From Squalus acanthias (lineage: Eukaryota): a stretch of 64,000 nt of DNA. The stretch covers positions 101,000,001 to 101,064,000 of the forward strand of contig CM059431.1 of NCBI GenBank assembly GCA_030390025.1. Reading direction: 5' to 3'. The position numbers and the translations under genes were made by a program. The notes beneath the pieces are model-generated. The model saw nothing but the letters and a program-made list of their open reading frames with translations, had not been told where the DNA came from and did no database searches. Below, one piece after another: positions 1 to 64,000 of the stretch (position 1 is its first letter; each line of letters opens with the position of its first letter).

Positions 1-189
1 TCCTACTTCCTGACCCACCTCACTTTGATTCCAGTATCAAAATCTCTCAACTCTTTGTGTGAAAAAATGAAGAAAAACAAAATATGTACATAATTAAATT
101 AAAGAATGATGATGGAATTTGTTGGGACACACCATGACTAAAAGACACAGTATCGTTCTGACGATGTTGCCTATGTTTTGCAACCTAAC

Positions 190-458
190 GCGAGGCGGCG
201 GCGGTAAAAGGCGGCAGCGACCAGGTAGGCCCACAGAGGCGGCGGACCTGGGTGGAGCAACAGCGGCGAGGCGGCGGCGGTAAAAGGCGGCAGCGACCAG
301 GTAGACCCACAGAGGCGGCGGACCTGGGTGGAGCAACAGCGGCGAGGCGGCGGCGGTAAAAGGCGGCAGCGACCAGGTAGGCCCACAGAGGCGGCGGACC
401 TGGGTGGAGCAACAGCGGCGAGGCGGCGGCGGTAAAAGGCGGCAGCGACCAGGTAGGC
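190..458 (+). repeat. 76-bp GC-rich tandem monomer array (~3.5 copies) in the CR1 5'UTR
   Basis: gagcaacagc recurs at 255, 331 and 407 (period 76); the copies are nearly identical. Confidence 0.95.
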
Positions 459-665
459 TTTCACCAAGCCGAGAGCAGGAGAGGTAAAAAATAATCGAAG
501 TGTGACGTCACCAGAAAGCAGGTAAGTGATTGGTTGGTGAGTATTTCTCTTTTTTTTTATACAAAACTTCAATTTTATTGTTTCTCGGGTATCTGTGGTG
601 TAGCAGAGACTGCTGGCATAAATTAACTGAAGGGTAAATAATACATTTTTAATTAATTACATAGA

Positions 666-1622
666 ATGGGAGAGCAGGTGATGTGTTACTGCTGCAATAT
701 GTGGGAGCTGGTGGACACCATTGATGTTCACGGTGAACACATTTGCAGTAAGTGTTGGCTGCTCGAGGAACTCCGGCTCCGTGTTGATGAGCTGGAGTCC
801 GAGCTTCAAACACTGCGACACATCAGGGAGGGGGAGAGTTACCTGGACTCCGTGTTTCAGGAGGTAGTCACACCAATTAGAGTAACTAATTCAGAAGTAG
901 CCCGTGGTCAGGGACAGGAAGGTGTGACTACGAGTGAGGCAGGTACAGGGATCCAGGAGGTAGTGTTGGAGGAGCCGCAGCCCTTGCTCTTGTCCAACAG
1001 GTTCGAGGCTCTTACTCCCTGTGTGGATAGGAGCGGGGACTGCAGGGAGGATGAGCAACCTGGCCACAGCACCGTGGTAAGGGGGGCCATTCAAGTGGGG
1101 GGAGTAAAAAGAAATGTTGTAGTGGTAGGGGATAGTATCATTAGGGGGATAGATAGGGTTCTTTGCAGCCAAGAGCGAGAGTCCCGAAGGCTGTGTTGCC
1201 TGCCCGGTGCCAGGGTTAAGGACATCTCCTCTGGGCTGGAGAGAAACTTGGAGTGGGAGGGGGAGGATCCAGTTGTCGTGGTCCATGTTGGTACCAATGA
1301 CATAGATAGGACAAGGAAAGAGGTTCTGCTGAGGGAGTTTGAGCAGCTAGGGGTCAAATTAAAAAGCAGAACCTCGAGGGTAATAATCTCTGGATTACTA
1401 CCTGAGCCACGAGCAAATTTGGCTAGGGTAAATAAAATCAGGGAGTTGAATGCGTGGCTCAAAGACTGGTGTGGGAAAAATGGGTTTTGCTTCTTGGGAC
1501 ACTGGCACCAGTACTGGGGCAGGAGAGAGCTGTTCCGTTGGGACGGACTTCACTTGGCCAGTGCTGGGACTAGTGTCCTGGCGAATCGAATAACTAGGGC
1601 TGTGGAGAGGGCTTTAAACTAA
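666..1622 (+). CDS. CR1 ORF1p: Zn-finger/leucine zipper plus SGNH/GDSL esterase domain
   Basis: CxxC...CxxC followed by a heptad coiled coil; esterase motifs VGDSII, VGTND and DGLHL all present. Confidence 0.92.
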   Translation: MGEQVMCYCCNMWELVDTIDVHGEHICSKCWLLEELRLRVDELESELQTLRHIREGESYLDSVFQEVVTPIRVTNSEVARGQGQEGVTTSEAGTGIQEVVLEEPQPLLLSNRFEALTPCVDRSGDCREDEQPGHSTVVRGAIQVGGVKRNVVVVGDSIIRGIDRVLCSQERESRRLCCLPGARVKDISSGLERNLEWEGEDPVVVVHVGTNDIDRTRKEVLLREFEQLGVKLKSRTSRVIISGLLPEPRANLARVNKIRELNAWLKDWCGKNGFCFLGHWHQYWGRRELFRWDGLHLASAGTSVLANRITRAVERALN

Positions 1623-1660
1623 TTAGTGGGGGGGAGGTTTCAAGAGAGCAAAAAATAAAA

Positions 1661-4612
1661 ATGACAACAGAGAGGGTCATAGACATAGGTAGCAGTAGGG
1701 GAATCACAAATCAGAGCGTGGCAGGAAGGGACAGAGTGTGTGGAGTAAAAGGTAAACTGGTAAAAAGTGAAAAAGCAGGAACTAAGTGCCACAAAGCATA
1801 TTTGAAAGTTCTCTATCTGAATGCACGTAGCATTCGTAACAAAATAGACGAGTTAATGGCACAAATAACTACATATGGTTATGATATTGTGGCCATTACA
1901 GAAACATGGCTGCAGGGTGACAATGCCTGGGAATTAAACATACCAGGTTATTTAACGATCAGGAAGGACAGGCAGGAAGGAAGGGGAGGTGGGGTGGCTA
2001 TGTTAATAAAGGAAGGAATCACTGTAATACAGAGTAATGATATTGGGTCAAAAAATCATGATAATGAAACAGTTTGGGTGGAGATAAGGAATAATAAGGG
2101 GAAAAAAACATTAGTGGGCGTAGTCTATAGGCCTCCGAACAGTTGCAACTCTATTGGACGGAGTATCAATCAGGAAATAGTTGAGGCATGTAATAAGGGA
2201 ACATCTATAATTATGGGGGATTTTAACTATCATATTAATTGGACAAATCAAATGGGGCAGGGCTGCCTTGAGGATGAGTTCATTGAGTGTATTAGGGATG
2301 GGTTTCTTGAGCAGTATGTAACTGAACCGACCAGGGGGCAAGCAACCTTAGATCTGGTCCTGTGTAACGAGACAGGATTAATTAAAAATGTCCTAGTAAA
2401 GGATCCCCTTGGAATGAGTGACCATAACATGGTTGAATTCCATATTCAATTAGAGGGTGAGAAGGTTGGATCTCAAACAAGCGTGCTAAGCTTGAATAAA
2501 GGAGACTATGAAGGTATGCGAGCGGAATTGAGTAGAGTGGATTGGGAAAATAGATTAAAGGGTAAGACGACACATGATCAGTGGTGTACATTCAAGGAGT
2601 TATTTTACAACTTCCAAAAAAAATATATTCCACTGAAAAGAAAAGGGTGTAAAAGAAAGGACAGTCATCCGTGGCTAAGTAAAGAAATTAAGGATAGTAT
2701 TCGACTAAAAACAAGGGCATATAAGGTAGCGAAATCTAGTGGGAGGACAGAGGATTGGGAAAACTTTAAAAGGCAGCAAAAAATAACAAAAAGATTGATT
2801 AAGAAAGGGAAGATAGATTATGAAAGTAAATTAGCAAAAAATATAAAAACAGATAGTAAGAGTTTTTATAGTTATATAAAAAGAAAAAGGGTGGCTAAAG
2901 TAAATGTTGGTCCCTTAGAGGATGAGACCGGGAAATTAATGGTGGGAAATATGGAGATGGCAAAAACACTGAATGAATATTTTGTATCAGTCTTTACAGT
3001 AGAGGACACTAAGAATATCCCAACACTGGACAAACAGGGGGCTATAGGGGGAGAGGAGCTAAACACGATCAAAATCACTAAGGAAGTGGTACTCGGTAAA
3101 ATAATGGGACTCAAGGCGGATAAATCACCTGGACCTGATGGCTTACATCCTAGAGTCTTGAAGGAAGTGGCGGTAGGGATTGTAGATGCATTGGTAATAA
3201 TTTTTCAAAACTCCCTGGATTCCGCTAAGGTCCCGGCAGACTGGAAAACTGCTAATGTAACACCCTTATTTAAAAAGGGCAGTAGACAGAAGGCTGGTAA
3301 CTATAGACCGGTTAGCCTAACATCTGTGGTAGGTAAAATTTTGGAGTCCATTATTAAGGAAACAGTAACAGGACATTTGGATAATCATAATTTAATAGGA
3401 CAAAGTCAGCATGGTTTTACGAAGGGGAAGTCATGTTTGACAAATTTGCTGGAGTTCTTTGAGGAAGTAACATATAGAGTGGATAAAGGGGAACCAGTGG
3501 ACGTAGTGTATTTAGACTTCCAAAAGGCATTTGACAAGGTGCCACACAAAAGATTATTGCTTAAGGTAAAAAATCACGGGATTGGGGGTAATATTCTGGC
3601 ATGGATAGAGGATTGGCTATCTAACAGAAAGCAAAGAGTTGGGATAAATGGTTCATTCTCAGACTGGCAATCAGTAACTAGTGGTGTTCCACAGGGGTCA
3701 GTGCTGGGTCCCCAACTCTTCACAATCTATATTAACGATTTGGAGGAAGGGACCAAGTGTAACATATCAAAATTTGCAGATGATACAAAGATGGGAGGGA
3801 AAGTAGTGAGTGAGGAGGACATAAAAAACCTGCAAGGGGACATAGACAGGCTAAGTAAGTGGGCAGAGATTTGGCAGATGGAATACAACACTGGAAAGTG
3901 TGAGGTGATGCACTTTGGCAGGAAAAATCCTAGAGCAATTTATTATCTTAATGGCAAGAAACTGGAGAGTACTGAAGTGCAAAGGGATCTGGGGGTCCTG
4001 GTGCACGAAACTCAAAAGGTTAGTATGCAGGTGCAGCAAGTGATTAAGAAGGCAAATGGAATGTTGGCTTTCATTGCTAGGGGGATAGAATATAAAAATA
4101 GGGAGGTATTGCTTCAGTTGTACAAGGTATTGGTGAGACCGCACCTGGAATACTGCATACAGTTTTGGTGTCCTTACTTAAGGAAAGACATCCTTGCTCT
4201 CGAGGCAGTGCAAAAAAGGTTCACTCGGTTAATCCCGGGGATGAGGGGGTGGTCATATGAGGAGAGGTTGGGTAGATTGGGACTCTACTCATTGGAGTTC
4301 AGAAGAATGAGAGGCGATCTTATTGAAACATATAAGATTGTGAAGGGGTTGGATCGGGTGGATGCGGGGAGGATGTTCCCGATGACGGGTGAGACGAGAA
4401 CTAGGGGACATAGTCTTAGAATAAGGGGCTGCTCTTTCAAAACTGAGATGAGGAGGAACTACTTCACTCAGAGGGTGGTAGGTCCATGGAATATGCTGCC
4501 ACAAAAAGCTGTAGAAGCTACAACATTAATTAAATTTAAAACAGAAATAGACAGTTTCCTAGAAGTAAAGGGCATTAAGGGTTACGGGGAGCGGGCAGGA
4601 ATTTGGACATGA
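1661..4612 (+). CDS. CR1 ORF2p: APE endonuclease plus reverse transcriptase
   Basis: 983 aa open frame. APE motifs NARS, ITETW, GDFN, SDH; RT motifs GVPQGSVLGP and FADD. Confidence 0.97.
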   Translation: MTTERVIDIGSSRGITNQSVAGRDRVCGVKGKLVKSEKAGTKCHKAYLKVLYLNARSIRNKIDELMAQITTYGYDIVAITETWLQGDNAWELNIPGYLTIRKDRQEGRGGGVAMLIKEGITVIQSNDIGSKNHDNETVWVEIRNNKGKKTLVGVVYRPPNSCNSIGRSINQEIVEACNKGTSIIMGDFNYHINWTNQMGQGCLEDEFIECIRDGFLEQYVTEPTRGQATLDLVLCNETGLIKNVLVKDPLGMSDHNMVEFHIQLEGEKVGSQTSVLSLNKGDYEGMRAELSRVDWENRLKGKTTHDQWCTFKELFYNFQKKYIPLKRKGCKRKDSHPWLSKEIKDSIRLKTRAYKVAKSSGRTEDWENFKRQQKITKRLIKKGKIDYESKLAKNIKTDSKSFYSYIKRKRVAKVNVGPLEDETGKLMVGNMEMAKTLNEYFVSVFTVEDTKNIPTLDKQGAIGGEELNTIKITKEVVLGKIMGLKADKSPGPDGLHPRVLKEVAVGIVDALVIIFQNSLDSAKVPADWKTANVTPLFKKGSRQKAGNYRPVSLTSVVGKILESIIKETVTGHLDNHNLIGQSQHGFTKGKSCLTNLLEFFEEVTYRVDKGEPVDVVYLDFQKAFDKVPHKRLLLKVKNHGIGGNILAWIEDWLSNRKQRVGINGSFSDWQSVTSGVPQGSVLGPQLFTIYINDLEEGTKCNISKFADDTKMGGKVVSEEDIKNLQGDIDRLSKWAEIWQMEYNTGKCEVMHFGRKNPRAIYYLNGKKLESTEVQRDLGVLVHETQKVSMQVQQVIKKANGMLAFIARGIEYKNREVLLQLYKVLVRPHLEYCIQFWCPYLRKDILALEAVQKRFTRLIPGMRGWSYEERLGRLGLYSLEFRRMRGDLIETYKIVKGLDRVDAGRMFPMTGETRTRGHSLRIRGCSFKTEMRRNYFTQRVVGPWNMLPQKAVEATTLIKFKTEIDSFLEVKGIKGYGERAGIWT

Positions 4613-4882
4613 GTCTAGGTTCGGATCGGTCATGGCCCTGTGGGTAGTGGAGCGGGCCCAGGGACTGTGTAGCCTGATTCTGCTCCTATTTCGTGTGTGC
4701 AATTCTGTTAGATGCAGGAGATGGTTCTGTGATAGATAGTAGATTGGCGGTTAGGATCAGATCAGCCATGATCTTATTGAATGGCGGAGCAGGCTCGAGG
4801 GGCCGATTGGCCTACTCCTGCTCCTATTTCTTATGTTCTTATGTTCTTACTTAAAAGGGGGAAGAAACAGTGTTGGAATAAT

Positions 4883-5262
4883 ACTGAGAGGTGACCTGAT
4901 TGAGGTCTTTAAAATTTTGAAGGGGTTCGATAGGGTAGACACAGAGAAGATGTTTCCACTTGTGGGGGAGACCAAAACTAGGGGCCATAAATATAAGATA
5001 GTCACTAATAAATTCAATAGGGAATTCAGGAGAAACTTCTTTACTCAGAGAGCGGTGAGAATGTGGAACTCACTACCACAGGGAGTGGTTGAGGTGACCA
5101 GCATTAAAGGGAAGCTAGATAAGTACATGAGGGAGAAAGGAATAGAAGGATATGCTGATAGGGTGGGATGAAGTAGGGTGGGAGAGGGCTCGTGTGGAGC
5201 AGAAACACCTGCCTGGACCTGTTGGGCCGAATGGCCTGTTTCTGTGCTGTACATTCTATGTA
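4883..5262 (+). mobile_element. CR1 3' fragment
   Basis: LRGDLIEVFKI...FFTQR..WNSLP peptide followed by a CR1 tail. Confidence 0.85.
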
Positions 5263-5309
5263 ACACCTCAGAAATTCCTACTGCCCCTCATTTGAACCAT
5301 AATGCCATT

Positions 5310-6055
5310 AAATAGTGAAAAGCTAAAAACAGTGAAGGTCCAAAGAGACTTGGGGGTCCAGGTACATAGATCATTAAAATGACATGAACAGGTACAGAAA
5401 ATAATCAAAAAGGCTAATGGAATGCTGGCCTTTATATCTAGAGAACTAGAACACAAGGGGGTAGAAGTTATGCTGCAGCTGTACAAAGCCCTGGTTAGAC
5501 CACACCTGGAGCACTGTGAGCAAATCTGGGCATCACACCTTAGGAAGGATATATTGGCCTTGGAGGGAGTGCAGCGTAGGTTTACCAGAATGATACCTGG
5601 ACTCCAAGGGTTAAATTACGAGGAGAGATTACACAAATTAGGGTTGTATTCCCTAGAATTTAGAAGGTTAAGGGGTGATTTGATTGAAGTTTTCAAGATA
5701 TTAAAGGGAGCAGATAGAGTAGATAGAGAGAAACTATTTCCACTGGTTGGGGAGTCTAGGACTAGGGAGCATAGTCTAAAAATTAGAGCCAGACCTTTCA
5801 GGAGTGAAATTAGGAAACATTTCTACACACAAAGGATGGTAGAAGTTTGGAACTCTCTTCCGCAAATGGAAATTGATGCTAGATCAGTTGTTAATTTTAA
5901 ATCTGAGATTGATAGCTTTCTGTTAACCAAAGGTATTAAGGGATCTGGGCCAAAGGCGGGTATATGGAGTTAGGTCGCAGATCAGCCATGATCTCATTGA
6001 CTGGCGGAACAGGCTTGAGGGGCTCAATGGCCTCCTCCTGTTCCTACGTTCCTAT
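5310..6055 (+). mobile_element. CR1 3' fragment
   Basis: ORF 5422-5973 matches the ORF2 C-terminus; followed by a CR1 tail. Confidence 0.9.
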
Positions 6056-6444
6056 ACGGTTTACATTATTAACTATTACTTGATTGTTCCATTCCTTTAA
6101 AAGGTGGCTATAAAAATAATACTTGCTGGCTGGCCCAAATGTGTTGACAGTTTATAACTTGTCAGACTGCCTTCAACAACTGTGGAACACATTAGGGTTT
6201 TCAGACACCTATTACTAATGTAAATAAACACTATCCATATCTATGCGACCAAACAGTAATTTAACTCTACTGGAAATAAACAAAAAAGCCAATCACGATT
6301 CAACTATAATCCTGCTTTTATCCTCTCGTGTGACCAACCTAAGTTTCTGTTTCACATTTTGGAATTCACTATTCCTTACAGTGCTGCACTTTGTATCATG
6401 CAGACACGAGGCAGTACAATAAAAAACCTCGGCACAGCTACAGA

Positions 6445-7015
6445 GATAGAACTGAAAAGCAGAGAAGTTATGTTAAACTTGTATAAAACCTTGGTTAGAC
6501 CACACTTAGAGTACTGTACACAGTTCTGGTCTCCATATTATAAAAAGGATACAGAGGCACCGGAGAAGGTGCAAAAAAAGATTCACAAGGATGATACCAG
6601 AACTGAGAGGTTATCACTATCAGGAATGGCTGAACAGGCTTCCAGAAAAGAGAAGGCTGAGGGGTGACCTGATAGAGGTCTTTAAGAGTATTTAAGGGTA
6701 GACGTAGAGAAGATGTTTCCACTTGTGGGGAAGATCAAAACTAGGGGCATTAAATATAAGACAGTCACCAATAAATCCAATAGGGAATTCAGGAGAAGCT
6801 TCTTTACCCAGAGAGTGGTGAGAATGTGGAACTCGCTCCCACAGGGAGTGGTTGAGGCGAATAGCATAGGAGCATTTAAGGGGAAGCTAGAAAAGTACAT
6901 GAGGTAAAAAGGAAGAGAAGGATGTGTTTATAGCGTGAGGTGAAGTAGGCTGGGAGGAGGCTTGAGTGGAGCAGTTGGGCTGAATGGCCTGTTTCTATGC
7001 TGGAAATTCGATGTA
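6445..7015 (+). mobile_element. CR1 3' fragment, frameshifted
   Basis: [17 protein letters not shown] and FFTQRVVRMWNSLP peptides. Confidence 0.85.
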
Positions 7016-7240
7016 AGTAATAACACTGATATTTCCCTCCCAATTCAAAAGTGTGCATTCCAATTTTGTCACTGCAACTAACAGCAGAAAAGTTATGTAG
7101 ATTTTAAATTCACAACAAATTAAGTCCAGTTGAAATAAAATCCATTATTTCATTTCAAATGCATTTCACATATTCTCGCTCTTCAAAATATTTATTTTCT
7201 TGCCCATTTTAGCTTTCTACTGTGTACTGTAATGTTCACT

Positions 7241-8835
7241 CAACAACAACAACTTGTATTTATATAGCGCCTTTAACGTAGTAAAACGTTCCAAGGCGCT
7301 GCACAGGAGTATTAAAAGACAAAAAAAATTGACACCGAGCCACATAAGGATAAATTAATGCAGGTGACCAAAAGCTTGGTCAAAGAGGTAGGTTTTAAGG
7401 AGCATCTTAAAGGAGGAGAGAGAGGTAGAGAGGCGGAGAGGTTTAGGCAGGGAATTCCAGAGCTTAGGGCCTAAGCAACAGAAGGCATGGTCACCAATGG
7501 TTGAGCGATTATAATCAGGGATGCTCAAGAGGCCAGAATTAGAGGAGCGCAGAGATCTCGGGGGGTTGTGGGGCTGAAGGAGATTGCAGAGATAGGGAGG
7601 GGCGAGGCCATGGAGGGATTTGAAAACAATGATGAGAATTTTGAAATCGAGGCGCTGCTTAACCAGGAGCCAATGTAGGTCAGTGAGCACAGGGGGTGAT
7701 GGGCGAACGGGACTTGGTGCGAGTTAGGACACGGGCAGCAGAGTTTTGGATGACCTCAAGTTTACGTTGGATAGAATGTGGGAGGCCAGCCAGGAGTGTG
7801 TTGGAATAGTCAAGTCTAGAGGTAACAAAGGCATGGATGAGGGTTTCAGCAGCGGATGAGCTGAGGCAAGGGCGAAGATGAGTGATGTTACGGAGGTGGA
7901 AATAGGCGGTCTTAGTTATGCTGCGGATATGTGGCCAGAAGCTCATTTCAGGGTCAAATATGACACCAAGGTTGCGAACAGTGTGGTTCAGCCTCAGACA
8001 GATGTTAGGGAGAGGGATGGAGTCAGTGGCTAGGGAACAGAGTTTGTGGCGGGGACCGAAAACAATGGCTTCGGTCCTCCCAATATGTAATTGGAGAAAA
8101 TTTCTGCTCATCCAGAACTGGATGTCGGACAAGCAGTCTGACAATTTAGAGACCGTGAGGGGTCGAGAGAAGTGGTAGTGAGGTAGAGCTGGGTGTCGTC
8201 AGCGTACATGTGGAAACTGCCGCTGTGTTTTCGGATGATGTCGCCAAGGGGCAACATGTAGATGAGAAACAGAAGGGGGCCTAGGATAGATCCTTGGGGA
8301 CACCAGAGGTAATGATGCAGGAGCGGGAAGAGAAGCCGTTGCAGGTGATTCTCTGGCTACGATTAGATAGATAAGAATGGATCCAGGCGAGTGTAGTCCC
8401 ACCCAGCTGGATGACGGTGGAGCGGTGATGGAGAAGGATGGAGTTGTCAACTGTGTCAAAGGCTGCAGACAGGTCGAGAAGGACGAGGAGGGATAGTTTA
8501 CCTTTGTCACAGTCACAAAGGATGTCATTTGTGACTTTGATGAGAGCCGTTTCGATACTGTGGCAAGAGCGGAAACCTGATTGGAGGGATTCAAACATGG
8601 AATTGCGGGAAAGATAGGCACGGATTAGGGAGGCGACAACACGTTCAAAGAATTGGAGAGGAACGGGGGGGTTGGAGATGGGGCGGTAGTTTGCAAGGAC
8701 GGAGGGGGTCAAGGGTTTTTTTTTGAGGGGAGGGGTGATGACGGCAGATTTGAGGGAGAGGGGGACAGTACCTGAGGAGGGTGAACCGTTAACAATGTCA
8801 GCTAACATGGGAGGTAGAAAAGGAAGTTGGGTGGT
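7241..8835 (-). mobile_element. L2-clade LINE, 5'-truncated and degenerate
   Basis: RT peptides [29 protein letters not shown]; tail aaaggcgctatataaatacaag(ttg)n. Confidence 0.9.
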
Positions 8836-8868
8836 CATTAAGAGAATGAACAATTTGAAGCAACATGA

Positions 8869-9293
8869 GAGAAAGACTTGCATTTATATTGTACTTTACA
8901 CCACTTCAGGATGTCTCAAAGCGCTTTACAGCCAATGAAGTACTTTTGAAGTAATGTAGGAATTTGCGCACAGCAAGCTCCCATAAACAGTAATGTGATA
9001 ATCTATTTCTGTAATGTTGATTGAGGGAGAAATATTGGCCGGGACACCAGAGACAACTCCCCTGCTCTTCTTCGGAATAGTGCAATGGGATCTTTTACGT
9101 CCACCTGTGAGAGCAGACGGGGCCTCGGTTTAACGTCTTATCTGAAAGACAGCGCTTCTGACAGTGCGGCGCTCCCTCAGTACTGCACTGGAGTGTCAGC
9201 CTAGATTTTTGTGCTCAAGTCTCTGGAGTGGGACTTGAACCCACACCCTCTGACTCGGCGGCGAGAGTGCGACCCACTGAGCCTCGGCTCACA
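8869..9293 (-). mobile_element. tRNA-derived DeuSINE (SacSINE1-like)
   Basis: tRNA-like head with A/B boxes, Deu core, L2-like tail. Confidence 0.85.
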
Positions 9294-9877
9294 CTTGATT
9301 AGTGCCATGGGATCTGTTGCATCAACCTGCGATGTTTATCTACGTTAAAGGCGCTACATAAATGCAAGATGTTGTCATAGCATAACTTCCACCCCTTTGT
9401 AGTAAAGACCCCATTGAGATAAACGCTAACATTGCATTGAAACCTGCCTGCTCTGTGAGGCTCAGATGTTCACTGAATAAATTCACCGAATGGTTGAGGG
9501 AATCCCAATTAGATGTAGTTGGTCTTTTGTCATCTAGCTGTGTGTTCTCAAAAGATTTATCTACATTTGTCATCAAGTCTTTGGAATATCAATTAGGTTA
9601 GAGTTTTCACAGCTGTTGTATACGCAAAGCCAGGAAACAACCAGCAAATGTCTAGTACTAACAAAAGAGTGTTGATTAGTTTAGCACCTAGTATCGTTGA
9701 TTTTTCAATACCATGTAAACAACTCAGTAGTCATCTCAAGTTGACAAACATTTAACAATTAAACTATCATAAAATACTGTATCAACTAATTCAGCAAGCT
9801 AGTCATTAAAATGTTAAAACAGCTCAACAAGCCTCTAGGTACCATATTTATTGCTACATGGCTACTAGGGTCGATAT

Positions 9878-10110
9878 CATAGAATCATACCACGCAGAAG
9901 GAGGCCATTTGGCCCATCGTGTCTGTGCCGGCTCTTTGAAAGAGCTCTCCACTCCCCTCTGCTCTTTCCCCAGAGCCCTGTAAATTTCTCCTTTTCAAGT
10001 ATTTATCCAATTCCCTTTTGAAAGTTACTATTGAATCTGCTTCCACCGCCCTTTCAGGCAGCGCATTCCAGATCACAACAACTCGCTGCATAAAATTTAT
10101 TTTCCTCATT
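9878..10110 (-). mobile_element. CR1 3' tail fragment
   Basis: WNALPERAVEADS peptide and (atgattct) tail. Confidence 0.8.
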
Positions 10111-10284
10111 TTCCCTCCTTGATTCTTTGCCAGGTAACAGTTTCAAAGTTGCACAATAAGGAAAGTTTAATTAATACAATTTCAGTACAGATAATCAAAT
10201 TTTAAAATCTACTCGTCAATCTCCTGTGACATTCAAGACCAAGTGTAGGATATGGATCCAGCAGAGTTAGAAGGCAGCGGTTAA

Positions 10285-10685
10285 TTTTTTTATTCATTCA
10301 CAGGATGTGGGTGTCGCTGGCAAGGCCAGCATTTATTGCCCATCCCTAGTTGCCCTTGAGAAGGTGGTGGTGAGTCGCCTTCTTGAACCGCTGCAGTCCG
10401 TGTGGTGAAGGTGCTCCCACAGTGCTGTTAGGGAGGGAGTTCCAGGATTTTGACCCAGCGACGATGAAGGAACGGCCGATATATTTCCAAGTCAGGATGG
10501 TGTGTGACTTGGAGGGGAACTTGGAGGTGGTGGTATTCCCATGCGCCTGCTGCCCTTGTCCTTCAAGGTGATAGAGGTCATGGGTTTGGGAGATGCTGCC
10601 AAAGTAGCTGTGGCAAGTTGCAGCAGTGCATCTTGTAGATGGTACACACTGCAGACACGGTGCGCCGGTGGTGGAGGGAGTGAAT
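10285..10685 (-). mobile_element. 3' fragment of a second CR1-group LINE family
   Basis: Same sequence family as 30775-31530 and 44295-44815. Confidence 0.75.
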
Positions 10686-10709
10686 TGGACCAAGGCATGT
10701 AAGGCGGCA

Positions 10710-11010
10710 AGAGGGAGGAGGCAGTTAGGAGGAGGAAGATGAAGTGGGGGGGGGGGGGGAGGAAGAGGAAGAAAGGGGGGGAGAGAGGGTAAAGGAATCA
10801 GAGAGCAGAAAAACGCATGAGATGGAGGGAGGAAGCAGGTGAGACAAACGGGAGAGGAGAGAGAGGTTGGATAAAGGGAGGGAGGGGAGGACAGAAAATG
10901 GGAATAGGAGAAGGGAGTGGAGAGAGGCAGAGGATGAGGAAAGGAGATGGAAGTCCTCCAGGGGGGAGGGGCAGTGAGAGGGAGAGCGGGAAGCAGGGAG
11001 GTCGCAAATA
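10710..11010. repeat. GA-rich low-complexity tract
   Basis: Purine-dominated sequence with poly-G runs. Confidence 0.8.
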
Positions 11011-11256
11011 CAAAGAAGATATGACTGGCTCAGGATCAGGGGAGCCAGCCTGAAAACACACTCAGCAAGGGAGGGTTGCAAAGGATTGCCTAAATTATTG
11101 AAATGATTCCCAATTTCAGGCCTGCCTCCCTGTCAGGCCCAGATGGATATCTACCCCAATGAGTGTCGGGAGCTTATTTGACCATGTGGGGACAGCATCG
11201 CAGTGGGGACAGCATCGCAGTCGACCCAGATCACGCTGGCATGCAAAAGTGGAAGG

Positions 11257-11463
11257 TAGACACGCAAACACAGGTGCATGCACGTACACACGCCCACGCA
11301 TATGCACACACACCCACGTCCGCACACCCACGCCCCCACACACACTCATGCCCACCCACACCTGCCCACCCATGCCCGCACACACACCCACGCACAGACA
11401 CACACCCACGCACAGACACACACCCACGCCCGCACACATACACACCCACGCCCGCACACACAC
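11257..11463. repeat. CA-rich degenerate minisatellite (cacacacccacg units)
   Basis: Repeated cacacacccacg(cacaga) motifs. Confidence 0.85.
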
Positions 11464-11604
11464 AGGTGACTGGATAGTGATTGGCAGCGGGAACCCTGCA
11501 TGGGTTTCCCCCTCTCCCTAACCCAGAAGCACTGAAGCAAATGGCACTACCCCCAGCTGAGACGACTTCACTCAGCACAGACTAGGGTTGGAAAGGCAAA
11601 AGTG

Positions 11605-12140
11605 TTAAAACACTAGTTCGGCCCCAGCTGGAGTATTGTCTCCTATTCTGGGCACCACACATTTAGGAAGGACATGAATGCTTTGGAGAGGGCACAGAAG
11701 AGATTTATTAGAATGGTTCCAGGGATGAGGGAATATAGTTACGTGGAGAAACTGGGGTTGTTCTCCTTGGAGCAGAGAAGGCTAAGAGGAGATTTGACAG
11801 AGGTGTTTAAAATCATGAAGGATATAGATAGAGTAAATAAAGAGAAACTGTTTCCAATGGCTGAAGGGTTGATAACAAGAGGGCCCAGGTTTATGGTGAT
11901 TGGCAAAAGAACCAGAGAAGACATGAGAAAAACCTTTTTTACGCAAGATTTGGAATGCACTGCCTGTTAGGGCGGTGGATACAGATCAATAGTAGCCTTC
12001 AAAAGGGAATTGGATAAATACTGGAAGGAGAAAAAAAATGCAGGGATATGGGGAAAGAGCGGGGGTGTGAGACTAACTAGATTGCTCTTCGAAAGGCTGA
12101 ATGGCCTCCTTCTGCGCTGTTCTATTCTATGATTCGATGA
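11605..12140 (+). mobile_element. CR1 3' fragment
   Basis: LGLFSLEQRRLRGDL peptide; CR1 tail. Confidence 0.85.
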
Positions 12141-12194
12141 TATAAATGCAAGTGCAACTGCTTTCTTTCCAGAAAGCCTTCAATGAACTTATAA

Positions 12195-12637
12195 AGAAAG
12201 AACTTGCGCCTTTTTTATACAGTGCCTTTCACAACCTCAGGACGTCCCAATGCGTTTTATAGCCAATGAAGTACATCTGAAGTGTAGTCACTGTTGTAAT
12301 GTAGGAAACATGGTAGGCAAGCTCCCACAATGATAAATGACCAAATAATCTATTTTTGTGATGCTGGTTGAGGGAGAAATATTTTCCAGGATACCGGGGA
12401 GAACCACCCTGCTCTTCTTTGAAATAGTGCCATGCAATCTTTTACGTCCACCTGAGAGAGCAGACAGGGCCTCGGTGTAACGTCTCATTCAAAAGACAGC
12501 ACCTCCGACAGTGCAGCACTCCCTCAGTTCTGCACTGGGAGTGTCAGCCTAGATTTTGTGTTCAAGTCTTTGGAGCGGGACTATGAACCCACAACCTTCT
12601 GACTCAGATGGGATTGCTACCCACTGAGCCACAGCTG
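12195..12637 (-). mobile_element. DeuSINE (SacSINE1-like)
   Basis: Head, core and tail all present. Confidence 0.85.
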
Positions 12638-13439
12638 ACACACAGAATCAGGGAACCACAGTTGAAGTCCATTCAGCTCTCTGTGTCAGCTCTTTGCTAA
12701 AGCAATCCAAATTTCTGCATAAGTGTGTACATAAGCTTAAGGCAGTGGGTAACCTAGATAAAATTTAAAGTTGGAAAAGGATCTACTTGAAAGAGAGAGA
12801 AAGCAGCAGACACTAGTTAGTGACTTGATATGGGGCTGGGAAGAAGTACTGAGTGTAGTGCCCCACGGACTGGTGCTGGGGAACCTATTGTTTCTCATCT
12901 ACATAAATACTTTGGATTCAGAAATTCAGTGCAAGCTGATAAAATTATACTAAATTGGGAAAGAAGGACAATCAAGCCTGATAACTTGGCTGAGGAACTA
13001 CAAGAACTGCATAGGAACAGGAGGAGGCCATTCAGCCCATCAAACCTGTTCGGCCATTCAATTAGATCACGGCTGATCTGTATCTTAACTCCATCTACCC
13101 GCCTTGGTTCCATAACCCTTAATACCCTTGCCCAACAAAAATCTCTCAATCTCAGTTTTGAAATTTTCAATTGACCCCCAGCGTCATCAGTCTTTTGGGG
13201 GAAGAGAGTTTCGACATTCTGACTTCCATCATCATCTGTAAAAAGTAATGCAAAATATTTTATATATATCTGCCATACCTTCATTTTCCTCAACTAGATC
13301 CCCCTTCATCCCAGAGTGATTTCATTTTCTCTTTAATTATCTTTTACTTTCAAAATACTTATAAAATCCCTTATTATTTCCTAATATCGGTGATCGCCAT
13401 TGACTGCAATGGTGGGTTAGCGGCGAGAACGAACTTTCA

Positions 13440-13825
13440 AAATCTAGGCTGACATTCCAGTGCAGCACTGAGGGAATGCTGCACTGTCAGAGGTGCCGTC
13501 ATTCGGATTCAGCGTTAAACCGAGGCCCCGTCTGCTCTCTCAGGTGGACATAAAATATTCCACTGCACTATTTCGAAGAGGAGCAGGGGAGTTCTCCCCG
13601 GTGTCCTGGTCAATATTTATCCCTCAACCAACATCACTAAAAACAGATTATCTGATTGTTTATCTCATTGCTGTTTGTGGGACCTTGCTGTATGAAAATT
13701 GTCTGCCGTGTTTCCTACATTATAACAGTGACTACAATTCAAAAAATACTTCATTGGCTGTAAAGCGCTTTGTGACGGCCTGAGGACATGAAAGGCGCTA
13801 AATAAATGCAAGTCTTTCTTTCTTT
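13440..13825 (+). mobile_element. DeuSINE, 5'-truncated
   Basis: Deu core and tail ...aaatgcaagtctttctttc. Confidence 0.85.
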
Positions 13826-13889
13826 CACGGCTTAGGTGAGGCTCTGGACGAAGCGGTATCAGTGTCCCAGCAAATTATGGCATAATTCA

Positions 13890-14280
13890 CTCAACAACAA
13901 CTTGCATTTATAGAGCGCCTTTAACGTAGTAGAACATCCCAAGGCGCATCACAGGCGCATTATCAGACAAGATTTGACAGCGAGCCACATAAGGAGATAT
14001 TAGGTTAGGTGAGCAAAAGCTTGGTCAAAGAGGTAGGTTTAAAGGAACATCTTAAAGGATGAGAGAGGTGGAGAGGTTTAGGAGGGAATTCCAGAGCTTA
14101 GGGCCCAGGCAGCTGAAGGCACGGCCGCCAATGGTGGAGCGATTAAAATCAGGGATGCACAAGAGGTCAGAATTGGAGGAGCGAAGAGATCTGGGAGGGT
14201 TGTAGGTCTGGAGGTGGTAAAAGATAGTGAGGAGTGAGGCCATGGAGGGATTTGAACACAAGGATGAGAATTTTAAAATC
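13890..14280 (-). mobile_element. L2 3' fragment
   Basis: GGRAFSCLGPKLWNSL peptide; L2 tail. Confidence 0.85.
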
Positions 14281-14409
14281 ACTCCATTATTTCCTGGAAC
14301 TTTTACATATTAATAATGGCGCATGTCGTTAATACGTCATTACTATGGTGCAAGTTTCCAGCAAATTCAGGCCCTATACAGGATATATCTGCAGCTTACA
14401 TTGTGTCAA

Positions 14410-14644
14410 ACACGAGTCAGACTTATTTTTATTTCACAAGAGCTATAATCCAGGGCCGCTTTTAAACTTTTTTTGGAAGCTGTTGGTCAGTTTCTGCCAC
14501 TTTTCTTGGTTGGCATGTTGGGTTTCTATGGAAGAGTAAGCTAAGGAGGTCACATCCGGCCTCTCGCACCCCTGCTCATTTTTGTGAAGAAAGATTGCTT
14601 TTGGCAAGAACTCGGGCGGCTAGTAGACTAGCAAAAGCTGCCAC
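14410..14644 (-). other. Candidate terminal exon of the minus-strand transcript
   Basis: Strong acceptor ctctctttgcatctcctctcctgcag|GTGG; AATAAA at 14433-14428. Confidence 0.4.
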
Positions 14645-14939
14645 CTGCAGGAGAGGAGATGCAAAGAGAGTAAATTGGGTGCGGGGGGTGGGGGGGGGCG
14701 GGTAGGGAGGGAAGCAAAAGGCTTCTCTGACGTATTCACTCAACCTCTGCCAACACTTGTCAGTCTTTCGAACCACAGACTATCATTAAACATTACTTCT
14801 GCTTTTCCTTTGCATACTGTGCATCTACTGTTACATGCCAGATACTTTCTCGAAAGATAAAAACATGATTGATACCCATTGCAAAGACCAAACATATCGA
14901 CCTACAATTGCCCCTCAAACCTCTCATTCAGTTCTATAC

Positions 14940-15184
14940 CTTTCTGCTTGGCTTTGTTTATACAGGTGCAATCCACCACCTCCTCGTGTCCATCTCGATC
15001 AGATCTCTTCCGTACATCAAAGATTCTGCGCTGGTATTGAAGAAGTTGTCCCTCTGGAACTACCAGGACTTTCTATGGGACTCCGAGCCTAACTTTCCAT
15101 CTGCTATCCTTATGTATTCTGGGTTACCCGAAAGTCCAAGCTAGCAGCTCAAACGCCTTCTATATAACAGCTTAGTTTATTCAG
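14940..15184 (-). other. Candidate 245-nt exon with early stops in all three frames
   Basis: Acceptor ttttttcttttaaccag| and donor AAG|gtatag, in repeat-free sequence. Confidence 0.4.
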
Positions 15185-15704
15185 CTGGTTAAAAGAAAAA
15201 ACTTTTTGACAACTCTCTTTGTTCGAACTTTACATGCAGCAATAACAGACCATTTACTGTATTTCCAATGTAGCAAGACTGAGCCTCCGAGCTGTCACTC
15301 TGGCATACGGCTGTTCAGTTACTTGAAAGTGCAACAGTTTTGAGGATAACAAACACACGACAGATGGAAGCTAACTCTGTTGGACCCAATACAAGTGTGC
15401 ACAGTATGTTGCTTCTAGGGGCTACTGCGAGCTTTCCTCAGAGTTGGGCATCAAGATGAATACAATCCAAACACCAACTGAGAACTTAAAGACATGTGGA
15501 CCCACCACCTTCTATACAAGTCTGTTAGTGACACCATATTATATTTCACTGTTAAACTAGTCTGAGGGTAAAATGCTTTGTAAGACCCCTTATTGTACAG
15601 GAGGGAGGGGAGAAATTAATAAAGTGCAGCAAAAGTAGAAAGGTGAAGAGGAATTACAAAATTCCATCTTTCAAAACAGTGTCATAGAATCATACAGCAC
15701 AGAA

Positions 15705-16040
15705 GGAGGTGCCGTCTTTCGGATGAGGCGTTAAACCGACGCTCTGTCTGCTCTCTCAGGTGGACATAAAAGATCCTATGGCACCATTTTGAAGAAGAGC
15801 AGGGGAGTTATCCCCAGTGTCCTGGCCAATATTTATCCCTCAATCAACATAACAAAAACAGATTACCTGATCATTATCACATTGCTGTTTGTGGGAGCTT
15901 GCTGTGTGCAAATTGGCTGCCACATTTCCTACATTCCAACAGTGACTACACTTCAAAAGTACTTAATTGGCTTTAAAGCACTTTGGGATGTCCTGAAGTT
16001 GTGAAATGCTCTTTATAAATGCAAGCCTTTCTTTCTTTCT
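15705..16040 (+). mobile_element. DeuSINE fragment within a CR1 tail fragment
   Basis: Deu core and tail; the CR1 tail resumes at ~16043. Confidence 0.8.
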
Positions 16041-17094
16041 TTATTCGGCCCATCGTGCCTGTGCCGGCTCTTTGAAAGATCAATCCAATTAGTCCCACTC
16101 CCCTGCTCTTTCCCCAAAGCCCTGAACAACTTTTAAACAGCGTTACAGGAATGTACAGAACCATCTCTTCAATTTTCTTCAAAATTAAATCTAATAATCA
16201 AATATTTTATTTGGTTACAAAGAAAGCTGATAGATTTCAACTGCATCTACCCTAGAAAGACTGTAATTGCAAAATGAATTGAAATGTCTAAAAGTGAGAT
16301 AGAATCATACAGCATCGAAGGAGGCCATTCAGCCAATCATGTCTGTGCCGGCTCTTTGAAAGAGTGATCCAATTAGTCCCACTCCCCCTGCTCTTTCCCT
16401 GTAGCCCTGCAAATTTGTGCATTTCACGTATTAATCCGATTCCCTTTATAAAGTTACTATTGAATCTGCTTCCACCGCCCTTTCAGGCAGCGCATTCCAG
16501 ATGCAGAAGAGTCAGCAACCAGAAGACGCTGAACGGCAAAAGAACCAGAGGCGAGATGAGGAGAAATGTTTTTGACGCAGCAAGTTGTTATGATCTTCCT
16601 GCTCTCAGTCCTTAAGTTTCCCTTTGTTTGGTTGACCTGATGTTTCCTCTTATAACTCACCCAAATTAATTTGCACTAATATTCCAGATTTTCCATTTCC
16701 CTTAACTATCTCTCTATCGGATCATCTCTCAGTGTTGACAGAAATAGGTGGTAAAAGCCATTCAAACCACAGCCCAAATACGACAAAAATACTGACGTGA
16801 AGCAGTCAGAATTCTCGATCTTTTGGTATGAAATGTAAACAGATGCTTTTATTTGAAGAATAAATGCAAAGCACACAGCGACACCACAGCAGTAGGAGAC
16901 ACAAGTACAAACTTGCATGATGCAGAGTTCCTGATCACAGAGGCGCTGTTGAGAACAGTGACCAAAATCCTTCCACAACAGAGGGAGTGAAAAAATTATT
17001 TCAAGCTGCATTTATATGCCTCCCAGCGATTAGCTCAAAGGAAGATTGTTGATTGTCTGGCAGCAGGTTGGATATAAGACGCAGTTCTCCCCGA

Positions 17095-18233
17095 TCTGAG
17101 CCCATAATCCAGGCTGAGGGAGTGCTGCACTGTTGAAGGAGCCGTCTTTTGGATGCGATGTTAAACCAAGGCCCCATCTGCCCCCTCAGGTGGATGTAAA
17201 AGATCCCATGGCACTATTCGAAGAGGAGCAGGGGAGTTCTCCCTGGTGTCCTGGCCAATATTTATCCTCCATCCCTCTCCCTAACATCTGTCTGAGGCTG
17301 AACCACACTGTTCGCAACCTTGGTGTCATATGTGACCCTGAAATGAGCTACCGACCACATATCCGCAGCATAACTAAGACCGCCTACTTCCACCTCCGTA
17401 ACATCGCCCGTCTCCGCCCCTGCCTCAGCTCATCCGCTGCTGAAACCCTCATCCATGCCTTTGTTACCTCTAGACTTGACTATTCCAACGCACTCCTGGC
17501 CGGCCTCCCACATTCCACCCTACGTAAACTTGAGGTCATCCAAAACTCGGCTGCCCATGTCCTAACTCGCACCAAGTCCCGTTCGCCCATCACCCTCTGT
17601 GCTCGCTGACCTACATTGGCTCCCGGTTAAGCAGCGCCTCAATTTCAAAATTCTCATCATTGTTTTCAAATCCCTCCATGGCCTCGCCCCTCCCTATCTC
17701 TGTAATCTCCTTCAGCCCCACAACCCCCCCCGGGATATCTGCGCTCCTCTAATTCTGGCCTCTTGAGCATCCCTGATTATAATCATTCAACCTTTGGTGG
17801 CCGTGCCTTCTGTTGCCTGGGCCCTTAGCTCTGGAATTCCCTACCTAAACCTCTCCACCTCGCTACCTCTCTTTCCTCCTTTAAGACGCTCCTTAAAACC
17901 TACTTCTTTGACCAAGCTTTTGGTCACCTGTCCTAATTTATCCTTATGTGGCTCGGTGTCAAATTTTTTGTCTTAAAATACTCCTGTGCAGCGCCTTGGG
18001 ACGTTTTACTACGTTAAAGGCGCTATATAAATACAAGTTGTTATTCAACCAACATCACTAAAAACAGATTATCTGGTCATTATCACATTGCTGTTTGTGG
18101 GAGTTTGCTGTGCGCAAATTGGTTGCCGTGTTTCCTACATTACAACACTTCAAAAGTACTTCATTGGCTGCAAAGCGCTTTGGGACGTCCTGAGTTCATG
18201 AAAGGTGCTATATAAATGCAAGTCTTTCTTTCT
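17095..18233 (+). mobile_element. DeuSINE interrupted by an L2 3' fragment (~17268-18042)
   Basis: SINE breaks at ...ccaatatttatcc and resumes tcaaccaacatcac; L2 peptide and tail lie between. Confidence 0.85.
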
Positions 18234-18436
18234 TATCATAACCGTAACAAAGCAGATAGAGAGTAAGGTAGAATTTTAAAATATAAAAGTAGCAGTGAAG
18301 GATAATATAGTTTAAAAATAAGATGAATATTTCTAGAGGTATTCACCAAAAAAGATAATATTACCTTGGTATCCAATTTCTATAGTTCAGCCATTATCCC
18401 AGATGGATCCAAGTCAGCTTGGGATAGGTACATGAT

Positions 18437-18970
18437 AGGATTGACTATTCCAATGCTCTCCTGGCTAGCTTCCCACCTGTCACCCTCTGTGAACTTGTGC
18501 TCATCCGAAACACTGTTGCCCGTATCTTAACTCGCACCATGTCCCGTTCACCCATCACCCCTGTGGCTCCCGGTCCGGCAACACCTTGATTTTAAAATTC
18601 TCACCCTTATTTTCAAATCGCTCCATCGACTCGCCCCATCCTATCTCTGTAACCTCCTTTATTCCTACAACCCTCCCAGATCTCTGTGCTCCTCCAATTC
18701 TGGCCTCTTGCACATCCCTGATTTTCATCGCTCCATCATTGGTGGCTGTGCCTTCAGCTGCCTAGACCTTATGCTCTGGAATTCCCATCCTAAACCTCTC
18801 CGCCTCTCTCCTCCTTTAAGACGCTCCTGAAGCATTGGAATAGTCGAGTCTAGAGGTAACAAAGGCATGGATGAGGGTTTCAGCAGCAGATGAGCTGAGG
18901 CAGGGGCGGAGGCGGGTGATGTTACGGAGGTGGAAGTAGATGGTCTTGATGATGGAGAGGATATGGGATA
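18437..18970. mobile_element. Two L2 fragments in opposite orientation (+ 18437-18830, - 18831-18970)
   Basis: L2 homology switches strand at ~18830. Confidence 0.75.
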
Positions 18971-19438
18971 TCCAGCACACCACTGCCAGACCCTGAAAGC
19001 ACCTATAGGGCCCCACTCTTCCCCAATACTCTCTGATGTAATGCTCCTCTGCGCCTCCCACACCCGACCACTTCCCTCCCATTGCTCCTGAACTCCTAGA
19101 CTATCCTCCCAACAGTACTAAAACCACATCATCCTCCTCAATAGTTCTTCATACCTACCTGCAACCTGGCACATTCCTACCACCTTCCTCTGTATTCTGG
19201 ACTTTCTTTTTAAAAAAAGGTAAGACATAAAATTAATTACATAGCTAAACAAACATAACATAATGATGTCCACAGATTTACAACTTGCATGAAAACATGG
19301 ACATCATCACATAATTTGAACACAACAATACTGCGAATACTAAGAAAACCAATTTTAATTCATCAATCAGTCAGTGGCCCCAATAACCTGTTATACTAGT
19401 GGATTTTCCAAGGCATTGCTCAATGGAAGTCATATAAT

Positions 19439-20205
19439 GGCCCGGAATTTGCGGTCAGCGGCGAAGCAAAGGCGTTCACCGCCGGCCCTGAAGAAAGCTG
19501 CCCACAAAGATCTCGCGATCTCTGTGGTGAGAAGTTTGCCTTTTTCGACGTACAATTGAGATCAGTGCAGTGTAGTGGGAATCCCATTGAACAATCTGTT
19601 GTGAAGTCAACAAGCGGTCTAAGCAGCCAATCACATTGCAGAATTATCACAGACAGGAAACCTTGAAGTGAAGAAGTTGCTTTTATTCTGACTTTTAAAA
19701 AATGTTACAGAGAGCAAAACAAAGATTGGGGCTCTCACACGGGGAAAAGATAAACCTGAAATAAATATGAACAAACTTTAAAAAATATAATTTTTTTTAA
19801 AGTTTCTTAAAAATTGTAATTTTTATTATAATGGAGAAATTTGACACGCTACAAAATTAAAATTAGATTATCAGGACATTTGTTTAGCAGTCAATACACA
19901 GTTAAAACCCCAGTTACACCTAATCCAACAAGGCTCGAACATTTAATGGAGTATTTAACAGTGATATTACCGCGGAAAAGCCCAAGTTTTTGTCAGTTTC
20001 ACTGAATCCTTGATTTCACTGATTGCCAGCTATGGTGGGGTGCACAGCGCAGCCAGAGTCAGAACAGTGAATGACTGACCGCAACTTCAGGATTTTCGCG
20101 TTAGAATGCACATGCGCTACATCCTGAAGTTGTGGTCGGTTTCAAAGGGGTAATGACGATGAAAGCAGTTTATTCGCTGTTATTACCCACCGCAAATTCT
20201 GGGCC
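19439..20205. mobile_element. Non-autonomous PIF/Harbinger-type DNA transposon (MITE)
   Basis: TIRs GGCCCGGAATTTGCGGT / ACCGCAAATTCTGGGCC; AAT flanks both ends (19436-38, 20206-08). Confidence 0.85.
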
Positions 20206-20327
20206 AATATGTTTTCTCTCTTACCCGTGACTGTCATCTTCGTGTCCCTGCTTCTTTCTCTCCTTTTCTCTTTTGCTAACTCTCTCCTGCTTCTGTCTTT
20301 CCTTATTTTATCATCTGGTTCTCTTTT

Positions 20328-20530
20328 TAAACTGAGACCCCATCTGCCCTCTCAGGTGGATGCAAAAGATCCCATGGCACTATTTCGAAGAAGAGCAGGA
20401 GAGTTCTCCCCGGTGTCCTGGCCCAATATTTATCCCTCAATCAACATCACTAAAACAGATTATCTGGTCATTATCACATTTGCTGTTTGTGGGACCTTGC
20501 TGTGCGCAAAATTGGCTGCCGCGTTTCCTA
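20328..20530 (+). mobile_element. DeuSINE fragment
   Basis: Deu core sequence. Confidence 0.8.
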
Positions 20531-21552
20531 TAGTAAAATCAGTTTACACAGGCCCCTCTTAAAGTCCCTGCGCAGTTAGCTGACAGAAACATGTCCCAAA
20601 AGCAGTGGAAATTAGTCGTTCACCTACTCAACCCATTGAGTGTAAGCAGCATCACAAGTAACTATAAATGGACTTCAAACACTGCTACTAAAGTTCCACT
20701 CCATGCTTGCCAAGCACTGTAAAACCTTGTTGATCAAAGTGAAGTGTTGCCATGATTTCTTAATGCATTAAGGACATACTATCATGGAAAACATGTCAAT
20801 ATAAACCACTGCAAGGTTACTTAAGATAGGTCAATCTTGTAAACTGAAGTCATCCTGTTAAATTTGATAGCAAACGGCCCATGTTAAGTATTTCTTCCAC
20901 CTTTGTTTAATGCAAGTCTAGCCTGTTCTTAATTTACGGCTTAGTACAGAAACACAATAAAACTGGACATGTGCTTAACCCAAGGAGGAATAGGGTAAAT
21001 CTGCATAGATTACTGTGCGTCTTGACATAATTTTAGACTTTTATTTTGCCACAAACCAATATCATTCACTTGAATTCTGCACATTTTGCTTTGGCTCGTA
21101 CAAGTACAATAGACTTCTCTGTTGCCAGCACAACTCTACTAGATGGTCACTGTGCCTTCTCACAAAATGCTATTGCTCCTGCTGTTTACCTTTCCCAAAT
21201 AACTATCCTTTAAAATAAATTCCTGGGCACTGACATAGTTCAAAATCAGTACCAGATGTCTGTTTACCATTCCTGGTCCATTGCTCCGTCTTTATCCAGG
21301 TACAGTCCAGTACAGCTAACACTGATCACTTATTAAACGCACAGTGAGACAGATGGACAAAAAGTGGGATATGGATCTTTTTAGGAAAACAAATCTGACT
21401 CACTAGGTAAGTTTCAATGAGTGGTGCGATACTGAGCCATACAACAACTTGCACTTTTAGAGCACATTTAACATAATTAACCGCTTTACAAAAGTGAATA
21501 GAATAATCAGACACTGAGCAGTGTTGGGTTACAAAGGGGAGGAGAAAATTAA

Positions 21553-21745
21553 GTGAGTACAGTTAACCGAGTGGTTATGGTACTGGGCCAGCAACCCAGA
21601 GGTTGTCAGTTCAAATTGAATTCAAGAAATCTGGTAATTTGTGGAAACAAAAGTGACCATGAAAACTGCCGGACTGTTGTAAAACTCAACTGGTTCACTA
21701 ATGTCCTTCAGGGCAGGGAACCTGCCGTCCTTATCTAGTTTGGCT
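21553..21745 (+). mobile_element. 5' part of a second tRNA-derived SINE (3' part at ~25205-25295)
   Basis: tRNA-like head. The distal piece ends in tgctgccttgctggtgtcatccacatccca, like the tail of the second LINE family. Confidence 0.55.
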
Positions 21746-21908
21746 TCAATCGGACTGCATCATTCTGATGAGACCTTAAACCATGTCAGAGCCCTGTCCT
21801 CTCAAGTGGATATAAAGATCCCATGGCACTAGTCAAAGAAGAGCAGGGGAGTTCTCCCTAGTGTCTTGACCAATATTTATCCATCAACCAACAATACTAA
21901 AACACATT

Positions 21909-24094
21909 GGCCTAGAAATTGGGCTACTTACCGTTAGCGGCAGATTCCTGAAGAAAAAATGGCGACCGGCGCCCTAACGCCCGCCTCTGGTGCGGGACTC
22001 GGCAGCCACCATTTTGGTGAGGGCCATAATGCTGCCGCTAGCAGCGCTGGCCCTCGACATTCAAATCTGGAGAGCGTGATGTCAGTCGGCGTGCAATGCC
22101 GACTTAATGCCACGCAATGCCGACTTAACGCCACGCTCTGCGAACTTGGACCTTTGCGCTGAGTTTAGCCCTGGGTCCTAAACTCGCTCTGAAAAGCGAG
22201 CGTGCAGCAGGCCGACAGAAACGCTGTCAGCACTTCTTAAAGGAACACACACATCTTTCAGGTAAGTTTGCATTTAAGCTTTTGGACTGATTTTTTTATA
22301 TTTTATTCAAGCAGTGGCTTGGTGCAATAGATGGTAAAAGTTTTTTAAGTGTGTAGGGAGTGCTGATGGATGCTTGCAAGGCCTTGGATGGTAAAGGAAG
22401 GCCCCTGAGAAGACACAAAATGCTGGAAATACTCAGCAGGTCAGGCAGCATCCATGGAGAGAGAAACAGAGTTCACGTCCCAGGTCAAGCTGCTGCCTGA
22501 CCTGCTGAGTATTTCCAGCATTTTCTGCTTTTATTTCAGACTTCCAGCATCCGCTCGCGGAGGGAAGAGGAAGACGCAGAAGAGGAGGAAACCCAGACAG
22601 CCTCTTTCTGGCCAGGATATCGGGGATGGAATCATCCACCTGTGGTACCCCAAACCCAAATTCCCTTTCAACCTTTGTCCCACACTTACCTTCCCTCTGT
22701 TACTGACCATCACAGTGTCCTCTTGGCCACAATGCTGAAATAAAAGCCACCATAAACCAAATTTTCCAATCCAACTTTATACATCTATCCATCCAATATG
22801 CCATCAAGAAATCAACTCATCACCCTTATGCATTCCCTTAGTAATTGTCTTGTGTGTGCCTTTGCTTATCCTACCGATGTCACGCAGTGCTACCCCAGCG
22901 GCTGCAGCATGGCTGGTGGAAGGCTGCTGACTTTCAGTGGGGGTTCACTGCAAATCGCCTTGCTGGTCAACCTTGAGGAGCTGGTGGCTGGGAGTGTGAA
23001 ATTGAGTAACGGTGTTTCTTCTTCTTCACTCTCCTCTCCCTCTTCTTGGTCAAGCACTGGCTGGGCAGGCTGCATTTCTTGGGTGTGTGAAATGAGGAAG
23101 GCACATGGGTGGAGTTGTGGTGAGGAGAGGGCAGGAACACAAGAGGTGCATGTGAGAAGGAGGATAACATATGAGGATACCAGCATCTTGTATCCTTTCA
23201 GCCCCGCCGCTGGCCAAGGGCTCAGCCATGCCTCTGCCAAGACTGGCCAGCACCGTCTCCTCCAAGGGAGTGAGGTGAAGCTAGGAATGGGAGGTGTGCC
23301 TCATGTTTGGTACAGATTGTTGGTAGGTGAGTGAATGGGGGGGGGGGGGGGGAAGTTGTGCATTGAGCAGTGTGCGAGGCTTGTGGTGCAGTTGGTAGGA
23401 GACAGCTTTTGAAGATGCAGTCACTGACCTTGACCACTGGTCTGAGGTCATGAAGCTTCTTTGGGCACTGGAGCCAGGTCGTGGGGGCGACACTGTTGGC
23501 AGTGACGGCCTCAGTGATGTGGTCCCACATCGTTCTTTCCGGAGCCTGGCCCCTGTGGGTAGAGGACCTCTCTTGCAGTGTTAACCCCCTGCACAAAGCT
23601 GGAGTGCTGCGTGTGAGAGCCTGGGTGGCCCTTCCCTGGCTTGCTGAACCATTTGTGTTAGTGCTGAAGCACTTTTCCCATTTTTTTTAGGTGTGGAAGG
23701 CAATTCAGCTTTAAGAGCTGAAGACTCCCATTTGGGAATTCTTTTTAACTTTTTTTTCCAGAAGTCAGTTGAGCTCTAAAGGCTAAAAACTGCCTATTTT
23801 TAAATGACTTTTTTTTTCATTTTAGAAGGCAGTCCCCTTTAAAGGACTGCACTGCTTTCTGAAATGACAGCCGTGCTTTAAGAGCAGGCTGTTCTTGCTG
23901 CAATGACGCTATGGCCACACTACATTGGGCCTCCTGCTGAGACTACCTCCCGAAAACCGGCCTTGCACAGTATGTTTAGCACTGCGCTAATGTTAATTAG
24001 CAAGCAGCACCAATATACCGGTGCTGCCAGCGTTATTAATTTCGGTGGCTGTTAACTGCGGTCCGTGGTGCCAGTGCTCTGGAATTTCTAGGCT
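21909..24094 (-). mobile_element. PIF/Harbinger transposon relic with Myb/SANT-like gene, inserted in a DeuSINE
   Basis: TIRs GGCCTAGAAATT / AATTTCTAGGCT; peptide WDHITEAVTANSVAPTTWLQCPKKLHDL (~23430-23530) is Myb/SANT-like; SINE sequence on both flanks. Confidence 0.8.
22413..22553. mobile_element. Penelope pLTR-derived fold-back insertion
   Basis: aaaatgctggaaatactcagcaggtcaggcagca occurs with its reverse complement; matches the PLE ends at 25.13 kb and 51.25 kb. Confidence 0.75.
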
Positions 24095-24476
24095 TCTATC
24101 TTATCATTTATCTCATTGATGTTTGTGAGGTCTTGTGGTGCCCAAATTGGCTGCTGTGTTTGCCTACATTACAATAGTGATGACACTTTGAAAGTATTTA
24201 ATTGGCCGTGAAGTCCTGAGGTCGTGCAAGGCATTATATAAATGCCATTTCCGCCACCTCCAGCGTGATCCCACCACCAAACACATCTTCCCCTCACCTC
24301 CCCTTTCAGCATTCCGCAGGGACCGCTCCCTCCGCGACACCCTAGTTCACTCCTCTACCACCCCCAGCACCCCTTCCCCTTCGCCCGGCACCTTCCCGTG
24401 CACGCGCAGGAGATGCAACACATGCCCTTACACCTCCCCTCTTCCCACTGTCCAGGGCCCCAAACACCCCTTCCAG

Positions 24477-24806
24477 GTGAAACAGCGATTTACTTGTACT
24501 TCCTGCAATTTAGTATACTGTATTCGCTGCTCACGATGTGGTCTCCTCTACATTGGGGAGACCAAACGCAGATTGGGTGACCGCTTTGCAGAACACCTCC
24601 GTTCAGTCCGTAAGGGGGACCCCGAGCTCCCGGTGGCCTGTCACTTTAATTCACCGCTTCACTCCCACTCTGACCTCACCGTCCTCGGCCTATTACACTG
24701 TTCCACGGAAGCGCAGCGTAAGCTCGAGGAACAGCACCTCATCTTTCGTTTAGGCACGCTACAGCCCTCTGGACTCAATATCGAGTTCAACAATTTTAGA
24801 TCATAA
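24477..24806 (+). pseudogene. GIY-YIG endonuclease domain of a truncated Penelope ORF
   Basis: VY...YIGET..RL..RF.EH...GLN motifs. Confidence 0.9.
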
Positions 24807-25076
24807 CCTCAGCTCCAATCACATTTATATTTTATTTTTTCCACCCTTTTATTTGCCCCCCCCCCCCACCTTTTTTTTCCTCCTAGAAGCTGGCAGCTGT
24901 CCTTCATTCTGCCAGTGGATTTCACACTTCTTTCAGCCTTAATCTGTCACATTAACACCACCTCTAGCCTTGCATATCTCTTAATGTCTCTTCATCTCCC
25001 CCTTTGTTCTTTTATCCCCTCCCCCTTTTCCCAGCTTTACTCTGGCCTTAAATCTATTTGATTTCCGGCTCTTCAC

Positions 25077-25113
25077 AGTTCTGACGAAAGGTCATCGACC
25101 TGAAACGTTAACT
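25077..25113 (+). ncRNA. Minimal type I hammerhead ribozyme motif in a PLE pLTR
   Basis: AGTT-CTGACGA-A-AGGTC(ATC)GACCT-GAAA-CGTT-AACT: stem I, core, stem II and a palindromic ACGT stem III. Confidence 0.8.
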
Positions 25114-25480
25114 CTCTTTCTCTCTCCACGGATGCTGCCTGGCCTGCTGAGTTTTTCCAGCGTTTTCTGTTGTTATATTATATAAATGCAAGTTGTTTTT
25201 TCTTGTGTGACTCCAGTGTCACTCTACGCGTTTGACTCCTAATGGCTACAGGTCAATCAATGCTGCCTTGCTGGTGTCATCCACATCCCAAGTACAAAGT
25301 AGAAAGAAAGCAAGGCAGAGGGGTTTAGGGAGAGCACTCCAGAGTCTGAGATGGCTGTAGGCTCAGTACCAAAGATCAAGCAGAGGAACAAAGGGTGCAA
25401 AGGTTATCAAAGTTGGAAATGTGAAGGCTTTGACAAAAGTATTTATTGGATTCTTTCTTACTGGTCAGAGCGCACATAAA

Positions 25481-25938
25481 AAGAAAGAAGGGACTTGCAA
25501 TTATACAGCACCTGTCACGTCCTCTGGACGTCGCAAAGCACTTTACAGCCAATGAAGTACATTGCGAAGCGTAGTCACTGTTGTAATGTAGGGAACACGA
25601 CAGCCAATTTGTGCACAGCAAACTCCCACAAACAGCAATGTGATAAGGACCAGATAATCTGTTTTACTGATGTTGGTTGAGGGATAAATGTCAGCCAGGA
25701 CACCGGGTAGAACTCCTCTGCTCTTCTTCAAAATAGTGCAGTGGGATATTTTACATCCACCTGAGAGGGCAGATGGGGCCTCGGTTTAATGCCTCATCCA
25801 AAAGACGGCACCTCCAACAGTGCAACGCTCCCTCAGTACTGCACTGGGAGTGTCGGCCTAGATTTTGTGCTCAGGTCTCTGGAGTGGGATTTGAACCCAC
25901 AACCTTCTGACTCAGAGGCGAGTGTGCTGCCCACTGAG
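25481..25938 (-). mobile_element. DeuSINE
   Basis: Head, core and tail present. Confidence 0.85.
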
Positions 25939-26544
25939 TTTGGAGATAGAACAGTGGGTTGGAAAGATCAAGAGTGTTTTTTTTTAATAAGAGTTGTGAT
26001 TGCCGTAGTCTTGAAGGGCATAGGCACAAAACCTGAGGAGAGTGAGTCACTGACTATGTCAATGAGAGTTGGTCCGAGGAGGGGGAATTATGTGATTGAA
26101 GAGTTGGATCGATATGGGCTCGATGGCCAAGAAGGTGGGTCTTATGGGGGGGGGGGCTCTATTTTTGCTTAGGGCTGGAGGGGGAGAAGATGGGGCAGAA
26201 AATGCAGAGTGATATGGGGTCAGGGCAGGCGGACGTGGCTGAGCCAGCCAACCAGAAGGATCTCAATTTCTGAAACAACTGAATCCATTAATTCCTCATC
26301 ATTTGATGCTGTCAGTGAAGATGGGTGGGGGGGGAGGGGGTGATGAGCAGAGCATGGGATCAGAGGAAGCAGTTTGTCACTGAAAAGAGGAGCACAGGAT
26401 TGGACTTAGTTTTCTGGGAGGATTTGGACATGAAGGCCCTGGTTTGTGCTGAGGTAGCTGATCTTGCCCATGGTGGCCATGAGGTTGCTACAACTGTATT
26501 AATCATCCTCGTGCCCAGACAGTACCTGGACAGTGCTAACGCTT

Positions 26545-26970
26545 CGATGTTAAAATTCTCATCCCTGTTTTCAAATCCCTCCATGGCCTCGCCTCTCCCT
26601 ATCTCTGTAACCTCCTCCAGCCCTACAACCCTCCCGGATCTCTGTGCTCCACCAATTCTGGCCTCTTGCACATCCCCGCTTTTCATTCCCCGACCATTGG
26701 CAGCCGTGCCTTCACCTGCCTGGGCCCTGAGCTCTGGAATTCCCTCCCTAAGCCACTCTGCCTCCTTTAAGACGCTCCTTAAAACCTACCTCTTTGACTA
26801 AGCTTTTTGATCTCCTGTTCCAATATCTTATGTGGCTTGGTGTTAAATTTTGATCGATTCCGCTCCTGCGAAGTGCCTTGGGACGTTTTACTACATTAAA
26901 GTCGCTATATAAATGCATGTTGTTGTTGTTTTTGTTGGCGCTATATAAATGCAAGTCGTTGTTGTTGCTA
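26545..26970 (+). mobile_element. L2 3' fragment with duplicated tail
   Basis: gctatataaatgca...(ttg)n occurs twice, at ~26905 and ~26940. Confidence 0.85.
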
Positions 26971-27169
26971 GGGAGAGGGAAAAAATTGGTTAGGAGTCCC
27001 ATTCGGTACATCCAATGGTGCATTTACTTATTAAGCCACCTTGCAGCTCATGTTAACATCGGGCATTATCCTCTTGGACAATATTATCTGTCCAGGTGCA
27101 TCAAGCAACCAAGAAGAAAGAAAAAGTCAACAGTTAGCAGGCTTATGGTGATGCGATCTTCCTGGCCGC

Positions 27170-27680
27170 AATGCTCCATCTCACCCTCAGTAAGCTCCCC
27201 GCTGGAGTGGAGCTAATCTACAGAACAAACGGGAAACTGTTCAACCTCTGTCGCCTCCAGTCCAGATCCAAGGTCGTCCCATCCTCTGTCATTGAATTAC
27301 AGTATGCAGACGACACTTGCGTCTGCACACACTCTGAGGCCGAACTCCAAACCATCGTCAACACCTTCACCAAAGCGTACGAGAGCATGGGCCTTACACT
27401 AAACATCCGTAAGACAAAGGTCCTCTACCAACCTGCCCCCACCACACAGTACTGCTCCCCGATTATCAAAATCCATGATGAGGCCTTGGACAACGTGGAC
27501 CTCGAGTCTCTTCGCCGGGAGCAAGCGGAAGCCAAGCGCAAACAGCGGAAGGAGCGCACGTCAACCCAAGCACCCCACCCACCCGCCGTCTACCCCACCT
27601 GTGACAGAGACTGTAGGTCCCGCATTAGACTCATCAGTCACCTGAGAATTCATTTTTAGTGTGGAAGCAAGTCAAGAAGA
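27170..27680 (+). mobile_element. RTE-clade LINE fragment with internal deletion
   Basis: YRTNGKLFNL..LQYADD RT peptide joined to a C-terminal Zn-finger relic (PTCDRDCRSRIRLISHLRIH). Confidence 0.8.
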
Positions 27681-27746
27681 AGAGAAGAGAAGGTGATGCT
27701 GTTGAACATTCAGCATCAACGCAAAGTGGAGAAACAAGAAATTCAC

Positions 27747-27828
27747 CTCACACTTGCAAAGTGCTTAAAAGGTATCGTGGTTGATATAATGATACACTTC
27801 ATGCAGTTACTCAGTGAGGATTTCCTCA
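27747..27828 (-). other. Candidate 82-nt exon
   Basis: Acceptor ttaattaaccttgcag| and donor GAG|gtgaat. Confidence 0.3.
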
Positions 27829-28485
27829 CTGCAAGGTTAATTAATGTAATCATTGCAGTTGATTGTGGGAAATCACCACAGTTGTTAATTGGAAAACTAC
27901 AACTTAAAACCTTACTTGAAACTGAATTTGCGGGAGGACAGGGGTAGGAGAGACAGGGGTGGAGAGAATTAACCATGTAGCAACATTGAAGTCTCACAAT
28001 AGCTTTATTCAATCCTATTTGCACATAAACAAAGGAATTGACACCTTCAGGGAGCAGCTTTAATAACTTCTGCAAGTATTTAGGAAGAAATGATTGCTGA
28101 GAAGATTGACTGATAATTGGTTCAACTGAATAATAGCACTTAACAAGATAATCAAGGATGCTTTAAATATATATATGACTTTTGTGTGAGAAGTGGGATC
28201 TAATTTTGTAGAGATGATTTCCTTTTCCATAAAAGTATGGAAAGTTACAAGCTGTATCACAAACTATTTTAACAATACTTGCACAGGCCAGATTTGAATC
28301 ACTGACAGGACTTGCAAAAGCTTTTAAATGTTGTGTTTAACTGCACAGTAAGAGTGTTGTAAAGTCTGATGCATTCATAAAATGCAGCTTAAAGCAGTGC
28401 AATTTCAATATGAAATAAAATGAGTAAGCGGACGATTGCTTTGGTTCACGTGAACATAGCACCAAATGGTGATGTAGGAATCTAC

Positions 28486-28566
28486 CTGTGAGGGGTGCCA
28501 GAAGTAACAGACGCTGGACTGGAAACATTCTACAAAATAGTTCGAGCTCCATGCTGTTAGTTTTCA
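28486..28566 (-). other. Candidate 81-nt exon
   Basis: Acceptor taatttttcag| and donor CAG|gtagat. Confidence 0.3.
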
Positions 28567-28794
28567 CTGAAAAATTACTTGTTTCTTATGTCCTTCATTT
28601 TTTTCAAATATTATCCAAAATCTCACTCTTGTTTTTTTTTAATATGCTGTCATTAAAAACACGGTGTCTCTATATTTAAAAAATCTGAACATGCTGCTTC
28701 CACCTTCCCTAAAATCCACATGTTCCATTTGTGCCCTGAAATAATTCTATTAAGGGATTTAAGAGAAATACATTTGCCCGACATATATTCACAC

Positions 28795-29205
28795 TGAAGG
28801 CTTGGGGTTCAAGTCCCATCCAGGATGAGAGCACATAAATCTAGACTGATACTTCAATGCAGTACAGAGGGAGTGCTGCACTGTCGGAAGTGCATCTGTT
28901 GTTTGTGTTAAATTGAATGCCTGGCTGCCTGTATAGGTGGACGTAAAAGACCCAATGGCAATATTTGAATAGGCGCAGGGAATTCTCCTAGTGCCCTGTC
29001 CAACATTCCTCCTTCAATCACCACCAACATTAACTGATCATTCATCTCAATTGCTGTTTGTGGGATCTTGCTGTGTGTAAATTGGCTACTGTGCTTGCCT
29101 ATATAACAATGGTGACCACACTTCGAAAGTAATTCATCGAATGTGAAGTGCTTTGGGACATCCCAAAGATATAGTAAGAGATGATATAAATGCAAGTGTT
29201 TTCTT
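28795..29205 (+). mobile_element. Diverged DeuSINE
   Basis: B box, Deu core and tail. Confidence 0.8.
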
Positions 29206-29509
29206 TCTCTACTTTGACACAAATACTGTGACATACACACTCTCTTTTCCCTAACTGTGTAACAATGTTTTCTCTAATCTCAACCAAACTTCTGTCTTCC
29301 ATATTTTTCTTTCCAATTTTTATCCAGTTTTGAAAAGACCGGAGTAAAGAGCAAGAAAATTGCTGGGAATTTAAAAAACTGAAAATAAGGGCTGTAATAA
29401 TGGTTAAGATACAGATTCATTAATTCTATCTGATATCAAGTTTAAACATATAATTGTTAAATTTACATTTACAATTATTTCATGCTGCAGGCTGGGAATG
29501 TTCTTACAG

Positions 29510-30183
29510 GTTCCGATCCCACACCCTCTCCATCACCAAGACCGTCTACTTCCACCTCCGTACCATCGTCCGTCTCCGCCCCTGCCTCAGCTCATCCGCT
29601 GCTGAAACCCTCATCCATGCCTTTGTTACCTCTAGACTTGACTATTCCAACACACTCCTGGCTGGCCTCCCACCTTGCCCCCTCTGTAAACTTGCGCTCA
29701 TCCAAAGGTCTGCTGCCTGTATCCTAACTCGCACCATTCACTCATCACCCCTGCACTCGTTGACCTACACTGGCTCCCGGTCCAGCAACACCTCGATTTT
29801 AAAATTTTCATCGTTATTTTCAAATTCCTGCACGGCCTTCCCCCTCCCTATCTCTGTAACCTCCTCCAGCCCCACAACCCTCTGGGATCTCTGCGCTCCT
29901 CCAATTCTGGCCTCTTGCGCATCCCCCAATTTTCATCGCTCCACCGCTGGCAGGCCTGCCTTCAGCTGCCTGGGCCCTAAGCTCTGGAAATTCCTCCATA
30001 AACCTCTCCGCCTCTCTCTCCTCCTTTAAGACGCTCCTTAATACCTACCTCTTTGACCACGCCTGTCCTAATATCTCTTTATGTGGTTCAGTGTCAAATT
30101 TTATTCGATAATGCTCCTGTGCAGCGCCTTGGGACGTTTTGCTAAATTAAAGGCACTATATAAATGCAAGTTGTTTTTGTTGT
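29510..30183 (+). mobile_element. L2 3' fragment
   Basis: AFVTSRLDYSN peptide; L2 tail. Confidence 0.88.
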
Positions 30184-30449
30184 AGTACATACAAGATTTT
30201 CCCACAATCTGATGTGGAAGGGAGGGAATACTGTGACCATTGGAGTTTTGTTACGTGGTCTAATGTACCCTATGCCATAAGATTGGCAATAGCTTTTCTT
30301 TTGCATCACATGATACTATTTTCATCTTCAAATTTCAATAGGAAGCCTCGGCATTAAAGAAACAGACTAGTTCAATTCAGTGTTAGTGTCCAAACCTTTT
30401 GTGTTTGTGGCCATTTAGTTGCGTACCATGAAGCTTTCTGAACCACGTA

Positions 30450-31635
30450 TAGAATGATACAGCACAGAAGGAGGCCATTCAGCCCATCGGGCGTGTGCCG
30501 ACTCTCTGAAAGAGCTATCCAATTAGCTCCACTCCCCCTGCTCTTTCACCATAGCCCTGCAAATTTTTCCTTTTCAAGTCTATATCCAATTCTCTTTTGA
30601 TAGTTACTATTGAATCTGCTTCCACCACCCTTTCCAGATCATAGCAACTCGGCACATAAAAAAATTCTCCTCGTCTCCCCCTGGTTCTTTGGCCAATTAC
30701 CTTAGATCTCTGTCCTCTGGTTACCAGCCCTCCTGCCAGTGAAAACAGTTTCTCCCTATTTACTCTATCACACAAGTGCCAGGCAACGACTATCTCCAAC
30801 AAGAGAGCGTCTAACCACTGGCCCTTGACATTCAACGGTATTACCATCACCGAATCACCAGGGGGGTCATCATTGACCAGAAACTTCACTGGACCAGCCA
30901 CATAAATACTGTGACTACAAGAGCAGGTCAGAGGCTGGGTATTCTGCAGCGAGTGACTCACCTCCTGACCCCCCCAAAACCTTTCCACCATCTAGAAGGC
31001 ACAAGTCAGGAGTGTGATGGAATACTCTCTACTTGCCTGGATGAGTGCAGCTCCAACAACACTCAAGAAGCTCAACACCATCCAGGACAAAGCAGCCCGC
31101 TTGATTGGCACCCCATCTACCACCTTAAACATTAACTCCCTCCACCACCGGCGCACCGTGGCTGCAGTGTGTACCATCTACAAGATGCACTGCAGCAACT
31201 CGCTAAGGCTTCTTCGACAGCACCTCCCAAACCCGCGACCTCTCCCACCTAGAAGGACAAGGGCAGCAGGTGCTTGGGAACACTACTACCTCCAAGATCC
31301 CCTCCAAGTCACACACCATCCTGACTTGGAAATATATTGCTGTTCCTTCATCGTCACTGAGTCAAAATCCTAGAACTCCCTCCCTAACAGCACTGTGGGA
31401 ATACCTTCACCACACAGACTGCAGCGGTTCAAGAAGGCGGCTCACCACCACCTTCTGAAGGGCAATTAGGGATGGGCAATAAATGCTGGTTTTGCCAGTG
31501 ACACCCACATCCCAAGAACGAATTAAAAAAAAACTTAAAATTTTGAACACCTCCCCTTAACCTTCTCTGCTCGAAGGAGAACAATCCCAGCTTCTCTAAT
31601 CTCTCCACATAACTGAAGTCCCTCATCCCTGGTAT
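30450..31635. mobile_element. CR1 fragment (-) interrupted by the second LINE family (+, ~30775-31530)
   Basis: MEYS..AWMSAAPTTLKKL..IQDKAARLI peptide flanked by collinear CR1 pieces. Confidence 0.8.
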
Positions 31636-31957
31636 AATATAAAGTTTACATTAATGTTCCCATTAATTAGCATATAGTTAATGCTGCCAATACCAACAAA
31701 TCTTCATATTTTAATTAAAGGTTTATCCACTAATGGGACAACTTTCCTGAGACTCCATAATTCCAGATGTCCAGCCAGGCCCACGTAATTCAAAAAGGAT
31801 AAACCAGTGAATAAGAAACATAAGCATAAATAGAAATTAATTTGTCTGTACTTTAATGGGCTGAATTATCAGGGCTCAGGGCCCATAGTTTATACAGCCC
31901 TGGTGTAATGGAAAGCAACATAAAAACATGACATTCGAAATACTATTGTATGACATC

Positions 31958-33075
31958 AACAACCACTTGCATTTATATAGCGCCTTTAACGAAGTAAAAC
32001 GTCCCAAGGGGCTTCACAGGAGCGTTATCAAACAAAATCTGACACCGAGCCACCTATTAGGACAGGTGACCCAAAAGCTTGGTCAAAGAGGTAGGTTTTA
32101 AGGAGCGTCTTAAAGGAGGAAAGAGAGGTGGAGAGGCGGAGAGGTTTAGGGAGGGAATTCCAGAGCTTAGGGCCTAGGCAGCTGAAGGCACGGCCGCCAA
32201 AGGTGGAGCGATGGAAATCGGGGATGCTCAAGAGGCCAGAATTAGAGCAGCGCAGAGATCTCGGAGGGTTGTAGGGCTGGAGATTACAGAGATAGGGAGG
32301 AGCGAGGCCATGGAGGGATTTGAAAACAAGGATGAGAATTTTAAAATCGAGGCATTGCTTAACCGGGAGCCAATGTAGGTCAGCGAGCACAGGGGAGATG
32401 GGTGAACGGGACTTGGTGCGAGTTAGGACACGGGCAGCTGAGTTTTGGATGACCTCAAGTTTACGGAGGGTAGAATGTGGGAGGCCGGCCAGGAGTGCGT
32501 TGGAATAGTCACGTCTAGAGGTAACAAAGGCAGGGATGAGGGTTTCAGCAGCGGATGAGCTGGGGCAAGGGCGGAGTCGGACGATGTTACGGAGCTGGAG
32601 ATAGGCCTTCTTAGTGATGGCGCAGATATGTGGTCGGAAGCTCAGCTCAGGGACAAATATGACACTAAGGTTGCAAACAGTCTGGTTCAGCCTCAGTCAG
32701 TTGCTAGGAAGAGGGATGGAATCGGTGGCTAGGGAACGGAGCTCGTGGCGGGGACCAAAGAGAATGGGTTTGGTTTTCCCAATATTTAGTTGGAGGAAAT
32801 TTCTGCTCATCCAGTACTGGATGTCGGACAAGCAGTCTGACAATTTAGAGACAGTGGAGGGATCGAGAGAGTTGGTGGTGGTGAGGTAGAGCTGGGTATT
32901 GTCAGTGTATATGTGGAAACTAACGCTGTGTTTACGGAAGATGTCTCAGAGAAGCAGTTTGCAGATGAGAAATAGGAGGAGGCCAAGGATAGATCCTTGG
33001 GGGACACGAGAGGGAACGGTGCAGGAGCGGGAAGAGAAGCCATTGCAGGTGATTCTCTGGCTACAACTGGATAGA
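31958..33075 (-). mobile_element. L2 3' fragment
   Basis: LHWLPVKQ..DFKIL peptide; L2 tail. Confidence 0.9.
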
Positions 33076-33339
33076 GCACAGTCAAAGGATACTTCACAAA
33101 GTTGTCTATTTAGCAATAACAAAAGATACGTCCAACTTTTTTGCTCTGTCAGTATGTATTATCATTGAAAGAGGTTAATACATTGAAAGTTTTACTGATG
33201 GTCATTTCAATTTCTCCACACTTTGGCTTCTTTAGCAAATGCTGCCAAAACAAAATTAGACATGTTCATCATGAAGAAAGGCCACAATGATAAAAGATTT
33301 AATATCTGGCAGGTATTCTAAATTATAAAGATGTATACA

Positions 33340-33630
33340 AGAAAGAAAGACTTGCATTTATATAGCACCTATCATGACCTCAGGATGTCCTAAAGCACTT
33401 TACAGCCAATGAAGTACTTTTACAAAGTGTAGTCACTGTTGTAATGTAAGGAAACACGGCAGCCAATTTGCGCACAGCAAGATCCCACAAACAGCAATGT
33501 GATAATGACCAGATAATCTGTTTTAGTGATGTTGGTTGAGGGATAAATAGTGGCCCCAGGACCCCGGGGAAAACTCCCCTGGCTCTTCTTCCAATACTGT
33601 CACGGATCTTTTATGCCATGAAGTGGGACT
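33340..33630 (-). mobile_element. DeuSINE, partial
   Basis: Tail and core sequence. Confidence 0.8.
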
Positions 33631-35209
33631 TGAAATAAATTTGAGGGAATAATCCAGCATCACAACATGAAAGCACACAACTGTCTTACTGCCATGTAGT
33701 TCACTTATACGTATCCATCATCCTCTATAAAAGTATTGCTGAGTAAATTCGCAGTCTTTAGTTGTTCATGTAACAGAGATCAGCATAATGTTTCACCTGT
33801 TAATTCTTCAAGAATTAGCGCAGTAAAGTTAAATCCGAAAAAAATGCAGCAACTCCGCTTTAAAAGTATTTATAATTTATTGATGCGCCTAAACTAAGCA
33901 GCTATTGTGATAGATTTCCATTTTATAATTGACTTCCGTTGGATTCCAATTTAACCTATTTATGTACAAGAAGCAGTTGCTCAAACTGTTCATGTTCTAA
34001 ATTTGCAATGAACAAAACAAGTAATCCTCTGCTTTGCTAACTGAGTTGTGCCACTGGCCATGCAGGAAATTCAGCACTCGATCAGTTAACCCAAACTGAG
34101 AAGGAAAGAAAAGATCTGCAGGAGTCTAAGTGACTAGGCTTAATTGGATATGTTGTAGGAAATAGATTACACTTCTGATTTTTATAACCTGTACTTTAAA
34201 GCTTTTGCAGGCCAAAAAAAAGGGGAAACTGCCCATTAACTTATCAGTTCCAGGCCTTGCCTTTTTAATTGACAACCTCAGGGCTACTTTCATCACTTGT
34301 CGACTTCATACTTGCAGTCAATTTTTTTTTCTCTTTGGGATATTACTTAATCTTTGGCATGATGGTGTTCCTGATACAATGCAGCCCGTGCTAGAAAGCA
34401 GGCAAGACATTCAAGCTTTGCAGAAAAAGAAAATATATCTTTCACAACGCATGCTTTTGCTGAACATGCATTATGCTTGCCTACATAACCAAAGTCAGTG
34501 AACGTCAAAGGCAATTCCCTGGCGAAGCACTTTGAGACTTTTTGACATAAGGTTCTATATAAATGCGAGCAAATACTGTTTTAAAAAATAATCAATGCTA
34601 AAAACCCAAATGATTACCCTTTTCTTTCTTTTATAACCAGACGCTCACATTTTATGTCGCTGCAGAACTGCAGCAGCACTCTAAAGTTCACATTCCTCAT
34701 CTGTCCAAGGCACTAATATCTTTGATGCTCTACTCCATTATCAATGTGACGTAAAGTTTATGTACAGTAATATCTTCTAGCACATGTCTCAATGCAGCCA
34801 CAACATGGCGTGACAGATGCTCCGTGTGCTCTTGCACTCAATTCTGTGTTGAGGATTAGCAGAGCCTCTGTAATTGGGACTTTGGAATGTCATCTGCCAT
34901 GAATTATATACACCTGGGAACATGGTTTGATGCCCAATATGGACAGATTTCAAACCGCGCTTTCTTTGTAATTGACATTTAAATTGTTTGAAGTTTCTCA
35001 TTAACTTCTTTTACAAATTAAGTGCAGATGTATATAACTTAACAGTGTACAGTACAAGGAAAATTGATGGTGGAATCACAATTTTTTATAAAATCCCGCA
35101 CCAGTGGATTTAACTCTTCTAATGCTGATGAGTCCTAAAATTCAGGAGCTCTGCATTCTTGCACGGATGTGCATTTTATCCTTGAGTTTAGGTAAATTCC
35201 CAACAGTTT

Positions 35210-35221
35210 GGCTCAGTGGGC

Positions 35222-35253
<32 letters not shown>

Positions 35254-35653
35254 GTTCAAGTCCCACTCCAGAGACTTGAGCACATAATCTAGGCTGACAC
35301 TCCCAGTGCAGTACTGAGGGAGTGCTGCACTGTCAGAGGTGCCGTCTTTCGGATGAAACGTTAAACCGAGGCCCCATCCGCTCTCTCAGGTGAACGTAAA
35401 AATGATCCCATGCCACTATTTCGAAGAACAGCAGGGGAGTTATCCCCAGTACCCTGGCCAATATTTATCCCTCAATCAACTGATTATCTGGTCATTATCA
35501 CATTGTTTGTGGGATCTTGCTGAGCGCAAATTGGCTGCTGCATTTCCTACATTACAACAGTGACTACACTTCTAAAGTACTTCATTGGCTGTAAAGCGCT
35601 TTGGGACGTCCTGAGGTTGTGAAAGGCACTATATAAATGCAAGTCTTTCTTTT
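35210..35653 (+). mobile_element. DeuSINE, full length
   Basis: A box tggctcagtgg, B box gggttcaagtcc, core and tail. Confidence 0.9.
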
Positions 35654-35719
35654 CAAAGTAATGAACATTAAAAAATTCTCTTCATTATAACTGAACAACA
35701 CTGTCTCTGTGCATCAGTT

Positions 35720-36040
35720 GCGAGATTCAGCCACGAAAGCCCCAGTTTCGATCTCCTGCCTGTGCTGAATTAGCTTTATTTCAGCCAGGCCAGCAGCTAG
35801 AAAAAAAGGGGGAAAATCATCCAGAGTTCTCGCTCCTAGTCAAACGCCTACTGCAATGCGCACGTGAGAGAGAACAGGATTGATCTCAGCTACGATACCC
35901 TCTGTGATTAGATGAACTTCCAACACTCACTGTCTAGCTCAAACATGCAGAGCAACCTCTAGGTGATGTATTTGAGTCCTCCTGCTAGCTGGTGGCAGTG
36001 AAGCTGTATTCCAGCATGAGTCAGGAGAGGAGGAAATACA
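35720..36040 (+). mobile_element. Old, diverged SINE-like family (related copies ~43950-44105 +, ~52800-53180 +, ~11465-11595 -, ~46670-46855 -)
   Basis: Shared blocks by eye, e.g. gatc..ggtctgtgctgagttag, ggctgtgatgccc, ccagcatgagtca..caggagagg. Confidence 0.5.
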
Positions 36041-36434
36041 ATGTGGGATGGGGGGGAATCACTATCTCCAGACAAATTTTCAACAAGTTTTGCTTAATCA
36101 ACATACAGTAAACTGTCATTTTCTTCCCCCCCACCACCGAAACCCCACAAAAAGGAATCAGCTTGTCAAAAAACATTGTATCATGTTGTCACAAGAGATA
36201 GTATGAAGGAAATCTAACCCCATTCCCAATGTACGTAGAATTTTACAGTACAGAAGGCGGCCATTTGGCCCATCGTGCCTGTGCCGGCTCTTTGAAAGAG
36301 CTCTCCAATTAGTCCCACTCACCCTGCTCTTTCCCCGTAGCCCTACAAATTTTCTCCCCTTCAAGTATTTATCCAATTGCCTTTTGAAAGTTACTATTGA
36401 ACTTGCTTCCACCGCCCTTTCAGACAGTGCACAG

Positions 36435-39015
36435 AAACTTGGTTGAGGGATGATGACACCTTACCCTTAAATGAAGCCTCCCCGCCTGGCTATACCTTCC
36501 ACCACTTGTCCCGCTCAGACCGTCGTGGTGGCAGTGTGGCTCTCATCACCAAATCACACCTTGGTTTGTCCCCCTACTCCTCCGGCACTTTCTTCTCCTT
36601 TGAGCATCTCACCTTATTCCACCCCTCTCACCTCTCATTTAAAATTCTTGTTCTCCACCGCCCACCCAAGTACCATAAAAAATTTATTACCAAGATATCT
36701 TCACTGCTCTCCTCCCTCAGCCTCTGCACCGAACGACTTCTCATCCTCGGTAATTTCAACCTCCATCTCAATTCATCATGCTCTCTCTCCTCTGAGTTCA
36801 CTAGTCTCCTATCCTCCCCTAATCTCTCCCTCCATGTAACCTCCCCAACCCATATTCACGGCCACCCCCTCGATCTTGCCATCTCTCGTGGCCTCGTTAC
36901 TCCCATCGTGTCAATCGCAGATAAGGCCATCTCTGACCACTTCCTCGTATCGCTCTCCACCCATATCCCCGCACCCCCCCCCCCCCCACTATTAGAACAA
37001 TTACTCTCTCTCACCCTGGCCGTTCTCCCTGGTACGGCCCTCATCTTCACTCCCTTAAGTCCAAGGGACGCAGTCTTGAACGGATATGGCGGACAACTGG
37101 TTTAGCCATTCACCGCCAGATCTGGCTGGACCACATAAAGCATTATCGGATCCTGCTCTCGTCTGCCAAAATTGCTCACTATTCCAGAATCATTCTGGAA
37201 TACAAAAAGGTAAACCCCGGCTCCTATTCTCTACTGCTAACCGTCTTCTTAAACCCCTCTTCCCCTGTCTCCTCCAGCCTCACCTCTGACAACAAGTGTG
37301 AGGAGCTCATGGACTTCTTTGTCTCTAAGATTGAGACCATCCGTTCAGCTGCCTCTGCCACTTCCCTTCCTTCCCCTAGTCCACTGGACCAAACTTCCTC
37401 TAAGGTTCCCCCCTGCCCTAGCCCTGAACTCGCATCTTTCTCCAGTTTCTCTCCGATCTCCCCTCATGACCACTCCGCGCTCATCTTGTCCATGAGACCC
37501 ACTTCCTGCTCCCTCGAACCTATTCCCACCAAACTGCTGACCACCCAACTTCCTTTTCTGGCTCCCATGTTAGCTGACATTGTTAACGGTTCTCTCTCCT
37601 CAGGTATTGTCCCCCTCTCCCTCAAATCTACCATCATCAGCCCTCTCCTCAAAAAAACAAATCTTGACCCCTCCATCCTTGCAAACTACTGCCCCATCTC
37701 CAACCTCCCTTTCCTCTCCAGTCTTTGAACGTGTTGTCGCCTCCCAAATCCGTCATCTTTGTGACTGTGACAAAGGTAAACTATCCCTCCTCGTCCTTCT
37801 TGACTTGTCTGCAGCCTTTGACACGATTGACCACTCCATCCTTCTCCAACGCCTCTCCACCGTCGTCCAGCTGGGTGGGACTGCACTCGCCTGGTTCCAT
37901 TCTTATCTATCTAATCGTAGCCAGTGAATCACCTGCAACGGCTTCTCTTCCCGCTCCCGCATCGTTACCTCTGGTGTCCCCCAAGGATCTATCCTTGGCC
38001 CCTCCTATTTCTCATCTACATGCTGCCCCTTGGCGACATCATCCAAAAACACGTCAGTTTCCACATGTACACTGACGACACCCAGCTCTACCTCACTACA
38101 ATGTCTCTCAACCTCTCCACGGTGTCTAAATTGTCAGACTGCTTGTCCGACATCCAGTTCTGGATGAGCAGAAATTTTCTCCAATTAAATATTGGGAAGA
38201 CCGAAGCCATTGTTTTCGGTCTCCGCCACAAACTCCGGTCCCTAGCCACTGACTCCATCCCTCTCCCTAATGTCTGTCTGAGGCTGAACCACACTGTTCG
38301 CAACCTTGGTGTCATATTTGACCCTGAAATGAGCTTCCGGCCACATATCCGCAGCATAACTAAGACCTCCTACTTCCACCTCCGTAACATTGTCCGTCTC
38401 CACCCTTGCCTCAGCTCATCCGCTGCTGAAACCCTCATTCATGCCTTTGTTACCTCTAGACTTGACTATTCCAACGCACTCCTGGCTGGCCTCCCACATT
38501 CACGTAAACTTGAGGTGATCCAAAACTCGGCTGCCCGTGTCCTAACTCCACCAAGTCCCATTCACCCATCACCCCTGTGCTCGCTGACCTACATTGGCTC
38601 CTGGTTAAGCAACACCTCGATTTCAAAATTCTCATCCTTGTTTTCAAATCCCTCCATGGCATCGCCCCTCCCTGTCTCTGTAATCTCCTTCAACCCCCCC
38701 GAGATATCTGCGCTCCTCTAATTCTGCCCTCGAGCATCCCTGATTATAATCGCTCAACCATTGGTGGCCGTGCCTTCTGTTGCCTCGGCCCTAAGCTCTA
38801 GAATTCCCTGCCTAAACCTCTCCGCCTCGCTACCTCTCTTTCCTCCTTTAGGACGCTCCTTAACACCTACCTCTTTGACCAAGCTTTTGGTCACCTGCCT
38901 TAATTTCTTCTTATGTGGCTCGGTGTCAACATTTTTTGTCTTTGAATACTCCTGTGAAGCGCCTTGGGACGTTTTACTACGTTAAAGGCGCTATATAAAT
39001 ACAAGTTGTTGTTGT
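36435..39015 (+). mobile_element. Long L2 LINE copy (APE + RT, frameshifted) inserted in a CR1 fragment
   Basis: APE peptides (RRGGSVA, LGNFN, ISDH), RT peptides ([18 protein letters not shown]), L2 tail; CR1(-) on both flanks. Confidence 0.92.
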
Positions 39016-39311
39016 TTGAAAGTTACTATTGAATCTGCTTCCACCACCCTTTCAGGCTGGGCATTCCAGATCATAACAGCTTGCTGCGTAAAAAAAATTC
39101 TCCTCATGTCCCCTCTGGCTCTTTTGACAATTATCTTAAATCTGAATCCTAAGGTTACTGACCCGACTACCAGTGGAAACAGTTCTCCTTATTTACTCTA
39201 TCAAAACCCTTCATGATTTTGAACCTCTCTATTAAATCTCCCCTTAACCTTCTCTGCTCTAAGGAGAACAATCCCAGATTCTCTAGTCTCTCCACGTAAC
39301 TGAAGTCTCTC

Positions 39312-41460
39312 ATGGATTGGGGAACGTTACTTAAAGGGTTGACGGTGGATAGGCAATGGCAAACATTTAAAGATCACATGGATGAACTACAGAATTTGTT
39401 CATCCCTGTTTGGCATAAAAATAAAACAAAAAAGGTGACTCAACCGTGGCTAACAAGGGAAATTAGGGATAGCATAAGATCCAAGGAGAGGACATATAAA
39501 TTGGCCAGAAAAAGCAGCAAACCTGAGGATTGGGAGCAGTTTAGGATTCAGCAAAGGAAAACAAAGGGATTAATTAAGAGGGGGAAAATAGAATATGAGA
39601 GTAAGCTTGCAGGGAACATAAAAACTGACTGTAAAAGCTTCTATAGATATGTGAAGAGAAAAAGATTGGTGAAGTCAAGCGTGGGTCCCTTGCAGTCAGA
39701 ATCAGGGGAATTTATAATGGGGAACAAAGAAATGGCAGACCAATTACATACTTTGGTTCTGTCTTCACAAAGGAGGACACAAATAACCTCCCAGAGATGA
39801 CGGGAAACATAGGGTCTAATGAGAGGGAGGAATTGAATGAAATCAGTATTTGTAGGGAAATGGTGTTAGGGAAATTGACGGGATTGAAGGCTGATAAATC
39901 CCCAGGGCCTGATAATCTACATCCTAGGGTACTTAAGGAAGTGGCCCTAGAAATAATAGATGCATTGCTGGTCATCTTTCAAAATTCAATAGACTCTGGA
40001 ACAGTTCCCATGGATTGGAGGGTAGCTAATGTAACCCCACTATTTAAAAAAGGTGGTAGAGAAAAAACGGGGAATTATAGACCGGTAAGCCTGACATCGG
40101 TAGTGGACAAAATGCTAGAGTCCATTATAAAAGATGTAATAGCAGAGCACTTTGAAAACAGTGACAGGATCGGACAAAGTCAACATGGATTTACAAAAGG
40201 TAAATCATGCCTGACTAATCTACTGGAATTTTTTGAGGATGTAACTGGTAGGATAGATAAGGGAGAACCAGTGGATGTGGTGTATTTGGACTTTCAGAAG
40301 GCTTTCGATAAGGTCCCGCATAAGAGATTAGCGTGCAAAGTTAAAGCACATGGGATTGGGGGTAAGGTACTGATTTGGATAGAGAACTGGTTGGCAGACA
40401 GGAAGCAAAGAGTTGGAATAAACGGGTCTTTTTCCGAGTGGCAGGCAGTGACTAGTGGGGTACCGCAGGGATCGGTGCTAGGACCCCAGCTATTCACAAT
40501 ATATATTAATGATCTAGATGAGGGAACTAGATGTAATATCTCTAAGTTTGCAGACGAAACAAAGCTAGGTGGGCGTGTGTGCTGTGAGGAGGATGCAGAG
40601 AAACTCCAGTATGATTTGGACAGGTTGGGTGATTGGGCAGATGCATGGCAGATGCAGTATAATGGGGATAAATGCGAGGTTATCCACTTTGGTGGCAAAA
40701 ACAGGAAGATAGATTATTATCTGAACGGCAATAGATTGGGAAAAGGGGAAGTGCAACGAGATCTGGGAGTCCTTGTGCACCAGTCGCTGAAGGTAAGCAG
40801 GCAGGTGCAGCAGGCGGTTAAGAAGGCAAATAGTATGTTGGCCTTCATAGCGAGAGGATTCGAGTACAGGAGCAAGGATGTCTTACTGCAGTTGTACAAG
40901 GCCTTGGTGAGACCACACCTTGAGTACTGTGTGCAGTTTTGGTCGCCTTATCTGAGGAAGGATGTTCTTGCCATGGAGGGAGTGCAGCGAAGATTTACCA
41001 GACTGATACCTGGGTTGGCAGGAATGACGTATGAAGAGAGATTGGGTCGATTAGGCTTATATTCGCTAGAGTTTCGAAGAATGAGAGGGGATCTCATTGA
41101 AACTTATAAAATTCTAACAGGACTAGACAGACTAGGAAGGATGTTCCCGATGGTGAGGGAGTCCAGAACCAGAGGTCACAGTCTAAGGATAAGGGGTAAG
41201 CCATTTAGGACTGAGATGAGGAGGAATTTCTTCACCCAGAGAGTGGTGAACCTGTGGAATTCTCTACCACAGAAGGCAGTTGAGGCCAATTCATTAAATA
41301 TATTCAAGAAGGAGATAGATATATTTCTTAAGGCTAAAGGGATCAAGGGATATGGGGAGAAAGCAGGGACAGGGTACTGAATTTGGATGATCAGCCATGA
41401 TCTCATTAAATGGCGGAGCAGGCTCGAGGGGCCGAATGGCCTACTCCTGCTCCTATCTTC
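39312..41460 (+). mobile_element. 5'-truncated CR1 LINE with defective RT
   Basis: 527-aa RT ORF 39797-41380 reads FADE in place of FADD; frameshift at ~39750; CR1 tail. Confidence 0.93.
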
Positions 41461-42624
41461 TATACTCTGCCTTCCCTACCGTACTCCTGCACATTCTTAC
41501 TCACACCAACTTACCTTGCACCTCCACCAATCCCTCTCTATCTACATTATCACTTCCCTCACACTTACCCTCATCCTAGTCCAATCATACCAACTAACAA
41601 CACACTTGTAGATACTTGGGTGTTTTAGCCAATGTTCATGTGAAATTTTTGTTAATGTGCTGTCAAACATTGAAATATTTATTTTCAACACTTTGCTTTC
41701 TTGGACAGATTTCCGTGCACCTTTGGAAGAGGCTTAGTGAGTTGCAGTGAATGGTGAGACATAACGGTACCCCCCGCAATGCTGATGAGTGTGAAAGGAA
41801 TGGCTTGAGCATTGTAGGGATGCTTTATGTTGTTGGTATGGGGTGGTGCCAACCTGGTGCATCATGTGGCAGCCAGGGTGTGCAGTGTCAAGTGAAGTAA
41901 ATGTGGCCATGGTGAGGCCATCCCTGGCGTCCCGGGCAGCAATGTGGTTGGGTGCTGACGCCCTCTGTCCTGTGCAGCATCAGGTGATTGAGGAGAAGGT
42001 TGGTGTTGTTGTTGTTGGTGCTGCTGGTGTGCCTGGTGATGCTGGTGTTGGGGCTGATCGTGGTCAGATTCTAAGGACCAAGGTGAGAGAGTGTAAAGTG
42101 CACCCATGCTGATGGAATAGATGGCAGGTGAAGTAGAGATGACAGAAGCGATCTGCCAATGGTGGGAGAGGTAATGAGGTAAGGAGACTTGTGTAAAGAC
42201 TTGCAGCAACCTGAATATGTAGTAGAAATGCAGTTTAGAGATGCTACTGTTTAAGGGAAGATATCTGAATCAGCTGGGAGCTTTGAAGCTGTCAACTCAT
42301 CAGCTGATTCAATGGCCACTGACCTCCCGCCTCAGCTTCACTGACGAGGTCTAGGCACAGCGGGAAACCCTTGGGAGACCTGTGAAAGTTAAAAAGCTGG
42401 GGGGAAAAAAAGCATTGTTCAGTGGCTGTAAACAAGCCACTAATGACTTGAATTGCGTCCCCCGCTGCTGCCTGTCGGGTCTGCTCAGCGTTGGCAGACC
42501 CGACATCAGGAAATGCAGGTGTGCGCATTTTGACAGGGGGTTCCCGACCCGCTGTCAATCATTTTAAATTTCACAGCTGACCCACCACCCATCCCGTCCG
42601 CTGCGCGCTGGCAAAATCGTGGCC
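41461..42624 (-). mobile_element. PIF/Harbinger-type relic, truncated at the adjacent CR1
   Basis: Terminus ...gcaaaatcgtggcc|aat resembles the other GGCC-ended elements; Q/H-rich ORF relic. Confidence 0.55.
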
Positions 42625-42784
42625 AATGTGGTTGTATCTCACTCTACATAGAAATAAAACTATCAAATGAATAATAATTTGGGGGAATAATCGTAACAAA
42701 ACTTAAACATCTATTATGCAGACAATTCCAGGAAGGAATCTTAATGACATAATTTAACCTCACACCGGGAAGATTAATTGTGAC

Positions 42785-42929
42785 CAACGTTCCCGCTAGG
42801 CTGTGCGGCCGCACAGTGGTCTGGAGGTACCGCGCAGGCTACGCACTGGCTTTTAAATAGCAGAAACCGCACACGCGCGGAAATTTGAATGGGCTGCACA
42901 GCCACTTAAAAAAATTAGAGAGAACATTG
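42785..42929. mobile_element. hAT-type MITE (145 bp)
   Basis: TIRs CAACGTTCCCGCTA / TAGAGAGAACATTG; 8-bp TSD attgtgac / attatgac. Confidence 0.8.
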
Positions 42930-43109
42930 ATTATGACTGTTGTGAATTGTCTTTTAATTTATGCATTTACGTTTCCTGATATTCAGCCTGATATTATCTG
43001 GCCTTTTGCTCAATTTGAACTAATAAAACCAAATCAATCATTCATAATTCTCTGTCAGTTATGGATTTTAAAAAATAACTTTACAGTTAAAATGAATCCC
43101 ATTAGTATT

Positions 43110-43640
43110 CAGTTACGTGGATAGACTGGAGAAGCTGGGGTTGTTTTCCTTAGAGCAGAGAAGGTTGAGAGGAGATTTGATAGAGGTGTTCAAAATCATG
43201 AGGGGTCTGGACAGAGTAGATAGAGAGAAACTGTTCCCATTGGCAGAAGGGTCGAGAACCAGAGGACACAGATTTAAGGTGATTGGCAGAAGAACCAAAG
43301 GCGACATGAAGAAAATCTATTTTAACGCAGCGAGTGGTTAGGATCTGGAATGCACGGCCTGAAAGGGTGGTGGAAGCAGATTCAATGGTGGCTTTCAAAA
43401 CAACAACAACTTATATTTACATAGCGCCTTTAACATAGTAAAATGTCCCAAGGCACTTCACAGGAGTTATAAAAGACAAAAAAATGGAATTAGATAGGTA
43501 CCTGAAGGAAAAAAAATTGCAGGGCTACGGGGGAAACAGCGGGGGAGTGGGACTAGCTGAAGTGCTCTTGCAGAGAAGCGGCACGGGGCTTGACGAGTCG
43601 AACGGCCTCCTTCTGTGCTGTAACCAGTCTATGATTCTAT
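43110..43640 (+). mobile_element. CR1 3' fragment containing an ~85-bp L2 tail insertion (-, ~43400-43483)
   Basis: LEKLGLFSLEQRRLRGDL peptide; the inserted caacaacaac...gcgcc is an L2 tail. Confidence 0.85.
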
Positions 43641-44294
43641 ATTCACCCTTTTTTTCAGCTAATTCTGTTCCGTAACAATAATGCTAGTCAGTCGGCAATT
43701 TGGACAGTTCTGCTACTGCAACTTACTGACTAACCTGTGGCATTTAGCAGAATACATGCAGGTTTCCCCAGAGTAACAAGAGAAAGCAGCGAAACAGAAG
43801 TGATTATTGTTTTTTTTCAACGAAACGAGCATCAAACATATGAGACTATTTCTGAGATCACGGTGCAAACAAACTCAGCATATTGGGCTTTGAGCACTAA
43901 ATCAAACACTGACATCAAACCAAGAGATGTCAGAAGTCCGTAACGCACAGCTCCCCTGACGGATCAGCGAGTTTTATCCAGTGAGGACAGGGTCGAGCTT
44001 GAATGCGACGCTCACCAGGATGCACGGCCTGCCGGCAAGGCTCACACATGTTCACTTGGAGAGTCATCAATGTCCCGTGAAACCATACCCCAAGCAAAGA
44101 GAAGGATAAAAAAATATTGGGAGAAAGCTTGAGAGAAAAATTTAGTAGCATGAGAAATATAGCAATAACCTGAGAGATATGGGGAATTTTGATTTCTCAA
44201 AAAGGAATTGGATAAATACTTGAGGGGGGGGGGGGGGGGGGTGGTGGAAACCTGCAGGTCAATGGGGAAAAAGCAGGGGGAATGGGACTAATTG

Positions 44295-44815
44295 GAGTGT
44301 GATGGAATACTCTCCACTTCCCTGGATGAGTGCAGCTCCAACAACACTCAAGAAGCTCGACACCATCCAGGACAAAACAGCCTGCTTGATTGGCACCCCA
44401 TCCACCACCTTAAACATTCACTCCCTCCACCACCGGCGCACCGTGGCTGCAGTGTGTACCATCTACAAGATGCACTGCAGCAACTTGCCAAGGCTTCTTC
44501 GACAGCACCTCCCAAACCCGCGACCTCTTCCACCTAGAAGGACAAGGGCAGCAAGCGCATGGGAACACCACCACCTCCAATTTCCCCTCCAAGTCACACA
44601 CCATCCTGACTTAGAAGTATATCGCCGATCCTTCATTGTCGCTGGGTCAAAATTCTGAAACTCCCTCCCTAACAGCACTGTGGGAGCACCTTCAGCACAC
44701 GGACTGCAGCGGTTCAAGAAGGTGGCTCACCACCACCTTCTCAAAGGCAATTCGGGATGGGCAATAAATGCTGGCCTTGCCAGCGATGCCCACATCCCAT
44801 AAACGGATTTTTTTT
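44295..44815 (+). mobile_element. Second CR1-group LINE family, 3' fragment
   Basis: MEYSPLPWMSAAPTTLKKLDTIQDK peptide. Confidence 0.8.
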
Positions 44816-45011
44816 AAAATTGGATACCTCTTTCAAAGAGCCGGAACAGGCACGAAGAGCCGAATGGCCTCCTTCCGTTCTGTATGATGCTATGACAAAA
44901 CCACAGGACTTTTACAAGCAGCTTTAGCGATGTTAATAGAAACTTGCACTAACTGGCAGATAAAATGTAAGGAATACATTTTATAATGTTCAATTTCAAT
45001 AGTTTACTCAC

Positions 45012-45092
45012 AAATACATTCCTCTGTCAGCTGTTCTGAAGCAGGTGTTGCTGTGCTGTGGAGAAAACCATCTTGTTATGTTCCTGGAAATC
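45012..45092 (-). CDS. Candidate exon 2 of the minus-strand gene (ISRNITRWFSPQHSNTCFRTADRGMY)
   Basis: Acceptor taaccttccctacag|, donor |gtgagt. 81 nt, open only in the phase that continues exon 1. Confidence 0.55.
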
Positions 45093-45547
45093 CTGTAGGG
45101 AAGGTTACAACATTAACTCCAGCTTTTGGATCATGTTTAGCAGCCACCATCTTGAATTAAGGCAATCAAATGGGAGTAAAGCAATCTTACTAATATTTAC
45201 ATTTTTATAATAACGTAAGAACTGTCAGGAAAAGGACAAGATTAGGCCAAATCGAATCCATCCCTTTCTCGCAGATCAACTCCACACCTACCCAAACATA
45301 TTAAACTCAGGAAAAACATCCTGATTTAGTTTTGTTCTTTTTTTTGGGGGGGTGGGGGGGCTGGCGAGCGAGTCCCAAAATTAAAAAAGGTGGAATTGCG
45401 AGGAGTTCTTATCAGTTCATCACATGCACATCAATTTTCGAGTTAAACATTTATTTTGCCACTAAATCTTGGCTTTGTAATCCACAGTAGATATCAAACA
45501 ATCTTAACCGTTTATCTTTAGAAATCAAGATATCAGCGATCTTAATT

Positions 45548-45975
45548 GGCCGTGGCTCAGGTGGTAGCATCCTCGCCTCTGAGCCAGAAGGTCATGAGAC
45601 TTGAGCAGAAAATATAGGCTGTCACTCCCAGTGCGGTATTGAGGGAGTGCTGCACTGTCAGAGGTGCCGTCTTTCGGATGCAACGTTAAACCGAGGCCCC
45701 GTCTGCTCTCTCAGGTGGACGTAGAAGATTCCATGGCACTATTTCGAAGAAGAGCAGGGGAGTTCTCCCCGGTGTCCTGGACCAATATTTATCCTTCAAC
45801 CAACATTAAAACTGATTATCTGGTCATTATCACATTGCTGTGCGCAAATTGGCTGCCGTATTTCCTACAACAGTGACTACACTTCAAAAGTACTTCATTG
45901 GTTGTAAAGCGCTTTGGGACGTCTGATGGTCATGGAAGGTGCAAGATAAATGCAAGTCTTTCTTTTCTTTCTTTA
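45548..45975 (+). mobile_element. DeuSINE
   Basis: Head, core and tail present. Confidence 0.85.
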
Positions 45976-46167
45976 ATCTTTTGTCTGAGATGCTGCATTT
46001 ATTGAAAATATGCCAAACATGTAATATAATTCACATGGTTAGAGGAATAGGTATAGTGTGGGTTGTAAAAGGTTTGTTGAAGTAAATGGGGTAAATTTTC
46101 ACCCGGGGGGGGGGGCGGGGGGGAGGTGGGGAGGAGTAAATTTTTATTTGGCTCAGTGGGTAGCATA

Positions 46168-46199
<32 letters not shown>

Positions 46200-46854
46200 G
46201 TCCTACTCCAGAGACTTGAGCACAAATATCTAGGCCGGCACTCCCAGTGCAGTACTGAGGGAGCGTTGCACTGTCGGAGGTGCTGTCCTTCGGGTGATAC
46301 AGTGCAAGTAAACTGCTTTTCGGGGGAGTGGGACTAACTGGATTGCTCTTCGAAAGAGCTGGTGCAGACTCGATGGGCCGAATGGCCTCCTTCTGTGCTG
46401 TTCTATTCTATGATTCTAAGAAATTTTAAATAAAATTACCATTCTTTGTAAGGCATTTATAATAATCAGAAGTAGAGAGATATTTGTGAGTTTTAATTTT
46501 CTTCAAAGCATTTTTTTCTTGCCAATTTTCGCCCTCCTGTCCTGAACATAAGAATTAGGAGCAGGAGTCGGCCATACGGCCCCTCGAGCCTGCTCCGCCA
46601 TTCAATAAGATCATGGCTGATCTTCTGCCTCAACTCCACTTTCCTGCCCGATTCCCATATCCCTCGATTCCCCTGAAGGCAGTGATTACTTGCTGGAGTG
46701 TGTCCTGATGGTACCACGCACATGTGGCTAATCTTCACATCTAAGGCTTCTTAGTGACTGTTGACAGCTGAGCCCCAACCAATCCTCAACTGACGTTCCC
46801 AATAGGAATTACTGGAAAGTGATCAGGAACGGGAATCCTGATTTCTCCTTCCTA

Positions 46855-47350
46855 ATCATACTGCACAGGAGGCCATTCGGCTTATCGTGCCTGTGCTGGC
46901 TCTTTGAAAGAGCTCTCCAATTAGTCCCACTCCCCTGCTCTTTCCCCACAGCCCTGAATATTTAGCCCCTTCAAATATTTATCCAATTCCCCTTTGAAAG
47001 TTACTACTGAATCTGCTTCCACCGCCCTTTCAGGAAGTGCATTCCAGGTCATCATAACTCGCTATAAAATGTTTTGTTCCTTATCTCCCCTCTGGTTCTT
47101 TTGCCAATTAGCTTAAATCTGTGTCCTCTGGTTACCGGCCCTCCTGCCAGTGGAAAGTTTCTCCTTATTTATTCTATCAAAACTCTTCATAATTTTGAAC
47201 ACCTCTATTGAATCGCCCCTTAACCTTCTCTGCTTGAAACCGAACAACCCCAGCCTCTCCACGTAACTGAAGTTCCTCATCCCTGGTATCATTCTAGTAA
47301 ATCTCCTCTGCACCCTCTCCAAGGTCTTGACATCCTTCCTAAAGCATGGT
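46855..47350 (-). mobile_element. CR1 3' fragment
   Basis: ERVQRRFTRMIPG peptide; CR1 tail. Confidence 0.85.
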
Positions 47351-48021
47351 GCCTAATGCAGGACCTCTTGAGACCAACAGTAGTGTTTCAATCAGATAAA
47401 GAAACTTAGCAAAGACAGATAATTGAACTTGGGACCATCCTGGTCCAGGACAAAATATATTATCTACTCTGCATAAACAGAAGACAAAACGGATGATGAA
47501 GGCGAGAGAGAGAGAGAGAGACAAAAGATAAATATCAAAAATGATGATGGAAATACATTTTTCAGGGCTATGGGGAAAAAGCAGGGTGCTGAGACTAATT
47601 GGAGAGCTCTTTCAAAGAGCCGGCACAGGCACGATGGGCCGAATGGCTGTATGATTCTATGAAAATGGGAAAGACGAACAAAAACACATGAATAAGTACA
47701 GAATACAGAAAAGAAAATTTATAGAACAAGAAAGTGTTTTGAATGCCAGTATCATTTAAAATAATCAAAACTGAAGAGAGAATTCAAAAAATATATTTCC
47801 AACTAGAGGCATAATACATTGATGACAGCAATGGACGCTTAGAGAGATTACAAAGCTGGAATTGCATTCAGGAATTCTGACAATGATCACAAAACTCAAA
47901 AATAACAGCCTAAAATCACTAACATGGAACTGTTCCTATATTTATTTATACTGTGAAGTTTCTACGCAGTTTTATTGAACTTTGGATCTGTTCTTTTGCA
48001 GTAGTAGATATAATGGCAGAT

Positions 48022-50708
48022 ATCCTGTTAATTAATGATGGTATTAGCACAATAGAGAGGGATGACCTAAGTTCAGGAAACCAGGATGTAGAAGCGGTTT
48101 GGGTAGAAATGAGAAATAATAAAGGCAAGAAGTCACTTGTGGGAGTGGTGTACAGGCCCCCTAACAGTAACCACATGGTAGGATGGAGTATAAAGGAAGA
48201 AATAATGGGAGCTTGTCAGAAGGGTACGGCAATAATCATGGGGGATTTTAAGCTGCATATAGACTGGAAAAATCAGATGGGCAAAGGTCGCATAGCTGAG
48301 GATGTTCATGGAATGTTTTCGGGATAGTTTCTTACAACAGCACGTTCTGGAGCCAACCAGAGAGCAGGCTATACTAGACCTGGTATTGTGCAACGAGATA
48401 GGATTAATTAATGACCTCATAGTGAAGGTGCCCCTAGGTAGCAGCGATCATAATATGATTGAATTTTACATTCAGTTTGAGAGAGAGAAGAGTGGGTCCA
48501 AGACTAGTATTTTAAACTTAAATAAGGGCAATTATGAGGGCATGAAAGCAGAGCTCGCTAAAGTGAACTGGCAAATTAGGTTAAGGGATAGGTCAATAGT
48601 GTTGCAGTGGTAGGCATTTAAGGGGATATTTCAAAATACACAGAATATATACATTCCAACAAGAAAGAAAAATTCCAAGGGGAGGACCCACCATCTGTGG
48701 TTAACTAAAAAAGTTAAAGATAGTATTAAACTTAAAGAAAAAGCATATAATTGCGCAAAGATGGGTGGCAGGTCAGAAGATTGGACAGAATATAAAAAAC
48801 AGCAAAGAATGACTAAAAGATTAATAAGGAGAGAAAAATTAGAGTACAAGAGAAAGCTAGCTAGAAATATAAAAACAGATAGTAAGAGTTGCTATAGATA
48901 TTTAAAAAAGAAAAGAGTTAACAAAGTGGGCGTTGGTCCTATAAAAAGTGAGTCTGGGGAATTAATAATGGAAAATAAGGAGATGGCAGTTGAATTGAAC
49001 AGGTATTTTGCATCGGTCTTCACTATAGAGGATACAAGTAACATCCCAGAAATAGCTGTAAATCAGGAAATGGAAGGGAGGGAGGAACTCAAGAAAATTA
49101 CAATCACCAGGGAAGTGGTACAGAGCAAATTGTTGGAGCTGCGGGCTGACAAGTCCTTGGTCCTGATGGACTTCATCCTAGGGTCTTAAAAGTGGCTAGT
49201 GAGATAGTTGATGCGTTGGTTTTAATTTTCCAAAATTCCCTAGATTCGGGGAAGGTTCCATTAGATTGGAAAATAGCGAATGTAACTCCTTTATTCAAAA
49301 AGGGAGGGAGACAGAAAGCAGGAAACTACAGGCCAGTTAGCTTAACATCTGTCATAGGGAAGATGTTAGAAGCTATTATTAAAGACGTTATAGCAGGGCA
49401 TTTAGAAAAGTTTAAAGTAATCAGGCAGAGTCAACATGGTTTTGTGCAAGGGAAATCATGTTTAACCAATTTATTGGAGTTCTTTGAGGAAGTAACATGT
49501 GCTGTGGATAAAGGGGAACCGGTGGATGTACTGTACTTAGATTTCCAGAAGGCATTTGATAAGCTGCCACATCAAAGGTTATTGCGGAAAATAAAAGCTC
49601 ATGGTGTAGGGGGTAACATATTGGCATGGATAGAAGATTGGCTAGCTAACAGAAAACAGAGAGTAGGCATAAATGGGTCATTTTCTGATTGGCAAGATGT
49701 AACGAGTGGTGTGCCACAGGGATCAGTGCTGGGGCCTCAACTTTTTACAATTTATATAAATGACTTGGATGAAGGGACCGAAGGTATGGTTGCTAAATTT
49801 GCTGATGACACAAAGATAGGTAGGAAAGTAAATTGTGAAGAGGACATAAGGAGGCTACAAAGGGATATAGATAGGTTAAGTGAGTGGGCAAAGAACTGGC
49901 AAATGGAGTATAATGTGGGAAAATGTGAAGTTGTCCATTTTGGCAGGAAGAATAAAAAAGAAGCATATTATCTTAATGGTGAGAGATTGCAGAGCTCTGA
50001 GCTGCAGTGTGCTAGTGCATGAATCGCAAAAGATTACTATGCAGGTACAGCAAGTAATTAGGAAAGCTAATAGAATGTTATCATTTATTGCAAGGGGAAT
50101 TGAATACAAAAGTAGGGAGGTTATGCTTCAGTTATACAGGGCATTGGTGAGACCACATCTGGAGTACTGTGTACAGTATTGGTCTCCTTATTTAAGGAAG
50201 GATGTAAATGTGTTGGAAGCAGTTCAGAGGTTTACTAGACTAATACCTGGAATGGGATGGTTGTCTTATGAGGAAAGGTTGGACAGGCTAGGCTTGTATC
50301 TGCTGGAGTTTAGAAGAGTAAGAGGTGACTTGATTGAAACATATAAGATCCTGAGGGGTCTGGACAGGGTGGATGTGAAGAGGATGTTTCCTCTTGTGGG
50401 AGAATCTAGAACAAGGGGTCACTGTTTAAAAATAAGGGGTCGCCCATTTAAGACAGAGATGAGGAGAAATTTTTTCTCACAGAGGGTCATGAGTCTTTGC
50501 AACTCTCTTCCTCAGAGGGCGGTGGAAGCAGAGTCTTTGAATATTTTTAAGGCAGAGGTAGATAGATTCTTGTTAAGCAAGGGGGTGAAAAGTTATCGGG
50601 GGTAGGCGGGAATGTGGAGTAATCAGATCAGCCATGATCTTATTGAATGGCGGAGCAGGCTCGAAGGGCCGAGTGGCCTACTCCTGCTCCTAATTCGTAT
50701 GTTCGTAT
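48022..50708 (+). mobile_element. 5'-truncated CR1 LINE with frameshifted ORF2
   Basis: APE-to-RT peptides split over several ORFs; tail ending ttcgtatgttcgta. Confidence 0.93.
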
Positions 50709-50862
50709 ATTTACTCACAACCCCTCTGAATGATTATCAATTATCATATGAGTAATGTATATTTATGGGGTGATAATCTATAATTGATTATTGAGAAGGC
50801 CAATCAGTATACATTATTTGAATAATATACACCCTGACCAAACAGCTACCTTTATTTAATTC

Positions 50863-51071
50863 TGATGTGGAGATGCCGGTGTTGGACTGGGGTGGACAAA
50901 TGTGAGAAGTCGCACACCAGGTTATAGTCCAACAGTTTTATTTGAAATGACAAGCTTTCGGAGCGCTGCTCCTTCGTCAGGTGAAGTCCTGACGAAGGAG
51001 CAGCGCTCCGAAAGCTCGTGATTTCAAATAAAGCTGTTGGACTATAACCTGGTGTTGTGCGACTTCTCACA
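50863..51071. mobile_element. Fold-back Penelope pLTR element with two opposed hammerhead cores
   Basis: Near-perfect palindrome 50898-51074 with loop 50982-87; CTGACGA-A-GGAGC(AGC)GCTCC-GAAA on each strand; 12-bp TSD TTTATTTAATTC. Confidence 0.85.
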
Positions 51072-51237
51072 TTTATTTAATTCATCTAAGCCTATTAAGA
51101 AAGGAACCAATTTGGGCCGAATGGTCAGTTTCTGTGCTGTAAATTCTCTGTAATTCAAGAGAGTTTTAGATTGTAAAGAATTGCACCAAATTGCTAGTCT
51201 ATATAATACAACAGCTACATTATATTTTATTTAAAAT

Positions 51238-52680
51238 AAAAACAGAAAATGCTGGAAATACTCAGCGGGTCAGGCAGCGTCTGTGGAGAGGGAAACAGAG
51301 TTAATGTTTCAGGTCGATGACCTTTCGTCAGAATTGGAAGACGTTAGAGATGTAACAGGTTTTAAGCAAGTGCAGGGGCAGGGAAAGGGAGGAAAGAACA
51401 AAAGGGAAGCTCTGTGATAGGGGGGAAGGCAGGAGTAATTACAAGACAAAAGGGATAATGGTGCGAGGCAAAAGGAGATGGTAATGGGACAAGTAAAGAA
51501 ACAAAAGGTGAGTCTAGATGAGGTGTAAATGGGAATGGCAGAATCATCAACAGCTGCCGTCTGAATAAAATGGGGGCAGAGGTTATGAGCTGAAATTATT
51601 GAACTCAATGTTGAGTCCGAAAGGGTTTAAAGTGCCTAATCGATAGATGAGGTGCTGTTCCTCGACTTTACGCTGAGCTTCATTGGAACAGTGTAAGGGG
51701 CCGAGGTCAGAGTGGGAGTGGAGCGGAGAATTAAAGTGACAGGCGACCGGAAGCTCGGGGTCATGCTTGCGGACTGAACAGAGGTGTTCCGCAAAGTGGT
51801 CACCCAATCTGTGTTTGGTCTCCCCAATGTAGAGGAGACCGCATTATGAGCAGCAAATACAGAATACTAAATTGCAAGAAGTACAAGTAAATCGCTGTTT
51901 CACCTGGAAGGAGTGTTTGGGGCCCTGGAGGGCGAGAAGGGAGGAGGTAAAAGGACAGGTGTTGCATCTCCTACGCTTGCACGGAAAGGTGCCGTGGGAA
52001 GGGGAGGGGGTGATTGAGGAGTGGACCAGGGTGTCGCGGAGGGAACGGTCCCTTTGGAATGCTGAAAGCGGAGGGATGGGGAAGATGTATTTGGTGGTGG
52101 GATCACACGGAAGGAGGACGGTGGGAGGAGAAGGGGTGAGGGCAGAATTGTGGGAAATTGAACAGACACGGTCGCGGGCTCTGTCAACCACGGTGGAGGA
52201 GAATCCTCGGTTGAGGAAAAAGGAAGACATAGTGGAGGGACTGGTATGGAAGGTGACATCGTCGGAACAGATGCGACGGGGATGGAGAAATTGGGAGAAC
52301 GGAATAGAGTCCTTACAGGAAACGGGGTGGGAGGAAGTGTAGCCCAGGTAGCTGTGGGAGTCAGTGGGCTTATAGTGGATATTGGTCCGTAGCCTATCCC
52401 CAGAACTGGAGACAGAGAAGTCGAGGAAGGGAAGGGAAGAGTCAGAGATGGACCATGTGAAGGCGAGGGAAGGGTGGAAATTGGAAGCAAATTGAATGAA
52501 ATTTTCTAGTTCAGGGTGAGAGCAGGAAACGGCACCGACAGTCATCAATGTACTGGAAAAAGAGATGAGGGAGGCGACCTGATAGGACTGGAACAAAGAA
52601 TGTTCCGCATATCCCACGAAAAGGCAGGCATAACTAGGACCCATGCGGGTTCCCGGAGCAAAGCCTTTTATTTGTTAATC
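51238..52680 (-). mobile_element. Penelope-like retroelement, 5'-truncated
   Basis: RT peptides MGPSYACLFVG, LPFLD, HYKPTD and a GIY-YIG relic; TSD TTTATTTAAAAT (51226-37, 52681-92). Confidence 0.92.
51299..51335 (-). ncRNA. Minimal hammerhead ribozyme motif in a PLE pLTR, with mismatches
   Basis: AATT-CTGACGA-A-AGGTC(ATC)GACCT-GAAA-CATT-AACT. Confidence 0.65.
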
Positions 52681-53229
52681 TTTATTTAAAATGGAAACAT
52701 TAACTAATATACAATAACTAATCTTGGCAAACAATTAGAAAGTTAGAAACAGAAAAATAAAAACTCCAAACAAGGGTCCCCGGTGCCTTACTGAACTTAA
52801 TGCTCAGTCCATTTGACTCGGTTAGTCAATGAAGTGAGCCACATGGACCAAGCAGGCCCAGGTTTGATCCGAGGTCTGTTCCTAGTTAGTTGATCTCAGC
52901 AGTGAAGCTGGAATTGCCCTAAATTCCCAGGCTAGGGATGCAAAAACAAAAAGAAATCATCACTGACTCCTGGTGGAAAGTGCACATCGGGCAAAAAAAA
53001 TGGGGACCAGCTTGGCTGTGATGCCCTCCACAGTCAAATAGCCTGTTCTGTCGGCACTCATCGTTAGGGCACAAAAGGGCAACATTTGGTGAGAGGCCAT
53101 TGGCAGGCTGCTGGTACCCATGCAGATGAACTCCAGCACAAGTCAACACCTTCAGAACAGGAGTACAGCAGAGGGGAAAATGCAAGCGTATGTTTATTAC
53201 AATTTTGCGCTGTGTTCTTTATCTTCAAT

Positions 53230-54500
53230 AGAGAGTTGTGGGGTGTGGGGGTGGTTGTAGGGCTGGAGGAGGTTATAGAGAAAGGGAGGAGCAAGGTTAT
53301 GAAAGGATTTAAACAAGAGGATGAGAATTTTAAATTGGAAGTATTGGAGGACCGAGAGACAGTGCAGGTCAGCGAGGACAGGAGTTGGTGCAGGATAAGC
53401 AGTAGAGCTTTGGATGAGGCTTTCAGCAGCTGATGAGGTGAGGGAGGGGCAGAGGCAGAGGCAGACAACATTAGGGATGGAAGCAGGTAGTCTTTGTGAT
53501 GGAGAGGATATGGGGGTCGGAAGCTCAGCTTGAGGTCAAAAAGCATGCCAAGATTATTAGCAAGCTGGTTAACCTGAGAGAGTGAGCAGGAAAGAGAATG
53601 GAATCAGTGGCTAGGGTGCGCTGGCTACGTTTGTAGCGGAGGCTGAAGACGATGGTTTCGGTTTTCCAAATGTTTAACTGGAAGAGATTGTGGCTCATCC
53701 AAGACAGGATGTCAGACAAGCAGAGACAGTGGTGAGGTGGAGAGATAGAAAAAGACTTGCATTTATATAGTGCCTTTCACGACCACCGGATGTCCCAAAA
53801 CGCTTCACAGCCAATGAAGTACTTTTGAAGTGTAGTCACTGTTGTAATGTAGGAAACGCGGCAGCCAATTTGCACACAGCAAGCTCCCACAAACAGCAAT
53901 GTAATAATGACCAGATAATCTGTTTGTGATGTTGATTGAGGGATAAATATTTGGCCACGACACTAGCGATAACTCGCCTGCTCTTCTTCGAAATAGAGCC
54001 AAGGGATCTTTTACCCACGGCTGAGAGAGCAGACAGGGCCTCGGTTTAATGTCTCATCCGAAAGACGGCACCTCCAACAGCGCAGCACTCCCTCAGTACT
54101 GCACTGGATTATCAGCCTAGATTTCTGTGCTCAAGTCTCTGGAGTGGGACTCGAACCTACAACCTTCTGACTCAGAGGCGAGAGTGCTACCCACTGAGCC
54201 ACGGCTGACACACAATAGAGCTGGATGTCATCGGTGTACATGTGGAAGCTGACCCCATGTCAATGGATGATGTCTCCAAGGGGCAGCATGTAGATGACGA
54301 ATAGAGGGCCAAGGACACATCCTTGGTAGAATGGTGCAGGGGCGAATAGTACCTGAGGAAAGGGAATGTTACCTAACATAGAGGTAGTGGGGTGGACAAG
54401 CGTGGGTCTCATGCACAAGATCAGCTCAGAGAGGGCATGAGGGAAGTTAGGCGAGAAACCAGAGAAGGAAGTGTGATCCGGGGGGGGGAAAGAGAGGTTT
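53230..54500 (-). mobile_element. Old L2 fragment interrupted by a full-length DeuSINE (-, ~53745-54207)
   Basis: L2 homology on both sides; SINE head, core and tail intact. Confidence 0.8.
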
Positions 54501-54537
54501 GACTTGGTTAGCAAGAGGAAGAAGCAGCAGAAAAAGC

Positions 54538-54795
54538 TGAACATAGGAACAGGAGGAGGCCATTCAGCCCCTCCAGCCTGATCCTCCATTCAATGAGATC
54601 ATGGCTGATTTGTATCTTAACTGCATCCACCCAACTTGGATACATATCCCATAACACCCTCGGCTAGCAAAAATCTATCAATCTCAGATTTAAAATTATT
54701 AATTGAGCTAGCATCTACTGCTTTTTGTGGGAGAGAGTTCCGCACTTCTACCACCCTTTGTGTGAAGAAGTCTTTCCCAACTCCTCTCCTGAATG
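54538..54795 (-). mobile_element. CR1 3' tail fragment
   Basis: Matches the tail at 5960-6055 in reverse. Confidence 0.8.
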
Positions 54796-54889
54796 GTCTA
54801 TCTTAGTGACAAATAAGTCCATTGGCTCCTCGCACACAAGGAGTCAGTGGAAAAAGGGGTTATCATTACTCCCCAGGATTAAAAACAGT

Positions 54890-55225
54890 GGGGTTGAGGG
54901 GACAGGGTTATGGGGGATGGGGGTATGAGAGAGAGGGATGGGGGTTGAGGGGGGAAGGGGGAATGAGAGAGGGGGAGGGGGTTGAGAGGGGGAAGGGGGT
55001 TGATAGGGGAAGTGATGGAAGGGGGGTGGGAGTTGAGGGGGGAATGAGAGAGGGGGAGGGGGATTGAGAGGGGGAAGGGGTATGAGAGGGGGAAGGGGGT
55101 ATGAGAGGGGGAAGGGGGTATGACAGGGGAAGTGATGGAAGGGGAGTGGGAGAGGGGGGTGGGAGTTGAGGGGGATGGGGGTTGAGGGGGGAAGTGATGG
55201 AAGGGGGAGGTGAGGAGGATGAGGA
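54890..55225. repeat. G-rich purine tract (G-quadruplex-prone) in candidate intron 1
   Basis: Many G4-G6 runs; gagagggggaagggggtat repeated. Confidence 0.85.
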
Positions 55226-55239
55226 GAATTTGCCGGTCG

Positions 55240-55700
55240 GAGCGGCGTTGCCCTTATCCCGGGTAGTGAGCCGCCGCGATGGCCGTGCGTGTCACCGGGC
55301 CCCCGCGGAGCGCCAACTTACAGCAGCAGCCGAGGCTCGAGCCGCCCGCCGCACAGCGCCGCCATCGCACCGCGGAGAGACGCGCCCGCTGATTGGCTGG
55401 TGTGCGTGCACTGATTGCCTGATACGCCAGCTGATTGGCGCGGACGAGCGCCGCTGCTGATTGGCTAATATGCTCGCCGTTTAGCTGACGCACCAGCTGA
55501 TTGGCGCGGAGAGACCCGTCTGCTGATTGGTGCGGAGAGACCAATCTGCTGATTGGTTACTATGCCCGCCGTTTGGCTAACGCACCAGCTGATTGGGGTA
55601 GACAGGCGCGCCAGTTGATTGGTTGGCGAGCCAGTTGATTGACAGGGGCGCGATGTCCTGGAGATGCTCTCGCTGTCACTCAACCAAATTCCCGCACTCC
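55240..55700 (-). promoter_or_regulatory. CpG-island promoter with clustered CCAAT (NF-Y) boxes
   Basis: The only clearly non-TE CpG-dense region in the window; eight TGATTGG motifs at ~55390-55622 plus degenerate copies. Confidence 0.85.
55322..55365 (-). CDS. Candidate first coding exon (MAALCGGRLEPRLL)
   Basis: Good Kozak context gcgATGG, consensus donor |GTAAGT at 55321, inside a CpG island just downstream of the CCAAT boxes. Confidence 0.6.
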
Positions 55701-55944
55701 CTGCCGGAGATACACTGGAGTTTGTGGCATTGAGATATTTCTATTTTTTTGCAAATGTACCACTGTCAAAATGTGCAGCATGAATTAATGCATCTCATTG
55801 CAAGACCCTTTGACACGCTTGCATGGCTGTGTGTGTGTGTGCAAGCTCCTGCACAGTTTGTTCCAAAACAATGCAATGCAAAAAAAACCACAATGAATTG
55901 ATTTATAGTATATCCATGGCACATTGCATAAATGCACAATATAA

Positions 55945-56405
55945 ATGACCTTAGCTAAGGAATGGAGAGGGTGCAAAAAAGATTTACAAGGATGATACTA
56001 GAACTGCAAGGTTATACCTCTCAGGAAAAACTGAACAGGCTGAGGCTCTGAGAAGACTGAGAGTTGACCCGATAAAGGCCTTTAAAATTATGAAGGGGTC
56101 TGATAGGGTAGATGTAAAGATGATGTTTCCAAAACTCAGGGCCATAAATATGATAGTCACTACTGAATCCAATAGGGAATTCAGGAGAAACCTCTTTACC
56201 CAGAGAGTGGTGAGAATGTGGAACTCGCTACCACAGGGATTGGGTGGAGTGAATAGCAGAGATGTATTTAATGGGAAGCTAGAAAAGCACATGAGGGAGA
56301 AAGGAGTAGAAGGAGATGCTGACAGGGTGAGATGAAATAGGGGTGGTAGGAGTTATAGACTGGTTGGGGCGAATGGCCTGTTTCTGTGCTGTAAATTCCT
56401 ATGTA
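55945..56405 (+). mobile_element. CR1 3' fragment
   Basis: FTQRVVRMWNSLP peptide. Confidence 0.85.
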
Positions 56406-56459
56406 CATCTTGAATACTACTTTAAGTTAAACTGTTGAGAGTGGGACAAGGGGAGAAGA

Positions 56460-57748
56460 CGACATCATCCAAAAACACAGAGTCAGTTTCCACATGTACA
56501 CTGATGACACCCAGCTCACCACCACCTCTCTCGACCCCTCCACGGTCTCTAAATTGTCAGACTGCTTGTCCGGCATCCAGTACTGGATGAGCAGAAATTT
56601 CCTCCAACCAAATATTGGGAGGACCGAAGCCATTTTCTTTGGTCCCCACCACAAACTCCTTTCCCTAGCCACCAACTCCATCAATCTGCCTGGCAACTCT
56701 CAGAGGCAGAACCACACTGTTCGCAACCCTGGTGTCATATTTGACCCCGAGACGAGCTAGATATCCGCACCATCACTAAGACCGCCTATCTCCACCTCCG
56801 TAACATCGTCCGACTCTGCCCCTGCCTCAGCTCATCTGCTGCTGAAACCCTCATCCATGCCTTTGTTACCTCTAGACTTGATTGTTCCAATGCACTCCTG
56901 GCCGGCCTCCCACTTTCTACCCTCTGTAAACTTGAGGTCATCCAAAGGTCAGCTGCCCATGTCCTAACTTGCACCAAGTCCCGTTCACCCATCACCCCTG
57001 GTTAAGCAACGCCTCGCATTTAAAATTCTCATCCTTATTTTCAAATCCCTCCATGGCCTCGCCCCTCCCTATCTCTGTAATCTCCTCCAGCCCTACAATC
57101 CTCCGAGATCTCTGCGCTCTTCCAATTCTGGCCTCTTGAGCATCCCCGATTTTCATTGCTCCACCATTGGTGGCCGTGCCTACAGCTGCCTAGGATCTAA
57201 GCTCTGGAATTCCCTCCCTAAACCTTTCCGTCTCTCTTTCCTCCTTTAAGACGCTCCTTAAAACCTACCTCCTCATCTGTCCTACTATCTCCTAGGTCTG
57301 GACAAACTAGATGCAGGAAGAATGTTCCCGATGGTCGGAGAGTCCAGAACCAGGGGTCATAATCTAAGGATAAGGGGTAAGCCATTTAGGACAGAAATGA
57401 GGAAGAATTTCTTCACCCAGAGAGTGGTGAACCTGTGGAATTCTCTACCACAGAAGTTAGTTGAGGCCAAGTCATTAAATATATTCAAGAATGAGTTAGA
57501 TATATTTCATAAAGCTAAAGGTATCAAGGGATATGGGGAGAAGGCAGGTACAGGGTACTGAGTTTGGATGATCAGCCATGATCTCATCGAATGGTGGAGC
57601 AGGCTCGAGGGGCCGAATGGCCTACTCCTGCTCCTATCTTCTATGTTTATGTGGCTTGGTGTCAAATTTTGTTTGATAACCCTCCTGTGAAGCACCCTGG
57701 GGCGTTTTACTACGTTAAAGGCGCTATATAAATGCAAGTTGTTGTGGT
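56460..57748 (+). mobile_element. L2 fragment interrupted by a CR1 3' fragment (~57293-57647)
   Basis: L2 resumes ttatgtggcttggtgtcaaa after the CR1 tail. Confidence 0.85.
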
Positions 57749-58633
57749 TCAATCTGTGTAAAAAGTAAATTTAGGTCTGATATTAGGAAGCTCTTCACGC
57801 AATGTGATCAACATTTGGAATTGAGTAGGGGAGGCAAACACCCTGGAATCGCTTGGATGCAGCAAGTGGGGTGGCGGGGAGGGTCTTTCTGGTTAGATGG
57901 ATGAATTACGATAGGGCCAACTGTCCTCCCTCATCCCTGAGGATCTATTGCAGTCCGCTCATTCTTGGCATGCTACCCCCACTCCCACCCATAACTTACA
58001 GCAGCTCTTAGATGGCCTTTCTGCACCTAGCCCCGGTACCCACTTTCATCCCAATGGTTGTACTTGCATGCCCGGCGCTATAGAAAAGGTGAAAGAGCAT
58101 ATCAATTGGGATATATAGAAGAGCAAACAGAGAAAAGAGACAAAAAGAGGGAGTGAAAGAGAAGAGAGATCAATGGAGAGATGCAGAGACAACAAAGTGT
58201 AAGAGAGGTGTGGAGAGGGAAAAGAAGTAGACAAAAAAGGCTGTTGGCGTACACAAGCAGCGCACACAAGCAGCGCATCTGCATATTACTTGTATCCCTT
58301 CATTCAACTCAGTATGGATGCAGCAAGCTTAGTAACTTCAAGACTGTCACCTGCTCACGTACAGTTTCTATCTTCCATCCTAACTCACCGCCCTTAACTC
58401 TTCTAGAGCTTTCTCAACAGCAAGAGTCTCCTGCTGAAGAACAGACCTCGCTGCCAGAAGCAAAGCCTCCTCTTTCGCTGCTCCTCGGATAGGTCCAGGG
58501 AGGCACCTCTTAGACCCTGTGTGTTCAGTACCGCCTCCTGCGCACAGCCCCGCTCACCACCTTCTTCTGAGAGGCCTATGCACAGGTGGTGGTGGTTACT
58601 AAGGCTACGGCTGCCCCTCCTACTTCAAATCTC

Positions 58634-58960
58634 AGCCGTGGCTCAGTGGATAGCACTCTCACCTGAGTCAGAAGGTTGTGGGTTTAAGCCCACTCCAGAG
58701 ACTTGAGCAGAAAATCTAGACTGACACTCCTGTGTAGTACTGTGGGAGTGCTGCACTGTTGGAAGTGCAGTCTTTTGGACGAGTTGTTAAACCAAGGCCC
58801 CAGCGTCTGCCCTCTCAGGCGGACGTAAAAGATCTCACGGTCATTATTTTGAACAGTTATATTTATCCCTCAACCAACATCGCTAAAAAACAGATTATCT
58901 GGTCATTACCTCATTGCTGTTTGTGGGACCTTATAGTCGCTATGTAAATGCAAGCCTTTC
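58634..58960 (+). mobile_element. DeuSINE, internally deleted
   Basis: Head and core sequence. Confidence 0.8.
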
Positions 58961-59649
58961 TATCCAGAAGAAAGGAAGAAAGTAAAAATGTCCCATACGG
59001 AATGACCAGTAGATGGAGTCTGTGCGTTCATTTTTGAAATTGCCAAAATTTTAATTTGGATGAGCTCAACTTGACGAAGGATGCAAGTTGGGAAGCCGGC
59101 CAGGAAAGCGTTGGAATAGTCAAGTCTGGAGGTAACAAAGGCATGGGTGAGAGTTTCAGCAGCAGATGAGCTGAGGCAGATACTTTTTGACCAGATAGAT
59201 ACCATCCATTACATAAAAGACCAGACATCAATGGTGTATGGAAAATACATCACCAGTGACGAGGAGCTTAATATCATGAGTTAGTCATTCTGATGTCCCT
59301 AGTCTTTGTTAATTTCAGCAAAAAAGTAGATACAAGTAAAACGTGTATTAAAGTTAATAATCTCAAACTGAGTTACCCATAATTCCTTTTAGATATCACT
59401 AGTAGATAAAACTGGTTTGGGGACAGCTGCCTCATAGAGGCTGATATTACTACTTTTTTGCATTAATTTTTAGCTACAATTAGCAAAGATAGGAAATTTC
59501 AGCCTCGTGTATTTTGCACAGTCATTATTCAACATGTATCCTTTATCGTATTGTTAGAAAAGAGGAAGCTTTCAAATATTCCTGTCAATTTACAAAAATG
59601 TACATATGGGGAAGTTTTACTGGTATGGTATCTATTTGGTCAAAAGGTA

Positions 59650-60267
59650 TCTGCCTCCGCTCATCCGCTGCTGAAACCCTCATCCGTGCCTTTGTTACCT
59701 CTAGACTCAACTACTCCAATGCTCTCCTGGCTGGCCTCCGCCCCCCACCCCCCTTGCACCCACCGTGAACTTGAGCTCATCCAAAACTTTGCATCCTCTA
59801 TCCTAACTCACACCAAGTCCCGTTCACCCATCACCCCCTGTGCTCACTGACCTACATTGCCTCCCGGTCTGGCAACGCCTTGAATTTAAAATTCTCATCC
59901 TTGTTTTCAAATCCCTCCATGGCCTCGCCCCTCCCTATCGCTGTAATCTCCTCCAGCCCCACAACCACCCCCCCCCCCCGAGATCTCTGTGCTCCTCCAA
60001 TTCTGGCCTCTTGCGCATCCCCGATTTTCATCGCCCGACCATTGGCGGCCGTGCCTTCAGCTGCCTCGGTCCCAAGCTCTGGAATTCCCTCCCTAAACCT
60101 CTCCACCTCTCTTTCCTCCTTTAAGATGCTCCTTAAAAACCTCCTCCTTCACCTGTCCAAATATCTCATGTGGCTTGGTGCCAATTTTTATTTGATAACG
60201 CACCTGTGGAGCACCTTGGAATGTTTTACTACGTTAAAAGCGCTACATAAATGCTAGTTGTTGTTGT
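59650..60267 (+). mobile_element. L2 3' fragment (inverted partial copy at ~59055-59180)
   Basis: AFVTSRLNYSN and LHCLPVWQR peptides; L2 tail. Confidence 0.85.
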
Positions 60268-61289
60268 AAAGGGTAGTCTTTAGTCCAACATCAATTGTGT
60301 GCAAACTTGTAGAATCCAAAATTAGTTTGTAATAATGAAATAAAGGGGCTGAATGGTCTTGGGTGTCCAAATTTTAACTGGCACCAGACACCTGAACTTT
60401 GACTGACCATAGGAAAACGTGCAAGTGGATGAAATCTTTGTTGGAGATACACAGGGATTCTTTTGAACGGTTTCCATCCCATACTCAGTAGAACATACAT
60501 TGCAGCGTAGGTGTGTGAAGCCTGGGGTGTTAACAGGGGGTTAAAAATTACACTTGTATCCAGATACGAAGGTAGACAGCTGCCCTTTGAAGGAGATTTG
60601 TCATCCTGCAGCAAGCTTAAGTGTGATTGTGGTAAGAATTTAGATCATCCGGAGCAGTTGCCATGGAAACATTTCATGGTACCCACCGAGTCCCAAACTG
60701 TGACTGTAATGGAAGCTGTATCGAAAAACACCAAGGAACAATGCACATCTCGTGAAAACACACCAATGCCTAATCTGCAGAGCAAAATGTACTTACTTGG
60801 ACCCTAGTAGCATGTCTTCAAGAGGCTGATAAAAAGTATTCAATTAATTTACCAGTTTTTTTACGAGAAAGAAAAATATGCGCAATTCCTTTTGGTTTTT
60901 GCCCCCTGGATCATGAGATTAATAACTATCCCAACTGCAATGAATAATTGCATATTAAAATTTACATAGTATTTCCAATATAGGTGCAGTTTATTCAGAT
61001 AAAAGGAAATACTACACATGAACCAGAGATTTTATGGGTACAAAAATCACACTATGGGTAGCCTACATCGATTTCAAGGTAGTATTGGACTCAGTAGACA
61101 GGAACACAATTTGGTTATTTCCAAAGCGAGTGGGTGCTCCAGATAAATTAGTCCGACTCCCAGACGAAGGTATGACCAGTTTCGTGTGTGTGTATATATA
61201 TATATAGGCAACGATACCACCAGCATAACCTTTCAAAACTGGGTCTGGAGTTCGATGAGGATGGCTCATGGGGCCATATCTGTTTCTGC

Positions 61290-61490
61290 TGCCCGTGGAC
61301 TGGATCTTGGAGTTGGGCCAAAGCATGAACGGCGCTAAACTGGGTTTGGAAGCATTCAGCAACTTTGACTATGCGGACGACATTGCACTTCTTGCGGTCA
61401 CAGTAGAGGTAGTAAATCTAGCACTGAGCATCCTCAAAAGGTGAGGCTGAACCATTGGGCAACTGGTAGAAAACTAAAAAATAGCAGTTT
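61290..61490 (+). mobile_element. Ancient RTE-like RT relic
   Basis: aactttgactatgcggacgacattgcacttcttgcg translates to NFDYADDIALLA. Confidence 0.55.
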
Positions 61491-61949
61491 GGGACTTTCA
61501 AATCCTCCGCTAGTATAGCACTGCCCCACTAATATACTGAAGTGTCACTGGAGTGGATCTTGAAATCACCTTTTGGCTTTGCGGCAAGAGTGGTATCATT
61601 GAGCCAATGATGCCCCATTTGGCTCAGAGACTTAAGCTATTAATGAACAGTTTTGTGATATTCTTTACAGTTTAATTTCTGTTTGATTAAATAATTTCTT
61701 AACTGTCCAACTTCCATACTTTTCACACAGTTTTTTGAAGACCTGCAGCCAAAACTCTCTATATTTTCCTTTAACCTTCTACACGTCGGGAAACCTTTGA
61801 TTTGGGCAAAGCGTAACTTAAATACCTTAATCACCGATGGAAATCCTGCAGAGGACATAGCCATGCACGACCAATCAAGATGATCAATTCGATCATGTGG
61901 ATTGGGTTGCTTAAGGTGGTTCTTAAATCATTAACCTTCGCCATCCAGA

Positions 61950-63050
61950 CTATTAATGGTATGTTGGCCTTTATTACAAGAGGAGTTGAGTATAAGAGTA
62001 AAGAAAAAAAGACTTGCATTTATATAGCACCTTTCACGACGACCGGACGTCTCAAAGCGCTTAACAGCCAATGAAGTATTTTTGAAGCAATGTGGGAAAC
62101 GCGGCAGCCAATTTGTGCACAGCAAGCTCCCACAAACAGCAATGTGATAATGACCAGATAATCTGTTTTTTGTTTTGTTGGTTGAGGGATAACTATTGGG
62201 CCCAGGACACCGGGGATAACTCCCCTGCTCTTCTTCGAAATAGTGCCATGGGATCTTTACGTCCACCTGAGAAAGCAGACAGGGCCTCGGTTTAACGTCT
62301 CATCCGAAAGACGGCACCTCCGACAGTGCAGCACTCCCTCAGCACTGCACTAGGAGTATCAGCCTAGCTTTATGTGCATAAGTCCCTGGAGTGGGACTTG
62401 AACCCACAACCTTCTGACTCAGAGGCGAGTGTGCTACCAACTGAGCCACAGCCGACACTTACTGCAATTATATAGGGCCCTGGTGAGACCACACCTGGAG
62501 TATTGTGTACAGTTTTGGTCTCCTTACCTAAGGAAGGATATACTTGCCATAGAGCGAGTGCAATGAAGGTTCACCAGACTGGTTCCTGGGATGGGGGGGA
62601 TGTCCTATGAGGAAAGATTGAGTAGACTAGGCTTATATTCTCTAGAGTTTAGAAGAATGAGAGGTGATCTCATTGAAACATACAAAATTCTTACAGGACT
62701 TGACAGTGTAGATGCAGGGAGGATGTTTCCCCTGGCTGGGGAGTCTAGAACCAGGGGTCACAGTCTCAGAACAAGGGGTCAGCCATTTAGGATTGAGATG
62801 AGGAGAAATTTCTTCACTCAGAGGGTGGTGAATCTTTGGAATTCTCTACCCCAGAGGGCTGTGGAGGCTCAGTCGTCGAGTGTATTCAAGACAGAGATCA
62901 ATAGATTTTTGAATATTAAGGGATTCAAGGGATATGGGGATAGTGCAGGGAAGTGGAGATGAGGTAGAAGATCAGCCATGATCTTATTAAATGGCAGAGC
63001 AGGCTCAAAGGGCCAAATGGCCGACTCCTGCTCCTATTTCTTATGCTCTT
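61950..63050 (+). mobile_element. CR1 3' fragment interrupted by a DeuSINE (-, ~62000-62455)
   Basis: GMLAFITRGVEYKSK continues as [13 protein letters not shown] after the SINE. Confidence 0.88.
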
Positions 63051-63689
63051 AATCAGTCTTAATTAGAAACGCTGGTCAATTCTAGCATGTTTGAACCCTT
63101 TATCTGTGTCTAGGATTTCCTCCAATGTACAGATTAACCTTTTTAGCCAAGCCAAATTGCCTGTACTGTATCCAGGATGACTAACCTTCCTACAAACATG
63201 TCCAAAATCCCCCGAGCTTTCCCAGAGTTGTATAGGTTTATTCACCAGTGTGAAAAATTCCATATTCTAATGGCTTGACATGGAGTATCTGTTTCTATAA
63301 TAAAGAGGATATAAACTAGGAAGAATCAATATCCTCATTCCCATAAAAGCTTTTTTTAAACACAGCAAAATAACATTTAAACAGAAAATATTTGCAACTC
63401 ACAAAGCCTACTTATATCAATTCTGAAAAAGGCTCTGATGAGAACATTCAAGAACAAGGAAAGGTCACTTAACCAAGTCCTGGAGTAGAGCTTCAAAGCA
63501 CAACCCTCTGACTCAGCAGGCTCAAGTGCTGCTAACTGAGCAAGACTGACACTTGAAAAGGAGTTTAAATGAAAACAAATGAAAGTAGCTCTTACTTTAA
63601 CAATATTTACCAAATATAATTCCAGATGGTCTTTATTTGTCCAAAAACAGGGACAAAATTTTGGGAAACAATTTGAGAATGTCATTAAA

Positions 63690-64000
63690 AAAGCTTTATT
63701 AATAGGGGCATACAGTACAAAAGCAAGGAAGTTATGATCAACCTTTATGAAACACTGGTTGGGCCTCAGCTGGAGTATTGTGTTCAATTGTTGGCACAGC
63801 ACTTTAGGAAGGATGTCAAGGCCTTGGAGAGGGTGCAGAGGAGATTTACTGGAATGGTACCAGGGATGAGCCACTTCGGTAATCTGGAGAGACTGGAGAA
63901 GCTGGGATTGTTCTCCTTAGAGCAGAGAAGGTTAAGAGGATATTTGATAGAGGTGTTCAACAGTTTTGCTAGAATAAATAAGGAGAAGCTGTTTCCTTTG
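63690..64000 (+). mobile_element. CR1 fragment running off the window end
   Basis: LEYCVQ...ALERVQRRFT...LGLFSLEQRRLRG peptides. Confidence 0.85.

What the first reader, a model, noticed from the sequence alone, without database searches (positions are those of the whole stretch)
50851..51083. 209-bp fold-back retro-insertion with a hammerhead ribozyme core on each strand
Seen: an ~85-bp-arm near-perfect palindrome whose arms each carry CUGACGA-A-GGAGC(AGC)GCUCC-GAAA-GCU, head-to-head around a 6-nt loop. It is bounded by an exact 12-bp TSD (TTTATTTAATTC) and has no coding sequence. Known: Penelope-like elements carry minimal hammerheads with a palindromic stem III that act as dimers. Inference: this is either a non-autonomous, ambisense-ribozyme hairpin element (retrozyme-like) mobilised by PLE machinery or a one-off inverted pLTR insertion. 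It belongs to a different pLTR family from the neighbouring PLEs. Stem I is imperfect in both arms.
Basis: partly seen in the sequence, partly recalled or inferred. Interest (0 to 1): 0.7.

Follow-up and report, generated by a model that had tools for sequence, protein, structure and literature searches.

The report
Dead-end fold-back copy of a Penelope-like retroelement
The 209-base hairpin is real, but it is an ordinary by-product of a very abundant Penelope-like jumping gene, which often leaves two head-to-head copies of its short leader (each with a small self-cutting RNA motif) when it integrates; it is not a new kind of mobile element.

Summary

Each arm is a copy of the leader (5'UTR) of an abundant Penelope-like element (PLE) of this 3.7-Gb genome. 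That element has the layout pLTR, an 892-aa RT ORF, pLTR. The minus-strand arm runs from a discrete 5' end, 30 nt below a TATA box, to the codon-adjacent "tail" end. The plus-strand arm starts 6 nt further in and stops about 40 nt short of the tail end.

The genome holds 2,980 such head-to-head pairs with many different junctions. This exact junction occurs 75 times.
- Of 89 pairs examined, 82 have exactly one tailed and one untailed arm, and none has two tails.
- In 84 of 89 both arms carry the same allele at the one common polymorphic site (four alleles).
- 12-bp AT-rich TSDs are the rule.

So the hairpins are made anew at each integration and are not copied as hairpins. This fits the published PLE hallmarks: an inverted copy, a one-sided tail, two RT start sites and priming on both target strands. 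In this copy helix I of the ribozyme is spoiled in both arms.

Verdict: a known kind of thing, of low interest. It does offer a large natural record of PLE integration.

The parts
50851..50862 (.). Left copy of the 12-bp target-site duplication TTTATTTAATTC
   Evidence: Exact repeat of 51072-51083. 12-bp AT-rich TSDs flank 70 of 82 related fold-backs.
50863..50987 (-). Long arm. A complete copy of the PLE leader, read on the minus strand from the discrete 5' end ACTTCAC (50987) to the tail end ...CACATCA (50863).
   Evidence: Aligns end to end with the leader of source copies, which have a TATA box 30 nt upstream and an ATG right after the tail.
50863..50902 (-). The 'tail': 40 nt beyond the motif CTTCTCA. 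It is present on this arm only; 50863-50897 has no partner in the other arm.
   Evidence: 82 of 89 fold-backs have one tailed arm and one arm ending near CTTCTCA. In L072 the tail ends at the ORF start codon. Literature describes a 30-40-bp one-sided tail that equals the stretch between two RT start sites.
50948..50984 (-). Minimal type-I hammerhead motif of the long arm. Helix I 5' strand UCAC, core CUGACGA, extra A, helix II GGAGC/GCUCC with loop AGC, GAAA, palindromic AGCU, then U17 and helix I 3' strand.
   Evidence: Core at 50953-50980. Features match the published PLE min-HHR description. In this copy the helix I 3' strand reads GUCA instead of GUGA, giving one mismatch.
50982..50987 (.). 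Junction 'loop' TGAAGT. It is the complement of the first six bases (ACTTCA) of the long arm, which the short arm lacks.
   Evidence: This exact junction occurs at 75 places in the genome, among 2,980 head-to-head pairs with other offsets.
50988..51071 (+). Short arm. The same leader read on the plus strand, starting 1 nt before CTGACGA and ending at ...CTTCTCACA, the untailed RT start region. The end may lie up to 51074.
   Evidence: Its helix I 5' strand is missing, so its hammerhead is incomplete.
50989..51016 (+). Hammerhead core of the short arm (CUGACGA ... GAAAGCU), followed by C17 at 51017.
51072..51083 (.). Right copy of the target-site duplication.

Best explanation
The element is a dead-on-arrival mini-insertion left by an abundant endonuclease-bearing Penelope-like element (PLE). 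It consists of two head-to-head DNA copies of that element's roughly 85-125-nt leader.

Inferred mechanism:
1. The PLE enzyme nicks both strands of an AT-rich target 12 nt apart.
2. Each nick primes reverse transcription on the PLE RNA. One starts at the RT start site next to the ORF start codon and gives the tailed arm. The other starts about 40 nt upstream and gives the untailed arm.
3. Because these start sites lie only about 85-125 nt from the RNA's 5' end, both cDNAs soon run off at or near that end.
4. One cDNA then continues on the other as template. This joins them into a fold-back flanked by a 12-bp TSD.

The hammerhead motifs are simply part of the copied leader. The fold-back has no promoter and does not replicate as a hairpin. 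In this copy neither ribozyme has an intact helix I.

Shown:
- the arms are PLE leader;
- a source element with an RT ORF exists;
- the arms have discrete ends;
- each pair has one tail;
- the two arms share alleles;
- TSDs and an empty site are found;
- junction offsets form a continuum.

Inferred:
- that the 5' end is the transcription start;
- that both target strands prime;
- that one RNA serves both arms;
- the final template jump.

I put identity as a PLE by-product at about 0.9. The stated two-strand mechanism I put at about 0.55.
For: Source element:
- Promoter-bearing copies show a TATA box, then 30 nt, then ACTTCAC, the hammerhead, about 55 nt, CTTCTCA and a 40-nt tail.
- In L072 this block precedes an 892-aa ORF whose ATG directly follows the tail. 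The block recurs after the stop codon, giving pLTR-ORF-pLTR.
- The ORF has RVT_1 (E 2.5e-08).
- Its nearest Atlas clusters (score 0.98) combine RVT_1 with GIY-YIG.
- The RT is very abundant: 32,536 first-look candidates, and 148 of 148 scored are 94-100% identical.

Abundance:
- 17,665 exact hammerhead cores.
- 2,980 head-to-head pairs with both cores within 30 nt.
- This junction at 75 places.
- 40 of 40 scored matches to the 209 bp are full length at 96-100% identity.

One tail per pair:
- 82 of 89 fold-backs have one tailed and one untailed arm, 0 have two tails, and 7 have an arm ending elsewhere.
- 20 of 20 fold-backs in an independent random sample follow the same rule.
- Solo copies use either end.

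Same template:
- Both arms carry the same allele in 84 of 89 pairs, against 45% expected. The pairs are G/G 46, A/A 33, T/T 4 and C/C 1.
- Arms of one pair differ at 1.5 sites on average, against 3.2 between pairs.

Discrete 5' end:
- The longer arm starts 7 nt (17 of 40) or 6 nt (7 of 40) before CTGACGA.
- Exact-match counts fall from 13,117 at -6 to 8,608 at -9 (a 34% loss). They fall only to 7,685 at -12, a further 11%.

Integration:
- 12-nt TSDs with at most 1 mismatch flank 70 of 82 pairs. They are 73% A+T against 54% in the outer flanks.
- An empty site with the 12 nt present once exists for the L013 insertion in L045, and likewise in L033.
- L013 and L024 hit the same LINE site with different alleles in both arms.

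Literature:
- An Anolis PLE cleaves and extends both strands in vitro. It starts RT at two adjacent internal sites whose spacing is the 'tail', and it prefers AT-rich DNA (PMC11167929, main text read).
- An inverted 5'-truncated copy and a one-sided 30-40-bp tail are PLE hallmarks (PMC8557442 and PMC3846280, passages).
Against: - No RNA evidence for the start site. The only runs available were assembled contigs of uncertain RNA status, which cannot show ends.
- About two thirds of arms that carry CTTCAC run on natively upstream. The 5' pile-up therefore concerns about a third of arms, and it could also be a strong RT stop.
- In vitro the Anolis enzyme showed no difference in start-site use between the two strands. 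That does not predict the strict one-of-each rule seen here.
- This copy's 6-nt loop is also compatible with snap-back self-priming of a single cDNA.
- Pfam did not call GIY-YIG on the ORF's C-terminal part. The VVY...YIGET motif was seen only by eye.
- No Rfam hammerhead model matches even intact arms.
- The 89 fold-backs were chosen by an exact 12+12-nt pattern: 49 by this junction and 40 as the first on contig C1. Decayed copies are therefore under-represented.
Confidence: 0.6

Rival explanations
1. Same PLE by-product, but made from one cDNA only. Reverse transcription starts at the tail site on one nicked strand and runs to the RNA 5' end. The cDNA 3' end then snaps back and copies itself (self-priming). 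The second target end is joined near CTTCTCA.
For: - On the + strand the antisense arm continues directly into the sense arm, with a 6-nt loop, as snap-back would give.
- Self-copying would explain allele identity of the arms (84 of 89).
- Self-priming was proposed for PLE head-to-head palindromes (PMC3846280, passage).
Against: - In 21 of 40 unselected junctions the two arms meet with 0-1 nt of overlap, and both reach within 1 nt of the same end (for example 7+6 nt). That leaves a loop of 0-1 nt, too small for an intramolecular hairpin.
- The 3'-terminal bases of the loop are unpaired, so there is no primed terminus.
- Snap-back does not explain why the copied arm always stops about 40 nt before the end of its template (82 of 89).
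- The same junction occurs with the tail on the shorter arm in 4 of 49.
Confidence: 0.25
2. A non-autonomous, retrozyme-like hairpin element. The fold-back itself is transcribed, perhaps processed by its two ribozymes, and is reverse-transcribed by PLE machinery as a unit. That would give a family with a fixed junction.
For: - 40 of 40 scored genome matches are full-length copies of the 209 bp at 96-100% identity, with different flanks and their own TSDs.
- The exact junction occurs at 75 places.
Against: - The unit has no promoter. The TATA box of source copies lies upstream of where the arms begin.
- The junction is 75 of 2,980 in a continuum of offsets.
- Within this junction class the alleles are G/G, A/A and C/C, always matched on both arms. 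The window copy is the only mismatch among 30.
- The tail sits on either arm (45 and 4 of 49). Several independent origins are therefore needed anyway.
- An 85-bp perfect hairpin (-157 kcal/mol) would bury both ribozymes.
- The short arm lacks helix I.
- The arrangement is inverted, not the tandem arrangement that defines retrozymes.
Confidence: 0.07
3. A MITE or other DNA-transposon-derived inverted-repeat element, or a palindrome formed at the DNA level after insertion of a single arm.
For: Short, non-coding, with terminal inverted symmetry, a TSD of nearly constant length (about 12 bp) and many copies.
Against: - The arms are the leader of a retroelement, in opposite orientation.
- They end at two different defined points, giving a one-sided 35-40-nt extension. 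They do not end at matching terminal repeats.
- The junction offset varies from copy to copy while the outer ends stay fixed.
- Solo arms and long ORF-bearing inverted pairs of the same family exist.
- The TSD flanks the whole pair, and an empty site shows single-step insertion.
Confidence: 0.02

Closest known systems
Canonical endonuclease-bearing Penelope-like element insertion units: pLTR, adjoining inverted 5'-truncated copy, one-sided 30-40-bp tail, short TSD (Arkhipova et al. 2013, PMC3846280; Craig et al. 2021, PMC8557442; passages read)
   Same: - Head-to-head inverted copies of the terminal/leader region.
- A tail on one arm only.
- An AT-rich TSD.
- A TATA box plus an initiator-like TCAC in the pLTR.
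- A hammerhead in the pLTR.
   Different: - No ORF lies between or beside the arms. Both copies stop within about 125 nt, mostly at one discrete 5' end.
- The scale is large: 2,980 such pairs in one genome.
- The strictness of the one-tail rule is something the passages I read state only as 'often' or 'optionally'.
PAc (Poseidon-clade PLE of Anolis carolinensis), in vitro integration (Frangieh et al. 2024, PMC11167929; main text read)
   Same: - Two adjacent RT start sites whose spacing equals the tail.
- Both target strands can prime.
- AT-rich targets.
- The hammerhead lies just upstream of the start sites and is not needed for insertion.
   Different: - In PAc the start sites lie 111-118 nt inside the ORF and the ribozyme overlaps the start codon. 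Here both sites lie in the leader, and the tail ends at the ATG.
- In vitro the two strands showed no start-site preference. Here each pair has one of each.
Minimal, dimer-type hammerhead ribozymes of metazoan PLEs (Cervera & de la Pena 2014, PMC4209133; passages read)
   Same: - Core CUGANGA...GAAA.
[quoted passage not shown]
- A G10.1-C11.1 pair.
- Palindromic 15.2-16.2 (AGCU) without loop 3.
- A 4-bp helix I.
   Different: - Activity is untested.
- In the window copy helix I is mismatched in the long arm and absent in the short arm.
- No Rfam model recognises the motif.
Animal non-LTR retrozymes (Li et al. 2026 preprint, 10.64898/2026.07.22.740005; abstract, first part of Results and passages read)
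   Same: Short non-coding PLE-pLTR-derived sequences that carry type-I hammerheads and depend on PLE machinery.
   Different: - Retrozymes are head-to-tail tandem repeats thought to cycle through circular RNA.
- This element is a single inverted pair with a TSD.
- The preprint's main text has no 'hairpin', 'palindrom' or 'head-to-head'. Its only 'inverted' is in a reference title.
L1 'twin priming' inversions (recalled from memory, not read here)
   Same: A second target strand primes on the retroelement RNA, giving an inverted segment inside one TSD-flanked insertion.
   Different: In L1 the second priming is at a random internal site and the two segments are different parts of the RNA. Here both arms cover the same stretch and start at two fixed sites.

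Membership tests
Penelope-like element insertion (EN+ PLE) | Sequence belongs to an element encoding a PLE-type RT with a C-terminal GIY-YIG endonuclease, bounded by pLTRs | tested here: inconclusive
   - The arms match the leader and 3' repeat of L072, which has the layout pLTR, 892-aa ORF, pLTR.
- RVT_1 E 2.5e-08.
- Nearest Atlas clusters (0.98) combine RVT_1 and GIY-YIG.
- Pfam calls no GIY-YIG. A VVY...YIGET motif was seen by eye only.
- No solved relative in the PDB.
Penelope-like element insertion (EN+ PLE) | Adjoining inverted (head-to-head) copy | tested here: met
   -.
- 2,980 such pairs genome-wide.
- 20 of 30 randomly sampled arms have an inverted partner within 260 nt.
Penelope-like element insertion (EN+ PLE) | 30-40-bp 'tail' extension at one end only | tested here: met
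   A 35-40-nt extension at 50863-50902 on one arm. 82 of 89 pairs have exactly one tail and 0 have two.
Penelope-like element insertion (EN+ PLE) | Short target-site duplication, AT-rich target | tested here: met
   - An exact 12-bp TSD in the window.
- 70 of 82 pairs have a 12-nt TSD with at most 1 mismatch, at 73% A+T.
- An empty site was found for a sister copy.
PLE minimal hammerhead ribozyme (type I, dimeric) | [quoted passage not shown] | tested here: met
   - Read directly from intact arms: UCAC-CUGACGA-A-GGAGC(AGC)GCUCC-GAAA-GC-U-U/C then GUGA. Compared with the published list of features.
- In the window copy helix I has 3 of 4 pairs in the long arm and 1 of 4 in the short arm.
PLE minimal hammerhead ribozyme (type I, dimeric) | Recognition by a curated covariance model | tested here: not met
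   No hammerhead family matched at gathering score in the window. None matched at E<=10 on the fold-back or on four loci with intact arms. Rfam models expect a helix III hairpin that these minimal forms lack.
PLE minimal hammerhead ribozyme (type I, dimeric) | Self-cleavage | not testable with these tools
   - Helix I covariation is weak. In the first 100 of 17,226 arms the 2.3/1.3 pairs are C-G 72, U-G 17, U-A 6 and the mismatch C-A 5.
- One of 20 inverted arms starts at the predicted cleavage site (L051).
Non-LTR retrozyme | Head-to-tail tandem repeats of a hammerhead-bearing unit | tested here: not met
   The two units are inverted, not tandem.
Non-LTR retrozyme | Circular RNA intermediate | not testable with these tools
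   Only assembled contigs of uncertain RNA status were available.
MITE | Matching terminal inverted repeats recognised by a transposase, with symmetric ends | tested here: not met
   The outer ends differ by a 35-40-nt one-sided tail, and the arms are retroelement leader.

The most novel reading that the evidence does not exclude
Each fold-back may be a frozen record of one coordinated integration event.
- The two halves of a PLE RT-endonuclease dimer nick the target 12 nt apart.
- They prime on both strands from the two adjacent RT start sites of one and the same RNA, one site each.
- The cDNA that first runs off the capped 5' end jumps onto the 3' end of the other.

On this reading the genome would hold about 3,000 natural snapshots of PLE integration. 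Their junction offsets would report where the second polymerase stood at the moment of the jump.

Hints beyond the main evidence:
- Deep 5' truncation (12 nt or more) was seen only in tailed arms: 7 of 14, against 0 of 6 untailed arms.
- G precedes the 5' end in 67 of the first 100 arms that end there. This could be a copied cap, but it is confounded by the partner arm.
Probability: 0.4. Interest if true: 0.55.

Novelty: new member of a known kind. Interest (0 to 1): 0.28.

Why it matters
As a discovery it matters little. The hairpin with a ribozyme motif on each strand is what PLE integration is already known to leave behind. Two earlier follow-ups of this scan reached the same verdict in other genomes.

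It is useful in two ways.
- Annotation: thousands of roughly 200-bp perfect hairpins with TSDs can be mistaken for MITEs, miRNA precursors or novel ribozyme elements. Rfam gave a sub-threshold mir-1597 match of 44.6 bits.
- Mechanism: the counts give in vivo support for the two-start-site, both-strand model derived in vitro for an Anolis PLE. They also add a constraint that model did not predict: one tail per pair, shared alleles in both arms, a fixed 12-bp stagger and a discrete 5' end.

Tried and rejected
- Rfam at gathering score on the window, and at E<=10 on the region and on four loci with intact arms. No hammerhead family matched; only weak miRNA-like hairpin hits appeared.
- Public runs and laying four of them. 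All were assembled contigs, 'RNA' was a guess for three, and X18 laid a single contig. They cannot show RNA ends. Summed word depth rises near 1499-1515 and falls after 1627 of L054, at the borders of the leader unit. That may be DNA copy number, so it is not used as evidence.
- Helix I covariation. The association is weak and confounded by descent.
- Empty site for the window copy itself. The left flank is unique in the genome (1 of 1 match is self). An empty site was shown for a sister copy instead.
- Cap-derived extra G. It is enriched but confounded by the partner arm.
- PDB sequence search with the ORF: 0 hits.
- Pfam on the ORF's C-terminal 151 aa: 0 families at E<=10.
- Fold of a single intact arm as RNA: -33.6 kcal/mol, z -0.17, not exceptional.
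- Literature searches found no paper in the held library that describes leader-only PLE fold-backs in bulk or a strict one-tail rule. The library is partial. Supplements were not read, and those of the preprint are closed.
- MITE and DNA-level palindrome readings were rejected for the reasons given under rivals.

Full report
**Observation.**
- Two inverted arms lie at 50898-50981 and 50988-51074 and face each other across the loop TGAAGT (50982-50987). The repeat finder gives 68 nt at 96% plus 22 nt at 95% complementarity.
- A 35-nt stretch (50863-50897) on the left has no partner.
- TTTATTTAATTC flanks the whole at 50851-50862 and 51072-51083.
- As RNA either strand folds far better than any of 200 shuffles: -156.8 and -144.6 kcal/mol, z -18.8 and -24.8.
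- The 28-nt hammerhead-like string occurs exactly twice in the 64 kb, once on each strand, against 0 in the shuffled window.
- No Rfam family reaches its gathering score anywhere in the window. At E<=10 the region gives only miRNA-like hairpin matches and no hammerhead family.

**It is a family, but not a hairpin lineage.** The window lies in a 3.71-Gb assembly.
- Of 1,525 first-look candidates for the 209 bp, 40 were scored, and all 40 are full-length copies at 96-100% identity.
- The 30 copies fetched sit in unrelated flanks, each with its own direct repeat.
- That defeats the reading as a one-off inversion.
- In the alignment of these 30, the one common polymorphic site changes in step on both arms (C with G, T with A, once G with C) in 29 of 30. 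The window copy is the exception.
- A hairpin master could not keep acquiring matched changes on both arms. This pointed to arms that are made together at each event.

**What the arms are.** The core with non-hairpin upstream bases occurs 17,665 times. I looked at 30 of these places.
- Seven run on upstream through a TATA box that lies 30 nt before ACTTCAC.
- Three are solo copies that begin at ACTTCAC.
- Twenty have an inverted partner within 260 nt. L042/L043 are one pair seen twice, and L046/L047 share flanks.
- Upstream of the promoter-bearing copies lies an ORF with RT motifs.
- Its RT part has 32,536 first-look candidates, and 148 of 148 scored are 94-100% identical.

Locus L072 shows the whole unit:
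- the end of a preceding ORF;
- about 230 nt with a TATA-like box;
- the leader with the hammerhead;
- CTTCTCA;
- a roughly 40-nt AC-rich stretch ending CATC, directly followed by the ATG of an 892-aa ORF;
- the same repeat again after the stop codon, ending at CATCAT.

Further points on the element:
- The ORF matches RVT_1.
- Its nearest Atlas clusters combine RVT_1 with GIY-YIG.
- Pfam itself calls no GIY-YIG, so I saw that motif by eye only.
- This is the layout of an endonuclease-bearing Penelope-like element (PLE) with pseudo-LTRs.
- The window's minus-strand arm (50987 down to 50863) is a complete leader, from ACTTCAC to the tail end.
- The plus-strand arm (50988-51071) starts 6 nt further in and stops at CTTCTCACA.

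**The ribozyme motif.** Intact arms read UCAC-CUGACGA-A-GGAGC(AGC)GCUCC-GAAA-GC-U-U/C, then GUGA.
- All core positions are present.
- There is one extra base between positions 9 and 10.1, a G10.1-C11.1 pair, a palindromic AGCU in place of a helix III hairpin, and a 4-bp helix I.
- These are the features listed for the minimal, dimer-type hammerheads of metazoan PLEs (PMC4209133, passages).
- Rfam models do not see the motif even in intact arms.
- Support from covariation in helix I is weak: C-G 72, U-G 17, U-A 6 and the mismatch C-A 5 in the first 100 of 17,226 arms.
- In the window copy the long arm has one helix I mismatch (GUCA for GUGA).
- The short arm lacks the 5' strand of helix I altogether.
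- In a read-through transcript the 85-bp stem would bury both cores.
- I therefore regard the motifs here as passengers.

**How the fold-backs are built.**
- A pattern for two facing cores up to 30 nt apart finds 2,980 places. The spacers vary widely.
- The window's exact junction occurs at 75 places.
- I analysed 89 pairs: 49 with this junction (29 of L001-L030, since L016 lacked the exact anchors, plus 20 more) and the first 40 others on contig C1.
- In 82 of the 89 one arm ends at the tail end and the other near CTTCTCA. None has two tails, and 7 have an arm that ends elsewhere.
- All 20 pairs of the independent sample obey the same rule, while solo copies use either end.
- Within the window's junction class the tail is on the complete arm in 45 of 49 and on the shorter arm in 4 of 49. 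So even this junction arose more than once.
- Both arms carry the same allele in 84 of 89 pairs, against 45% expected from allele frequencies. This includes the rare alleles: T/T 4, C/C 1 and no T paired with another base.
- The longer arm begins 7 nt (17 of 40) or 6 nt (7 of 40) before CTGACGA. The two arms meet with 0-1 nt of overlap in 21 of 40, and with small fillers in most others.
- Genome-wide, exact matches fall by 34% between 6 and 9 nt upstream (13,117 to 8,608). They fall by only 11% over the next 3 nt, to 7,685.
- So about a third of arms end at this point, and the rest continue into the promoter region.
- A 12-nt direct repeat with at most one mismatch flanks 70 of 82 pairs. It is 73% A+T against 54% just outside.
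- For the sister copy L013 the flanks are contiguous in L045 and L033, with the 12 nt present once. That is an empty site.
- The same LINE-internal site, TTCATAAATAGA, is occupied independently in L013, L024, L041, L049, L038, L068 and L069.
- L013 and L024 share the window's junction but differ in alleles on both arms.

**Comparison with what is known.**
- PLE insertions are described as often having an inverted 5'-truncated copy next to the upstream pLTR, and a 30-40-bp tail often at one end only (PMC8557442, passages).
- In a rotifer PLE the inverted pLTR, a 31-bp tail on one of the inverted pLTRs, a TATA box with a TCACT initiator, and palindromic head-to-head junctions are all reported. 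Self-priming was proposed to explain the junctions (PMC3846280, passages).
- The purified Anolis PLE cleaves and extends both target strands and prefers AT-rich DNA. It starts reverse transcription at two adjacent internal RNA sites whose spacing corresponds to the tail. Its hammerhead is not needed for insertion (PMC11167929, main text).
- The window's element fits all of this. Its two outer ends are the two start sites, its TSD is the stagger between the two nicks, and its inverted form follows from priming on both strands.
- What is particular here is that the start sites lie only about 85-125 nt from the RNA 5' end. Initiation on the 5'-proximal copy of these sites therefore gives tiny leader-only insertions in very large numbers.
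- Animal retrozymes, recently argued to be PLE derivatives, are tandem arrays. The preprint's main text does not mention hairpin or head-to-head forms.
- Two earlier notes of this scan, on other genomes, reached the same general verdict. I treat them as agreement, not as evidence.

**Mechanism, and how sure I am.** That this is a PLE integration by-product I hold at about 0.9. For the route I favour two target-primed cDNAs made from one RNA, one from each start site, joined when one runs off the 5' end and continues on the other (about 0.55).

Reasons:
- the one-of-each rule;
- shared alleles, including rare ones;
- junctions whose arms meet within 0-1 nt, too tight for an intramolecular hairpin.

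A single cDNA that snaps back remains possible, particularly for this copy with its 6-nt loop (about 0.25). A replicating hairpin element is unlikely (about 0.07), and a MITE very unlikely.

Not shown:
- that ACTTCAC is the transcription start, because the only runs available were contigs of uncertain RNA status;
- that the endonuclease is a GIY-YIG;
- that any of these ribozymes cleaves.

**Verdict.** The element is a new member of a known kind and of low interest as a discovery. It has modest value as a large natural data set on PLE integration, and as a warning for the annotation of hairpins.

Noticed in passing
window 51085-52644 (- strand); also 25081-25105 (+): A second, diverged PLE abuts the fold-back. 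An ORF fragment at 51844-52644 has 26% aa identity to the L072 ORF over 299 aa (E 2e-23). A different minimal hammerhead core, CTGACGAAAGGTCATCGACCTGAAA, stands at 51307-51331 (-) and again at 25081-25105 (+).
   Followed up: partly
loci L013, L024, L041, L049, L038, L068, L069; empty sites in L045 and L033: The PLE family has inserted repeatedly at the same 12-nt site, TTCATAAATAGA, inside the coding region of a LINE family. Junctions and alleles differ between the insertions. This looks like a target hot spot.
   Followed up: partly
loci L031-L060: Deep 5' truncation (12 nt or more into the leader) was seen only in the tailed arm: 7 of 14 pairs whose untailed arm is complete, against 0 of 6 pairs whose tailed arm is complete. 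This suggests an order of events between the two cDNAs.
   Followed up: partly
genome-wide: 2,510 arms begin exactly at ACTTCAC with a non-native base in front. In the first 100 that base is G 67, T 20, A 13. This could be a copied cap, but it is confounded by the partner arm's sequence.
   Followed up: partly
TSDs of 70 fold-backs oriented by the tailed arm: Position 8 of the 12-nt duplication is A in 47 of 70 and C in 1 of 70. This hints at a sequence preference of the nicking enzyme.
   Followed up: no
window 50943-51026 (-): The hairpin gives a sub-threshold Rfam match to mir-1597 (44.6 bits, gathering 93, E 1.8e-07). Such fold-backs could be mis-called as miRNA precursors.
   Followed up: no
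window 666-4612 (+): A LINE with a GDSL-lipase/OSK-like first ORF (666-1622) and an endonuclease-RT second ORF (1661-4612, 983 aa open). It appears intact.
   Followed up: no
loci L046 and L047 (contig C1, about 16.7 kb apart): Two long fold-backs with identical inner sequence and identical right flanks. This is probably a local segmental duplication, not two insertions.
   Followed up: no
public runs X1-X24: Near-identical 31-mers of the promoter-plus-leader stretch occur in runs labelled with at least eleven coded organisms (A-K). The family, or close relatives, is therefore shared by several species.
   Followed up: no
one search place list, e.g. C15:37448688(-)/37450249(+) and C13:44316894(-)/44318648(+): ORF-bearing copies also occur as head-to-head pairs 1.4-1.8 kb apart. 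The inverted arrangement therefore spans all insertion lengths.
   Followed up: no
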